Assembly (NCBI RefSeq): GCF_963676685.1
Contig: NC_092347.1
Coordinates: 70,804,001-70,868,000 of the forward strand
Direction of reading: 5' to 3'
Length of the DNA: 64,000 nt
Source: Mytilus edulis
Lineage: Eukaryota
A program made the position numbers and the translations under genes. Below the pieces are notes generated by a model. That model saw nothing but the letters and a program-made list of their open reading frames with translations. It made no database searches and was not told the origin of the DNA. Below are positions 1 through 64,000 of this stretch, piece by piece; within the stretch, counting starts at the first letter, position 1, and each line of letters begins with the position of its first letter.

Positions 1-706
1 TTAAAGATTGCATATTTTGGCGTTAATATTGAATCACTGATAAGGTCTTTGCGTCGGAACTAAACACATTTATTCTAAAAACAGTTGTTGGCATGACACG
101 GGTTATGTTCTTCTCATATATGTTATGATGGTATGATACTAAACCCCTTACGGGAAGGATTGTGCCTGATGTTCATATGATGAAATCATAATCTTTCAGT
201 CAGTTTAATTGAAGTCTGGAGCTGGCATGTCAGTTAACTGCTAGTAGTCTGTTGTTATTTATGTATTATTGTCATTTTGTTTATTTTCTTTGGTTACATC
301 TTCTGACATCAGACTCGGACTTCTCTTGAACTGAATTTTAATGTGCGTATTGTTATGCTTTTACTTTTCTACACTGGTTAGAGGTATAGGGGGAGGGTTG
401 AGATCTCACAAACATGTTTAACCCCGCCGCATTTTTTGCGCCTGTCCCAAGTCAAGAGCATCTGGCCTTTGTTAGTCTTGTATTATTTAAATTTTAGTTT
501 CTTGTGTACAATTTGGAAATTAGTATGGCGTTCATTATCACTGAACTAGTATATATTTGTTTAGGGGCCAGCTGAAGGACGCCTCCGGGTGCGGGAATTT
601 CTCGCTACATTGAAGACCTGTTGGTGACCTTCTGCTGTTGTGTTTTTTTATTTTGGTCGGGTTGTTGTCTCTTTGACACATTCCCCATTTCCATTCTCAA
701 TTTTAT
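1..706 (+). repeat. Abundant interspersed repeat (retroelement 3'-tail-like), truncated by the window edge
   Basis: Positions ~360-706 are near-identical, inverted, to 12827-13165. Shares the AACCCCGCC..CCTGTCCCAAGTCAGGAG core with other repeats in the window. Confidence 0.75.
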
Positions 707-897
707 CTTATCCCAGGCATAGATTACCTTAGCCGTATTTGGCACAACTTTTTGGAATTTTGGATCCTCAATGCTCTTCAACTTTGTACTTGTTTGGATT
801 TATTAATATTTTGATATGAGCGTCACTGATGAGTCTTATGTAGACAAAACGCGCGTCTGGCGTACTAAATTATAATCCTGGTGCCTTTGATAGCTAT
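707..897 (+). mobile_element. Retrozyme-like repeat fragment with minimal type I hammerhead motif (818-865; GAAA mutated to AAAA)
   Basis: gagcgtca-CTGATGA-gtct.tatgt.agac-aAAA-cgcgcg-TC-tggcgt; homologous to 13420-13631, 46647-46897 and 60620-61280. Confidence 0.8.
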
Positions 898-1731
898 ATT
901 CATACAGGAACTTCTTATGAAAAAAGATAAGAAGTTAGCAATATCCTTTAACTTTAAGTTCCATTATATAGATGACCTTTCTCACTAAATAATACAAAAT
1001 TTGGTGACTACATGTATTTTGAACTAATCTATCCCATCGAATTAGAGATAAAGAATACTACAGATACAATTGAGTGTGCCTCATATCTTGACTTACATCT
1101 AGAAATTGACAATGAGGATCGGTTGAAAACTAAACTTTACGACAAAAGAGATGATTTCAGTTTCTCAATTATGAACTTTCCATTTCTATGTAGCAACATT
1201 CCAGCAGCGTCTACATAAGGAGCATACATCTCCAAATCGATACGATATTTCGGGCCTTGGTTTTCCTACCATGATTTCCTTAATAGAGGATTGCTGCTCA
1301 CAAGTAGCCATTAAACCAAGAGGTCCAAATGGTGAATTTGAAATCATCCCTTCGTAAATTTTACGGACGCCATCACAAGTTGGTTGACCGTTATGGAATC
1401 ACCTTTTCACAGATGATATCGGATATGTTCCTTATGTCGTAACTAAAATAGCATTCCCTTTTCACGAATGCGACCTACCTGAGTTGTAATAACATAATCA
1501 ACACGACTTGGGCCACATGTGAAGCAGAATCTGCTTACCCTTCATGAGCACCTGAGATCAACCCCAGTTTTGGTGGGCTTCGTGTTGCTTAGTCTCTAGT
1601 TTTCTATGTTGTGTCTTCTGTACTATTATTTGTCTGTCTGTTTGTCTTTCTTTTTTTTTAGCCATGGCGTTATCAGTTTAGTTTCGATCTATGAGTTGAC
1701 TATCCTTCTGGTATCTTTGGTCACTCTTATT
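898..1731 (+). mobile_element. Decayed Penelope-like reverse transcriptase, 3' fragment
   Basis: YIDD motif at ~966-977, then SYLDLHLEID..TKLYDKRDDF..NFPFLCSNIP; frameshifts and stops. Same family as 45910-47821. Confidence 0.75.
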
Positions 1732-2342
1732 CATATCAAATTGACATATAATTGGTTTAAAATAGATAAATTTTGTAAAGGTAATTTTAAGATTTAGATG
1801 TATACACTAGATCTAGTCATAGTCAATAAAAGAAGTAATAGCATGCTGACAATTCGTGCAGATTGTAAGAAAAAAAAATACTATTTTCTAAACACGACAA
1901 AATCATCGGAAAAACAGAAACCTTTCCCACCAAATAGCAACGATTGTCAGATTCATTTTATAACTTTTTTTAATTGCCGTTACGTGATCGAGTTACATAT
2001 AATAAAAAGTTTTACAAATAATACCCGAAGTAGAAAAAAAGTAGCACAGCTATTTTAGCACAACTATTTCTATAGTATAGAGAAAAAAGTCTACATATAC
2101 TGTGTATAAATGGAACAAGTTAAATGACACATAAGAATGCAATTTGGATTTAAATCGTAGATTATATGGTTCAAGAGTATACGTTTGACGGGTAAGACAA
2201 CAACCTTTATCAAGTGTTATGATACGCGGAAACTGAATAGTTTTAAGAATAATATTGAATAAAACGCGCATCATCAAGTGATATTACTTTATAAATTTTA
2301 GTGTGATTGAAATCAAACCATAACAATGAAATATATGTAGTA

Positions 2343-3655
2343 CAAGTACACACCCGTGATATCGCGGGTCCGTGACTGACTTAAAGTATATAACTATGCC
2401 TAAGCCTTATTTTAGTAATTGGTATTGTCATCTGATAAAGTCATGTCGATTATAAGATACACAGTTTTTTTTGCTTTCAAATCTTTCTGTTTGAACCCGT
2501 CGAATTATTGGTAATAGTAATTATTTGGAAAACAGAAGGTCCTAGCTATCCAGGAATGGAGTATTTTTTAATCAACAGCATTGTCCTGTATTAGTTATCT
2601 TAGAAAGTCTTGCTGATTGCTGAATAAAACTACAATAAGGAACAATTTGACAATGTTAGAACTTAGTAGTGTCAGCCCTTTGATTATGACCCGTGTATAT
2701 AGCAAAATCCTAAATACACCGTTTGGCGGTGCGCCTGTCAAATGCGGAACGTACAGATAATGTAATAGCTAAGGTAGCAATAAACAGTTAGGAAAAAATA
2801 TTAAAATTTGCCCTTATAAATTTTACCATCCCCTTTTCATTGCTTTCTTGCAATATCAAGCTTACTGTTTGTGTCATATATGGGCATATGTATGTAATCA
2901 GAATCTTCCATAGATTTTATATCCAGTATATAAAATGGTAAAATATAATTTCTTTCGGGTGTATCCATGGCAACAATCTGCATTTATTTGTTATAAAATA
3001 TTGCAAAAAAGGGGGAAAAGATGTCACATATTTCCCCAAAATTTGGCTAAAAGTAGAATTTCAATCGCTTGAAGTAATACCTTTTCTGAAACTGTGTACA
3101 TATATCATTCAGCAAATCCAAGGAAAATCATGTCTTTCATCTCATTTTTTTGTAAAATTGCGTCAAAAACTTCGTGTAGAAAAAAAAATGTTTGTAAACA
3201 TTACATCAATTTCTGGACCGATGGCCGGTCTAACTATGAAAATACGGATTGTCAAACAGAAAACAGCCCATAAAACATGTAAAAAATAATCTTGATGCAC
3301 TTATAAACCACCTTTGAATGCTAAATTAGCACTCAGCTGTCTAAAAATGAATTTTATTACACAATAACTTTCCTGTTTGAAAAATCCACAGGGGCCAAAA
3401 TGCGAAACTAAACTCCTAACTGTGTATTGCTACCTAACAGGTGAATATACTATTGGTATCAGTATCGGATTCGACCCGGAACTTGTTAATTATTGGCAAT
3501 ATTAATTATGTGGAAAACAAAAGGGTCTGGAGTGGTGTAATTTTTAATCTACACCATTGTCCTATATTAGTTCTATATAGAGTTGAATTCTTTGATTTGT
3601 CGTTTTTACCCGATGACGGCTGACAAATTTGACCTCGTAATTTTAGTATTATAGA
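2343..3655 (-). mobile_element. Non-autonomous Helitron
   Basis: On the minus strand it starts A|TCTATAATACT and ends with the hairpin ACCCGCGATATCACGGGT followed by CTTG|T (degenerate CTAG). Inserted in an AT dinucleotide with no TSD. Confidence 0.7.
2773..3434. mobile_element. PIF/Harbinger-like MITE nested in the Helitron
   Basis: TIRs GGTAGCAATAAACAGTTAGG / CCTAACTGTGTATTGCTACC with TAA on both sides. Confidence 0.75.
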
Positions 3656-4109
3656 TACAATAAGAGTGCCATCTGAACATGAATGTTTCATCATATTTGT
3701 TTTTAATAGCTGTTTTTTCTATATATGTTTACTTCATTTGATCACAAAAAAAAAAAAAAAAATACACCCCACGCATTCTTCCCCAAACAAGTTATATGTT
3801 TCTTTTTAATCAAATATAAACGCTCATTCTGCACCAGAGTTTAACATTCTTATGTCGCCACTAAATACCATCCTTATTTTTAAGCATTTGCCATTCTTCA
3901 AATATCTTCAAATGAAAATTGCGATATCGGAGCATAGCGTATATAACAGTGTTTATTTAGCCTCTCTTTTAATATTTTGCTAATCGTTTATTATTCTTTT
4001 TTTTTTAGAAAATCACTATTTTAAATGATTTCATAATTTTAAAGCATTGAAATTGCAGACAAGCAAATAAATAAAAAGAGACATATTATCCCCATCATTC
4101 AAACGGCAT

Positions 4110-4231
4110 TTAATGTTTTGGTGAATAGTATATGAAGTCAACTGCATATCCCTCCATTGCCCGGTGATACAGTTTTTCGAACAGTTCATTTTGTTCCACT
4201 GTAAACCAGTTTTCCCAGTCTCCAATTATTC
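4110..4231 (-). CDS. SULT copy C exon 6 (terminal)
   Basis: GIIGDWENWFTVEQNELFEKLYHRAMEGYAVDFIYYSPKH*. Confidence 0.9.
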
Positions 4232-7200
4232 CTAAAATGAAACGAAAAAATTCAATTTATCAATATATTTTTAACTATTATAAATGATAACTGTCTGTTA
4301 TACAATGGAAAGTTTTTATATATAGCTTATTATACGGTATGGGTTTTGAAGTCTTTACTGTTACCCATTGCTTACAGTCATGGTCATTGGTCCCTAATAA
4401 ATAGTACCCTTTTTAGCAATCACATCGATTCACCTGAATTGCATACATATTTCTATGTTGTGATGTTACACTATTGTTTCAGGTAAAGGCGAAGGTTGGT
4501 ACCTATTAAAACCGCTGCATTTGTTTGCGTCTTTCCTACGGCAGAAACCTGATCTTAAGTGGTTGTCGTTTGTTAATGGGGTTCAAACATATTTTTCGTA
4601 TCTCGTTTTTTATACAGATAAGACTGTTGGTTTCCCCATTGAAATAATTTTGCACTAGTCATTTTTTGGGCCCTTCATAGCCTATTGTTCGGGGTGAGCC
4701 AAAGCTCCGTGTTAAAGAGCTAAGGCTTTGTCTTGAAGAGCGTGCTTTGACCTATAATGGTTCACGTTTACGAATAATTACTTGGGTGGAAAGTTGTTTC
4801 ATTGACACTCTTACCTCATCTTCTTAAATCTAAATAAATATATTACGTGTCTCTGGTATGGGTATTCAATACACAACTTCAATAGTTTTTAAGGAAGATT
4901 TTTGTATTGGATTTGATAAAACCATTGTAATATCATAACTTCATTTCAAGCTTAAAAAGATCACGGTTTGTATTAGTTTACGCAACTGCATGTACTTAAG
5001 CTCTGTCATCAACACACATCCATTAAGATAATATTACGTATATTAATCAAATTTATCATTTGTTGCTTAAAAGTTACTTTTTGTGTATAGTTTCTTTTCA
5101 AACTTAGCCTTTTGATTTTCGATTAAAGGGTAAATATGAAACTTTACAGTGAAAAGTTTTAAGTAGATACCACTATATTTTAATAAGATAGAAAAGCTGA
5201 AATCGACATCACCAAAATACGGCACAGTAGAACAGACAACATTTGAATTCTTCTAAGAAACATACTTAGCCAAACTTGAAGACCAATGTTTTTACCTTTT
5301 CGCCATAGTGTTGATCGGCCTTCAGGGTGTATAGATACTGTGGTGTCAATCTTATTCTTTTTCAAATTTTCAAAAGCACATTTATCTGCGATTTCTTTGA
5401 TAAAACTGTCGTCAACTGAAATACCAAGAAACGATGCCATTTCCAGAAGAGTTGAAATAGTTGCCTAAAAGAAAACTTGAAACATATACATTGAATAGAT
5501 ACATTATTTGTTATGCATACAATAATAAAATTATTATAATTATTAGTTATTCTACGAAATCTCTTTTTATCAAACTTGTAACCTCTCAGTTTAATGTACA
5601 TTGTTTAACATTATCTTCTCGTCTAAGACACTTTGAAGTTGACTTTATGGCATTAATTTTGAACATATTTCATTGATTATAACCACATATGATTGGCTGT
5701 AAAAGGCCTCGACATGAAAAATATGAAACTATTCAATTGAGAAAACTTACGGTATAATTTAAAAAAACAAAACCAATTTACGAAAATAAATACAACAGAC
5801 ACGAACAATATCAACCACTGAACTACATGCTCCTGAGATAAGTCAGGCACGAACAAAATGTGGCACGGTTAAACATGTATGAAGGTGATATCCCTGCCCA
5901 TAACCTTGGACAAGAGTGTAAAACATTCCTTCGTATGAATATTAAAATATAATCATTATGATCTATGACTCTTTAAGATTATGTTTGCGTTCTATCATAT
6001 GCTGCATCAATTACGTTTACGCGATGAGAAACCAAAAAAAGAGTAGGTGTATGTCCTCACCTTTGCTCCTTTAAAACAATTGAAATATCATGGTTTTTTT
6101 TACGATATATACATTTCAGCATAAAATCGTCTAAAACAATTTTCGACTCAGTCCGCTTAGCTGTATATACTCATATGACCGATAGATGCGGAAATGCAGG
6201 TACTATTTTCAACACAGATATATATGTACTGCCGTTGCATAATTATAGATCCGAATGTGATACTATGAACATCACTGTTTCAGTCATCTAAGGACAACAG
6301 TTTATGTAGATAAGGTATGATTTCAATTTGTATAATTTTCTACGTAAGGCACATCCTCTATATTCAATAAATATAGGTTATACATCCATCCGTCTACGTT
6401 AAAAAAGATTCAACAAATAACGACAGGAGCAAGGTCAATTTTTCTTTTCAAATATCAAAAAAACAATTCTTGCCATAATTTACAATCCACAAAATATCTA
6501 AACTAATTATATATTTTGTAAAAACAGTTCGTTTGAAATAATAAAAAAAAACTGACATGGGCTGATCCCCGAACATTGATATTAAACTTCTGGTTAACGT
6601 CAATTTTGAATACTAGTAGAATGATTTGTCGTTACCAATGCCTAAACGAAGTCTTCGTAAAAGCAATTTCAATTCAAAATACGTTTGTACGTCTACGTCA
6701 AATGAATGTTATGAAAAGTTTTGAATTAGTTTTGACTTACAATCTTTAGTTTTTCGAAAGTGACTGGTAATATACTTCCTCTTTTTTCAACTATTGCTTT
6801 CTCAAATTGTTTAGTAAAGGTAAACCATCCACCGTATATATTATCTGAAATTAAACAAAATTATTTTGAATAAAGGTAGATTTCGCAAGGATTCAATAAC
6901 AAATTGTATTTTGCACTCATCTTTTCTCGTATATTTATTTATTCGAAATTATACGTACTACCAAGATAATAAATTGTTTTAAAAACTTTTTTTGACATAT
7001 TCTGAATCAAACATTAAAGTCAGAAAATATGTTTATATCTTAATCACTGCGCCTGGTATTTTTTATTTGTCTATTTATGATGAATATCCTACAACAAGTT
7101 TGTTTAAAAATGTTTCTCCTGTTATACGGCTTGGAAATTCTGTTCAATTCGTTGCAGGCATTATTCTGCATTATCATTCGTATCTTCTTGTACTGCTTAT

Positions 7201-10200
7201 AACGTGAAGGTATGAGATTATTTAAGGTGAAGTCATCAATATTAGGGTTTATGATATCATAATTTTAATCAGCATGTTAACTATGCTGAGGTTAATTTCA
7301 GCTTTACCAGTATTGGAATACAATGTACAATTTTCTTTTAACGTGTGTGAATTTAAATATCTGCATTAATGTTAATTCCTTAATTGTATGTTCCTTTCGT
7401 TACAAAATATTTAGAAATTTAAAGAAGATTATGACTTTTTTTTTTAAATCCTGTGAAACTGTATCACATGTTCATGTCATTGTCCTGATTCATGTTATAT
7501 GATATCAAATTAACATCAAAACGACGTTCTGATTGGATAACAGCGTCCTGAAGAATGAAAATTCAAATGTAAAAACTTTATATTCGTTTTAATTTACGAA
7601 CAAAGAAATTACTTATTGTCCAGTAAATAATGAATCGGTGAATAGACAAAAAAAAAAAAAAAATAAAAAAAAAAAACAACACCCGATCTGATATTATTAT
7701 GGATACTAATTGTATTTTAAGGTCCTTTTTGGCAACGTTTTCGGTTCTCAGACAATCTTGGCCTTCAAATATTTGGCTTTTAGCGTTCCCGATGAAGGAA
7801 AGCTCCAAGGACGCAACAAATTTATAACTTGTTTTTTTTCTAATGCACCAGATGCTCATTTTTATAATTCATGTCTCTTTACTGGTGTATCAATGCACAG
7901 ACTTATAACATATCTAAACTTAGTTGTAATGTTATGTAATATATGTGCATATGTTTTGAAACGGCAAATTCCATAGATTTCATTAACAATTGTTTAAACA
8001 GTGGAAAATGTTCTTTTGTGTGCAACCTTTGCAACAATTTTCATTTATTTGTTACAATGAATGAAAAAATTGAGGGATGAGAGTGTCTCACGTGCCCTCC
8101 CCCCAAAAAAAAACCCAAGTCCAAATGAGACTTTTAATCGATAGCCAATCCTATTCTGAAATCATTGACATGCATTTATCAAGAGATAGAATACAAACCA
8201 TAATGTAATTCACCTCATTTTTCAATTAAATTGCATTGAAAATTTCGAGCGAACAACACATGTTTGAAAACATAACAATAATTTCTGGACCTATGTGCTG
8301 TACGAATGAGAAAATAACCCGGACTGTAAAAAAGAGAAAAATGCCACTCAAATATACAAAACAAATCTTGACGTTCATACAAACCAACTTTGAATGCTAT
8401 ATCTTATACTTCTACTATCTAAAAACTATTTTTTCCTCACAATCTTTTATTTTCGAAAATTAACCGGTACTAAAATGCAGTATCAAACTTCTATTAATAC
8501 CTGATTCTGGAGGCCAAACTATTTAAAGACTTAAATCTAATACAAACGTTGAAGATATGAAAAAGCAGAGGGGACGGCAAAAGAAAACCAAAACCAGAAA
8601 AGGAGTATTTCTATATGAATAATACCTATGCCGTTGATATGGTGTTTCTTTTTGTTTGAAAATGCTTTTAGAACAGTGTATACAATTGTTTAACAAAAAC
8701 GCACACAGGAGTTAAATATATAGATAAATTGAGACATTACCATTGACAACGAATTTTTCAAAAAACTCATTCCATGTCATTGGAGGTACTCCTGTCTTTC
8801 CTTGTAAAAATAAATATTGGGAAACAGCTCTGTCTTTTGGGTTTCTGTTCAGATAGATAATTTTGTAACCATTTTCAACGTGCTTTCTTGGCAGATACTC
8901 CATTGGCAAATGTGTGTGGAAGAATCTTGGACTGTTCATTTTCTCCAGTCGGTCCCAGTCACTTTGACATTCAAAGTTACAAAAATTCAGTTCACCATGG
9001 CTGTTATATTCAGTCGTCCGATGTAAAAGCATGGACACTATTTCATGTACCCAATGTGTACCTTTGATAAATTAAAAAAAAAAGACACACATAACATTTA
9101 TATTTTTGTTTATCTCAATGTCCATTAGAGAAAAAGAAAACATCCGTTCATTGAGTTAGAAAACTTCGCCTCTCTCAAATTTTAGAATTTTATTGTCATT
9201 TTAACACGGCTGGTAATCTATGTATATATATATATATAGCTACACACGCAGAACAACTGATTCTGTAATGAAAACCGTGAGAGGATTTTCCGGTTGTGCT
9301 TGAATGGAATAATTGTCACCGCTTCAAAAGGTATGTACTTTTCTAAATCGCAATTTTCTAATTCTACTGATCAAATTATTGAAAATCGGAGAATGCTATG
9401 CTGTGGGAAATACTTTCACGAAGAGATACATGGATCATTTACTGTAGTCCATAGAGTAAAACTCATACAAAATCAATCGTCCCACAAGTAATTGCCGAAC
9501 AAAGTGGCAGTTGAATTCTCAGATGGTTCTATTTACAGACCTACAGGTTCATTTTTTTTTGCAGTCAACGGGATTGAATGTCGTTTTTGGCTGCGTGTAC
9601 GCTGTCCGAAATTAATAGACTTCCTAATAATTCTAAAAACTTCAAATATTCATTATTTCATGCGTGAGGGAATAGGTCCAGATTGAGGACATCGTGAATA
9701 CGTGAGGGAAAGAGCAAACGTTTTTTTTAATATTATGCATTGTGACCTTTCTTGACTCACTAACTATGATCAATGCTGATTAAAAGCATAGATTTTTCTA
9801 TATACTCTAATAGATGTACACTGATCACTAATTAGATAAAACCAAACTATTAATTGCTTGTTCAATTTCAGGAAATGCCATTATTCAATCATAAATCTTA
9901 AGCGCTTACAGTTACGTTTCCATTCCCATTGTCAATTTAATTTGGTAAAAACTTCAATAAAACTGTGCAAGTTACTAAATTATTTTCTCCGTCGTTTCAC
10001 TCCTAAGAAAAGAAAGTTTTTCTGAACAATAAATAGAGTTGTCTATAAAAAAGAAGATGTGGTATGATTGCCAATGAGACAACTATCCACAAAAGACCAA
10101 GTAGACAGCTCTCTCACAAGCAAAAAACCCCTAACTGTAAAAATATATCTGTTTGCTACAAGATCACGTTTAATTTAACACGATCAACATAAATATATAC

Positions 10201-13200
10201 AATCAGGCATACATAAATGCATCAATTTTCACCATAATGATACACAATATAAAAAAGAAGATATGGTATGATTGTCTATGAGACCAAATGATATAGAAAT
10301 TAACAACTATAGTTCCCTGCCTTCAATAAAAAGCAAAGCTCATACCGTATCAGTGATAAATTGCCTCGGAATGTCAAATGTAAAACAATGCAAACGAGAG
10401 AAATGTAATGATTGTTCCATTTTTTTTATACCAAGATATGATAGCACTTCACGTCACGATTTCATGATATCCTCAATCAGAACCGACCTCCTCACGCATA
10501 AGGATTTTAGATTTATTAAGACGTCTAGAAATTTTAGACAGCTTACACGCCGTCAAAATCGACATTCAATAACGTTCACAGAAAAAAACCTAAATTTTAA
10601 CTTGTATGTCTGTTTAAAGAACCATCTCAAAATTAAAAATGTCACTTTTTTTTAGGCAATTACTCGAGGGACGATGGATTTTTAGTTTTACACTATACGC
10701 ACCGGTAAAGTATACATGTATATCTTCGTTAAGGTATTAACCTGCTTCTTCTTCTTCTTTTCTGTAACTTCCTCCTACTAATGAGGAGCACATCCAATAA
10801 GGATTAAAACAGTTTATGGCTTAATAATTTTAGCGTATATATAAAATTTAGTCCTGGTATCTATGATGAGTTTAATTATATACACGGGCACAATATTGTT
10901 AATCATCAATAGGGCTTATACTACACGGGTAAAATTGGCGATGAGATCCATTTAAGAATATAGGACTTTAAAATGCACATACTAAAAGTTTTCATTTTCC
11001 ATAACACATCTATTTACACGATTAAATGTAAACAGTTCCCGGCAATTGGAATTTTTACAGTTAAAATATTGTTGATGTATTGAATCAACACAACATAGCA
11101 AGACCAGTTTAGAAATTATGCTATTTAGGTTTTAATGTCAATGAGGCAAGCATAAACAAGCACTGCAAGCCACATAATTAATTTAGCCATTGATGTTATA
11201 CAATCAAGCGTGCAACAGTCCAAGCACGAGGTGAAAATGAAGATTGATAGGCTACGTAAAGATGTAATAAAAATCCACTATTACTACTTTGATTTACTTG
11301 AATTCAGACGTTTCACATGTAGGTCATAACACATCTTTCGAGAGATAGTCTCTATATTGTTCATTAGCTCTGAATCGTGCTGTAAATATTCGGTTGCAAG
11401 TTTTCTGCAGTAATTAATTGACAGATAATGTCTCTATTTCTAAATTTTTCATTCCACTGATCATTTCCAATTTTAAGGATAATTCTCTGTTTTATTGAGC
11501 CAAAATAATTTCTACGAATTCCTTCGAGAGCTAGACATCTGGTGATAAAATGTGTCAGATTTTCATCTTCAGTAAAACAAATAGGGCAAGTTGCATCTAC
11601 ATTTTCGATCCCAAATTTTGCTTTATTACATTGTAACATATAGGTTACTGTAAAAATTCTTGCCACGACAATGGGTCGTTTTGTTTCTCCCGGGATATTA
11701 AGATCTGAGTTCCAAACTGGGTGAGATTCACCAATTTTGATTGAGTTTGTATCTAGACGATTTAATGTTGATTTTTGATCTATTTTCAGTCCTAAAAGTG
11801 TCGTTCCAAAATACTGAGATTGCATATCTTACTGAATGCTTCCAGCTGATTTTTGAAGGTGCATTACCCCATAGTTCTTCTATTGTTGGCAGATTATATT
11901 GCTGTAAAACGGAATCAGTTCTTTCTAAAAATGTACCTTTATTTGTTTGGACACGGAACTGACGTAGTAGAATTTCTTTCAAATTTTGATTTTCAGAAAC
12001 TAAAATGGAGTGGAGAAGGCTCAATTGTCGTTTATGAAGCTCTACTTCAAGAGAAAGAGCACCTAATAGCGAGTAGATCCCTACTGAGGCTGTCCTAGTT
12101 GGCAGTGGTTGAATGTTTCTAAAAAAGGTTAGGTGGAAGTCACTAAGCGCCTTAAGTTGTGTTAAATTCAATGGTAGTACCTCTAGAGTGAAAAGAAGAC
12201 GTGGCAAAATAAATATTTTGTATATATTATAAGGTATGCAGGGGTTTAACCAATTTGTGCCGTGTGCCTCAGTTTGCATTAGTGAGTACGATGTTCTTCT
12301 TGCAAGGCTTATTGTCTTCAATAATTAGCATGTTTTCGTTTTTTGAAGATCTAGTTATTCCTAAATGAGTGGCTCTGTCAGATGTTGTTAAATTCCTTTC
12401 CCCTAAATTCCATGCTGATAGAGACTCCTTGTTTTTTATTTGATGAGTTTGCGTTCTGATTTAATAATACACTTTTAGATGGATGAATTGTGTATTGGTG
12501 TTCATTTGAATAATTGTTGACCGCATTGAGCATTTCTTGCATGTCTTCATCTGAGTTGGATAAAAAGAGAATGTCATCAGCACAGGTTGGGCAACCAGAA
12601 AAAATTGTCCCGATATGAAGCCCTACATTTGACTCTTCCAGTTGAATGAGCAGATCCTCGATATAAATTTTGTAGAAGTGGGTAGAGAGAATACCACCCT
12701 GACGGACTCCTTGATTTATCAGGAAACTAGTGCTGTATTTTCCTTTCCAATTAATTCTGGAAGTTAGATCGTGGTACGTCTCGTAGATGGTCTCCCAGAT
12801 GTCCAGTGGAATATCTCTTTGGAATATAAAATTGAGAATGGAAATGGGGAATGTGTCAAAGAGACAACAACCCGACCAAATAAAAAACAACAGCAGAGGG
12901 TCACCAACAGGTCTTCAATGTAGCGAGAAATTCCCGCACCCGGAGGCGTCCTTCAGCTGGCCCCTAAACAAATATATACTAGTCCAGTGATAATGAACGC
13001 AATACTAATTTCCAAATTGTACACAAGAAACTAAAATTAAAATAATACAAGACTAACAAAGGCCAGAGGCTCCTGACTTGGGACAGGCGCAAAAATGCGG
13101 CGGGGTTAAACATGTTTGTGAGATCTCAACCCTCCCCCTATACCTCTAACCAATGTAGAAAAGTAAATAGCTTGTCCAGGAGTATGTCATGGTTGACAAC

Positions 13201-16200
13201 ATCAAAAGCCTTTCTTGTGTCAAGGGTAGCCAAATGAAGATTTTTTTTCATTTGTTTTGAGTTTATTTGTGCTTCTGATATCAGAAGAGCAGCCATGAAT
13301 GGGGATAAACATTGTGTGAAGCCAAATTGTTGAGATGGATGATTTTTCAGTTTTTCCATAATTTTATTTAGTAGAGAGTGTTCAAAGGTTTTTCCTAATA
13401 TTGAGGAGACAGTAATACCTTTCGAAAAACTAAGGATTTTCTTACCCCAGGAGTAGATTACCTTAACCGTATTTGGCACAACTTTTGGGAATTTATGGTC
13501 CTCAATGCTCTTCAACTTTGTATTTGTTTGGCTTTTTAACTATTTTGATCTGAGCGTCACTGATGCGTCTTATGTAGACGAAACGCGCGTCTGGCGTATA
13601 AAATTATAATCCTGGTACTTTTGATAACTATTATAACTGTCAAGTAGACTACAATCTTTTCCCTTTTTACAGACGGGAGTAATAATTCCGGATTTAAATT
13701 GTTCAGGTATTCTCCTTTCTTTAATTATTCGGTCAAAAATAAGTTTCAGTATTGGCGTAACTTCTGTACCTGCCAATTTCAGATGTTCCGCAAATAGCCC
13801 ATATTCATCACCAGCTTCATGATTTAAATTTCAAATAGCTGTGCGAGCTCCAGTTAGATCTTTCAGCGGAGTTGACACATTTGTAAATAATCTTCATCGT
13901 ATTGATCACAATTTTGAGGAGTTGCTGATTGTTTATAGTATTTTGTAAAAACTTCATTTTGATGTGCCGGGCAGCGTATTTCCTGATTTTCATGTAGAAT
14001 GACCGGGGTATTTGAATTTGCTGTATTTAAATTTCTTTTAATAAGTTTTTAGAAAGTTTTTGTTGACGGATTTTGCTCAAGTTGATGGTAAAAGTTTTCC
14101 TTTTCTATTGCCCTTTCTTTACGTAGGATTTTTCTGGCATTGTATTTTGCTTGCTTTAGTTCAACATAAGACTGATCATTTCCTCTTTGACGGTCTTTTA
14201 GATCCCATACTTTGTGTTTTTGCTTGCTTATTTTGAGAAGCTCCTTTGCTTCAGGTGACACTTTTAATTTAGGCCCATTTAACTTAATGATTCTAGAAGG
14301 GATTGGAAGTTTTTCCGCCTTCTTTAAACATACTGTTAGGAAACCAACGAATTCTGTTGTTGTTAAGTCATTTTGAAAATGTTCTGATAGTAGTGCATTC
14401 AGTTTAATTTTCTATTGACTTATATTACCTCTGTCCCATTCAATTTTGTATTTAACTGTTTACTGATTTTTTGACTGAATTTTAAATGTTGTTAATTTTG
14501 CAGCTAGGTTGCACAGAACTTGTACATGTGTTGACAAGTTTGAATATGACATATCAATGATAGTTATTTTATCAATTATGTCCTCATTTGTGGCCAGAAT
14601 GTAGTCAATCTGAGATGTTGCTTTGCCATTATGGTGGAAAAAGGTGTCTTTTGACGAGTTAGTTTTGTTTATCCAATTTTGATTAATTGTAAAAGTCTGT
14701 AGAATTTTGTCATGATGATTTGTCGTAGAGGATTTTAATGTCCCATGTAAATCATCGCAGAGAACTGTTGTTAAATCCGAATATTTTTCTTTAATGTGAG
14801 TGATGATGTCTAAAAATTCTCTGTATTTAACCTCGGATTTCGAATTTGTTGTAGGCATACAAGTGTTGTTAAAGCAGATATTTTGATTGTTGAGCACTAT
14901 CTGGATTGCCATAATTCTGGTATTTCCGTCTGAAAATTTTTGTATGAATTTATTCATTGACTGTGGCAACATAATTGCAGTCTCAGCCTGTCCACGTGGA
15001 GATTTAAAGTTGAGAATAGGATCATCGTCGTTATGGGAACGGATTAATACGGTGTACAGAGGAAAGTGTTTTTGTAAAAAGTCCTTTTCGAAACCCCAAA
15101 GCAAGTGTTCTTGTAAGTAGATAATTAGTGAAGGATCTTTTGCCAAATATTTTAGATGGTTGATGTTTTTTTTCACTCCCTCCACATTAAAAGTTAGTAG
15201 TTTTTTTCCCTGGTGAAAGTCAAATTGTCTTTGGTAATGTTGGGAGCTTTTTCCCGAGGCGGAAGGTATAAAAATGATGATTTCCTTGATCAGATCGGCC
15301 ATTTGTATTTCTTTCCTGATTGTTATCTGTGTCTGAAGGTAAGTTTTCTTCGGTTGAGCAATGATCATGATTTTCATTGCAGAACCAATTGTTCGTTGTG
15401 TGTAGATTATCATCCGTGTTTAAAGGAGTGACTGGTGAAATATAATGTTTATTCAATTCTTGACCAGACTCAGGATTCTGTAATTCAGTGGTTGTCGTTT
15501 GTTTATGTGTTACATATTTGTTTTTCGTTCATTTTTTTTTACATAAATAAGGCGGTTAGTTTTCTCGTTTAAATTGTTTTACATTGTCTTATCGGGCCTT
15601 TTATAGCTGACTATGCGGTATGGGCTTTGCTCATTGTTGAAGGCCGTACGGTGACCTATAGTTGTTAATGTCTGTGTCATTTTTGTCTTTTGTGGATAGT
15701 TGTCTCATTGGCAATCATACCACATCTTCTTTTTTATGTTGTCTTCTGTGCACGATTTTATTATTTTTTTGACTCGTATCGTATAATCGTAAAAAATATA
15801 TTCTCGTGGTCTATTATGATGTGACAACATGGCAGCTAATTAAAATTGTCGTGTTTTTAAGCAAAAGTTAACCAATTGTCACCTTAGTAAACAATTAACA
15901 AAGAAGCATGGATATTAAGCACGTGTATAACATGTACAATAAGATAATACTTTATTTCAATGACAGATCTATGCGTATTGCGATCATCGGAATTTTATGA
16001 GAAAGGTAACACTGAGTTCACTGCATACGGAAAATACATCGGCGAATTGTTAACTGGAAGCAAACAATTAAAAAATGTGAAAATCTTCTAAACTTACAGA
16101 TTATGGTTTTTTTTTAGTAAAAGGTACATGAACATTAGTTTTATGATAAGAACTAGCCATTAAAAGAGGGACGAAAGATACCAAAGGGACATTAAGTTAT

Positions 16201-18534
16201 ACAAAAAAAAATTTGCATTATTACTTTTTTTAATTTGAAGTTTGATATGACTTTTATGGCAAAACATGACTACAGCTTAACTTTTTGATATTTTTTAATG
16301 ATTTACGGGATCTCTGAATTCATTGTATATTTTACACCCGAAAAACAATAGAAGAAAAAATACGAAATAAATTATATGAAACAAAACCTAGAAGCAAAAA
16401 CGATAAAAAAATATATTAAAAACCTTTTTAATTTCCTTATATGTATACTATATTTGTAAATAATTCTCAATATCAGTAATTTTAACAATATATCTTTAAA
16501 ATGTCCATGCTAATTGTTACTTCTTATATAACGGTGTATACCACATACATTGAAGGCGACGATCGGTCTGTACCATACACTAGTTATTATTATTTTGATT
16601 TCTCGGGTTGCTGAGAGTTTCATATTAAAAAAAACCCATGATAGTCTATATGTATAATATTTACCTGATTTCATTGGCGAACAGAGAATAACATCGGTTT
16701 CACGTGAATTGAAATTCAAAAGTGAGTCCATAAAATTATGTACATCCTTTACTATAGGTGGCATAGGTGGTAGTGTAATACTTTTGTATTCAATGAATGG
16801 AAAAAATGGCCCTCCTATCCTTCAAACAAAGACAACGAAATATAACCTGCTATATTAGAAGTTTTGCGAAGGATTTATTGAATTCAGATTTTCCTTGTGA
16901 TTATGTACAAATTAACTGGTTATAAACCTTCGAATTTTTCGAAATGTTAAGGATTTTCTTCTGCCTTGGGTGTATTTAATCAAATTTTTCGGAAATTTGA
17001 TTCATGCATGCTCTTTAACTGCGCACTTAGTTTGGTCTCGTTTAATGTTTTCAATCGAGTGTCACTGATGATTATTTGTAGCTGAAATGCGCTTCAGGCG
17101 TTGAAAAATTTAATTTTGGTATCTTTGATGAGTATACTTTCGATTGAGAAGGAAAAGGATATTGACGAGCTCCAAAACTTTTGATATTGGTGTAATGATA
17201 TTATAGACGATGGGTAATAATTGAGCACAAATACTAGCTGACTTGTATTTGTAGTCATATACGATGTTCGGGTGTCTCAATACACTAGATACATTACATA
17301 TGTCATATTCTATTGCGGCATTTTAATGAGTGTGAAATAGCATGTCGAATGATGCATGCATAGCAGTATACGCTCACCCTGTCGTCTCACCGGTCACACT
17401 CTGCTTAAAGTTCATTCAATCCCTTCAAATTCTTGAAAAAAGACAAAGAACAGTCAAATGACAGTGCTTTGACAGGAGAAGCGTCTCCTGCTATATTTGA
17501 CTCACTAGTCATGGACAGATCTGCTTCAGTCCATTTCAAGCTGTAGCCGAAGTCATCTAATTCGGATAATGTTCTTTGATTTGATGATTGGTTACTTATT
17601 GCGCAACCCAATGTTTTTTTCAGTAAAGGCTGCGAAAGAGCTATATGTGTGATGATCGGGTTTCTCCAAATATGGTGGAAGCACTGAATTAAGATTTTGC
17701 CAAACAACTTATTTTCAAGAAAGTCAGGACATATATCGAATAACAGTTCTGTCATCCAAATCATTTCGAGAAATAAAAGATAATTGTCGAGTTATGTGCT
17801 TGTTTGTTTTGGATTATTTATACATTTTTTTTTAATTCAGTAATTATCATAAATTAATGTAAACTGCTCTGGTATTTAGAGATTTAAATATTTTCATTCT
17901 ATATAATAATTTCAGGCATTTTGTAAAATACTTTTCAATTTTTCGTTACAAAATGCCTAAAAAAAATATTCATTATGTAAAATGATTGAATCTTACAGGC
18001 ATTTTAGAAAATGCCGAAAGATTTCATGCATTTTACAAAATGCCTAAATTTAGAAAATGCCTGTAACATATCTATACACTCAGCAGTTAAATGTATTATC
18101 CCTATTATCTTAATTCAGAGTTCAAAATTGACAACATTTTACAACATGTGAACAAGAAAATGAATTTGGCGCATATAATACAATGTTGATCCCTGTACCC
18201 AAATTTTCGATATTTTACCTATCATGCCCGTTTGGTTTGTTGTCGTTATAATAGAATTTATGCAACTGTCATACAATTAGATGGTATAGAAAGCTATAAA
18301 CCCAGGTTCAATCTACAACATATGTAAATCTATACCGAGTCAGGAATGTGACAGTTGTTATCCATTCGTTTGATATGTTTGATTTTTTGAATGAGCCATT
18401 TGATTAAGGACTGGTCGTTTTAAATCCTCAGAGCTAAGTAGTTTTGTTATATTACTTGTTTTACATCATCTGCTATCAATTTTGAAATTATGAAAATTAA
18501 AAGCATTTATTTACCTTTTTTCAATCTCCGCCAT
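4110..18534 (-). CDS. Cytosolic sulfotransferase (SULT1-like), copy C, intact, 296 aa, 6 coding exons
   Basis: Exons 18534-18515, 16819-16665, 9061-8741, 6844-6741, 5464-5296 and 4231-4110 (891 nt). All introns GT-AG, frame open. Motifs PMKSGTHW, HTHLP, YLNRNPKDRAVSQY, RKGIIGDWENWFTVEQNE. An extra in-frame ATG lies immediately upstream (18537). Confidence 0.92.
4455..4825 (+). repeat. SINE-like interspersed repeat (diverged copy)
   Basis: Similar to copies at 15469-15737, 33560-33955, 52790-53190 and 62460-63000. Confidence 0.6.
5296..5464 (-). CDS. SULT copy C exon 5
   Basis: ATISTLLEMASFLG..IADKCAFENLK..STLWRKG|gtaaaa; 169 nt. Confidence 0.9.
6741..6844 (-). CDS. SULT copy C exon 4
   Basis: DNIYGGWFTFTKQFEKAIVEKRGSILPVTFEKLKI; 104 nt. 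Confidence 0.88.
8741..9061 (-). CDS. SULT copy C exon 3
   Basis: GTHWVHEIVSML..PRFFHTHLP..IIYLNRNPKDRAVSQY; 321 nt. Confidence 0.93.
12827..13165 (-). repeat. Young repeat insertion (family of 1-706) interrupting the LINE RT
   Basis: Removing it restores ..LLDKL|FQRDIP..; AATA is duplicated at the junctions. Confidence 0.8.
13420..13631 (+). mobile_element. Retrozyme-like fragment with hammerhead motif (13552-13598; CTGATGA mutated to CTGATGC) inserted in the LINE RT
   Basis: gagcgtca-CTGATGc-gtct.tatgt.agac-GAAA-cgcgcg-TC-tggcgt. Splits ..LLDSY|GITVSS.. of the LINE. Confidence 0.8.
15469..15737 (+). repeat. SINE-like interspersed repeat
   Basis: ..GCGGTATGGGCTTTGCTCATTGTTGAAGGCCGTACGGTGACCTATAG..GGCAATCATACCACATCTTCTTTTTTAT; multiple copies in the window. 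Confidence 0.75.
16665..16819 (-). CDS. SULT copy C exon 2
   Basis: IGGPFFPFIEYKSITLPPM..NFNSRETDVILCSPMKSG; 155 nt. Confidence 0.9.
16925..17135 (+). mobile_element. Degenerate retrozyme-like fragment
   Basis: gagtgtcaCTGATGAttatttgtagctGAAAtgcgcttcaggcgt plus flanks homologous to the family. Confidence 0.6.
18515..18534 (-). CDS. SULT copy C exon 1 (MAEIEK-R)
   Basis: ATGGCGGAGATTGAAAAAAG|gtaaat; paralogous to copy A exon 1. Confidence 0.75.
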
Positions 18535-20129
18535 CATATACATGATATATGTGATACAAGATTAATTCTAGCAACACACTTGTACACAATAAAGTGTCAC
18601 GTGATTAGCATGTGATTTTGATAACTTGAGGGAAAACACATCTGATCATTTAGTTTAATGATATCCGTTACTTTTAAAATGACACGGTCGAAAGTACAAA
18701 AGCAAATTAGTCTTCGAAAATGCATTGAAGTATAACACTAGGATAATATGTGCAGTAAATATGTTTCAAATATGATTATGTTTATGTCATGCATGCACAA
18801 AAGCATCAAGTTTATAGAAAAGTTAAGTGTATACCTTTTATCATGAAAAGTATAACACTTTAGTCCTTTTTCACGCAATAATGTGGATAAAATGTATAGA
18901 TAGAAAGTAATACATGGCAAAATCTGTATATTATATGCTTTATTATATATTTCAACAGGAGAAGACATATTAACTGCTTTATGATGCCTAGCACCTCGGA
19001 TTACCTTCAATTCTTCTTTTGTCTTGATTCATAAGCTTTAAAAGAACTGCTTCTAATCACTTGGGTTACCTATTTATATATTTTGTTTGTGTGTTTTGTG
19101 TGGTATTTCATTGAGTTCTTTTTGATAGTTCCATTTCGTGTGCAAGAAAATATAAAAACTCGACGTTTTTAAGTCACATGCCAAACAGTGACGTCATTTG
19201 TTAAATCGCGTCACGCTCAAAAGACCGTTCATTTAGGACCCATTTTGAGGGAAAACATTTCTTGAGAAGCTTGCATAAATTAAAAAGGAATTGATATAAA
19301 AAGGAATAAAATGTAAAGTGGTGTGATTAAGGGTATGACAACGGTGTGCATCAAAGTTGCGCGATGAAGATTAAACAGCAGGCTATTTATCAAATATTCA
19401 AAACTACTGTATTTACTACCAAATATATGATAAAGAATATTATCATATGGCTATTTCAATATCACACCTTTATCAACCCAAAACACAAAATACAACCACG
19501 AGAGCTCTGCTCGCGTGATTATATTTGTTGATGGTTGTGTAATATTGAAAAAGCCATATAGTTGTTAATTTCTGTGTCATTTTTGTCTCTTGTGGTCAGT
19601 TGTCTCATTGGCAATCATACCACATCTTCTTTTTTTTTTTATATATCATGAACATTTAATAATATACCTCAGGTAGATGTTTTTTTTGTGACTTGACGTC
19701 ATACAGATTTGGGGTATGATAAAGCCTTTCTAACATTGACTGACATTGATTACGTGACGCCATACTGGTTATAGGTGAAATAAAGCATTTGCACCCGTAT
19801 CATAAAAGTTGGCAGACCAATATTCTCAATTTGAATTTAACATTAAAAAAGTAGATTTTTTTTCTCCAATAGGATGATGATGATGATAGTGAATGACTAT
19901 TTAACATGTTTTACGTCCAGCGAGTACTGAAATTCATATTCATGATCATTCATGACTGGAACACGATAATGAGATTTAAATAAGACCCTTCACAGTTTAA
20001 CATGTGTAACATCCGGCGATTAATAAAAAATCATAATTACGTTAGAAATACTTTAAGGAGATTTGAATATGAACCCTGCCTTGTAATAGGTAGCACTAAT
20101 TGGTTTTGCATTATAGTCCGATGAATTAT

Positions 20130-20563
20130 TGACAAAAAAAAAAAAAAAAGAAAAACCGCTTTTTTCCACAAACATGTTACGTCTGTATTTCTATGCTTAT
20201 TCAACTATAAACGCTCATTTTAAATTTTAATGCCCTTGTCATTCCATGAATAACTTCGCATTAAAAAAGCAATATCGGAGCATGGCGAATATACATATTT
20301 TGCTAATCATTTCAAATTCTTTTTATGAAATCATTACAATACATGTTTCCAAAATTTCAAAGAAATCAAATCGATAGAAAGAGTATAGTTATCCACATGA
20401 TGAAAAACGGAAACTTCACATAGTTCAAACAGCATTTAAACTCTTGGTGAATTTTATACAATTTGAAAGTTAACATCATATCCCTTCATTTCCCGCTGAT
20501 ACAGTTTTTCGAGCAGTTCATTTTGTTCGACTGTAAACCAGTTTTCCAAATCTCCAATTATCC
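20130..20563 (-). pseudogene. Orphan SULT terminal exon (20563-20454) plus 3' UTR; relic of a fourth copy
   Basis: atcag|GIIGDLENWFTVEQNELLEKLYQREMKGYDVNFQIV*. The exon and its downstream DNA align by eye with copy C 4231-3745. I found no upstream exons between it and copy B. Confidence 0.85.
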
Positions 20564-22929
20564 CTGATATGAAATGAACGAGTATCCAACTTATCAATAT
20601 TTTTATAACTAATATGAGGAAGGCGCTACCTTAAATGCCAGCTTTCAGGGATGATTCCACTATATAGTTTAGGGCCGCTAAACGGCCCTTAAATCGGCCG
20701 GCGGCCCCAACAAATTGTTTGTAAATATAAATTCCCAATTCAGGAAAATAAAACAAAAATCGGTATTTCCGGAAAAGTTTCTGTCACTGATTAGAGCAAC
20801 TATAATTTTTCATAGTTTGTTGTCAAAACGTAGTAAAATCCGGATGAAAATTCTGACTATGATCGCATTTTATTAACAACGATTTAATTATGTCAACATG
20901 AGGTAAACAATTTTAGCGGCCGGATTCAATTGAAGTTAAAATGTTATGGGAGTATTTGGTCTCGTAAAAGTAGATCGCTCAGCAGGTTGATAAAAAATAT
21001 GCTTTTTGTCAACACCGTGTATCATCAGTACACCGGATATATTATAGGTACTAACCAAGCGGGCATGATCGATTTTGACCTTACAAGGTAACGAAGATCT
21101 TTGTTTAACTTTATCAATATTCAATGTACATTTCTCAACATTTGAAATTCCTGCTCCTAAATAATTTTTGCATCGATTGTTTTCCTATTCATAAAACAAC
21201 TTTGATATTCAAATAAGAACAATTAACTTGTTCATGCGCAAATAGTTGTGAAAGTCAACACCCACTTTCAATTTCGATACAGTTGTTGAGAAATTTACAT
21301 GTTTTATCTGACAGAAACCTAATACAGGGCAACAGTAATAGTTACCAATCATAAACCTACCTGTGATTACTCATTCCTTGAAACTGTTTGGGTAATAAAC
21401 GAGTATGAAAATAACGTTTTTGTGTACGGGGTACAACAACTTAACTATGCACCGTACATAAGGATTTATGTGGTCAGCTAAACACCGTACACAACGCTTC
21501 TTTAGGGATAAAATATATGTATGAAAGATTTCAATGCCAAATATTGAAACAGCTATACTTATTACACACACACATTGACCTTCTATCAGAAAAAGAGTTG
21601 CAATGAATATAGAATGATATCAGATGAGACGAGGGCCAACTTCTTTTACAAGTATTTGCACATGCTTTTAGTAATCGTTCTTGTTTTGGGAAAATAATTA
21701 GACATCTCTAATCATCAACCTACGACCAAAAACAACAATTATGTTTAGATTGAAGTACACATTGATATTATGTGAACAAAACGAAGATTTTTCATTACCG
21801 TGTAAGATCAAAATCACTCGTCCGCTTGGTTAGTACCTATATCCGCTGTACGATGATACACGGTGATCAAAATGGGTGTCAAAACAAACCTCGGCAAAGA
21901 GCAAATTCAAATTTTTGATATAACATTGATGAATGAATTATAATGGTAAAAGCAGATCGCCCAGCAGAGCCGGTTATGTAATTTGATTAAAACTTGTTTT
22001 GTAGAAGAAATTAGTTTATATTTTGCTATTTTTTCCGCAAAAGACAAAAGTTTGAGCGTTTTAGAAAATAACGTTGATGATAGACCATTCATGAAATGAA
22101 ACCCCCCTCCCCCTGAAATACGATGTCATCATTATGGAACTGTTTCAAAAGATATGAAAATGATCCAAATAATTTTAAAGTTCACTGGTTCAATTGCTTT
22201 AAATATCTTATCAATTAAAGTATATATATACTTTTGTAATTGCTTTTCTGAATTCGACAATTGGCCAGTTCTATTTAAATACATTTAAATCAAGGTAAGT
22301 TTATAAAGATGATCTGTTGAAAAAATACCCAATGGATGATTTTTTTCACTGGTTAATATGGCAAGCCGTCAAATTGCTATTTAATCTAACTTCAAGATAT
22401 CTCATAAACTTTATAAGATATCTTATATAATAGTTCATTAGAAATTTGATATAGTTTGAAAGATGTCTTATAAAGTTTATAAGATATCTTATATAGTTCA
22501 CGAGATATCTTAAATGATTTATGAGATATATATAATTTTCTTTATCAGATATCTTATAAATCATATAAGATATCTTATAAACTATATAAGATATCTTATT
22601 AAAGTAAATTTGTAAGATATCTTATATAAAGTATATTTATAAGATATCTTATCTAAAGTATATTTGTAAGATATCTTATATAAAGTATATATATGTAAGA
22701 TATATATTTTAAAATCGATATTAGATATCTTCTATATTATATAAGATATCTTTTTTATATAAGATATCTTATAAAAAATATTATTTATGATATCTTATAT
22801 ATTATAAGAAATATTATTAGAGATATCATATATAAATTATAAGATATAAGATATAATTTTCTTAATATGATATCCAATAAATTATATAAGATATCTTATA
22901 CAAAACATATTTATAAGATACTTCATATA

Positions 22930-25635
22930 CAGCCCGTAACAGAGTAGTGATCGAATTCGCGTTTCTTTACCGTCAGAATAAGTTAAGTTATCGACAAAAA
23001 TATTTCATGTCCAACGTGTAAGTTTTCATTGTTTAAGTTTTTTTAACACAGTAAAACATTTTTTATAATCAACCTCTGTCATTGGCATTTTCATTTTAAC
23101 GGTAAAGGATCAAATATACGGGATCTCCGAAATTTCTATCATTTGTTAAGAGGAAATCATTATTCAATCGAACATATGTCTTTGTTCATTGGGGCGATTT
23201 AGAGCTTTTTAGAAGGAGTGAGATTCCACCCTTGTTGAAAGCCTTGTGGAGACCTCTAGATTTTTAAATTCCCTCCATTTTTCTCATGGATGGAGTGTGG
23301 TCTCTCTGTAAATTACCCCATATCTTTTCATTTTTCTATTTACCGAAGGGTCCATGTGAAAATTTCCATTGGATCATATCTGTTAAACTACATGTAAGTA
23401 TACAAAACAGGCTCAAGAAAAGGCGAAATTTCTTTTTCTTTTTTTCTTTTTTTCTTTTTCTAGAAATCCATTTTTTCCCTAATAGAGCACCTTACATTAT
23501 CGTCAATGAGTGCAGGCATGTGAAAAATTATATAATCATACACAAGAAATGTACATGATATAACAAAGAAACTGCCCGGTATCCGACGTTAGAGTTACAC
23601 TTTTTTACTGCACGCGTAGTTGGGTGCGTTCACTACGAGGACACTTGTACCCAACTACGCGTGAAGTATGAGTACAGAATAGTCCCATACAGGACATTTT
23701 CTATGTTATCCTAGTATATTATCCGACAGTTAAGAATAGAATCTGGTCAAATTTTGAAGTTGAACATGTGGGAATTTTTTATTTTTGCCACGGACCATTT
23801 AATTTTTATTGAGGAAGGGGCCTGGTAGTTTTTAGAAAACAATATTCTGACCCTGATATTGACTTAAAAAATCTGCTGCCTCAATATTTTGTCATATGAA
23901 AAAAAAAATTGTCAACAAAATTTTCCTGTATAAACTGTAATAGAAAACAGAGAAAATGTGTCTATGAGACACAGATGCCCCCGCAAAACAGGAAGTAGAC
24001 GAATGACGGACCTGAAAAGGGGAGACGCGGTACAATTCACCTTGATAAAGCTTAATTAAGACCAAATATCAAACCAATCCGACATATACAAGCCGATATA
24101 TAAATGACAAAAATTTTATAGACCGGACGTACAGACGTACAGACAAGGGTAAATCTTAATGACCCGTCGATTAAAGGCGGGGGCACAAAAATCTGACATT
24201 CTGAGATATATAACTATATACCCCCCTTTTTCCCCTCCTGAAAATCAAATGTTTCGTGCCTTAGCAGATGTGTGTTTATATGCACTAAGTTGTTCAATTA
24301 ACGCGGTTAAGAAGAAATGTTTGTGTATTTCGACAAAAATTGGTAAATTAACACCAGATATTCCTTCGTTTGATCGAAAAGTTTTCTTGCTTCAAGCTGA
24401 ATAATTCACACCGTTCTACATGAAAAAAAAAGAAGATTTAAAAACCAAAGTTCCGGCGGGCTTTTTCACGTCATAAATTTCGAGACCTGACAATCCGGGA
24501 CATTAAAATTCCACTCTACCAACAAAAAGATAATCCCAGTTTTATTTCTTGATAAAGGGTCTCTGGTAATAATGATACGAAGTCGGAATTAACTCAGGTT
24601 TTAAGAAAAACATATACGTGTAAGTTCTGGATTTCAAAAGTAAGAATTTTTGACAACATATTTGGCCTTGGATAGTGCCTATGTTCAGAAAAGAAGGTCA
24701 GATGTTAAACTAAGCTGTCTAATGGCAATCGTCTTGGTTGAGGATCGAAGTCGCCGGATTCAACGTTTGAAGGAGACTAATCAAGGGTAATTTCAGCAGA
24801 TATGTCTAGATTTGGCAAGTAGCTTAAAAAAGAACTTTTGCAAAATTTTATTTCAGCGTGGCGACCAAACATTTTCAAGAACTCACTGGAAACGATAAAG
24901 ATTCTATCAAAATTTGGTTCCTATTTAATTAGTTGTTTCATTTACACAAGCACGGTGGACCGTGGAAGTATAAATGCAAAATGTTCACACTTCTTTGTCA
25001 GCTATAGAGTACATTTTTTTTTAGAAATGCAGCGCCTAAAATGAATTAATAGTACTCGATATACAATGCAATCAATTATTCCAAACATTTAACAAGTATT
25101 CATATCTTCAAAATTTCTGTGCATGAAAATACCAAACTGTATACTATTATTGAGAGGACTGCACTTGTTTAATGAAATACATGTTTTTGTTTGTAGCCAA
25201 AACTTCCTAGATCAAAGACATGGGAGTGCGATCCCTTGACACCTGTTTTTAAGCAATGAAAATGTTTCGTTCTAACGATATAGCTTTGATTATACGAATG
25301 TAAAGTTTGGTCTCCCCCACATTTACAGCTTCCCCCAGCCAATCCCAATTTTCGTTCTCGTTCCTATTCTTGCCAATGAAAATCAATGTCAGTTTGCAAT
25401 GCTAAATATAAGTCATAAAAGTACAAGACATAAATTTAGTATGCAAGACTCGCGTTTCTTTTATTTAAGACTCGTCTGTGACGCTCGAATTAAGAACGAA
25501 AGTTTGTCAGCATTGTCAATCTTTTTAACGTTAAAGTACCAATAGTTCGGTCACTACTCAATTAAGTTTGTCGATAACGTAGCTAATTTTGACGGTAAAG
25601 AAACATCAATTCGATCACTTCTCTGTTACGGGCTG
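22930..25635. mobile_element. Tc1/Mariner-like non-autonomous element nested in the above
   Basis: ~65-bp TIRs CAGCCCGTAACAGAG..GTGATCGAATT..TTTACCGTCA, with TA on both flanks. Confidence 0.75.
23945..24192. mobile_element. Short Helentron-type (HINE-like) element
   Basis: ..CACAGATGCCCCCGC, GACG/ACAG microsatellite, terminal ..GGCGGGGGCACAAAAAT. Confidence 0.5.
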
Positions 25636-28600
25636 TACTTCAAGATATTTTAAATAAATATTATATATTATATGAGATATCTTATATATTACATAAGATA
25701 TTTTATATATCATGAGATAATTTGAAATTCGAATAAATAGCTAAACGGCTTGCCATAGGTTTATATTAGCTGGTACTTGTGGTATATTATGTTTTTGTAA
25801 TAGGCCTCGTTTACCAAAGTTAAGATGATAGTGCATCATATTCATGTACAATTTCCCTGGTCTGAATCTATTAATTTCTTCAATCAGTGTACATTTGAAA
25901 TTAACTTAATATTCATTTTCCGTTTTTACAGGAAAATGATATTATTTCGTCTTAGATTGTATGCATAAAAAATTCCCAATTGATATTCAAGGGACCCATT
26001 TGAAAACACCTGGAATCATCTCTGGGCTTTATAATGTCCTAGATAATGATTGGTTGTTGGTTGTTTAACGTTCAGTGTCAAATATTTCATGCATGTTCAG
26101 AACGAATGTCCAAGGCACTTATAACAAATAACATTTTGTTTATGTCTAAAATAAAATTATAAGTTCAGATGGTAAATGCTATTTTTCTTGAAAAAAATAT
26201 TCTGATTCCCAAATTGATGAATAAAAAAGCATAGGACAAAAAAATATTTTGAATCCAGATCTTTGCCAAAAATGATTTTATCTTTCAGATATGCTAAATA
26301 AATTTAACTTTTATATATCTAAAAACATAAAAACTTCCCAAACCGCACATATGTCAGTCTGTACACAGTATTATTTAGGTGATAATAAGACTGTATTTGC
26401 CAATTTGTTATGGTAAACCTTAATACTAGTGTTAAATTTTGACTAAATAATTTTAAATGATAGCGCTGAAGGGCTTCGGTAAAAAAAAATCTGACTCGAA
26501 TAAAAAAACATTTGTATTTCTGATCATCTTCAGTTTGTGAGTTCTACATCAATATTATGTACTATTAAATTCAGAGTCGGTTTTATGTCATTTCTTGAAT
26601 ATATTTTTTGTTACATGTACATAATGTAGCTTACTTTTCAAGTTCTTATATGACAGCAAAAAAAAAATTGAGAATGGAAATGGAAATACAAGCATGTTAA
26701 ATAAAACACATTTGGTTTCAGACAATAACTTGAGTTAAGTAAATGGATTTCCATGAAATTTTACCAGGAGGTTCATACACAAAACTCAAAAGGAAGATAA
26801 TAATTGATTTTGGGGTTATAGTACATTATTGGGGGTATTTTTTTTTGGGGGGGGGGGGGGGTGGTTCTCTTCCAAAAATTACCTTATTTACATCAATTAT
26901 ACTCATCTAGTACAGATTTGGCAGGAGATGCACTCAAAATAGGGTGTTTTGAACATTTTATCTGTAGTCTGTGCATTTTTCCTATGATGTACATGTTCTT
27001 CTTGATAATGTTGATGTGAGTATCATGATAAAGAAAATATATTTGGTAACGGTAAGTATATATTCACAATTGACATGCACCAGAGCGAGAAAAGGATCTT
27101 CTTTCCCTTAAATTCCAAAAATTGCACATGATTTTTTTTCTCTCACAGAAACACATGAGTTATTTGGTAAATAAAACATTTGTCAATGTTTGAAACTTTC
27201 AGTAATAAAAATTCAGTTTAGCTTGTTTGAATGTTTCACTGATTGTGTGAAAATTTTAACAGCAATGTACAAAACACTTGAATGAATTGCATTATCTGCA
27301 GAATTATTGATAACTTTCCTCACAATAAATTCACAAGGACATAAAACTAACATATTGTCTATGCTATTCTGATCTGAGTTTTATACATACATATACTGGC
27401 ATGGCTGTGCTGTTTCAAGTTGTCTTCTTTTTTTGATTTCTTGAGAAGTATTTGTTTAACCTGTTCAGTCACTATAAAGTGTTACAATTTTTATTTAGAC
27501 GCAACACATTAATAGTGACCAAAAAGGTACTGCTTTCACATGAGAGAAGCTAGAAAAAAATTAAATGAACACATTTTCAATATTTTTGTAGGACTTACTA
27601 TCATATGAAATTAAGGAGATATGTAGTTAGAGACTTCTGCTGAATAGAAATATGTGGGTCTACCTGCTACCTGTTTTCAAATTAGTCCATATTGAAGTTT
27701 AAAGGATCCAAAATTAAAATATGTTTGATTTCAACTGACAAAAAAAAATTGTGTTATTTATATGCTCAATATACATCTGCGGTCGTATCAGGCTGTGCAT
27801 GGCAAAGCATTTTATTGCCTTTAGGTTTGTACTTTTTTGTTTGTTTTGGTCATGAAAATAAATTTGTAGTTCTGTTGTGAAGTTGCTAACATGAGAGTAC
27901 ACAAATTGCACCTATATTGTGAGTTTTTTTCACCAACTTTTTCTATGAACCAGACAAAAGTTTATTCTGTGCTTATTTTTTAGACTATCCTTGTTTACAA
28001 TATAGTTACACGGTCACCAATTTAATTTTTGAGTTCATCCAGAGTCATAGGAGTACCCTGGGGGGTTATCATAAGTTTTGAATTAGTCTGTGGGTTTCAT
28101 GACTTACCGTGATCACATCCAACAGTATAACCAACGTCATTATCACTGTTCGTTGGTATGGGGAATTATGTGGCAGGTGAACATAAGTAGTCATGGTCAA
28201 CCACAACCGGTGCACCGGAGTTTACCCCGCATACCGCATGGCCATTATAAAAAAAAATCCGAAATGTATTACTTGCAGAGTTTTTTACTGTGTTCCTATG
28301 ACTGGACGGAACTTTTACACTAAATATGTTATCGTTTACTATGATTTTGTGACTTTTAAATGCAGTACCTGTGATTATGTAGGTGCTTTGTTTTGACCTC
28401 ACTGATAATGGAATGTTGTAGCAGACGAAACATGGCGTCAGATGGTGTTGTCCTAACTTCGGTAATTTCCGTGGTACGATAAAATTTTAATAAACTACAC
28501 AAGTTACCAAAATTTCTGCATTCTTGTTTTTGCAAACAAATAAAAATTCATGACGTATTTAACATCGAAATTATTCCGATCTGTCCCGTTTTTTCAGGAT

Positions 28601-30430
28601 CGCGTTGGAACGAGAATTTTGGCAGCCATTAAAAAAAAAATCGTACGAGATTTAACGAGAGTGACGAAACTTTTCAGATGGGTCGTCTAGCAAGAGTTAT
28701 CGTTCTTTGTCCCAAAACGATGCTTCTACCATAAGTGCCAGCATAGCTGGCATATTATATATGTTTACTGTCTGTGTATGTCATACAATGATAAAGTATT
28801 GATAGCTTATTGCATGGTATGGGTTTTGCTGATTGTTAAAGTTCTTATTGTGACTTATTCTTGCATCCATTCTTTTAGATCTCAAGTAGATAGTACTCTC
28901 ATTAGCAATCAAATACATTCATCTCAATCACATACATATGCATTACGTGCCTCTGTTATGGGCCGGGATTCAATGCTTAATTTTAATTGTTTTTGAGGAA
29001 GATTTTGTATAAGATTGGATAAAAGCATTGCATTATTGTTACTGAATTACAAGCTAAAATGAAAAAAATCTTTAAAACTATTTGTATTATTTTACGAGTC
29101 TTCTTAAAGCTCTGTCATCAACAAGACTTCCATAAAGACATGGTCATATAAAGGGACTAAATAAATCGTCTTTCGAAACATAGTCCTCTCATTTCTTAAT
29201 AAAAAAGTTCAAGTAAAAACCATTTACCACAGTTACAGCTGAAACTGCAACTATTTTATCTCTTATTTTGTTTTATTGTCACGTTACGCACGGTATTGCG
29301 TCGCAAGGCGTAACATGTATAATTGACATTTTTGACGCCGTATACTCTGACATTTTCTTATCAAATTAGATTTCTGCTGTTTTAAAAAAAACCCATTGCT
29401 GAGTACCTACTCGACCGATTTTTATAAAATAAATATCATAAGATGAATAGAATAGATATTTCAAAATTTATTAAACATTAACAGTTATGGTATTTATTTC
29501 ATAATATAATTAGGATGGTTATCCAACGAAAGGATTAAATCATGCCTGTTGTAAGCCCTATGGTCCTCAACCTCATTCTTAACTTTTTTATTTGAGCGTC
29601 ACTGATGAGTGTTTCGCAGACAACACGCGCGTCTGGCGCAAATACAAAATTTTTATCTTGGTATATATGATTATTTTATTTATTATAAATTATATACATG
29701 TACATGTACTGCTACATATCTGGTTTATAATAATGATACAAAATGTGCAAAATCTAATAGAAGGTGTTCATCTTAGATAACGTAAAAAGAAAGAAAAATG
29801 AAATTATTAATAATCTTAACAATCAATAGAGAACAATACCAAATTAAACATAAAGAAGAAACAATGATTTCCATAAACATTTTGTTTGAAAAGTTAAAGT
29901 AAAATGATGAAGTTAAAAAAATGAATTACAATTTTTATTAGAATAAAACAAGATAAAATATATAATTAAGCCAATTAACTATAAAATTGATAGAGATGTC
30001 GTAAACTGTTCTTGAGATAGAAATGTCAAGATACATGCTGAGCAACAAGAAAGAACTTTCAAAAATTTTGTAGACAAGAAAATTTATTTTCAGAAACTGT
30101 TATAAAAGTGTCATTAGAGATCGTTCTCCTGACAGTGTCTTACATTTTTTTTAAGAAGGTTAGAATTGATAAATATTGTTTGTTTGTTTATTTCCGGAAA
30201 ATAGAATAAACAAAATGGACTTTTAAGAAAATATATAACTGCATTATCCATTTTCCAAAGCTGTAAATTGAAAACTATCAAAATCTTAATGTGCAAGCTT
30301 TAAAAAAAATCAATCGTTAACACACAGAGACGTATAAATGACATCAAAACCACTATGACACTACATTTCTCAATATATAAATAATGAAAACGAAGAAACA
30401 TGCATTTTGAAAAGTTTAAAGTTTGCAGAT

Positions 30431-30543
30431 TTATTCGTCATAAATAAACTTTACATTGTATCCTTTCATTTCTTTATCATAAAATTGATCAAATTGTTCG
30501 CTCTGATATACTGTAAACCAGTTTTTCCAGTCACCAATAATAC
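30431..30543 (-). CDS. SULT copy B exon 6 (terminal)
   Basis: GIIGDWKNWFTVYQSEQFDQFYDKEMKGYNVKFIYDE*. Confidence 0.88.
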
Positions 30544-32092
30544 CTAAAAATATAGATGATTGTACATGGAGTTAGTTTTAACATGTGGCCTACTGATAAA
30601 CATTTATTTCGATGCACTTACCCGAAGAACTTTCAGCCATCATTAAGAGACATATCAGCAAAGAGTTTTATGCATTTGAATAATAATGATTTTATGGTAC
30701 AGTTGTATTTGTTCCATGTATCTTTTTGTCTAGTACAAGTAAAGCTTTAAATGAAAAACATGAGAATTTCAATCTTTAATCGAATTGATTAAACAATTCA
30801 TGATGACAAAGGGAAAACACCCAAGATACGATTATGACAAACATTCAGGTGTTTAGTTAGATTATTGGAGTCACGGTGCAAGGTGTCAACTAATATCAAC
30901 ATATCACATCTAGCATTAAAAAAATTGCTTTTCGTCGCCAGTAAACAACTGCCTAAACGATGATCAAACCCTTAAATACCGATGAGTATTCATCAAACAC
31001 AGTCCTATCATTTCTTAATAGTTAAAATTAAGAAAACCAACAGACATAAACATAAAGTATCATAAATAAAACTTCATGTTTCTTTTAAAATCATTCATTA
31101 TAAATACTTTTAAACTGTACCACAATATACAACTACGCATCAACAGTTTATTGTTTACGAAATGTACAGCGTATTTTACCAGTCTTTTCTTTAAACTAGC
31201 ATATATACATCTCAACTCAATGGCAACTTAGCTTGTCTTTAAACCAGTTTATCATATAACATGTTCTCTTCCTAAAACGCATAAAGTATTTTATATTTAA
31301 CGATAAACACCAAGTCTCTCATCAAGCAATCTTTATTGATTTTGAATTACTACTACAATACTATGTATCATATGCTACCATGGTTTCCCAAAAGATGATA
31401 TAAACGAAGTATAATTTGATTTTAGCGTCAGGTAATTTCAATATATAATTCAACATAAAACATAACATAATCAATCACACTTAAGGTATTAATTGAAGAT
31501 GACCAATGTAATATTTTCTGCCATTATTGCAGAGGATGTATATATATTTGACTTGTCATGCATTATTTGTATACTAAATAATCTAAATTACCCCTTAAAG
31601 TAATAAAACAGTTTAGGCTCATTTGAGTCAGTATGCGAAATTGATTTTTCATAGGCGGTAATGATAAAGTTTTCTTCAGCAGCACATACCATATCGTAAA
31701 CTTGGATATGCATGATGACTCATTTCGAAGCTGAGACATTTTCACTTTTGCTGTTTAATTATCGGGGTATGTAAATTAGCAAATCCCTAAAAATGCTTTC
31801 GTGATGCGGATCCTGATTGTAAAAAAAATTACATTTTTCCAGACAATAAGATCTTTAAAAATTTAAGAAATCAAAAGTTTTCACACATTTATTTTATGGT
31901 TTTTCTACTTTTCAAAATCAGCAAAAATAGTTAAACTCAGTCATTTTTTAAACAAAGAAACATGTCCAATATCACTAAACAGTGATTTTAATGTATACGT
32001 ACAATTTTTGTGTTCCTCAAGTTGAGGTGCATGAAGATGTAATACCGACAAATCATAGTACGTCACATCCGGATGATTACGAAAATAAGTCA

Positions 32093-32756
32093 AACAAGAA
32101 TGTTTCCACAGTACACGGATGCCCCACTCGCACTATCATTTTCTATGTTTAGTGGACCATGAAATTGGACTAAATTCTCTAATTTGGCATTAAAATTAGA
32201 ATGATCTTATCAAAGGGAACATGTATACTAAGTTTCAAGTTGATTGGACTTCTACTTTATCAAAAACTACCTTGACCAAAAACTTTAACCTGAAATTTGC
32301 ACTATCATTTTCTATGTTCAGTGAACCGTAAAATTGGGGTCAAAACTATAAATTGGCATTTAAATTAGAAAGATCATATCATAGGGCACATGTATACTAA
32401 GTTTCAAGTTGATTGGACTTCAACTTCATCAAAAACTACCTTGACCAAAAACTTTAACCTGAAATTTGCACTATCATTTTCTATGTTCAGTGAACCGTAA
32501 AATTGGGGTCAAAACTATAATTTGGCATTTAAATTAGAAGATCGTATCATAGGGCACATGTATACTAAGTTTCAAGTTGATTGGACTTCAAATTCATCAA
32601 AAACTACCTTGACCAAAAACTTTAACCTGAAGCGGGACAGACGGACGAACGAACGAACAGACAGACAGACAGACAGACAGACAGACGGACGGACGAACGG
32701 ACGCACAGACCAGAAAACATAATGCCCCTCTACTATCGTAGGTGGGGCATAAAAAT
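32093..32756. mobile_element. Non-autonomous Helentron (HINE-like) with ~180-bp tandem core repeats and (GACA/GACG)n microsatellite
   Basis: Left end AACAAGA..GATGCCCC, ~2.8 near-identical 180-bp units (32130-32630), microsatellite 32635-32710, terminal palindrome ATGCCCC..GGGGCAT-AAAA. Partial copy at ~42303-42478. Confidence 0.8.
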
Positions 32757-33559
32757 ATATTCCCTTTAATTTGACAGTTTTAGGTAACAAATCCTAAATT
32801 TGATTGCAGTGAAACATTTCTGGATCATAAACATATCTCATAAGTATTTCAAAGCACCATTATTTTTTTATTTGGGATTTCTATGGGATATTTTTGAATA
32901 TTGGTGTTACGTGATTACTTAAGCTTGTACACAGGATAAAAAAAATCTGATTTGTTAACTCCCAGAGATGATCATCTTCTTCTATGCAATGTATTTTTTT
33001 TCAATAGTATTGTACAGGATAAAACTTTACTCATGCCCAGTATTACTTCATTTGAAACACAGATAAATACTGCACATTGTTTTGAAAATTGCAAAATTGA
33101 AAATTAACAAAGACTAATAGCGGAAATAAACGGTGATATCACACATTAAAGGGATATTGACCCATTTACATGTAGACCGCAACCATATCAATTACTCTTC
33201 CATTATTTTATGTTTCTAGTTATTCTACTGGCCGAATAAAATATAATAAATCTGTTATTTTGCATTAGTTTATACATAAGCAAAATGTTACCAGTAAAAT
33301 TGATCTGTATTTAAAAGTGATAATTTTATGTTTTATTTATATTGTATAAATTTGAAAGTCGGTAAAAAGAAAATCGTTTTCATAGACATTTTCCATGTCC
33401 CTTTCCAGAGTCAGAAGTCTGTAGTTCAATATTTTTAGTATTTTGTGATAGATAAGGCTGTTAGTTCTTTCGTACAATTTGTTTAACATTGACCATGTTG
33501 GGGCCTTTTAGCATAAATATTAAAAGAATCCTTTTACAAATCATATTGTTGCGATTGGT

Positions 33560-33955
33560 ATTCTACACGTACGTCCACTTGTATTTTTGTCCATCTGATG
33601 AGTTAAGTTTTTTTCAACTGTTTTTTTTTATAGTTCGTTCTTATGTTGTACTGTTATACCACTGTCCCAGGTTAGGGGAGGGTTGGTATCCCACTAACAT
33701 GTTTAACCCCGCCACATTATTTATGTATGTGCCTGTCCCAAGTCAGGAGCCTGTAATTCAGTGGTTGTCGTTTGTTTATGTGCTACATATTTGTTTTTCG
33801 TTCATTGTTTTTTACATAAATAAGGCCATTAGTTTTCTCGTTTGAATTGTTTTACATTGTCTTATCGGGGCCTTTTATAGCTGAATATGCGGTATGGGCT
33901 TTGCTCATTGTGAATAGTTGTCTCATTGGCATTCATACCACATCTTCTTTTTTAT
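33560..33955 (+). repeat. SINE-like interspersed repeat
   Basis: Highly similar to 62540-63000 and 15469-15737. Confidence 0.75.
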
Positions 33956-34174
33956 ACAGACTAAATATTCACCTCGCCTTCTCGTTCATTATTGTTTTTT
34001 ATTATTCATTCCATTCATCTAGCAAATATCATTTTGTTAATATCTGGTTTTCGATTACTACTATTTTAGCAAGATATTTTTCTCTTTTGTGGCTATGTTT
34101 GAAGGAAACTTGCATACGTTCTAAAATTAAGAATTATCTATTGTTACAATATAAATACCAGTATATACACTTGC

Positions 34175-34343
34175 CTTTACGCCATAATGTAGAATTTCCC
34201 TCAGGATCCAAGTCTCGGGATTCGTCAATTTTATTATCTTTCAAATTATCAAACGCGCACTTGTCGAATATGTCTTTGATTAACTCATCAGAAATATTTA
34301 CGTCTAGGAAATTCGCCATTTTCCTCCCTGTTTGGATAGGAAT
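34175..34343 (-). CDS. SULT copy B exon 5
   Basis: IPIQTGRKMANFLD..DKCAFDNLK..STLWRKG|gcaagt; 169 nt as in copy C. Confidence 0.85.
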
Positions 34344-35525
34344 CTGTAGAATAAATTACTTACATTTAAGTATTGTATGTTGCAAGAATGAAACTGAGAC
34401 AATTATAACACAGAGACAAAAGAATGAAACTTTAAATAACTGAAAACCAGAAGGCTTCAGCTATGAGTTAAACCCAAGTAAAGCTATAAATGAACCGGAA
34501 TAGATTTTTAACAGTGGACGCAGATGTCATGCTGATATAAACAATATCAACCACTAACTATATTTTACGAAAGCTTCTTTAGTTAGTAAACGAATAAGTC
34601 TTGTATATGAAACATTTATGGTCCTGTTTGTTAATCGTTTAAGTTTTCTTCATGTAACCAGCAAACCTCCCTTACATAAATCGTAATAAAACCTTTTTGT
34701 TTATTGTATCAACTGGGAGTCATATACTCTATATGCACGTTTTCTTGAATTATTGATTCATAACGATAGAAAATAACAATCGCATGGGAAATTGTAATGT
34801 ATTATTTGTCGGATAATTTTTAATGAGTCAATATCGATGTAAAGATTGAGTCAAGGTACAAATATGGACATAAGCTATCACTAGTTTCCTTTAAGATATC
34901 AACAAATGATGCATTATAGACAACAAACTCCGGTAATATGATATCGTATGCAAAGCTGATGGTTTCAATAGAGATGACATATAAAACACCTGGTCAATCA
35001 GAAATATAAAAAATATAGAAAATGAGCCATACGACTATAGAGTGTGGGTTTTCTCATTGTTGAAGGCCGTATGGGTTTGTACAATTGCCTACATTCACTT
35101 TATTAGCATTTTGGTTTATAGTTATGTAAATGGCAAACATATCCAAATCTTCTTATTTTTTCATATAAATTATGTTATAAATTAAAAACTTGGGTTGAAT
35201 AAGAGTAATTTTTACAAGATATTATCTGACAAGTAAATAATAAAAAAAAACAACCTCGAGGAAATTTCAGAACAGAAAGTCAATAATCAAAAGGCAAAAT
35301 CAAAAGTTCAAACACATCAAACAAATGGATAACAACTGTCATATTCTTAACCTGGTACAGGCATTTTCTTCTGTAGATAAAGGTGGCTAAACATGGTTTT
35401 ATAGCTAGCTAAACCTCCCTCTTGTTTGACAGTCACTCAAAATCCAACGATGTGTGAACTAAACGAACAGACATGATAGGTAAAAATGGCAAAAATAAGA
35501 GAACAGCAGTCTGAAAGGCACTTAC

Positions 35526-35629
35526 CAATTTCAAGTCCTCAAACGTGACGGATAGAACATTGGCTGTCTTGTTCTATATTGCCTTCTCAAATTCTCTGGT
35601 AAAGTAAAACCATCCGCCATACAAATCAT
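35526..35629 (-). CDS. SULT copy B exon 4 (contains in-frame stop)
   Basis: DDLYGGWFYFTREFEKAI*NKTANVLSVTFEDLKL; 104 nt, AG/GT bounded. Confidence 0.85.
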
Positions 35630-35922
35630 CTACAACAAATGAGAAAAATACGTCATACTTTATGAAGCAGTTTCTGCCAGTTTTGCCAGCAGTACCTTGT
35701 ACGTGTATATATATATTCATCCCTGACAACCTTTCAACTATATTGACTGTTTGTCTCGTCATTATTACAAACGGTCTTAGTTTTTTAAAAGAGTTTAGTC
35801 GATCCCTTAAAAGTGAACTATTAAATTGAGAAAAAAAAAAGGATTTTCCGTTTTGAATATTGGTTAAGATTATTTAATCCATTACAAATTTGAATGACGA
35901 TTATGTAAAAGATTTAACATAC

Positions 35923-36243
35923 CCTTGAGTATAAAATTGTCGAAAAATTCATTCCATGTCCACACAGGAACTCCCTCCTTTCCCTGAAGAAAGACATACA
36001 GTGATACAGCCCTATCTTTGGGATTCCTGTTTAGATATATGATCTTGTTTCTATTTTCGATGATCTTCTTTGGAAGAAAACTAAGCGGTAAGTGAGTATG
36101 AAAAAGTCTCGGATCATTCTCTTCTTCCAAGTCGTCCCAATCTGTTTGACATTCGAAGTTAAACTTGGCCAATACACCAAACGTATTATACTCTGTTGTC
36201 TGGTGTAAAAGCATTGAAATAATTTCGTGAGCCCAGTGTGTAC
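35923..36243 (-). CDS. SULT copy B exon 3
   Basis: GTHWAHEIISML..PRLFHTHLP..IIYLNRNPKDRAVSLY; 321 nt. Confidence 0.9.
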
Positions 36244-37229
36244 CTTAAAAGAAAGCAGGAAAAATAAATGTTAAGAATTCATTACTTCTTCTTAATGTAC
36301 AAAATATCTACAAATGTTGATTCAGAATCTTTGGCTAAAATGACTATGCTAACACTATAAAATTAATTGTTAGCGCAGACCAACATTTGCATCTGTAAAC
36401 ATTTTTAACGAATAGCATGCCCTAGATATATCAATTTCAAAACGTTGAATATTTCTTAAAATTAAGAACTTATAGGGGTTTAACTGTACGTTTCACTGCA
36501 AAGGAAGTAAAAAAATTCAAAGTTTTGAACATTTTTCTAGAAGTTCCCGTTGTGTAATAATCAAGTAAACCTTTATAAATGGCAAGGACAATGGAGAGAT
36601 AATAGATATCTGACAACAATAAAGGTAGGACAAGTTATAACATTTTCTAAGTATCTGATACGTTCATATATACGCATCTATGGAGATATGTGTCATTTAA
36701 TACCCTGCTTCGGAGTATTACTCGATGAACTATTTTCAAAAAATGGCGGGGATCAAAGTTTGTTACCAGAACTTATTAAAATGCATGTTTATAATATGTT
36801 TGAACGCCTAGCTTAATTATCGGGCCATAGTGATTATTTCGTTTGTTTCAATGTTGTCCAATAATCCCAATTTCCATTCTCAATATAAAGCCTTGAGTAG
36901 TAAATATTGGCTTGATCCAATATAATCCCATTTTCTATTTGATGCATGCGCAAATGAAACAATAAATTGCTCTGTACGCATTTTATCCCTGTACTCTTAC
37001 ATTTGACATTTATGCAGTTATAGTGTAATAGGTAGGGGATTGATGCATGCAGTGCTAGCAATGCTTTTTCTTAAGCAAGTTTTTAAATAAAGGTTTCTGT
37101 TAAAACAATTACAAATAGAACTCATTCATGTACATCTTCTAATCTTTCAGTGATTTTAACTACGATTTAAGAACTTACACCTTTTGTAATAAAATATATG
37201 AAAATAGTGGAATTAACTTTTTGAAGTGT

Positions 37230-37925
37230 AAAAATTGCAATGAATGTTTTAGATAAATAACGTGCTCTTGATGGTTCTTTTGAATCTATTGGCAGTATAC
37301 TGCTTAATACTTTATACTACACCTCTCTACAATCTTATCAAACTAAAGCGTGCCTGTTTAACTAGATGGTCGTTTTGTAAATCTGAATGCGAAGTTATTT
37401 AAAGCCTTCTTCTCTAATGATAATTGTTATTATGGTAAGCATACTTACTAGAGGTGTGATGAGATGATTGGTGCTGGTTATTTTCTCCTTGATAATATGT
37501 TTGTAATTTTCGGCAATATACATTATCGAGAGGTTGTAAGTATTCTAATGGGCATCAATTGTGCCCCTTTGATACCAGACGTGTTCTTAAATTGTTTTGA
37601 ATCACAGTTTATGACCAAACCCAGAAAAGATCCATTTTCATCGCATTTAAATGATAAATTCAACAAAACTAACTTTTATCTAGAGGATAATTTTTTCGAA
37701 AATTTTATAAACATACTTCCGAAATTTCCCAAAGTATTTTACCTTAAATAAAACAAATGTAAACGGTAATAACTGTCCTTTTCTAGATTTAACTATTTCA
37801 ACTTTACACTGGATACTCTTCACTATAATTTACAACCAATTGTACGATTTTTTGTTCCCAATTGTTAATTTTCTTATGGTGCATATATACCACATCTCGT
37901 TCGCTATGGCCATGCCTGTTGGGAT
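37230..37925 (+). mobile_element. Highly decayed Penelope-like RT fragment
   Basis: FLLDNMFVIFG..YREVVSILMGINCAPLIPDVFL..YLED (ORF 37464-37751), followed by CPFLDL-like and YGAYI-like remnants. Confidence 0.6.
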
Positions 37926-38093
37926 GTTTTTTTTGTCTCTTTTGTCGTAAATTTTAGTATGGAGTTTCCCTTTAGAAATTGAAATGTCTAAATCTAGAAA
38001 AGGACAACTTCTGCTGTTTATGTTAGAATTTAGTTAAACACTTAATTTATAGTGTTTGTTATCTTTACTTAAACATTTATTAATTTTCCAAAC

Positions 38094-38248
38094 CTGATTT
38101 CATGGATGAACACAGTATTACATCTGTTTCTCTTGAATTAAAGTTTTCTATTGACTGAATTACTTTTGCTCCGTCTTGTTTTATTGCAGGTGTAGATAGT
38201 ATTGTTATTTTTCCATATCGGTAAAATGGATAAACTGCAATAGGGTTT
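38094..38248 (-). CDS. SULT copy B exon 2
   Basis: NPIAVYPFYRYG..NFNSRETDVILCSSMKSG; 155 nt. Confidence 0.85.
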
Positions 38249-39059
38249 CTGCAAAGAAAGTGCTTAAAGTATAGTATCTTCAGAGCATGTAATAGTATGA
38301 AAACTTGACTTAAATTTGAAATGCAAATATTTGAATTTTGATCATTATCAACATCATCATCAAGAGAAGTCAACAAATTACCAGCTAGAATCGTAGTTAA
38401 CTTTAGGAATCAACTAGTTCGGTAAGCAGCACATGTAAATAAGTTTATACCTATCATTTCAAACATACCGGACCCTTTTTTCATGTATTTTCGTCAATTT
38501 TATATGATAAACTAACCATGGTTCCTCCGTATATACGTCAAATGAAACTGTGAGCTAAGTTTGGTCCACATTGACAATCTAGAAGGTTGTATTGGCACGA
38601 AAAGAAATTAAATCGTAGAAAATTGACAACACCACGACTACAAATGATTGTTGGTTACTTAACGTCCAAGAACAACAATGTATCAAACAAATAACCAAAA
38701 GATAAAGAATAAAGCAGAACGAATTTCATCAAAATGAGGAGGTGACGTCAGGTTCTACAAGAAGGGTAAACAGTCGCGAATATAATCACGTGTAATAAGA
38801 TACACTCGGTGATGAAAAAACCAAGGAAGATACATTCAGTGATGTGTTACAACCAAGGAAAGGAGGAAGAAATCGTAACAACAACAACTTATTTTGTACA
38901 CCAAATTGTGATGGAGAATGCAAAAGACTTCAACTGAGTCATTATAAACCCTTGGTTCCTTTGGTTATTTTTTTTTTTTGGTTAATTTTCAATTATTAGA
39001 TGGAAATTTGTTCGACTTTGAAATATTGTGAATTGAAACAGCGAACTGACAATCTTTAA

Positions 39060-39643
39060 AGGGGGACATTGCTGTAAAATTCATGGTCACTTATTTGATA
39101 AAAATTCTTATGTTTGATTTATAACATACAAAACCGTACACCCACATTACAATTATTTTGATATATCAGTTACCAAAGCATGTACTCGGCAAAAACAGAT
39201 CAGAATTTTGTATTTGAATCAAGACGCCATCCAATGAACTATATAAAATGACCTCCAAGGATTGATAAAGGTTTAAAAATAAATACGTTATCGCTTATAC
39301 CTGTATAAGAAAGATATTTTATTGATCTTTCAGCGATATGGTTTACATTTGTTTCACTTTCAATGTTGACATTTTTTTCATTTTGGTGGCTTAACACGAC
39401 CAATACATGTGCAACCGATCTGTTGGGTTAAATAGAGTGTCTCATATCTACGGATTTAACGAGATTGATATATTTACTTACAAATGTAGATTTCATCGTC
39501 GATGGTTCCTTGCTTATTTTGACAAAATGGAACTAAATTGATTGCGAAAAGTGAACATTTATTTCATTATGCCACGTTTTTTTATGATTGAAACAAAAAA
39601 AATCATATTCTAATTTGTTTCTTATTTCGTAGCTTATTCTCCT
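39060..39643. mobile_element. Kolobok-like MITE (diverged)
   Basis: TTAA|AGGGGGACATTGCT .. AGCTTATTCTCCT|TTAA imperfect TIRs. Confidence 0.45.
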
Positions 39644-41188
39644 TTAAAAATACATGACACGAAATATATTTACTTGTATTAATATTATTGACCCCAAGAT
39701 TTAGTAACGGTCAAGTGATTGTTAACACATGCTTGTGTTTATAATGAGCACATGATTTGAGTTTATGTCACATGGTTTTAAGTGTATATGCAACACATTA
39801 GATTCGTGTAAACATGATTAAGTATTAAGGGTTCGTTGAATACTTTGAAGTTGCTCGAAGTTTGTCTACCAGTTAATGTAGTAGAAGCTAGTAATGATGT
39901 TTACCAACCTGTTAATGTTGGTATACTATTATATAGATATATATTAATATGTATTGTTTTCCCTTTTGTAGATAGATATTGTTGATTGTATGTATACTTT
40001 ATATGCTGGTTGTTTTTTGCATGCCTCAATTTAGGAAATGAATATATTAAGATTTGTGTGGACCCTTTGGCAAAGATGATTGTTTTTTTCAACAAAAATT
40101 ACTTCAAGTCCTGACAATCCTGTGTATTTGCCAAAAAAAAAAAAAGGCATCAAGGTACTCAGTTTAAGTTTGTAACCCGGATTTGTTTTCTCCCAATCGG
40201 TTTATGACTTTCGAACAGCGGTATACTACTATTGGATTTATCTATTTTATGTTTTAGAAGATTAACAGGATTTTGCAGTGGACGCTTTTCTCATTCCTCC
40301 AGAAGTTGCTAAAGTAAACTTAGTTGGGAAAGAGGTTTTAGAACCTCCCATCAAGTTATAATTGAAGGGTCTTTCCATTGAGGGACCAGACAATAATCAG
40401 TGATTTAAACTATGTGCACGAGCCTGTACTTGAGTGGACAATACCAAGTAAAATTTACCAAACTTTTTTTATTCTAACATCTTCTACGACAAAAAAAGTG
40501 CACTGCAAAATCAAGTTAATCTTTTTTAAAACATACATTGCACTTAAATTTTAAATTCTAGGGCGTGATATGCAGATTTTTTTCTTCCAAAAAAAACTGT
40601 ATGGATTGCACAATTTACCGAAATGCTGCTACATATTAAGACACACATATCATATGCATGTATGTTTTGTTTATTAACTAACTTATATTCGTAAAAGCTT
40701 GTCGAATTAGAATATAAATTTTATAAATTACATTTCGTCAATGGCATGTACATAATTTTCCACATTAAAATACATACATATAAAAATAAGGAGATGTGGT
40801 ATGATTGCCAATGCGTAAGCTATCCACCAAAGTTCAATGAAGTGGACTTTAAGCAAGTATAGGCAACCCTACGGCCGTCAATAATGTGAAAACCGATACA
40901 GTTTAGTAGGCTTTAAAATGAATCGGTATTGATAGTATGATACAATTGAATTGAAAATACTAAATAACCTTGTTTATAACAAATAATTTACGAATGTATA
41001 TTTATTCATATTTTGTTATGTCATAACTCATTGCAGCATTAAAAAAACATATATATGTCGATTAGCAACAGAAAGCTTGAAGAAATACCACGTTCTTTGA
41101 ATTGTCAATCATTTTAAAACACCTTTATGTAATATTTTGCACACTTTATGCTCCAATTAGATAGAAATGAAGAAATGTTTATACTTAC

Positions 41189-41235
41189 CTAGTTTCTTGT
41201 TGAGGACACGATTCATTAACATTTGATGTAGCCAT
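41189..41235 (-). CDS. SULT copy B exon 1 (MATSNVNESCPQQET-R)
   Basis: ATG..ACTAG|gtaagt is a strong donor and phase 2 fits exon 2; no homology support from copies A or C. Confidence 0.6.
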
Positions 41236-42788
41236 CGTTATCTCTTTGTGGAACGAATCGAACGAAATGTTCCCTCCTTGTTTGACTTTCAATGATAATA
41301 TTTTCTTAAATAGTTGCACACACTTATATTGTAGTACATGTGTAACCCATATCTCCTCCTAAGTGGTAAAATTGAAGGTCACATGCACCTTGATTCACAT
41401 GAAGCTAAATTCCAATAACATTACCAATGTTAAAACATTAATCAATCAAAAAAAAAAAAAACCATTAAATTGAGATTAATAAATAACTTTGTTTATAAGA
41501 AATAATTTACGAATGTACATTTATTCAAGTTTTTTTTATGTCATAAATCATTGTAGCATAAAAACACCAAAGAATGTAACTTAACATTTACATGTCTATT
41601 AGCAACAGAAAGGTCGAAGAAAATTAGGTTTAATTGAAAGTCACATGAACATGGATTTACATGGAGTTAAATACCAATTACATTACTTATGTTTTGAGCT
41701 TGTTTTGACAAGCAAGACTTACTTCTTTTAACAAATTTGTTATTTCAAAATTTTGCTTTGATTAAAAAATGAAATAAAAAAGACTCATATTTTATTTATT
41801 TTTCTCTCAATTATACCTAATGCCTCTTAAACAAAAATTCCGTTAACGAATAATAAATTATGTAAGAAGCCATTGAATATGATTTGATTAGGGATAGGTT
41901 AAACTTTATACATATGACACTTGATTTAAATGAAACGAGAGTATTACTGTTATTTATTGATATTCATTGGTATTTGGCATCAAGTGTTAAAGTTGTGCGT
42001 TATAGCGAAGGAAATAAATCGTTCTAGCAAATCAATTTTCGGTTATTCCATTCAAAATATCTGAACTCTGTGAGAGGCCATGGAAATATAAAATAGTCAT
42101 GGAAAACATTGCTCATCGAGAACATTTTGATCCTATAGGTTAAAAAAATGTCATTCCGTTTTCAATTTGCTTAAAGCTCGATATTTTGTTATTTATTGGT
42201 TTTTAAAAGCCCGGGGTCACAAAAATTTGTAGAAATTTAGCAAGATATTAACAAAGCTCTTTCCGATATAAAGATTTAAGAAATCGGTTGCTGTGTTAAA
42301 TGAAACAAGAATATGTCCATATTACACGATGCCCAACTCAGTTTATCAGTTTCTTTGTTCAATAGACCATGTAATGAGGGTCAAAACACTAATTTGGCAT
42401 TAAAATAAGAATAATCATAGCAAAGGGAACACGTGATCTAAGTTTAAGGTTGATTATATTTCAACTTCATCAAAAATCAATTGTACTAATTTTCTTTAGT
42501 TTCGTATGACTAGATCACCTCTTTCTGAGTTACAATGCTAGCTATACGAAAAAAAAATCGAAATGGGTTGGATAGAATTTTTTTTCTAACTTTTGGGTCA
42601 AATTACTAAAGATTTAGCTCTTTCGAAGAAATATATTTTGAGAGTTGTGTTTTGAGAAAGCTACAAATTTCAAAAAGATTACAAATTAAGAAAAAAAAAA
42701 CCCAGCTTTTAAAGATTTCATGCAATGAAGAACACTTTACGATTAATTTTTATAAGATTACTTTTAAAAATCAGTTGCAGTCCGTTAA

Positions 42789-43132
42789 GGATGTACTTAG
42801 GTGATCTGAGGTTAAATTATATAAATCAAGAATTTACAATTGATCCTTTAAGCTAGAAGAGTATTAGTTAATAATCAAAACAAACTAAAAATATTATAGG
42901 TCATGGAGCTCCTTTTTGAGATATTTGATTTATAAAATATGGTGGGAAAAGGCTGACTCTGACTTTTACCTTATATTTGGATTGGTATTATTTTAGTCTC
43001 AAATCAAAAGTAAGTCTTACGTTAAAAGATAAACATGTGTTATTGGGCAAATATTTTACCTTGTATCGTATGAAAAAACACAAAGGTTTCCGAATATTTG
43101 ACACTTATTCAGAACCTCGCCTAAGTATATCC
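42789..43132. mobile_element. TTAA-target MITE (Kolobok-like)
   Basis: TIRs GGATGTACTTAGGTGA / TCGCCTAAGTATATCC; flanks TTAA and TTGA. Confidence 0.6.
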
Positions 43133-45536
43133 TTGATGAACATTTCTCTACTTCCCGTGAGACTATATTGATATACTAGAGAAAAAAAATCAACAAATAA
43201 TAAAGTGAGTGGATCTGCTAAAAAGAACATCCGGCTTTTGGATTGCCAGTTTTGAAAAAGGGAAAATATTGGATATAGACAGAAATAAAGTCTTGTTTCT
43301 ACAAGCGATCCCATAGAAGAGTTATTTCTAAGCTAAGCGAACCCAAGGCGTCGGATTAATATGTTTCCCGCTGTGATCAGACAGTAATCATATCCTATAT
43401 AGCCAAAGGAACAACTCCATTGCTATTGGATTTACATCCAATAAATAAGTTAAGTTGGCATATTTACTCACCTAATTCTCGATTGCAGTCAATGATGATA
43501 CCACCTTTATTTTCCTTATAAGTCTATTCAAAACGTGTGCACAACTTATCTTTGCTTCAAATAAAGAAATACTTTAAATGACTTGAAAAAGTTTTATTCT
43601 GTGAAGTACTGAAACATGTTTAACCTGCAAGATGTCAATACATACAAGATTAACTATCCCTGGAAGTTAACCAATCAAGTTTTCGCCCCTTTTTTCCTGT
43701 TTATAAGCCCAAAGACCCATGTAACCCCAAGCTTCTAAAATATTTTAAGAGATATGTCTATGACTCAACAATGAGTAAAATCCATTCATCACAGTTAGCC
43801 TTTTAAGTCTCTAAAATGTAAAATGTTAACAATTCAAACAAAAAAAATCATATACAAACAATATACGAAGAACATATACATAAAGATATTATACAGAGCA
43901 AAAACCGAAAACCGCCGAATGACCGATTTCCAAAAGGCATATGGCAGGGTTAAACCTGTTTTTGGCGACCCCTCCTAAAATGGGGACGGTAGTGCTACAG
44001 TGTACAACATAAAAATAAACTATCAAAATTGATTAAATTATTCTGAAGGGCTTAACTCATAAGTTCGTCACAAAGCACCAACAAAACTGACATAAAGCAC
44101 AAACGACACATAATATTTTATGTATGAGAGTACTCGCAGCTTGTTGAATGTCAATAATAACTAATAAAAAAATATATATAAGGCTACGATATCAATCACA
44201 TACAACACCCAATGGATTTAGTTAAAGACGTCATTGACAGTAAAAACAAAATGACCCTGTGTAAACCAAAATATAGGTTTTACTTAATTGATAACAAAAG
44301 GAATATGTATCCAAAAACATCTTATTACAGTGTTAATTGGTAATTACGTTTTTAAATAAGTTTATTTAAAAGGATCGATCAGTTTAGCATCTGGATCGTA
44401 TGTTCATTTCTGGGCTCGGCAAAAAAGATCACCATAAAATATTAAGCAGGGAAATTCTCATGGCTTGAGAAATATTAAGACACATATATGGATTGACTGA
44501 TGGCACATTAAATTAGATTATACTTTGACTTCTACCTTCCGGAAACGAGTGCCAAATATAGGCATCTGTTTGACTGTGTTTACTGTGTTGGATGAATAAA
44601 TACAAAGCCACGTCCGGTCAGATTTGAAACGTTGCATCTGATACATTGTTTAGGCTGGGTTTCACCCTTTGTTATACTAAGAAACTGTTGCAGCAAAAGG
44701 ATTGTTATTGTACCAAGTCAGGAAAATGGCCATTGTTATAGTACCAAGTCAGGAAAATGGCCATCATTATATTATAGTTCTTTTCTGTATGTGTTACATT
44801 TTAATGTTGTGTTTCTGTTGTGTCGTAGTTCTCCTCTTATATTTGACGTGTTTCCCTCAGTTTTAGTTTGTAATCAGCATTTGTTTTTTTCTCAATCGAA
44901 ATATGAATGTTGAACAACGGTATACTACTGTTGCGCTTATTTACAGGTGGAAAAAAACTGTCTACCTCGCATATTTCATTGACAGTAAACGGTCTCGCCA
45001 TTCAACCTGATCTTCCTACATCGCAGGATTTACTTTATTTGTTGTTTTACAAAATGTAATTGTTAAATTTTATTAAACCTAAGTATGACTCAAAGATATG
45101 CCTCTGGGATTTTAAGCAATCAATAATCTTTTAAACAATCAAATAAAAAAGGTACTTATCGAAAAAAAATTAACTGAGGGAATTATAATCACCACTTAAA
45201 ATGTGTTTGTACAGATTCGATGATGCCTAAGATGAAGATCAATTATGTTTTGTAACTTTCATCGTTTAGGAAATTTGCCAAAATGTATACATAGATTATC
45301 ACTTAATTATATGTGAAGTTATTATCCTAATTTGAGTAACGGAACATGTCAGCAGGAAGAGAATTATAGTTGTTTCACATAGGAATTAGGAACTAACTGT
45401 AATTTATTTTAAGCTTGGACTTTTAGATTTTACTGTTTAAAATTGAGTATTCCTAGCGACGCGTAGCAGAGCTAGGTAAACGGATATTTGCGACAGCAAA
45501 ATCAAGTTTTACGAAAACCAAGCTTAAATTACAATG

Positions 45537-45744
45537 CTGTGGATTCTTTAATATTCTTTGGATACCAATTTTAGCGGATTTCGTGGATAAAGGAAAACCA
45601 CAAATTTATGTGTTCAACGAATTGCCAATTATCTAAAGGAATAAGTGAAGAGTTTGCAAAAACCACGAAATTAAATATCCACGAAATTGCAAGTTTTCCT
45701 AAAACCCCGAAAATTGGTACCCACGAAAATAAATGAATCCACAG
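45537..45744. mobile_element. Mariner-like MITE (~208 bp)
   Basis: TIRs CTGTGGATTC / GAATCCACAG; same family as 63410-63617. Confidence 0.7.
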
Positions 45745-45909
45745 TACAATTATCTCCATTCTAATGAAGCATATACAAATAAATACAATTTGATAAATAT
45801 TTTGACATAAAATGACATAAATGCAAAAGTCCGCGAAACTGTTGCATGGTCTTTAGCAACTAAACAATGTGGTGTCATATGTATACTCACGATGACATTG
45901 AACGTATTC

Positions 45910-47821
45910 ATAAAAGAGGGACGAAAGATACCAGAGGGATAGTCAAACTCACAAATCGAAAACAAACAGACAAACAATAGTACACATGACACAGCATATA
46001 TAACACTGAAGAATAAGCAACACGAACCCCACAAAAAACTGGGGGTGGTCTCAGGTTCTTCGGAAGGGTACTGCTCGTCATGTAGCACCAGTCGTGTTGC
46101 TTAAGTTATAACAAATCCGGTAAAGGGTCTTATTCGGTAGGTTATATTTATGAAAGGGAAGGGGATTGCAGTTACGACGTAAGGAACTTTTCCGATATCA
46201 TCTGTGAAACGGTTATTCCATAACGGTCAACTAACTCGTGGTGGCGTCCGTAAAATTTACGAAGGAGTGATTTTAACTTCATCATTTGGAACTCTTGGTT
46301 TAATAACTTCCTTGTTAGCAGTAACCCTTTATCGAGAAAGGTATGATAGGAAATAAAAGCACTGGAATATCGTATCAATTGGGAAATATATACTCCATAT
46401 GCAGGTGCTGCTGAAATGTGTTTCACTTGGAAACGGAAAGTTCACAATTGGAAAGCTGAAATCATCTCTTTTGTCGTAAAGTTTTGTTTTCACCCGACCC
46501 TCATTGTCAATTTCTAGATGTAAGTCAAGATATGAGGCTGACTTAAATGTATCCTTGTGCCCTTTATCTCGAGTTCGATTAGATAGATGCGTTCAACATA
46601 GTCACCAAATTTTGAATTATTTAGTGAGAGAACATCATTTATATAGATAAACTCATCATAGATACCAGGACTAAGTTTTATATATATGCCAAACGCGCGT
46701 TTCGTCTACAAAAGACTCATCAATGACGCTCGAATCCAAAAAAGTTTAAAAAAAAAAAAAACCAACCAAATAAAGTACGAAGTTGAAGAGCATTGAGATC
46801 CAAAATTCCTAAAAGTGTTGCCAAATACAGCTAAAGTAATCTATGCCTGAGGTAGAAAAGCCTTAGTATTTCAAAAAATTCAAAATTTTGTAAACGGATA
46901 GCGGATAGTAAATTTAAATGATATTGCTAACTTCTTATCTTTCTTCCTAAGAAGTTCCTGTATGAAAATAGCCTTATAATAACAAAGAAACAAGTCGGCA
47001 AGAAGAGGGGCACAATTGGTTCCCATTCGAATGCCAACCGTCTGTTGAAAAACACGTCCTCCGATCGTAACAAATATGTCAGTCAAGAAATCAAGCATCT
47101 TGATAATGTCAGATTCAGAGAATTTTTTGTTTGAACCAGAGTGATCCTTTACAAAGTAGGATTTACACCTCCCTAAGACAAGATACTTGTATTTACGTTG
47201 GACATTTTTTTTTTATGAAACAAAGCAATACCAACTCTTTCAATTTGTCTTTTAGTTTGGAATGTGGAATACTTGTGTAAAATGTCGAAAAGTCAAATGC
47301 TTTATTACTATTGCAAGATAAAAGAGAGTTAGATTGTATGTACTCTAAAAGGTCTTTGTAATTTTTTATTATCCACATCCGATTCACGCCACCTGTAGAA
47401 TACGCAGTTTCACAATAACTTTATCCCAGCTTTGATTGCTGATGAAATAGATGTAAATAATTTAGAAAGAGGTTTAGTGGAGCACTTGGAAGACCCAGCT
47501 ATATACCGTTGAATAAAGTTTATGTATCCAATACAGTGAGGGAAGATACAGTTTTTCATCTTCGGTTGAAATTCCGAAGAAACATACACCTATGATTATC
47601 TAGGATTTCCTTTTTGGTAAGTGTCGTGAGGGTATATGTTGAGTTTAAAAGTGAATTCTAAATACCTAATTCGTTTATCAAGCAGTTAATGTAATGAGTT
47701 TTAAACACAAAAACGATGTTGGTTTGGACTTTATCTGCAGGGACAACAACATATTTGTCATGGAGGTCGGTTAAGTGTTTTGCAACATTTGGGTCGTTAA
47801 GGATTGACGTAGCATGGGCAT
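45910..47821 (-). mobile_element. Decayed Penelope-like RT element
   Basis: VVPADK, FDFSTFYTSIPH, QQTVGIRMGTNCAPLLADLFL, RY/INDV, LRQKRDDF-like and APAYGVYISQLIRY motifs across frameshifted ORFs. Confidence 0.8.
46647..46897 (-). mobile_element. Retrozyme-like fragment inserted in the RT catalytic motif of the Penelope-like element
   Basis: Minus strand reads gagcgtca-tTGATGA-gtct.tttgt.agac-GAAA-cgcgcg-Tt-tggcat; ATAG is duplicated at the junctions. Confidence 0.8.
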
Positions 47822-48902
47822 GGTTTCAACGTAGACAACAAGAAGATTTGGAGGCTCAAAATGTGCGTTTCGTGTTTATTTTATAAGGAGAGATAACATA
47901 CCAAGAAAAATCGGATTTCAAAATAGCGGCTTCCTTAGTTACGGACTGGTAAAAAAAAGTGTTTGTCAACGTGCAATGAAAATTATCGTTACAAACGAAT
48001 TGCATTAGAATGTTGATTAAACAATTGGAACAGGTGGACACAAGTTCAACAAATAAAACGGATGTTGTGTCAATAAAATCAACCGAAAATTGGTTCTGGA
48101 ATGACCAGGAAAGACTAAAATCTCATAAACCTATATAAGGCTCGCATAGATCCTAAAATCACGATAATGTTTAATGTAAGAGTCATTACCAATACCGAGA
48201 AATGCAAATAGTCAATGACAAATAATTCTGGGATTTTTGATATTACGTAACTTTCAGCATTTTCACTCCTTCCCGCTATTCCCTAAATTATCGCCATCTT
48301 ACTTTCGTTTCTCTCTTCCTGACAACTACTAGTTTACAATCAGTACAACGGTATTCCGGGCCAGACGGAGACATCGGAATAGTAGATTAACTCGAAGTGG
48401 GATATTGTGCAGCAAAGGCAAATGCACCAGCGACTTTAGACATGTCCTTATCTACGCTATCTTGAACCATCAGTGAAGATCCAACCTGATACATTTTACA
48501 CAAAAGAGGACAGTTAAATATAAAAAAAGTTATACTATTAGACTGATCAGAACAATGGAAGTATAGAAGTATTATGTAGCCACACTGTTTCCAACGATCT
48601 GTTACAGACCGATACATTCTATCAGGTACAAAAGCAACTGCGCGAACACGCAAGGAGTTCATAACTAGATTAGTCAATGTATCTTGGACCCATGTTTTAT
48701 CCACCAATTTCTACATAAAAAAGGTCTGTACCAAGTCATAAATATTGTCCATTCGTTTGATGTGTTTGAACTTTTGATTTTACCATTTGCTTAGGGAAAT
48801 TCCATTTATAATTTTTCTCAGAGTTTGGTACTTTTTGTTATTTTTGTTTTTGTGTTCTTACTAGACAAAATCTAGTTTATATGTACAGTGTAATCAATCT
48901 TA

Positions 48903-50124
48903 GGCCGCGTTCACACCAAATGCTATGTACAGTAAACATATTTACAATTAGTTTAATGTAATATACACTGGTTTCACATTAAATTTGTTCACATCTATAC
49001 ACCTTGTTTAACTACCTGTACATAAGATTTGTTCACACTTGTAAACTATATGTCATTTAAATGTTTATTACGTAGAACCGAATGAAAAATTTTTAGAAAC
49101 TTTTTAGCAGTTAGGAAACGACCATTTGACCCAGAAATGAGGGTGGGGGTGATGGACTTTTCTTTGAAAAATATTCTGATCCCCAATTTGATAAGAAAAA
49201 TTGTTATGGTCATACAGATGATTGACAAAAAATATTCTTAATCCAGAGCTTCCCCATACATTATAGTGTTAAATATAAAAAAAATATTTGATTGCTAGCA
49301 TCGAAAAAAAACCGGAATAAAAACGTAAAATCGTTCCCGCGAAAAAAGTCTGACTTAGAACCCCCCCGGCCCCCCTCTCCCACTTTTAAGGGTAAGTGGT
49401 TGCTCCTTTATGAAAGCCATTTTGATGATTTGCATTAGAGTAAAGATACTAAAGATGTCTCGGTTACGCATTAGAAAACGTACGCTGCATCAGCGTGCTT
49501 ACAGACGAAGAAAAAGGATTGAGATGTTGAGGATCACTATAGTGCTATCTTTTCTGTTGGTTTCTTTTTCTTTTGTTGGTATTTTTTCTCCAAGGAGTAT
49601 TTGGCAAAAAGAGGGAGTAACTTTTTTTTTATATTTCTAAGTGTATCTTAACGGATCTGAGATACTACACAAATAAATCAATTTACCATCCAACTTATTT
49701 TAGTAATGCATTAATTAGTGAATCGTTGTTTGAGTAAAGACCAGTGGCAAATGTTTCCGTGTACGTCCAGTCGATTCGGGGAGACATTTTCAAATGAATT
49801 ATTTGTTCGGAAATGATGATGCTTTGAGTCTTAATGAGGGGTTAATAAAGCTACGTTAAGTATTTTTTATAATAACTAAATGTATCAAGTTTATACAAAT
49901 TTTATTTAGAGAACTTTATCAATAATTGTTATAAATATCAATTTATTCAAAAATAGTTTCTTCTTTAAATATACATATGGTAAACTTAATGTTCTAAATG
50001 CCTAGTGTTGTGTACACAAGTCCTACATTGAATATCGACTACATGTAGACAAAACATGATTTAAACTACATCTAAACATTGATAACACAACACCGAGTTT
50101 AGTTAGATCAATGTGAACACGGCC
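48903..50124. mobile_element. PIF/Harbinger-like non-autonomous element
   Basis: TIRs GGCCGCGTTCACA / TGTGAACACGGCC with TTA TSD; contains a nested MITE-like piece at ~49112-49408. Confidence 0.75.
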
Positions 50125-50443
50125 TTATTCATTTTATTTATTAAATCTAAGTATTTCAATGAGAAGCCTCCTGTTCTACTGACTGAAAGTATTTAAATAC
50201 AGATATAAACCACTCAAGATCTAGAATAAACTCCTTGCAGAAAGAAGAAAAAACAGCGTATACAACATTGAGCATATCCAATCTTCTTGGTTAAACATTC
50301 GCTTTACTGCATGATTTGAAAATTGTTGACAAACAATATGTAAATCAAATCGATAAAAAGATTGAAAGTTGCGACCATATGTCGTATCGCAAATGCCACA
50401 ATCTACACTCAAAGTTTATAACACGCATTCAAACACCAGTTAA

Positions 50444-50556
50444 TTAAGCATTATATGTGAATTGAACATCGCATCCTTTCATTTCTTGCTCATACATTTG
50501 GTCAAATTTTTCATTCTGTGCTACTGTAAACAAGTTTTTCCAGTCTCCAATTATTC
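50444..50556 (-). CDS. SULT copy A exon 6 (terminal)
   Basis: GIIGDWKNLFTVAQNEKFDQMYEQEMKGCDVQFTYNA*. Confidence 0.9.
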
Positions 50557-53500
50557 CTAAAATTAAAAAAGTCTTCAAAATATATCATTCAATCTTTAGG
50601 ATAGGGAATCAGAACTTCATTTCAACAGTATGGATGACGATTGTATCTTACTATATTTATAATTTGGAAAAAAAACATTACGTTATTAAAACTGTTCGTA
50701 ATGTCAAGTTCTTTATCATGAATGGTCGGCATAAGGTTTGCATTAATTAATGTATCATCGAAGAGCTGCAGTTGGCAAGAAAAGACACAAAAGACAAAAC
50801 GACATGACTATTTTACCATGTAAAACTTAGAACGGTTTTGCTAAAGTTGATTTCTAATCCCTTAACCCCACCTTTTAAACTATAATTATCGAATAAAATA
50901 CACAGAATAGGGAAAGCTGATCCTTAGTTTCTTCCTTAAAAAAATGCACGAATCTAAGTAATCGAATACAATATATCGGAAATAACTCCAGACAATTTTG
51001 CATTTGCACCTTTTGACAATGTTGTGAATTATTTTATTGTTTTTGACTATACATATTGCAATTCTTCTTAACTAATCTTTATTTATGCAAGATTCTTTAT
51101 TGTTTCGTAACAAAACCGTTCAAGGTACGAAAAAAATTGGGCTCTTATATTTTTTTTTAAATCTCGCCACATGATCAATGTGATGATCTTGGTTTTAGTG
51201 ATTTTCTTTGTTAGTCATATACCGTGTTTGTTTTTCATTAATATTATTGTAATACAGATCGTTGGAGTTTTCTCTTCCAATGTTTACAACTTTGTCGTAA
51301 CCATGTCTCTTTATTTATTCATACATTACCTTTTCGCCAAATAACTGTTTTACCAGAATTTATTGTTGATGGTACATCAGTCTTATTATTCTTCATATTT
51401 GTAAAAGAACATTTATCGGCGATGTCATGGATATATCTATCGTCAGCTGATACACCAAGAAACGTCGCAAGTTCCCGAATTGTAGGAATAGTAGCCTTGA
51501 AAAGATGAAAATACATGTATGACTATGTATACAACGTTTGAATCGTCATTGTTGTAATTAAGTTTTTTTCATTCCAAATCAAATATGCACCGTTTCTAAT
51601 TTATCGATAACCTACCGATTTCAATGCACGTAAATACCTCTGCCACTTTTAAATCCATTTACAATACGGATAAAAATACGGATTTTGTGCTGTTAAAGAT
51701 TATATCTTTAAGGATTCAAATTTAGGAATATATCTCCCCTATGTAGTACAGCTCTGATTCCTTGTCCGACTTTGGCTATACCTTCTTGTCCTTTTTGGTT
51801 TCAAGTATTTCCTCTTTTAAATGTGTTTGGATTTTCAATTATTTTGACCTCGAGCATCATTGAAGAGACATCGAAATGCGCATCTGGCGCAGAAAATGAT
51901 ACCGTTTTTCGTAAAAATACGGAATTGTGCTTTTAAAATTTGCTATGTTAACAGTTTGACAGTAACAGGTCCTATGATGTGTTTCTATTTTTACAATGTA
52001 AGCACGGTGGATGTATAATGGCATTCTTACGTCTAGACTTTAAAACGTTTGGGATCATGCGTTTTTTGTATTTTTTGATAACTTTCAAAATATGCACAAA
52101 ATTTTTTTAAACCAATATAGGATATGTTAAAAATACAAAACGATGTTCAATATATATTGAACGTCATTTACGAAAGCAATAGGATGGTCGTTACTTTGTT
52201 CTTGAAGGAAAACAAATAGAGTACGAAGTCAAAAGCATAATGGGCCTTAAATTTTAAAATATCAATGATGGTCCGAGACCACAATTAATTCTCAGTGCAT
52301 TTCTTTTAGAACATAAATGTAAATCAAAAAAATCCCACCTGCGATTTCTCAATGAAATTTTTACAGTATGTTGTGTTACCTTTGGGACGAATTAGATTAG
52401 AATTATAGAAAACTTCATCGGCTCTAACTCAAAATATGGACAATTTTATGTTTAGGGCGTCTTGAAATCTTTTGACAGCTTCCGAAGTGCTAACTTGTAA
52501 CCTTTTTCAGCTGGACCAAATCACTACTTTCCTTTAAAATTCTGGACCCAATTTTTTTTACAGTGTAATTTCACCCCCCCCCCCCTACTTGCAATCTGAG
52601 GCATAAAACATGGAGAAATAAATCTGGAAGGGGTATAAAAAAATATTGGCAAGTAACCCACTGTCAACACTAGGGACTATCTTTGTGGACAACGAAAATC
52701 ATGGGACGACAATTGTGGTCTCTGACCTGATAATTCATTTCGACATAAAATTGCTGATTACTGGGCTGGTGACACCATTGTCGTACGTTGGTTATTATGT
52801 GTCTGTTATTTGTATCGACTTTTGTTGTTCTGTTACATCACTGTCTCAGGTTAAGGGAGGATTGGGGTCCCGCTAACATGTTAACTCCGCCACATTCTGT
52901 ATGTGTCTGTCCCAAGTCATGAGCCTGTAATTCAGTGGTGGTCGTTTGTTTATGTGTTAGATGGTGGTTTTTCGTTCCATTTTTGTACATAAATCAGACC
53001 GTTAATTTTCTCGTTTGAATTGTTTTACATTGTCATTTCGGTGTCTTTTATAGCTGACTATGCGGTATGGGCTTTGCTCATTGTTGAAGGCCGTACTGTG
53101 ACCTATAGCTTTTATTTGTTTGTGCCATTTTGTTTTAGTGGAGAGTTGTTTTTACTGGCAATCGCCCCAATTCTTTTTTTTTTTATATATACTAGTTGAT
53201 AAATGTGGTCTGGTTTGTTTTTATGATTACTGTTATCCTGTTCGTATTATATACATGTAGAAATCTACTTACGAATTCATACGAATATATACAAAATTAA
53301 TCAACAAATCGCAGGACTTAACAAAAATATGACAACAGAATCAAGTTCAATATTCTTTTTTTGGGGGGAGGGGGGGAAATAAGGGTAAAAAGTAAAGCAA
53401 AATCGATTAAAGAATATGGGTTGTTTTGTTATATACAAATAACTCAACTACCGACTCTTTGCAATTACAAGTTTTTAATCATTTCTGTAATGACTAACTT

Positions 53501-56500
53501 TTTCATTACTTTTACTCACAGTTATTAGATTTTCGAAAGTGATCGGTAATATATTATTTCTTTTTTGAGATACTGCTTTCTCGAATTCTTTGGTAAAACT
53601 AAACCATCCACCATAAACAGAATCTTAAAAAAATATATAGAAATTAAAAATATGTAGAAATTTTCAAAGAAGAAAGCAAATATTCAGAAAAAATGTGGAA
53701 AGCAAGTAAAACATATAAAGAAATCATAAGTATTTGACAGTAGTAGCATATCTGTACAATACATCAATCACATATCTGTACGAATCTTAAAAATGTGAAA
53801 TTACATCTTACAATGTATTTTTTCTTTCAATTGTGTTCATATAGTATTTCTTTTTTTGTGAAGGCTGTTGAAAGTCTTTTTACCATTACGAGGAACATAT
53901 TCCTTGTATATAGTCTAGTATAAAATAATACTTCTACGCTTTTTTATCTAACGATGTGAGTTTTTTCGAAAGAAGCTTTGCCCTCCCTTCAAGTATTTGC
54001 TTTAATCGCTTAACTTTAATTGCTTTTGCTTTTTTAGAGAATATCTTTTTAATAAATTCTTTGAATTGAAAGATAAATTTCAATTTATTTTTCATAATTG
54101 TGATAATTTCTTTCTCTTTACCCTTTCTGGCACAAAACCCCTCCCAATGGGAGATAATGAATTTTTAAAGTTATCATTGCATTAGCTATAGTTTGCAATT
54201 GTGGAATTTGTCAAAATATTTCAAAGAATAGCATCATGTTCACCTCATGATCCTTTTTTCTGATATTTCCCTAGCTGATTAAGTATATTATGTAGTGAAC
54301 ACTTATAAGAAGTTACACACAGCTTTCGATTACGTCTCTTTCAAATAATGTAGTAATATAATAACAAAACCTGTGGCAGCATGATTGTAGATTTAATGAA
54401 TTGGTAAAGATTTTACTAAATGCTATCACAAGGAAATAAATAAATGGAATTAGTGTTCCTCTGAAAAGTTTTTAATAACAAGTGATGTGCAGCTTGTGCA
54501 GTGACTTTTGAAAGCTACATGTAAGTTTAAAAATTTTCATTCTTATTTTCCCCGCTTATTGTATATGGGTTATGTTTATATTGGTGTACTTCAATTGTTG
54601 CGTCTGTTATATTTTGGATGAAAATCATATCGCTAACATAGAGAGTGAGGCAAGAGTGAATTTTCCTCTGTTATACTGCTGCTTTCAGTGTATTCTAGGA
54701 ATTTCAAAAAGTCGTGTCTTCCTTTACTGCTTATGATTTTAATGTATGCAAATGTTTTTATACAGTGTCTGCAAAAAGAGTTATGAAAGGTATCATGGTT
54801 TCTTATCAGAAGTTAAAGTATGTTAAGATTGCTTTTTGTAAATGCAAGCATTGATTAACACAATGTTATATTCATTAATATTGATCCATTTTTGAAAATG
54901 GACTTCTGTACATGTATATATTAACAACTAGGAAACACATGAATGACAAATGATACAATTTTAAAGGAGGAGGTTTGAGTTGATAATTACCACATATTTG
55001 TGTGCCATTCTGAAGTCAGGACAAATGTAAGTGGTTGTTCTTTGTGCTATCTAAATATGTGTTTGTTTTTGAGGACTAGGGGACGGGGGTTATTGTTTTA
55101 TTGTTGAAAACAGATCTAAAGAGGTTCCTGAATTTGGACAGGTACATAATCATATGGCTGATTTAGCCATTGTTGTAAATATTAGGCCCATCCCCTTACT
55201 TCTCATTCACTGTAATATCACATTGATGAATAGAAAAAAAGTACCATTAAAATCGGTTACATGATATTAAGTTGAAAAATATGAATCAACAACAGTAACT
55301 GCAAAAGCTCAGAGTATACATATTTTTTTAGCCTTTGGTATATTTTTCATGTTCATCAATTACACTGACTTGTAATGATTTATAGCATCGTTATTAAAGT
55401 GATAATTTAAATTAAAATCTACAGGACAATGATTCATTTGTGAATCATTTGCTAAAATAATGAATTACACATGTAAAGGACTTAAATAATGGTGCTCAGG
55501 AATAAAAAAGTATAAAATTTTATTATTGTCTTTCGTTTTGCTAAATTGTGCTTTGTCTTTATGCCTTTTTTGTCTTTGTTGACATATTTGTTTGTTTATA
55601 AGTGATTGGTATTATAACTCACTGTTAAATGCTGTACTCCTATTATCTTTCTATTATGTCTATTATTTTGTTTACACATTGTTGTCAATATAATGGAATT
55701 TTATGTGAAAGGATGCATAACGGACACACACCGGATATGTAACGTACAAAAAACGGACACGTACCAGACAGAACGGATGTCTAACGTACATTCAACGGAC
55801 GAGTACCGCATAAAACGGACACATAACGCAAGCGTACCGGATAAAACGGATGAACAAGATATAAGGAAAAATCAAAGGCGACAATAACAATACATGTAAA
55901 TCGCATAAATATTCAAAATGTTTCTGTGTAACTGGTTTTGGTTTGTTCTTCAAAATTCCGCCAAAGGGCAGTGTCTGGCCTGAATAAGAACTGCTTGATT
56001 GTGTTGACGTGCCTATACTCTAAGATCGATTATGAATAATAAGAATTCATGAACCTCAAGAAATCTGACATACAATGTACCAATAATTGGCATTTCTGTC
56101 GCGAAATTTTCAATTGGCATCTATCCGTTTCAGATCCGTTCATCATCCGTTTTATCCGTTATACGTCCGGTAGAAGTCCGTTTCTCATCCGTTCAACATT
56201 CGTTTTATCCGTTAAACGTCCTGTAGAAGTCCGCTGGTGAATTTATCTTCCAGACCTCCAACGGATGTATAACGGACACGTAACGGATTCAAAACGGAAA
56301 CGAAACGGACGAGTACCGTACAAAACGGACGAGTACCGTACAAAACGGACGCCTAACGAACGTTCAACGGACATTTTATCCGTTGGACGTCCGTTCAAAG
56401 TTTTGAACATGCTCAAAATTTTCCACCGGACAGAACGGACGTCGACGGATAAAACGTACGCTTAACGGACATGCAACGGATATGGACGGACGTTTAACGG

Positions 56501-59500
56501 ATAAGAACGGACGTCTAACGGACATGAACGGATTGAAAAAAAGTTATCCGTAAGGCGTCTGTTCGAATATCCGGTAAGGTGTGACCAAGGCTTAACAAAC
56601 TAAAACTGAGGGAAACGAACTAGAATGAAATTCAAAACAGTGTGGCTGTGGCCATTGATTGACACATTAAATTCATCCATTGACTGGGACAATTTAGGTG
56701 AACGTTTGTATATAACGACCACTGCTCACTATGTACTTTTTAAAGACACTTAAACTATGGGGTCACCAAAGGTTCTCAACACCTTAATAAAGTAATTCGA
56801 AAAAATAATCAAAAATAACACGATGTTTTGATTTATATCAATTATATAAATCAAAACATAAAGGTTATTCCTGATTAATTTTTCGAATTATTTTATAATT
56901 AAAGGCGTTAAGAAACCTTTGGTGACCCCACAGTTTAAATGTCTATCGTAGGTTCGTCGTGAACAGTGGTCGTTACAGACAAACGTTCACGTAAATTGTC
57001 CCAGTCAATGGATGAATTTAATGTGTCAATCAATGGCCACAGCCACACTGTTTTGAATTTCATTCTAAATATAAGAGGAGAACAACGACACAAAATTAAA
57101 ATGTAACGCACACAGAAACGGACTAAGCATTAGACATAATCCGATGAGAATAACAATTATAACATCAAAACCAAATACATGAATTTGGGATAGAAAAGTA
57201 CCGTGACACGTCTTATAGTAATGTGAATTCACACTCAAATATAAGAGAAAACAAACGACACAACGTTAAATCATAACACACACAGAAACGAACTATGATT
57301 TAACAATGGCCATATTCCTGACTTGGTACATTTTGTTAAAGAAAAAAGTGGTGGGTTGAAGCTGGTTTTGTGGCATGCAAAACCTCCCGCTTTAATGGCA
57401 ATGTTAAATATAACATTAAAATGACAACATAACATTACAGGACTACAATACAAATAAATAGGAGAACATATTAGACAAAGGAACACACGCATAATATATA
57501 CTAACAAAAGGCACCAGGTTTAAAATTCAATACTCCAGATGTAAACTTGGAATTTATAGTAAATAGCAAGTACATTCTATTCATATTATATGTATGATCA
57601 AAGTATACAGAAAACCGTGAAAATAATTATGCTACCCAAAGTACTATTGAAACATAAGTTCTATTTTAAAACGGAAGTCTGGTTTATGACTTAAAAGTCC
57701 GTCCAATGACAAAAACAATATCCAGACGCCTTTTTTTTCTCCCAAAATAACCCAAACTGAATAATTATAAGAATGGATGATAAATGCGACTATGCATGGT
57801 ACCGTTAGGACACAGGGGCATAATGATTAATTAATTGTGGAAGGAGGAGAAGCGAGACACAAAATGAGGTCTTCTTGTTTAATAGTATAGATATGTAAAG
57901 TTGATAAATATTTATTTAACATTACATTCATAGTAAAAATTAAAAAATAATTACCATTGAGAACGAAGTTGTCAAAAAAATCATTCCAGGACCCAACAGG
58001 TACTCCTTTTTTATGCATAAAGTGAAAGTTTGACACAGCTCTATCTTTTGGGTTTCTGTTCAGATATATAATCTTGTATCCGTTTTCCACGTGCTTTGTT
58101 GGCAGATACATTAAGGGTAAATGTGTTTGGAAGAATCTTGGACTGTTCCATTGCTCCAGTCGGTCCCAGTCAGTTTGACATTCAAAGTTACAATCATTTA
58201 GTTCACCATGGCTGTTATATTCAGTCGTCTGGTGTAACAACATGGATACAATTTCATGCACCCAATGTGTGCCTGATAAATCATTAACAAATTTATACAT
58301 AAAATTGATTTAAAATTGACATACATACAATTGATTTGTACCCATACTGCAGAAGTAATGGGGGCAATAAGAAATGAAAAGTACAAAAAAATAAAATAAT
58401 GAAAAAAAAAAACAATGTCAAAAAAACGATGAAAAGACTAAAGTCAGTCTACAAAATACCACGAAGAAAAACAAAAACTGAGCATCATAAATCAAAGGAA
58501 AATAAGGGGTGAATTAGATCTAAAATGTCAAACGTTCCTAAATTATGTTTAGTTTAAAAGATTTCAACGTAGTTTAAGTATTTTGAGATTTTTACATGTT
58601 CTAATTTTAATAAAACTTTGACAAAATATTAACTCATTTGACCCTTTGACAAAAATGTGAAAAACTCAAAATACTTGAACTACAAGCCTTAACGAAATGA
58701 ATCATTGACAGACGCTTATTTTGATAATTGAGATTGCCTAAGCTATAATTTTGCAAAAGAATTTTTGGTCCTCAATGCTCTTTAAATTAGAACTTTATTT
58801 TGCCTTATCAACTTTTTTTTATTCAAGCGTTACTGAAAACGAAACGCGCATCTGGAGCAAATACACAATTTCAATCCTGGTATTTTTGAAAAGTTTATCT
58901 AATATTTCCGTAACAATAGAACTTAATATTTTAATATTTTAATCCCAAATTTATTAATTCACATCATTATACCATAAAACAATGTACATAAAATATGTCT
59001 GAAAAACTTCGTATTGAATAAGGAAAGTGAGAGCTATGTAAAAATCAGATAATTAGATACTAAAAGGTATCCTTGTTAAGGACAAAAATCAAACTGTTTT
59101 TACTGTGAATCGTTGATAACTATTTTGATATGAGCGTCACTGATGGGTCTTTTGTAGAAGAAATGCGCGTCTGGCGTACTATTTACCTCTTGATGTAAGT
59201 GTCGAACTATTTTGTATATTTACCTCTTGATTAAGGTAGAAGGTGCTTACATGTAATTGTCGAACTATTTTGTATATTTACCTCTTGATTAAGGTAGAAA
59301 TTGCTGATAGTGATTTGTAGTCTAAATTTCAATCTTTATTTATTTTTTTTTAAATTTATTTACAAAAATGTATCGTTTTTACTTTTTTTTTTTAAACGGG
59401 ATGAAAGGATGGCTCACGGTTTTTACTTTCGGACTTAAGGTTGTGCAAAGTTATCAGATTTTATAATGTTTAGATATGGAAACCCAAATTTTGTATAATA

Positions 59501-62500
59501 GAATAGAAAATTAAACAATCAAGTTTGATATAAAATATGTAACATTTATAATGTTCTTTCAAATTAAAAATAAAAGCTTTTGTAATGAGAATCTATTATA
59601 TTTGCTACAAAAAGTAGGAGAGTTCGCTTTACATTCTTTTTGAAAAGGTCCATTATATGACTTATCTTTCCTTAAATGGCGAAATAAAAAATAACTGCAT
59701 CGATAAAAAAAAATGATGTATTTGTAAATACAGTCCTGAATCATTGACACAAACATACACTTCTTTATCTTGATGAAAAGTCAATCACATTAATTATAGT
59801 CAACTCTCAAAATGTGCACATTTCATTACAGATCCAGACCGATTGTTACTGCCCTCCAACCCTTCAACATGAGTTTTATTTAGGTTTATAGTGATTCATA
59901 TATTTAACAGACTTTTTTTTAATGGAATGACTCTTCAATTGTGTGTGCTTTAATTATTTCAGAATGATGTTTACGTTGGTACCTACGGCGGTCTATGCAA
60001 ATGGTAGTCATTAAACTTTAAATTGCATTTGTCTTTAAATAAAATTATTACGTTTTTATGCACATTGTCAAGGGAGCGAGCTGATCCAATAGTCAGGCGA
60101 TGATTTTATTTAATGACTCTTCGTCTGATTTTTTTAATCAGAAAATGACAGTAAGTGTCAAATCGTCATGTAACACTGTTATAAGTGCACGGTACCTTTT
60201 GATACTTTTGACCTTAAAAATACAATATATGTGTATATTACCTGATTTCATTGCCGAACACATTAAGACATCTGTTTCACGAGAATTAAAGTTTCTCACT
60301 GAGCCCATAAACTTATCTACATCTTTCTTCGTAGGTGACATGTGTGGTAGTGTCATACCTTCATATTCATTGAAGGGGTAAAATGGTCTTACCTTTCTGA
60401 AAATAGTTATAATATATATATTATTATCGCTATTTTACGAAATTTTCGTTTGATCTTACTGACTGATTATTTTAGATTATCGTTTGTCATCTCAAGGAAA
60501 TTGATTTTCTCGCTTGATCCGTGACGCCAAAAGTGAGAAAAGCTCATGCGCTCTAAGTTTCAAGCGATAATTTTTCTTATCACTTTACTGTGCTCAGAAA
60601 AGAAACTATCAGTCAATTAGTTTTCAGCACTCTGTGCTGACATGAGTTATCATTGATATGGTCATATTTATAAGTTAACTGTTTACAAAACTTTGGATTT
60701 TTGAAATACTAAGAATTTTCTTCCTCAGGAAGAGAAAACCTTAGCTGTTATGGCATAACTTTTAGGAACTTTTGTCCTCAATGCTCTTCAAACTTCGTAC
60801 TTAATTTGGCCTTTTAAACTTTTTTGGATTCGAGTGTCACTGATGAGTCTTTTGTAGACGAAACGCGCGTCGGCGTAAATACAAAATTTAATATAAGTAT
60901 CTATGATGTCATTGAGTTTATTTACAACCACTGTGTCGATGCCACTGCTGGTGGAGTTTTGATTCTCCGAGGGTATCACTAGCCCAGTATTCAGCAATTC
61001 TGTGCTCACATGAGTTATCATTGATATGGTCATATTTATAAATCAACTGTTTACAAAACGTTTGAATTTTTAAAATTCTAAGGCTTTTCTACCTCAGAAA
61101 TAGAAAACCTAACTAGGTGTATTTGGCAAAACGTTTAGGAATTTTGGTCTTCAATACTCTTCAACTTCGTACTTATTTTTTTTTTTATTTACTATTTTGG
61201 ATTCGAGTGTCACTGATACTGTTGTAGACGAAACGCGAGTCGGCGTAAACATTAATCTTGGTGTCTATGATGAGTTTATTCAGATAAAAAAAAAATCTCG
61301 TAAATTAACGATAAGCCCCGTTCTTAGCACAGAAGAGTGATATGTGATACCAATCACATTGTTTTAGCGTTTGTTTTTTTAAAAAGAAATGATTCATGTA
61401 ACCTGCAGATTTATTAGATTTTGGTTTACATTTATCGAACAGAGCGTAAAATAGAACAGCCACAGACACGACATACCCACCTTATCTGAATTCATTTTTT
61501 ATGACCGTATTTTTCCTATTAGAATCGAAAAAACGCTCAGGATAAAATTCAAATACCACGGCCTTCTCCATATGTAAATTTCCAACAAATCTATGGCTTC
61601 CATGAATCATTTCTTAATCAACTACGTTTTTATATTGTGACATTTTGACTGAGCGTGGATTCACATTGCGAGTCATGTATGTCTAGCATCTGATTTAACG
61701 TCCCAATTCTGATCGGACGGTCTGTACTCTTTCATTCTGCACAGCTTACCGTACGGTCATCTTTGGAGAAGGTTAAACACCCGGACGGAGGAAGGCCAAG
61801 GGTAACCATATTTCTATATTCCAGTCATCCAAGGTAAGGCGAGGGTTGGTACTCACAAATATATATCTTGCATGTGCCGTACAACATCAGAAATTCAGTA
61901 AATGTCATTGGTGGCTGTCTGTTATATGTATATTTTTTTTATTGTTGGCATAACTGAGACCGTCCGGATTGGTAACTAATTGGTCTTTTCGGAGCCCTTT
62001 ATATATGATTATATAATATTTTGAAGCTACCTATCTTTTTTTCAATGTTTGTTTTCTAAATAGAATAAAAGCAAACATTCGGAATTAAAACATGGTAAAT
62101 AAAGAGTCAATAAACAATATATCTACATTGTCGAAAAAATAAAATCTATGCCTACGAGCGTTACAAACAGGACGATTTAGCGAGCCTCGCAGAGATTTTC
62201 CTATGTTTCGTATCGCGTACAAATACATTTTACATTTCAACAATTATTAACACATACTGCAATTTACACCCGGTACTTGAGCGTTAGTTGTTAAAATCCA
62301 AATCGGGTAAAAGTTTAGTCCTACTATACTATTAACTTGCTTCTACTAAAATCACTTTTTAATTTCTATTTATGTTATTTTAAATATATAAACTTAATCC
62401 TCCGATCTTGGAGGTGTACGGGTTGATAATTTAGTCTTAAACGCATTATTCTTTTATGAAGGTTAGTGACTTTGAGCTAACAGTAAGTTAAAATGCGAGT

Positions 62501-63724
62501 ACCCTCAGATCTGTACCTGTATGTGTCTTTTTGTTGTTCGGATGTACAAGTACTCGTCCACGTCCACTTGTATTTGTATCCATTTGATGAGTTAAGCCTT
62601 TTTAAACTAATTTTTATAGTTCGTTCTAATGTTGCACTGTTATACCACTGTCACAGGTTATGGGGAGTGTTGGGATCCCGCTAACATGTTTAACCTCGCC
62701 ACATTCTGTATTTATGTGCCTGTCCCAAGTCAGGAGCCTGTAATTCAGTGGTTGTGGTTTGTTTATGTGTTACATTTTCGTTTTTCGTTCATTTGTTTTA
62801 ACATAAATTAGGTCGTCAGTTTTTTCGTTTGAATTGTTTTACATGATCATTTCAGGACCTTTTATAGCTGACTATGCCGTATAAGCTTTTCTCATTGTTG
62901 AAGGCCGTAAGGTGACCTATAGACGTTTATTTCTGTGTCATTTTGGTCTCTTGTGGAGAGTTGTCTCATTGGTAATCCTACCACATCTTCTTTTTTATAT
63001 AATCATGAAACATTTAAACAACCAACAAAGAACGCATTATTATCATTTTTATGGTAATTATTCTCCGTATAAAACCATATTTTGGTGTACCCTGTAAATT
63101 TTATAAAATTGTGACAACAGGAACTTAGCAAAACATACATAATTATAAGATGCAATGATTTTTCTATACATTTCAAATCAATTTAGTTGTATGGTTTTTT
63201 TCCCCGTTCACTTTAACTCGGAGGACATTTTTTAACATTGGACACCCAACTCGATATTTCAAATAGAATGACCCAAACCAATTCAATGTACACACATGTT
63301 TCTTTTAATGAATGTGAAAATTACCTATAACATATTAATTAAAATGGAAATAGATAGTAATTCAGTAGTAAATTTGACCTTTACGGGACGGATCTATAGA
63401 TATAACGTACTGTGGATTCATTTATTTTCGTGGGTATAAATTTTCTTGGATTGCTGAAAACTTGCATTTTCGTGGATATTTGATTTCTTGGTTTTGACAA
63501 TCCCTGTATACAAGGCTTTTGAAAATATGTTATTCGTTGAACATTTGAATTCGTGGTTCACATGTACCCACGAAACCCACGAAAATTGATATCCAACGAA
63601 TAATAATGAAACCACAGTAATTACTTTCAATATTAAGCCTTTTAATGATCATATAGTATTTGTATAAATTCCTATTTTGAAATGAAAAGTATTTGTAAAA
63701 TTACCTTTTCTCTTTCTCCGCCAT
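50444..63724 (-). CDS. Cytosolic sulfotransferase (SULT1-like), copy A, intact, 291 aa, 6 coding exons
   Basis: Exons 63724-63705, 60396-60242, 58272-57955, 53623-53520, 51495-51330 and 50556-50444 (20+155+318+104+166+113=876 nt). All introns are GT-AG with matching phases. Motifs: 5'-PSB loop MKSGTHW, catalytic THLP, 3'-PB YLNRNPKDRAVS, C-terminal RKGIIGDWKNLFTVAQNE. Confidence 0.92.
51330..51495 (-). CDS. SULT copy A exon 5
   Basis: ATIPTIRELATFLG..IADKCSFTNMK..VIWRKG|gtaatg. Confidence 0.9.
52270..52727. mobile_element. MITE with 4-bp TSD
   Basis: TIRs GGTCCGAGACCACAATT / AATTGTGGTCTCTGACC; TGAT on both flanks. Confidence 0.75.
52790..53190 (+). repeat. SINE-like interspersed repeat
   Basis: Same family as 15469-15737. 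Confidence 0.7.
53520..53623 (-). CDS. SULT copy A exon 4
   Basis: DSVYGGWFSFTKEFEKAVSQKRNNILPITFENLIT; 104 nt, AG/GT bounded. Confidence 0.88.
55709..56592. repeat. AACGGA/TCCGTT motif-rich DNA-transposon-like fragment
   Basis: Dozens of AACGGA(C) motifs in direct and inverted blocks; ends ..GGTGTGACCAAGGC-TTA. Left terminus not seen. Confidence 0.6.
56621..57067. mobile_element. Fold-back (palindromic) MITE with TAG..CTA termini
   Basis: The outer ~75 bp are perfect inverted repeats (TAGAATGAAATTCAAAACAGTGTGGCTGTGGCC..); complementarity continues almost to the centre. Confidence 0.85.
57069..57540 (-). repeat. Interspersed repeat whose 5' end is the post-cleavage part of the hammerhead repeat
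   Basis: Minus strand begins atctggagtattgaattttaaacctggtgcctttt (cf. gtctggcgta..aatcctggt) and contains the CCAAGTCAGG core. Confidence 0.55.
57955..58272 (-). CDS. SULT copy A exon 3
   Basis: GTHWVHEIVSML..PRFFQTHLP..IIYLNRNPKDRAVS..FVLN; AG/GT bounded. Confidence 0.93.
59115..59180 (+). ncRNA. Degenerate type I hammerhead motif
   Basis: gagcgtcaCTGATGggtcttttgtagaaGAAAtgcgcgTCtggcgt. Other decayed copies at ~7782-7815, 25445-25490 (-), 29594-29640, 51851-51890 and 58825-58857. Confidence 0.6.
60242..60396 (-). CDS. SULT copy A exon 2
   Basis: ttttcag|..KVRPFYPFNEYEGMTLP..NFNSRETDVLMCSAMKSG|gtaat; 155 nt as in copies B and C. Confidence 0.9.
60620..61280 (+). mobile_element. Tandem (~1.8 x ~370 bp) non-LTR retrozyme-like array with two hammerhead motifs
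   Basis: The unit repeats at 60625 and 60992. Hammerheads at 60831-60876 (core intact) and 61204-61246 (decayed). Confidence 0.82.
60831..60876 (+). ncRNA. Minimal type I hammerhead ribozyme motif (best-preserved core in the window)
   Basis: gtgtca-CTGATGA-GTCT.tttgt.AGAC-GAAA-CGCGCG-TC-ggcgt. All core nucleotides are present; one base of stem I after the GTC site is deleted relative to sibling copies. Confidence 0.75.
62460..63000 (+). repeat. SINE-like interspersed repeat (longest copy)
   Basis: Same family as 33560-33955. Confidence 0.75.
63410..63617. mobile_element. Mariner-like MITE
   Basis: TA|CTGTGGATTCA .. TGAAACCACAG|TA. Confidence 0.75.
63705..63724 (-). CDS. SULT copy A exon 1 (MAEKEK-R)
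   Basis: ATGGCGGAGAAAGAGAAAAG|gtaatt. Paralogous to copy C exon 1; phase 2 fits exon 2. Confidence 0.75.
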
Positions 63725-64000
63725 TATTCAAGTTTCAATCTACCAAAGCAAGCGTATCAACAATATAGATATTACAATAAAATGTACTTAAAGTGACAAT
63801 GTCTAAAACTTGATATAACAATCTTGTGTATTCGATATACTTAAAACTTTTAAATGTACCAAACACCTTTTAAATGATGAGTGCAATGAGGTAACTTTAA
63901 TTTAAAACGTAAATAAAATTATAACACAAGTCACAAGATTTCTAGGTTAATGCATGGTTAACGAGTGGTTATGTAAGTCATTGAACCAGGTTCAACTCAC

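Follow-up and report, generated by a model that had tools for sequence, protein, structure and literature searches.

Does the tandem repeat at positions 60619–61280 of this stretch of the Mytilus edulis genome (contig NC_092347.1, 64,000 nt, hereafter the window) still encode working ribozymes, and what copied it into place? The first-pass annotation described a ~370-bp unit present ~1.8 times inside intron 1 of a SULT gene, with a full hammerhead in each unit, and regarded it as a genomic copy of a non-coding mobile ribozyme, probably mobilised by Penelope-like reverse transcriptases (RTs). In the reading that we consider probable, the repeat is a decayed, 5′-truncated, two-unit retrozyme whose ribozymes are predicted to be inactive, and which a Naiad RT likely copied from a circle short of one junction base.

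The repeat, its ribozymes and its host gene

The features of the repeat and of its host intron are as follows.

60397–63704 (minus strand): intron that hosts the repeat (first coding intron), in a SULT1-like sulfotransferase gene
60619–61280 (plus strand): retrozyme insertion of 1.8 units, 5′-truncated at about +110 of the monomer, its 3′ end lying at the fixed point of the family (+46)
60834–60876 (plus strand): hammerhead of unit 1 (core 60840–60846, stem II 60847–60859, GAAA 60860–60863, cut-site C 60871)
60872–61241 (plus strand): monomer expected from double cleavage, 370 nt
61207–61246 (plus strand): hammerhead of unit 2, with a broken core, a shortened stem II, a stem III mismatch and U1.1 missing

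The annotated period and copy number were borne out. Two head-to-tail units, 82 % alike across ~290 bp, place the cut-site C at 60871 (unit 1) and 61241 (unit 2), a spacing of 370 nt, and the insertion length of 657–662 bp corresponds to 1.81 periods of the 363-nt family unit (locus L001), the unit here being ~365 bp. No clear target-site duplication (TSD) was found at the locus, the coding frames across the repeat are just short chance ones, Tandem Repeats Finder missed the repeat and the 370-nt monomer showed no excess folding stability over shuffles (z 0.41). About ten dispersed fragments had also been reported; we recovered nine more family-1/2 pieces and two third-family pieces in the window, and none of the nine fragments examined has an intact core and stems.

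The 60619–61280 repeat is, with near certainty, a copy of the published Mytilus non-LTR retrozyme family, a class that the annotation had rightly described as known from mussels. Long stretches match the 375-nt Mytilus galloprovincialis retrozyme of Additional file 11 of PMC4918200 (by eye, no alignment), and the family unit (363 nt, 37 % GC, non-coding, in arrays of 1–8 units) fits the short, low-GC tandem unit expected of such elements (150–450 bp, no LTR, PBS or PPT). In M. galloprovincialis, repeats of 350–390 bp with type I hammerheads are accompanied by abundant circles and RtcB ligation, circles dominate the RNA of the family, and Penelope-like elements (PLEs) have been put forward as candidate helpers (PMC7229834). 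We counted 2,701 exact 37-nt family-1 cores and 17,403 normally spaced motifs of families 1 and 2 in the M. edulis genome. The element is already known, and the locus itself is an ordinary fossil. Compared with a majority sequence from 67 full genomic units, which themselves average 96 % alike to it, unit 1 is 91 % and unit 2 90 % identical. The two window units have 9 substitutions in common, 5 of them missing from four relatives checked, and 16 private substitutions each, pointing to one template and then ~5 % drift per unit.

The case for a hammerhead at this locus rests on family homology, because the loose pattern CTGANGA..GAAA occurs in the window at chance level (6 observed versus 3.55 expected, no excess) and Rfam returned no match at gathering score anywhere in the window. 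In a search with hammerhead models, as the annotation proposed, an intact copy of the family matches Hammerhead_1 (RF00163) over all 45 positions (32.5 bits, E value 1.6e-6), just below the gathering cut-off of 34. Rfam also aligned unit 1 to a type III hammerhead at 26.5 bits (cut-off 48.5); this alignment has no stem I and was rejected. The family motif is type I, with stems I, II and III of 6, 4 and 2 bp, and in a comparison of three families (8 distinct rows) 4/10 pairs, spread over stems I, II and III, are changed on both sides, changes that reflect one family split rather than many events. Dimer-dependent hammerheads of the minimal PLE type have truncated stems and cleave poorly as monomers; the first-pass description of a minimal hammerhead did not hold given these stem lengths and the self-cleavage of the cloned Mytilus monomer at ~0.1 per min (PMC7229834).

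In unit 1, the core, stem II, the 2-bp stem III with its GCGC loop and the GUC triplet are kept, while U1.1 (the base directly after GUC) is missing and stem I carries a C>T change at 60835. Unit 2 shows the same stem I change and U1.1 loss, and a 3-base loss turns its core into CTGATAC. A full hammerhead in each unit is thus true only of the core and stems II and III of unit 1, and the label of mobile ribozyme holds for the family while both ribozymes of this copy are damaged. Predicted stem I pair probabilities are ≤0.04 in unit 1 versus 0.80–0.99 in an intact copy. Thermodynamic folding disfavours the hammerhead even in an intact family copy (−5.7 versus −13.1 kcal/mol), so energies do not enter the verdict; it is from the loss of pairs and core bases that the unit 1 ribozyme is predicted to be inactive and that of unit 2 to be dead. 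Intact hammerheads in two consecutive units, the mark of an active copy, are not present at 60619–61280, and judging from its sequence this copy is unlikely to yield a 370-nt circle.

The annotated position inside SULT intron 1 was confirmed by a contig of run X1 (presumed RNA), which connects the SULT exon at 60241–60396 with the ATG exon at 63705–63724 and terminates at an AG upstream of the ATG. Since a non-coding exon further upstream is possible, the intron is established just as the first coding one. Protein comparison put Mytilus sulfotransferases closest, among them a SULT1 from M. coruscus at 93 %. The gene lies on the minus strand and the repeat on the plus strand, making the repeat antisense, so that the SULT pre-mRNA would contain no ribozyme, and there is no sign of function from the repeat's place in the intron. 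The window also holds a tandem cluster of three SULT1-like genes with a lone extra last exon at 20466–20564 (cluster 4113–63724, minus strand).

Reads across the repeat come mostly from other copies, because in run X24 the 46 reads with loose ends at 60871 go on with the family's U and 21/28 reads have the family's C at 60835. Among reads reaching the cut site, none specific to 60619–61280 as a retrozyme source was seen, and reads at the cut site fit circles and tandem transcripts alike. Small-RNA run X21 contained few family reads, mostly sense, with no pile of begins or ends at the cut site.

Could the two units nonetheless form an active pair, giving a 370-nt circle or regulating the SULT gene? 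The parts kept in unit 1 would allow for it, and the palindromic stem III could permit dimers, as it can in type I ribozymes (PMC7229834). We regard this as highly improbable given the U1.1 loss and stem I mutation in both units, the broken core of unit 2, the near-zero predicted stem I pairing, the antisense orientation, the lack of any other intact fragment in the window and the lack of locus-specific reads.

Insertion ends and the hairpin shared with Naiad elements

Four further features bear on how the family is copied.

60927–60990 (plus strand): hairpin of the Naiad type, with its homologue at the point where Naiad Penelope-like elements begin (5′ start)
61259–61280 (plus strand): terminal TGGTATCT-like motif plus 14 nt up to the fixed 3′ end, a spacing that matches Naiad 3′ ends
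45910–47900 (minus strand): remnant of the likely helper family (Naiad), comprising a broken RT and the 3′ UTR; the retrozyme piece 46638–46895 interrupts it at the YIDD motif
51718–51906 and 7844–7887: third-family copies in the window, with others at L202:1501–1914 and L218

From 30 loci fetched with the ribozyme core as the sole criterion, 2 were set aside for overlap, and L042 and L043 appear to be duplicates. Of the 28 distinct loci that remained, 26 stop at +45 to +54 past the cut site, forming a single end cluster. Their 5′ ends are scattered by variable truncation, they have no poly(A) and no clear TSD, and the flank matches at most loci are 4–7 nt and AT-rich only, where the TSDs of metazoan retrozymes, if there are any, exceed 4 bp. 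The fixed 3′ end directly precedes a ~60-nt hairpin in common with Naiad.

The block shared by retrozyme and Naiad spans 70 nt (84 % alike, E value 2e-16), with a local score of 98 versus 31.5 ± 3.5 in 100 shuffles (highest 45), and it folds to the same hairpin in both; over 13 distinct rows, 98 % of cells are paired and both partners are altered in 2/22 pairs. Conservation ends 14–15 nt past (C/T)TGGTATCT in 26 retrozyme ends and in 30 Naiad ends, the latter selected on the motif itself. Retrozyme and Naiad thus have a terminal cis signal and an insertion end in common. The hairpin core, with at least 7,464 occurrences in the genome, also stands at the start of Naiad consensuses already in print, from seven bivalves and two hemichordates (PMC8557442 supplement; 11/12 matches viewed, one unrelated); the parts of the PMC8557442 text examined do not mention it. 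The hairpin at 60927–60990 is likely an RT binding or initiation signal.

A third retrozyme family, of 351-bp period, also has the Naiad hairpin; each of the three stems of its hammerhead has changes on both sides. Recurrent internal deletions between the two GTCT words of the hammerhead, which remove stems II and III, were observed in L178, L190 and other rows.

The candidate helper has intact 1000-aa frames in 3370-bp tandems and carries an N-terminal GIY-YIG together with CxC and DKA. Naiad elements are characterised by these features, a C-terminal RT and the lack of a canonical hammerhead (PMC8557442), and L156–L163 display them. Pfam placed GIY-YIG at aa 135–172 (E value 0.034) and RVT_1 at 645–854 (E value 8.5e-5), both below Pfam cut-offs, and no hammerhead core was found in the helper (best local score 24). 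Near-identical intact copies, L156–L163, occur on several contigs and suggest a young, probably active family that differs from the published Naiad_Mgal. Fragments of RT in the window come from this family with intact frames.

On the shared hairpin and common end, a Naiad PLE is likely the helper of the mussel retrozymes, the hairpin comparison having covered Naiad among the Penelope-like clades of this genome. The mobilisation that the annotation thought probable, by Penelope-like RTs such as those present here, is likely to that extent, with the qualification that this Naiad has no hammerhead core. A 2020 review stated that no motif points to a retrozyme helper (PMC7761336), and our literature search, with subscription papers, Repbase and Dfam outside it, found nothing on a link between mussel retrozymes and Naiad.

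A different, hammerhead-bearing PLE of the Poseidon or Neptune type could instead be the helper, the Naiad hairpin being merely captured. Retrozymes of Xenopus do resemble the pLTRs of canonical PLEs (bioRxiv 10.64898/2026.07.22.740005), and the mussel hammerhead cannot derive from this Naiad, which has no such core. We consider this improbable, as retrozyme and Naiad stop equally far from the same motif, right before the same hairpin, and as the 30 loci with the hairpin core, among the matches listed, comprised 2 Naiad, 28 retrozyme (of three families) and 0 other PLE.

Several window loci bring these elements together. The piece at 46638–46895 (minus strand) is a 5′-truncated family-1 copy exactly at the YIDD codons of the Naiad RT; it shares the orientation of the RT and may carry a 4-bp duplication, CTAT. 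At 714–1750 (plus strand), a family-2 piece ends at the fixed 3′ end on a 5′-truncated Naiad in the same orientation (junction 714–902), representing either a nested insertion or a template-switch chimera. A frameshifted non-LTR retrotransposon remnant (11364–15419, minus strand; RVT_1, E value 2.7e-12) has a retrozyme piece inserted near 13420–13600.

Loss of U1.1 and the template for copying

The position of the fixed end would constrain the template. On a cleaved linear monomer, RT would start with just 46 nt left before the 5′ end, so copies longer than 46 nt would need a circle or an uncut multimer. Cleaved linear RNA as a common template had been suggested by 3/26 best-hit arrays that begin ≤2 nt from the cut site and by a 46-nt stub in the window (10833–10878, plus strand), which begins at about the cut site and reaches the fixed 3′ end. 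This candidate was rejected, as the genome-wide start pattern has no pile-up there: starts at +1 account for ~4/100 rows listed, with 1–7 per neighbouring position (by eye; 165 matches, 30 script-checked).

The missing base at the cut site bears on the choice between circle and multimer. Motifs without U1.1 number 69 in the genome, versus 17,403 with normal spacing. A single base is missing from the six that surround the cut in 125 motifs; of the 100 listed, 55 have lost U1.1, 11 either of two Gs and 4 C17 (by eye). A control stretch in the hairpin has 11 deletions over six positions (in at least 7,464 hairpins). U1.1 loss therefore affects ~0.4 % of motifs versus ~0.03–0.05 % per site for the neighbours and the hairpin control, a difference of about tenfold that is rough for the latter because the anchors differ. 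In family 1 alone, the excess is smaller (~10 U losses versus 5 G losses; 100 rows, by eye). Among one-base insertions, an extra C at the junction is the commonest (5/23).

We fetched 50 loci covering 60/69 U1.1-less sites and found the loss in both subfamilies. A tree of 88 rows (199 columns, junction base removed) needs 16 changes for U1.1 loss on the best tree, of which at least 4 are forced by well-supported branches; 55/85 inner branches are weak, 16 rows were dropped as short and the intact rows are biased to family 1. Five U1.1-less loci on different contigs (L035, L083, L093, L094 and L108) form a well-supported clade, which suggests that ribozyme-dead copies can still spread; given such spread, or duplication as a lineage, 69 motifs are not 69 events. 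U1.1 loss is present in every unit of 12/15 multi-unit arrays, including an 8-mer and 60619–61280, and 3/15 are discordant. Multimers are no more frequent among U1.1-less copies (15 arrays across 51 loci versus ~8 across 28). Array-wide sharing fits a rolling circle, an uncut tandem template and later amplification equally, and cannot tell them apart. A DNA- or RT-level hotspot is also possible, because U1.1 closes a small inverted repeat, AGACG..CGTCT.

That U1.1 loss is a scar of ligation, carried into the genome by reverse transcription round the circle, has, in our estimate, an about even to somewhat better chance of being correct. The literature search, limited as above, found no report of a junction scar in retrozymes, and the observation is a fresh addition to the published picture.

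The same family with the same Naiad helper could also have used uncut linear tandem transcripts as template, circles being a by-product and the U loss a hotspot or the mark of a few amplified lineages, shared by descent. In the Poseidon PAc element, RT starts at a fixed internal site in dependence on RNA 3′ of the start and favours AT-rich targets; ribozyme cleavage is dispensable for insertion, ribozyme mutants inserting normally, and the main substrate is unprocessed RNA (PMC11167929). Naiad itself forms tandems without a ribozyme, and both the supported clade of five U1.1-less loci and the 3 discordant arrays agree with an uncut template. We nevertheless think it unlikely, if worth keeping in mind, since such a hotspot would have to be the exact base 3′ of the scissile bond, recurring in both subfamilies, with an extra C at the same junction as the commonest insertion; moreover, the ribozyme is kept in three families with compensatory changes, and circles dominate the published RNA (PMC7229834).

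Under the circle reading, tandem transcripts would self-cleave at GUC and then be ligated to circles, as published for M. galloprovincialis. The Naiad protein would bind the hairpin, nick AT-rich DNA and begin cDNA internally, just 5′ of the hairpin; rolling round the circle would give the 1.8-unit and longer arrays. Where U1.1 was lost before ligation, every unit would be copied from a circle without U1.1, as may have happened with both units here, each of which would have drifted by ~5 % after insertion. Extended to the family, mussel retrozymes would be ribozyme-circularised parasites of a hammerhead-free Naiad, the fixed internal start at +46, set by a phylum-spanning hairpin, would make circularisation necessary for copies of full length, and the U1.1 loss would be a fossil of cleavage, imperfect ligation and germ-line rolling-circle reverse transcription. 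We offer this general model tentatively, as a proposal whose chances fall a little short of even.

Comparison with known systems

The locus adds a known element, and the mechanistic gain is modest. The family-level features bear on a published open point, namely, the identity of the enzyme behind the copying of animal retrozymes, its start site and the role of the circle as the actual template. From the shared hairpin come a candidate for that enzyme, of which intact copies exist, and an RNA signal of 60 nt; the proposed junction scar offers a test of the circle model from sequence alone, and a hairpin that steers a Penelope-type RT round a small circle could serve as a tool.

The closest known system is the M. 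galloprovincialis retrozyme (Cervera & de la Pena 2020, PMC7229834; Cervera et al. 2016, PMC4918200), which is alike in sequence (by eye) and in its 350–390 bp tandem unit, and likewise has a type I hammerhead with a 2-bp stem III, low GC (37 % here) and thousands of copies; in contrast, the 60619–61280 copy is damaged. PMC7229834 names two ribozyme families and ~5000 motifs, whereas we find three families and ~17,400 motifs of families 1 and 2, and the parts of that paper examined contain no fixed 3′ end, helper motif or junction deletion.

The Naiad clade (Craig et al. 2021, PMC8557442) shares with the retrozyme the hairpin at its 5′ start, the terminal motif spacing, 5′ truncation and partial tandems, and likewise inserts in AT-rich targets without a clear TSD. 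Naiad is autonomous (GIY-YIG and RT) and has no hammerhead; the retrozyme carries a hammerhead but codes for no protein. The intact Naiad found here belongs to a different family from the published Naiad_Mgal, their N-termini differing (by eye).

In Xenopus, retrozymes share sequence with a PLE terminus and a PLE is the proposed helper (Li, Clavereau & Pollet 2026, bioRxiv 10.64898/2026.07.22.740005). That study concerns vertebrates and canonical hammerhead-bearing PLEs, and the words mussel, hairpin, initiation and junction have 0 occurrences in the text available. Poseidon PAc of Anolis (Frangieh et al. 2024, PMC11167929) is reminiscent of the mussel retrozyme in its fixed internal RT start downstream of a hammerhead and its AT-rich targets. 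PAc differs in being autonomous, in having the ribozyme inside its own ORF start and in forming no circle, and it uses two start sites that give a 30–40 bp tail, whereas the mussel retrozyme has one end cluster.
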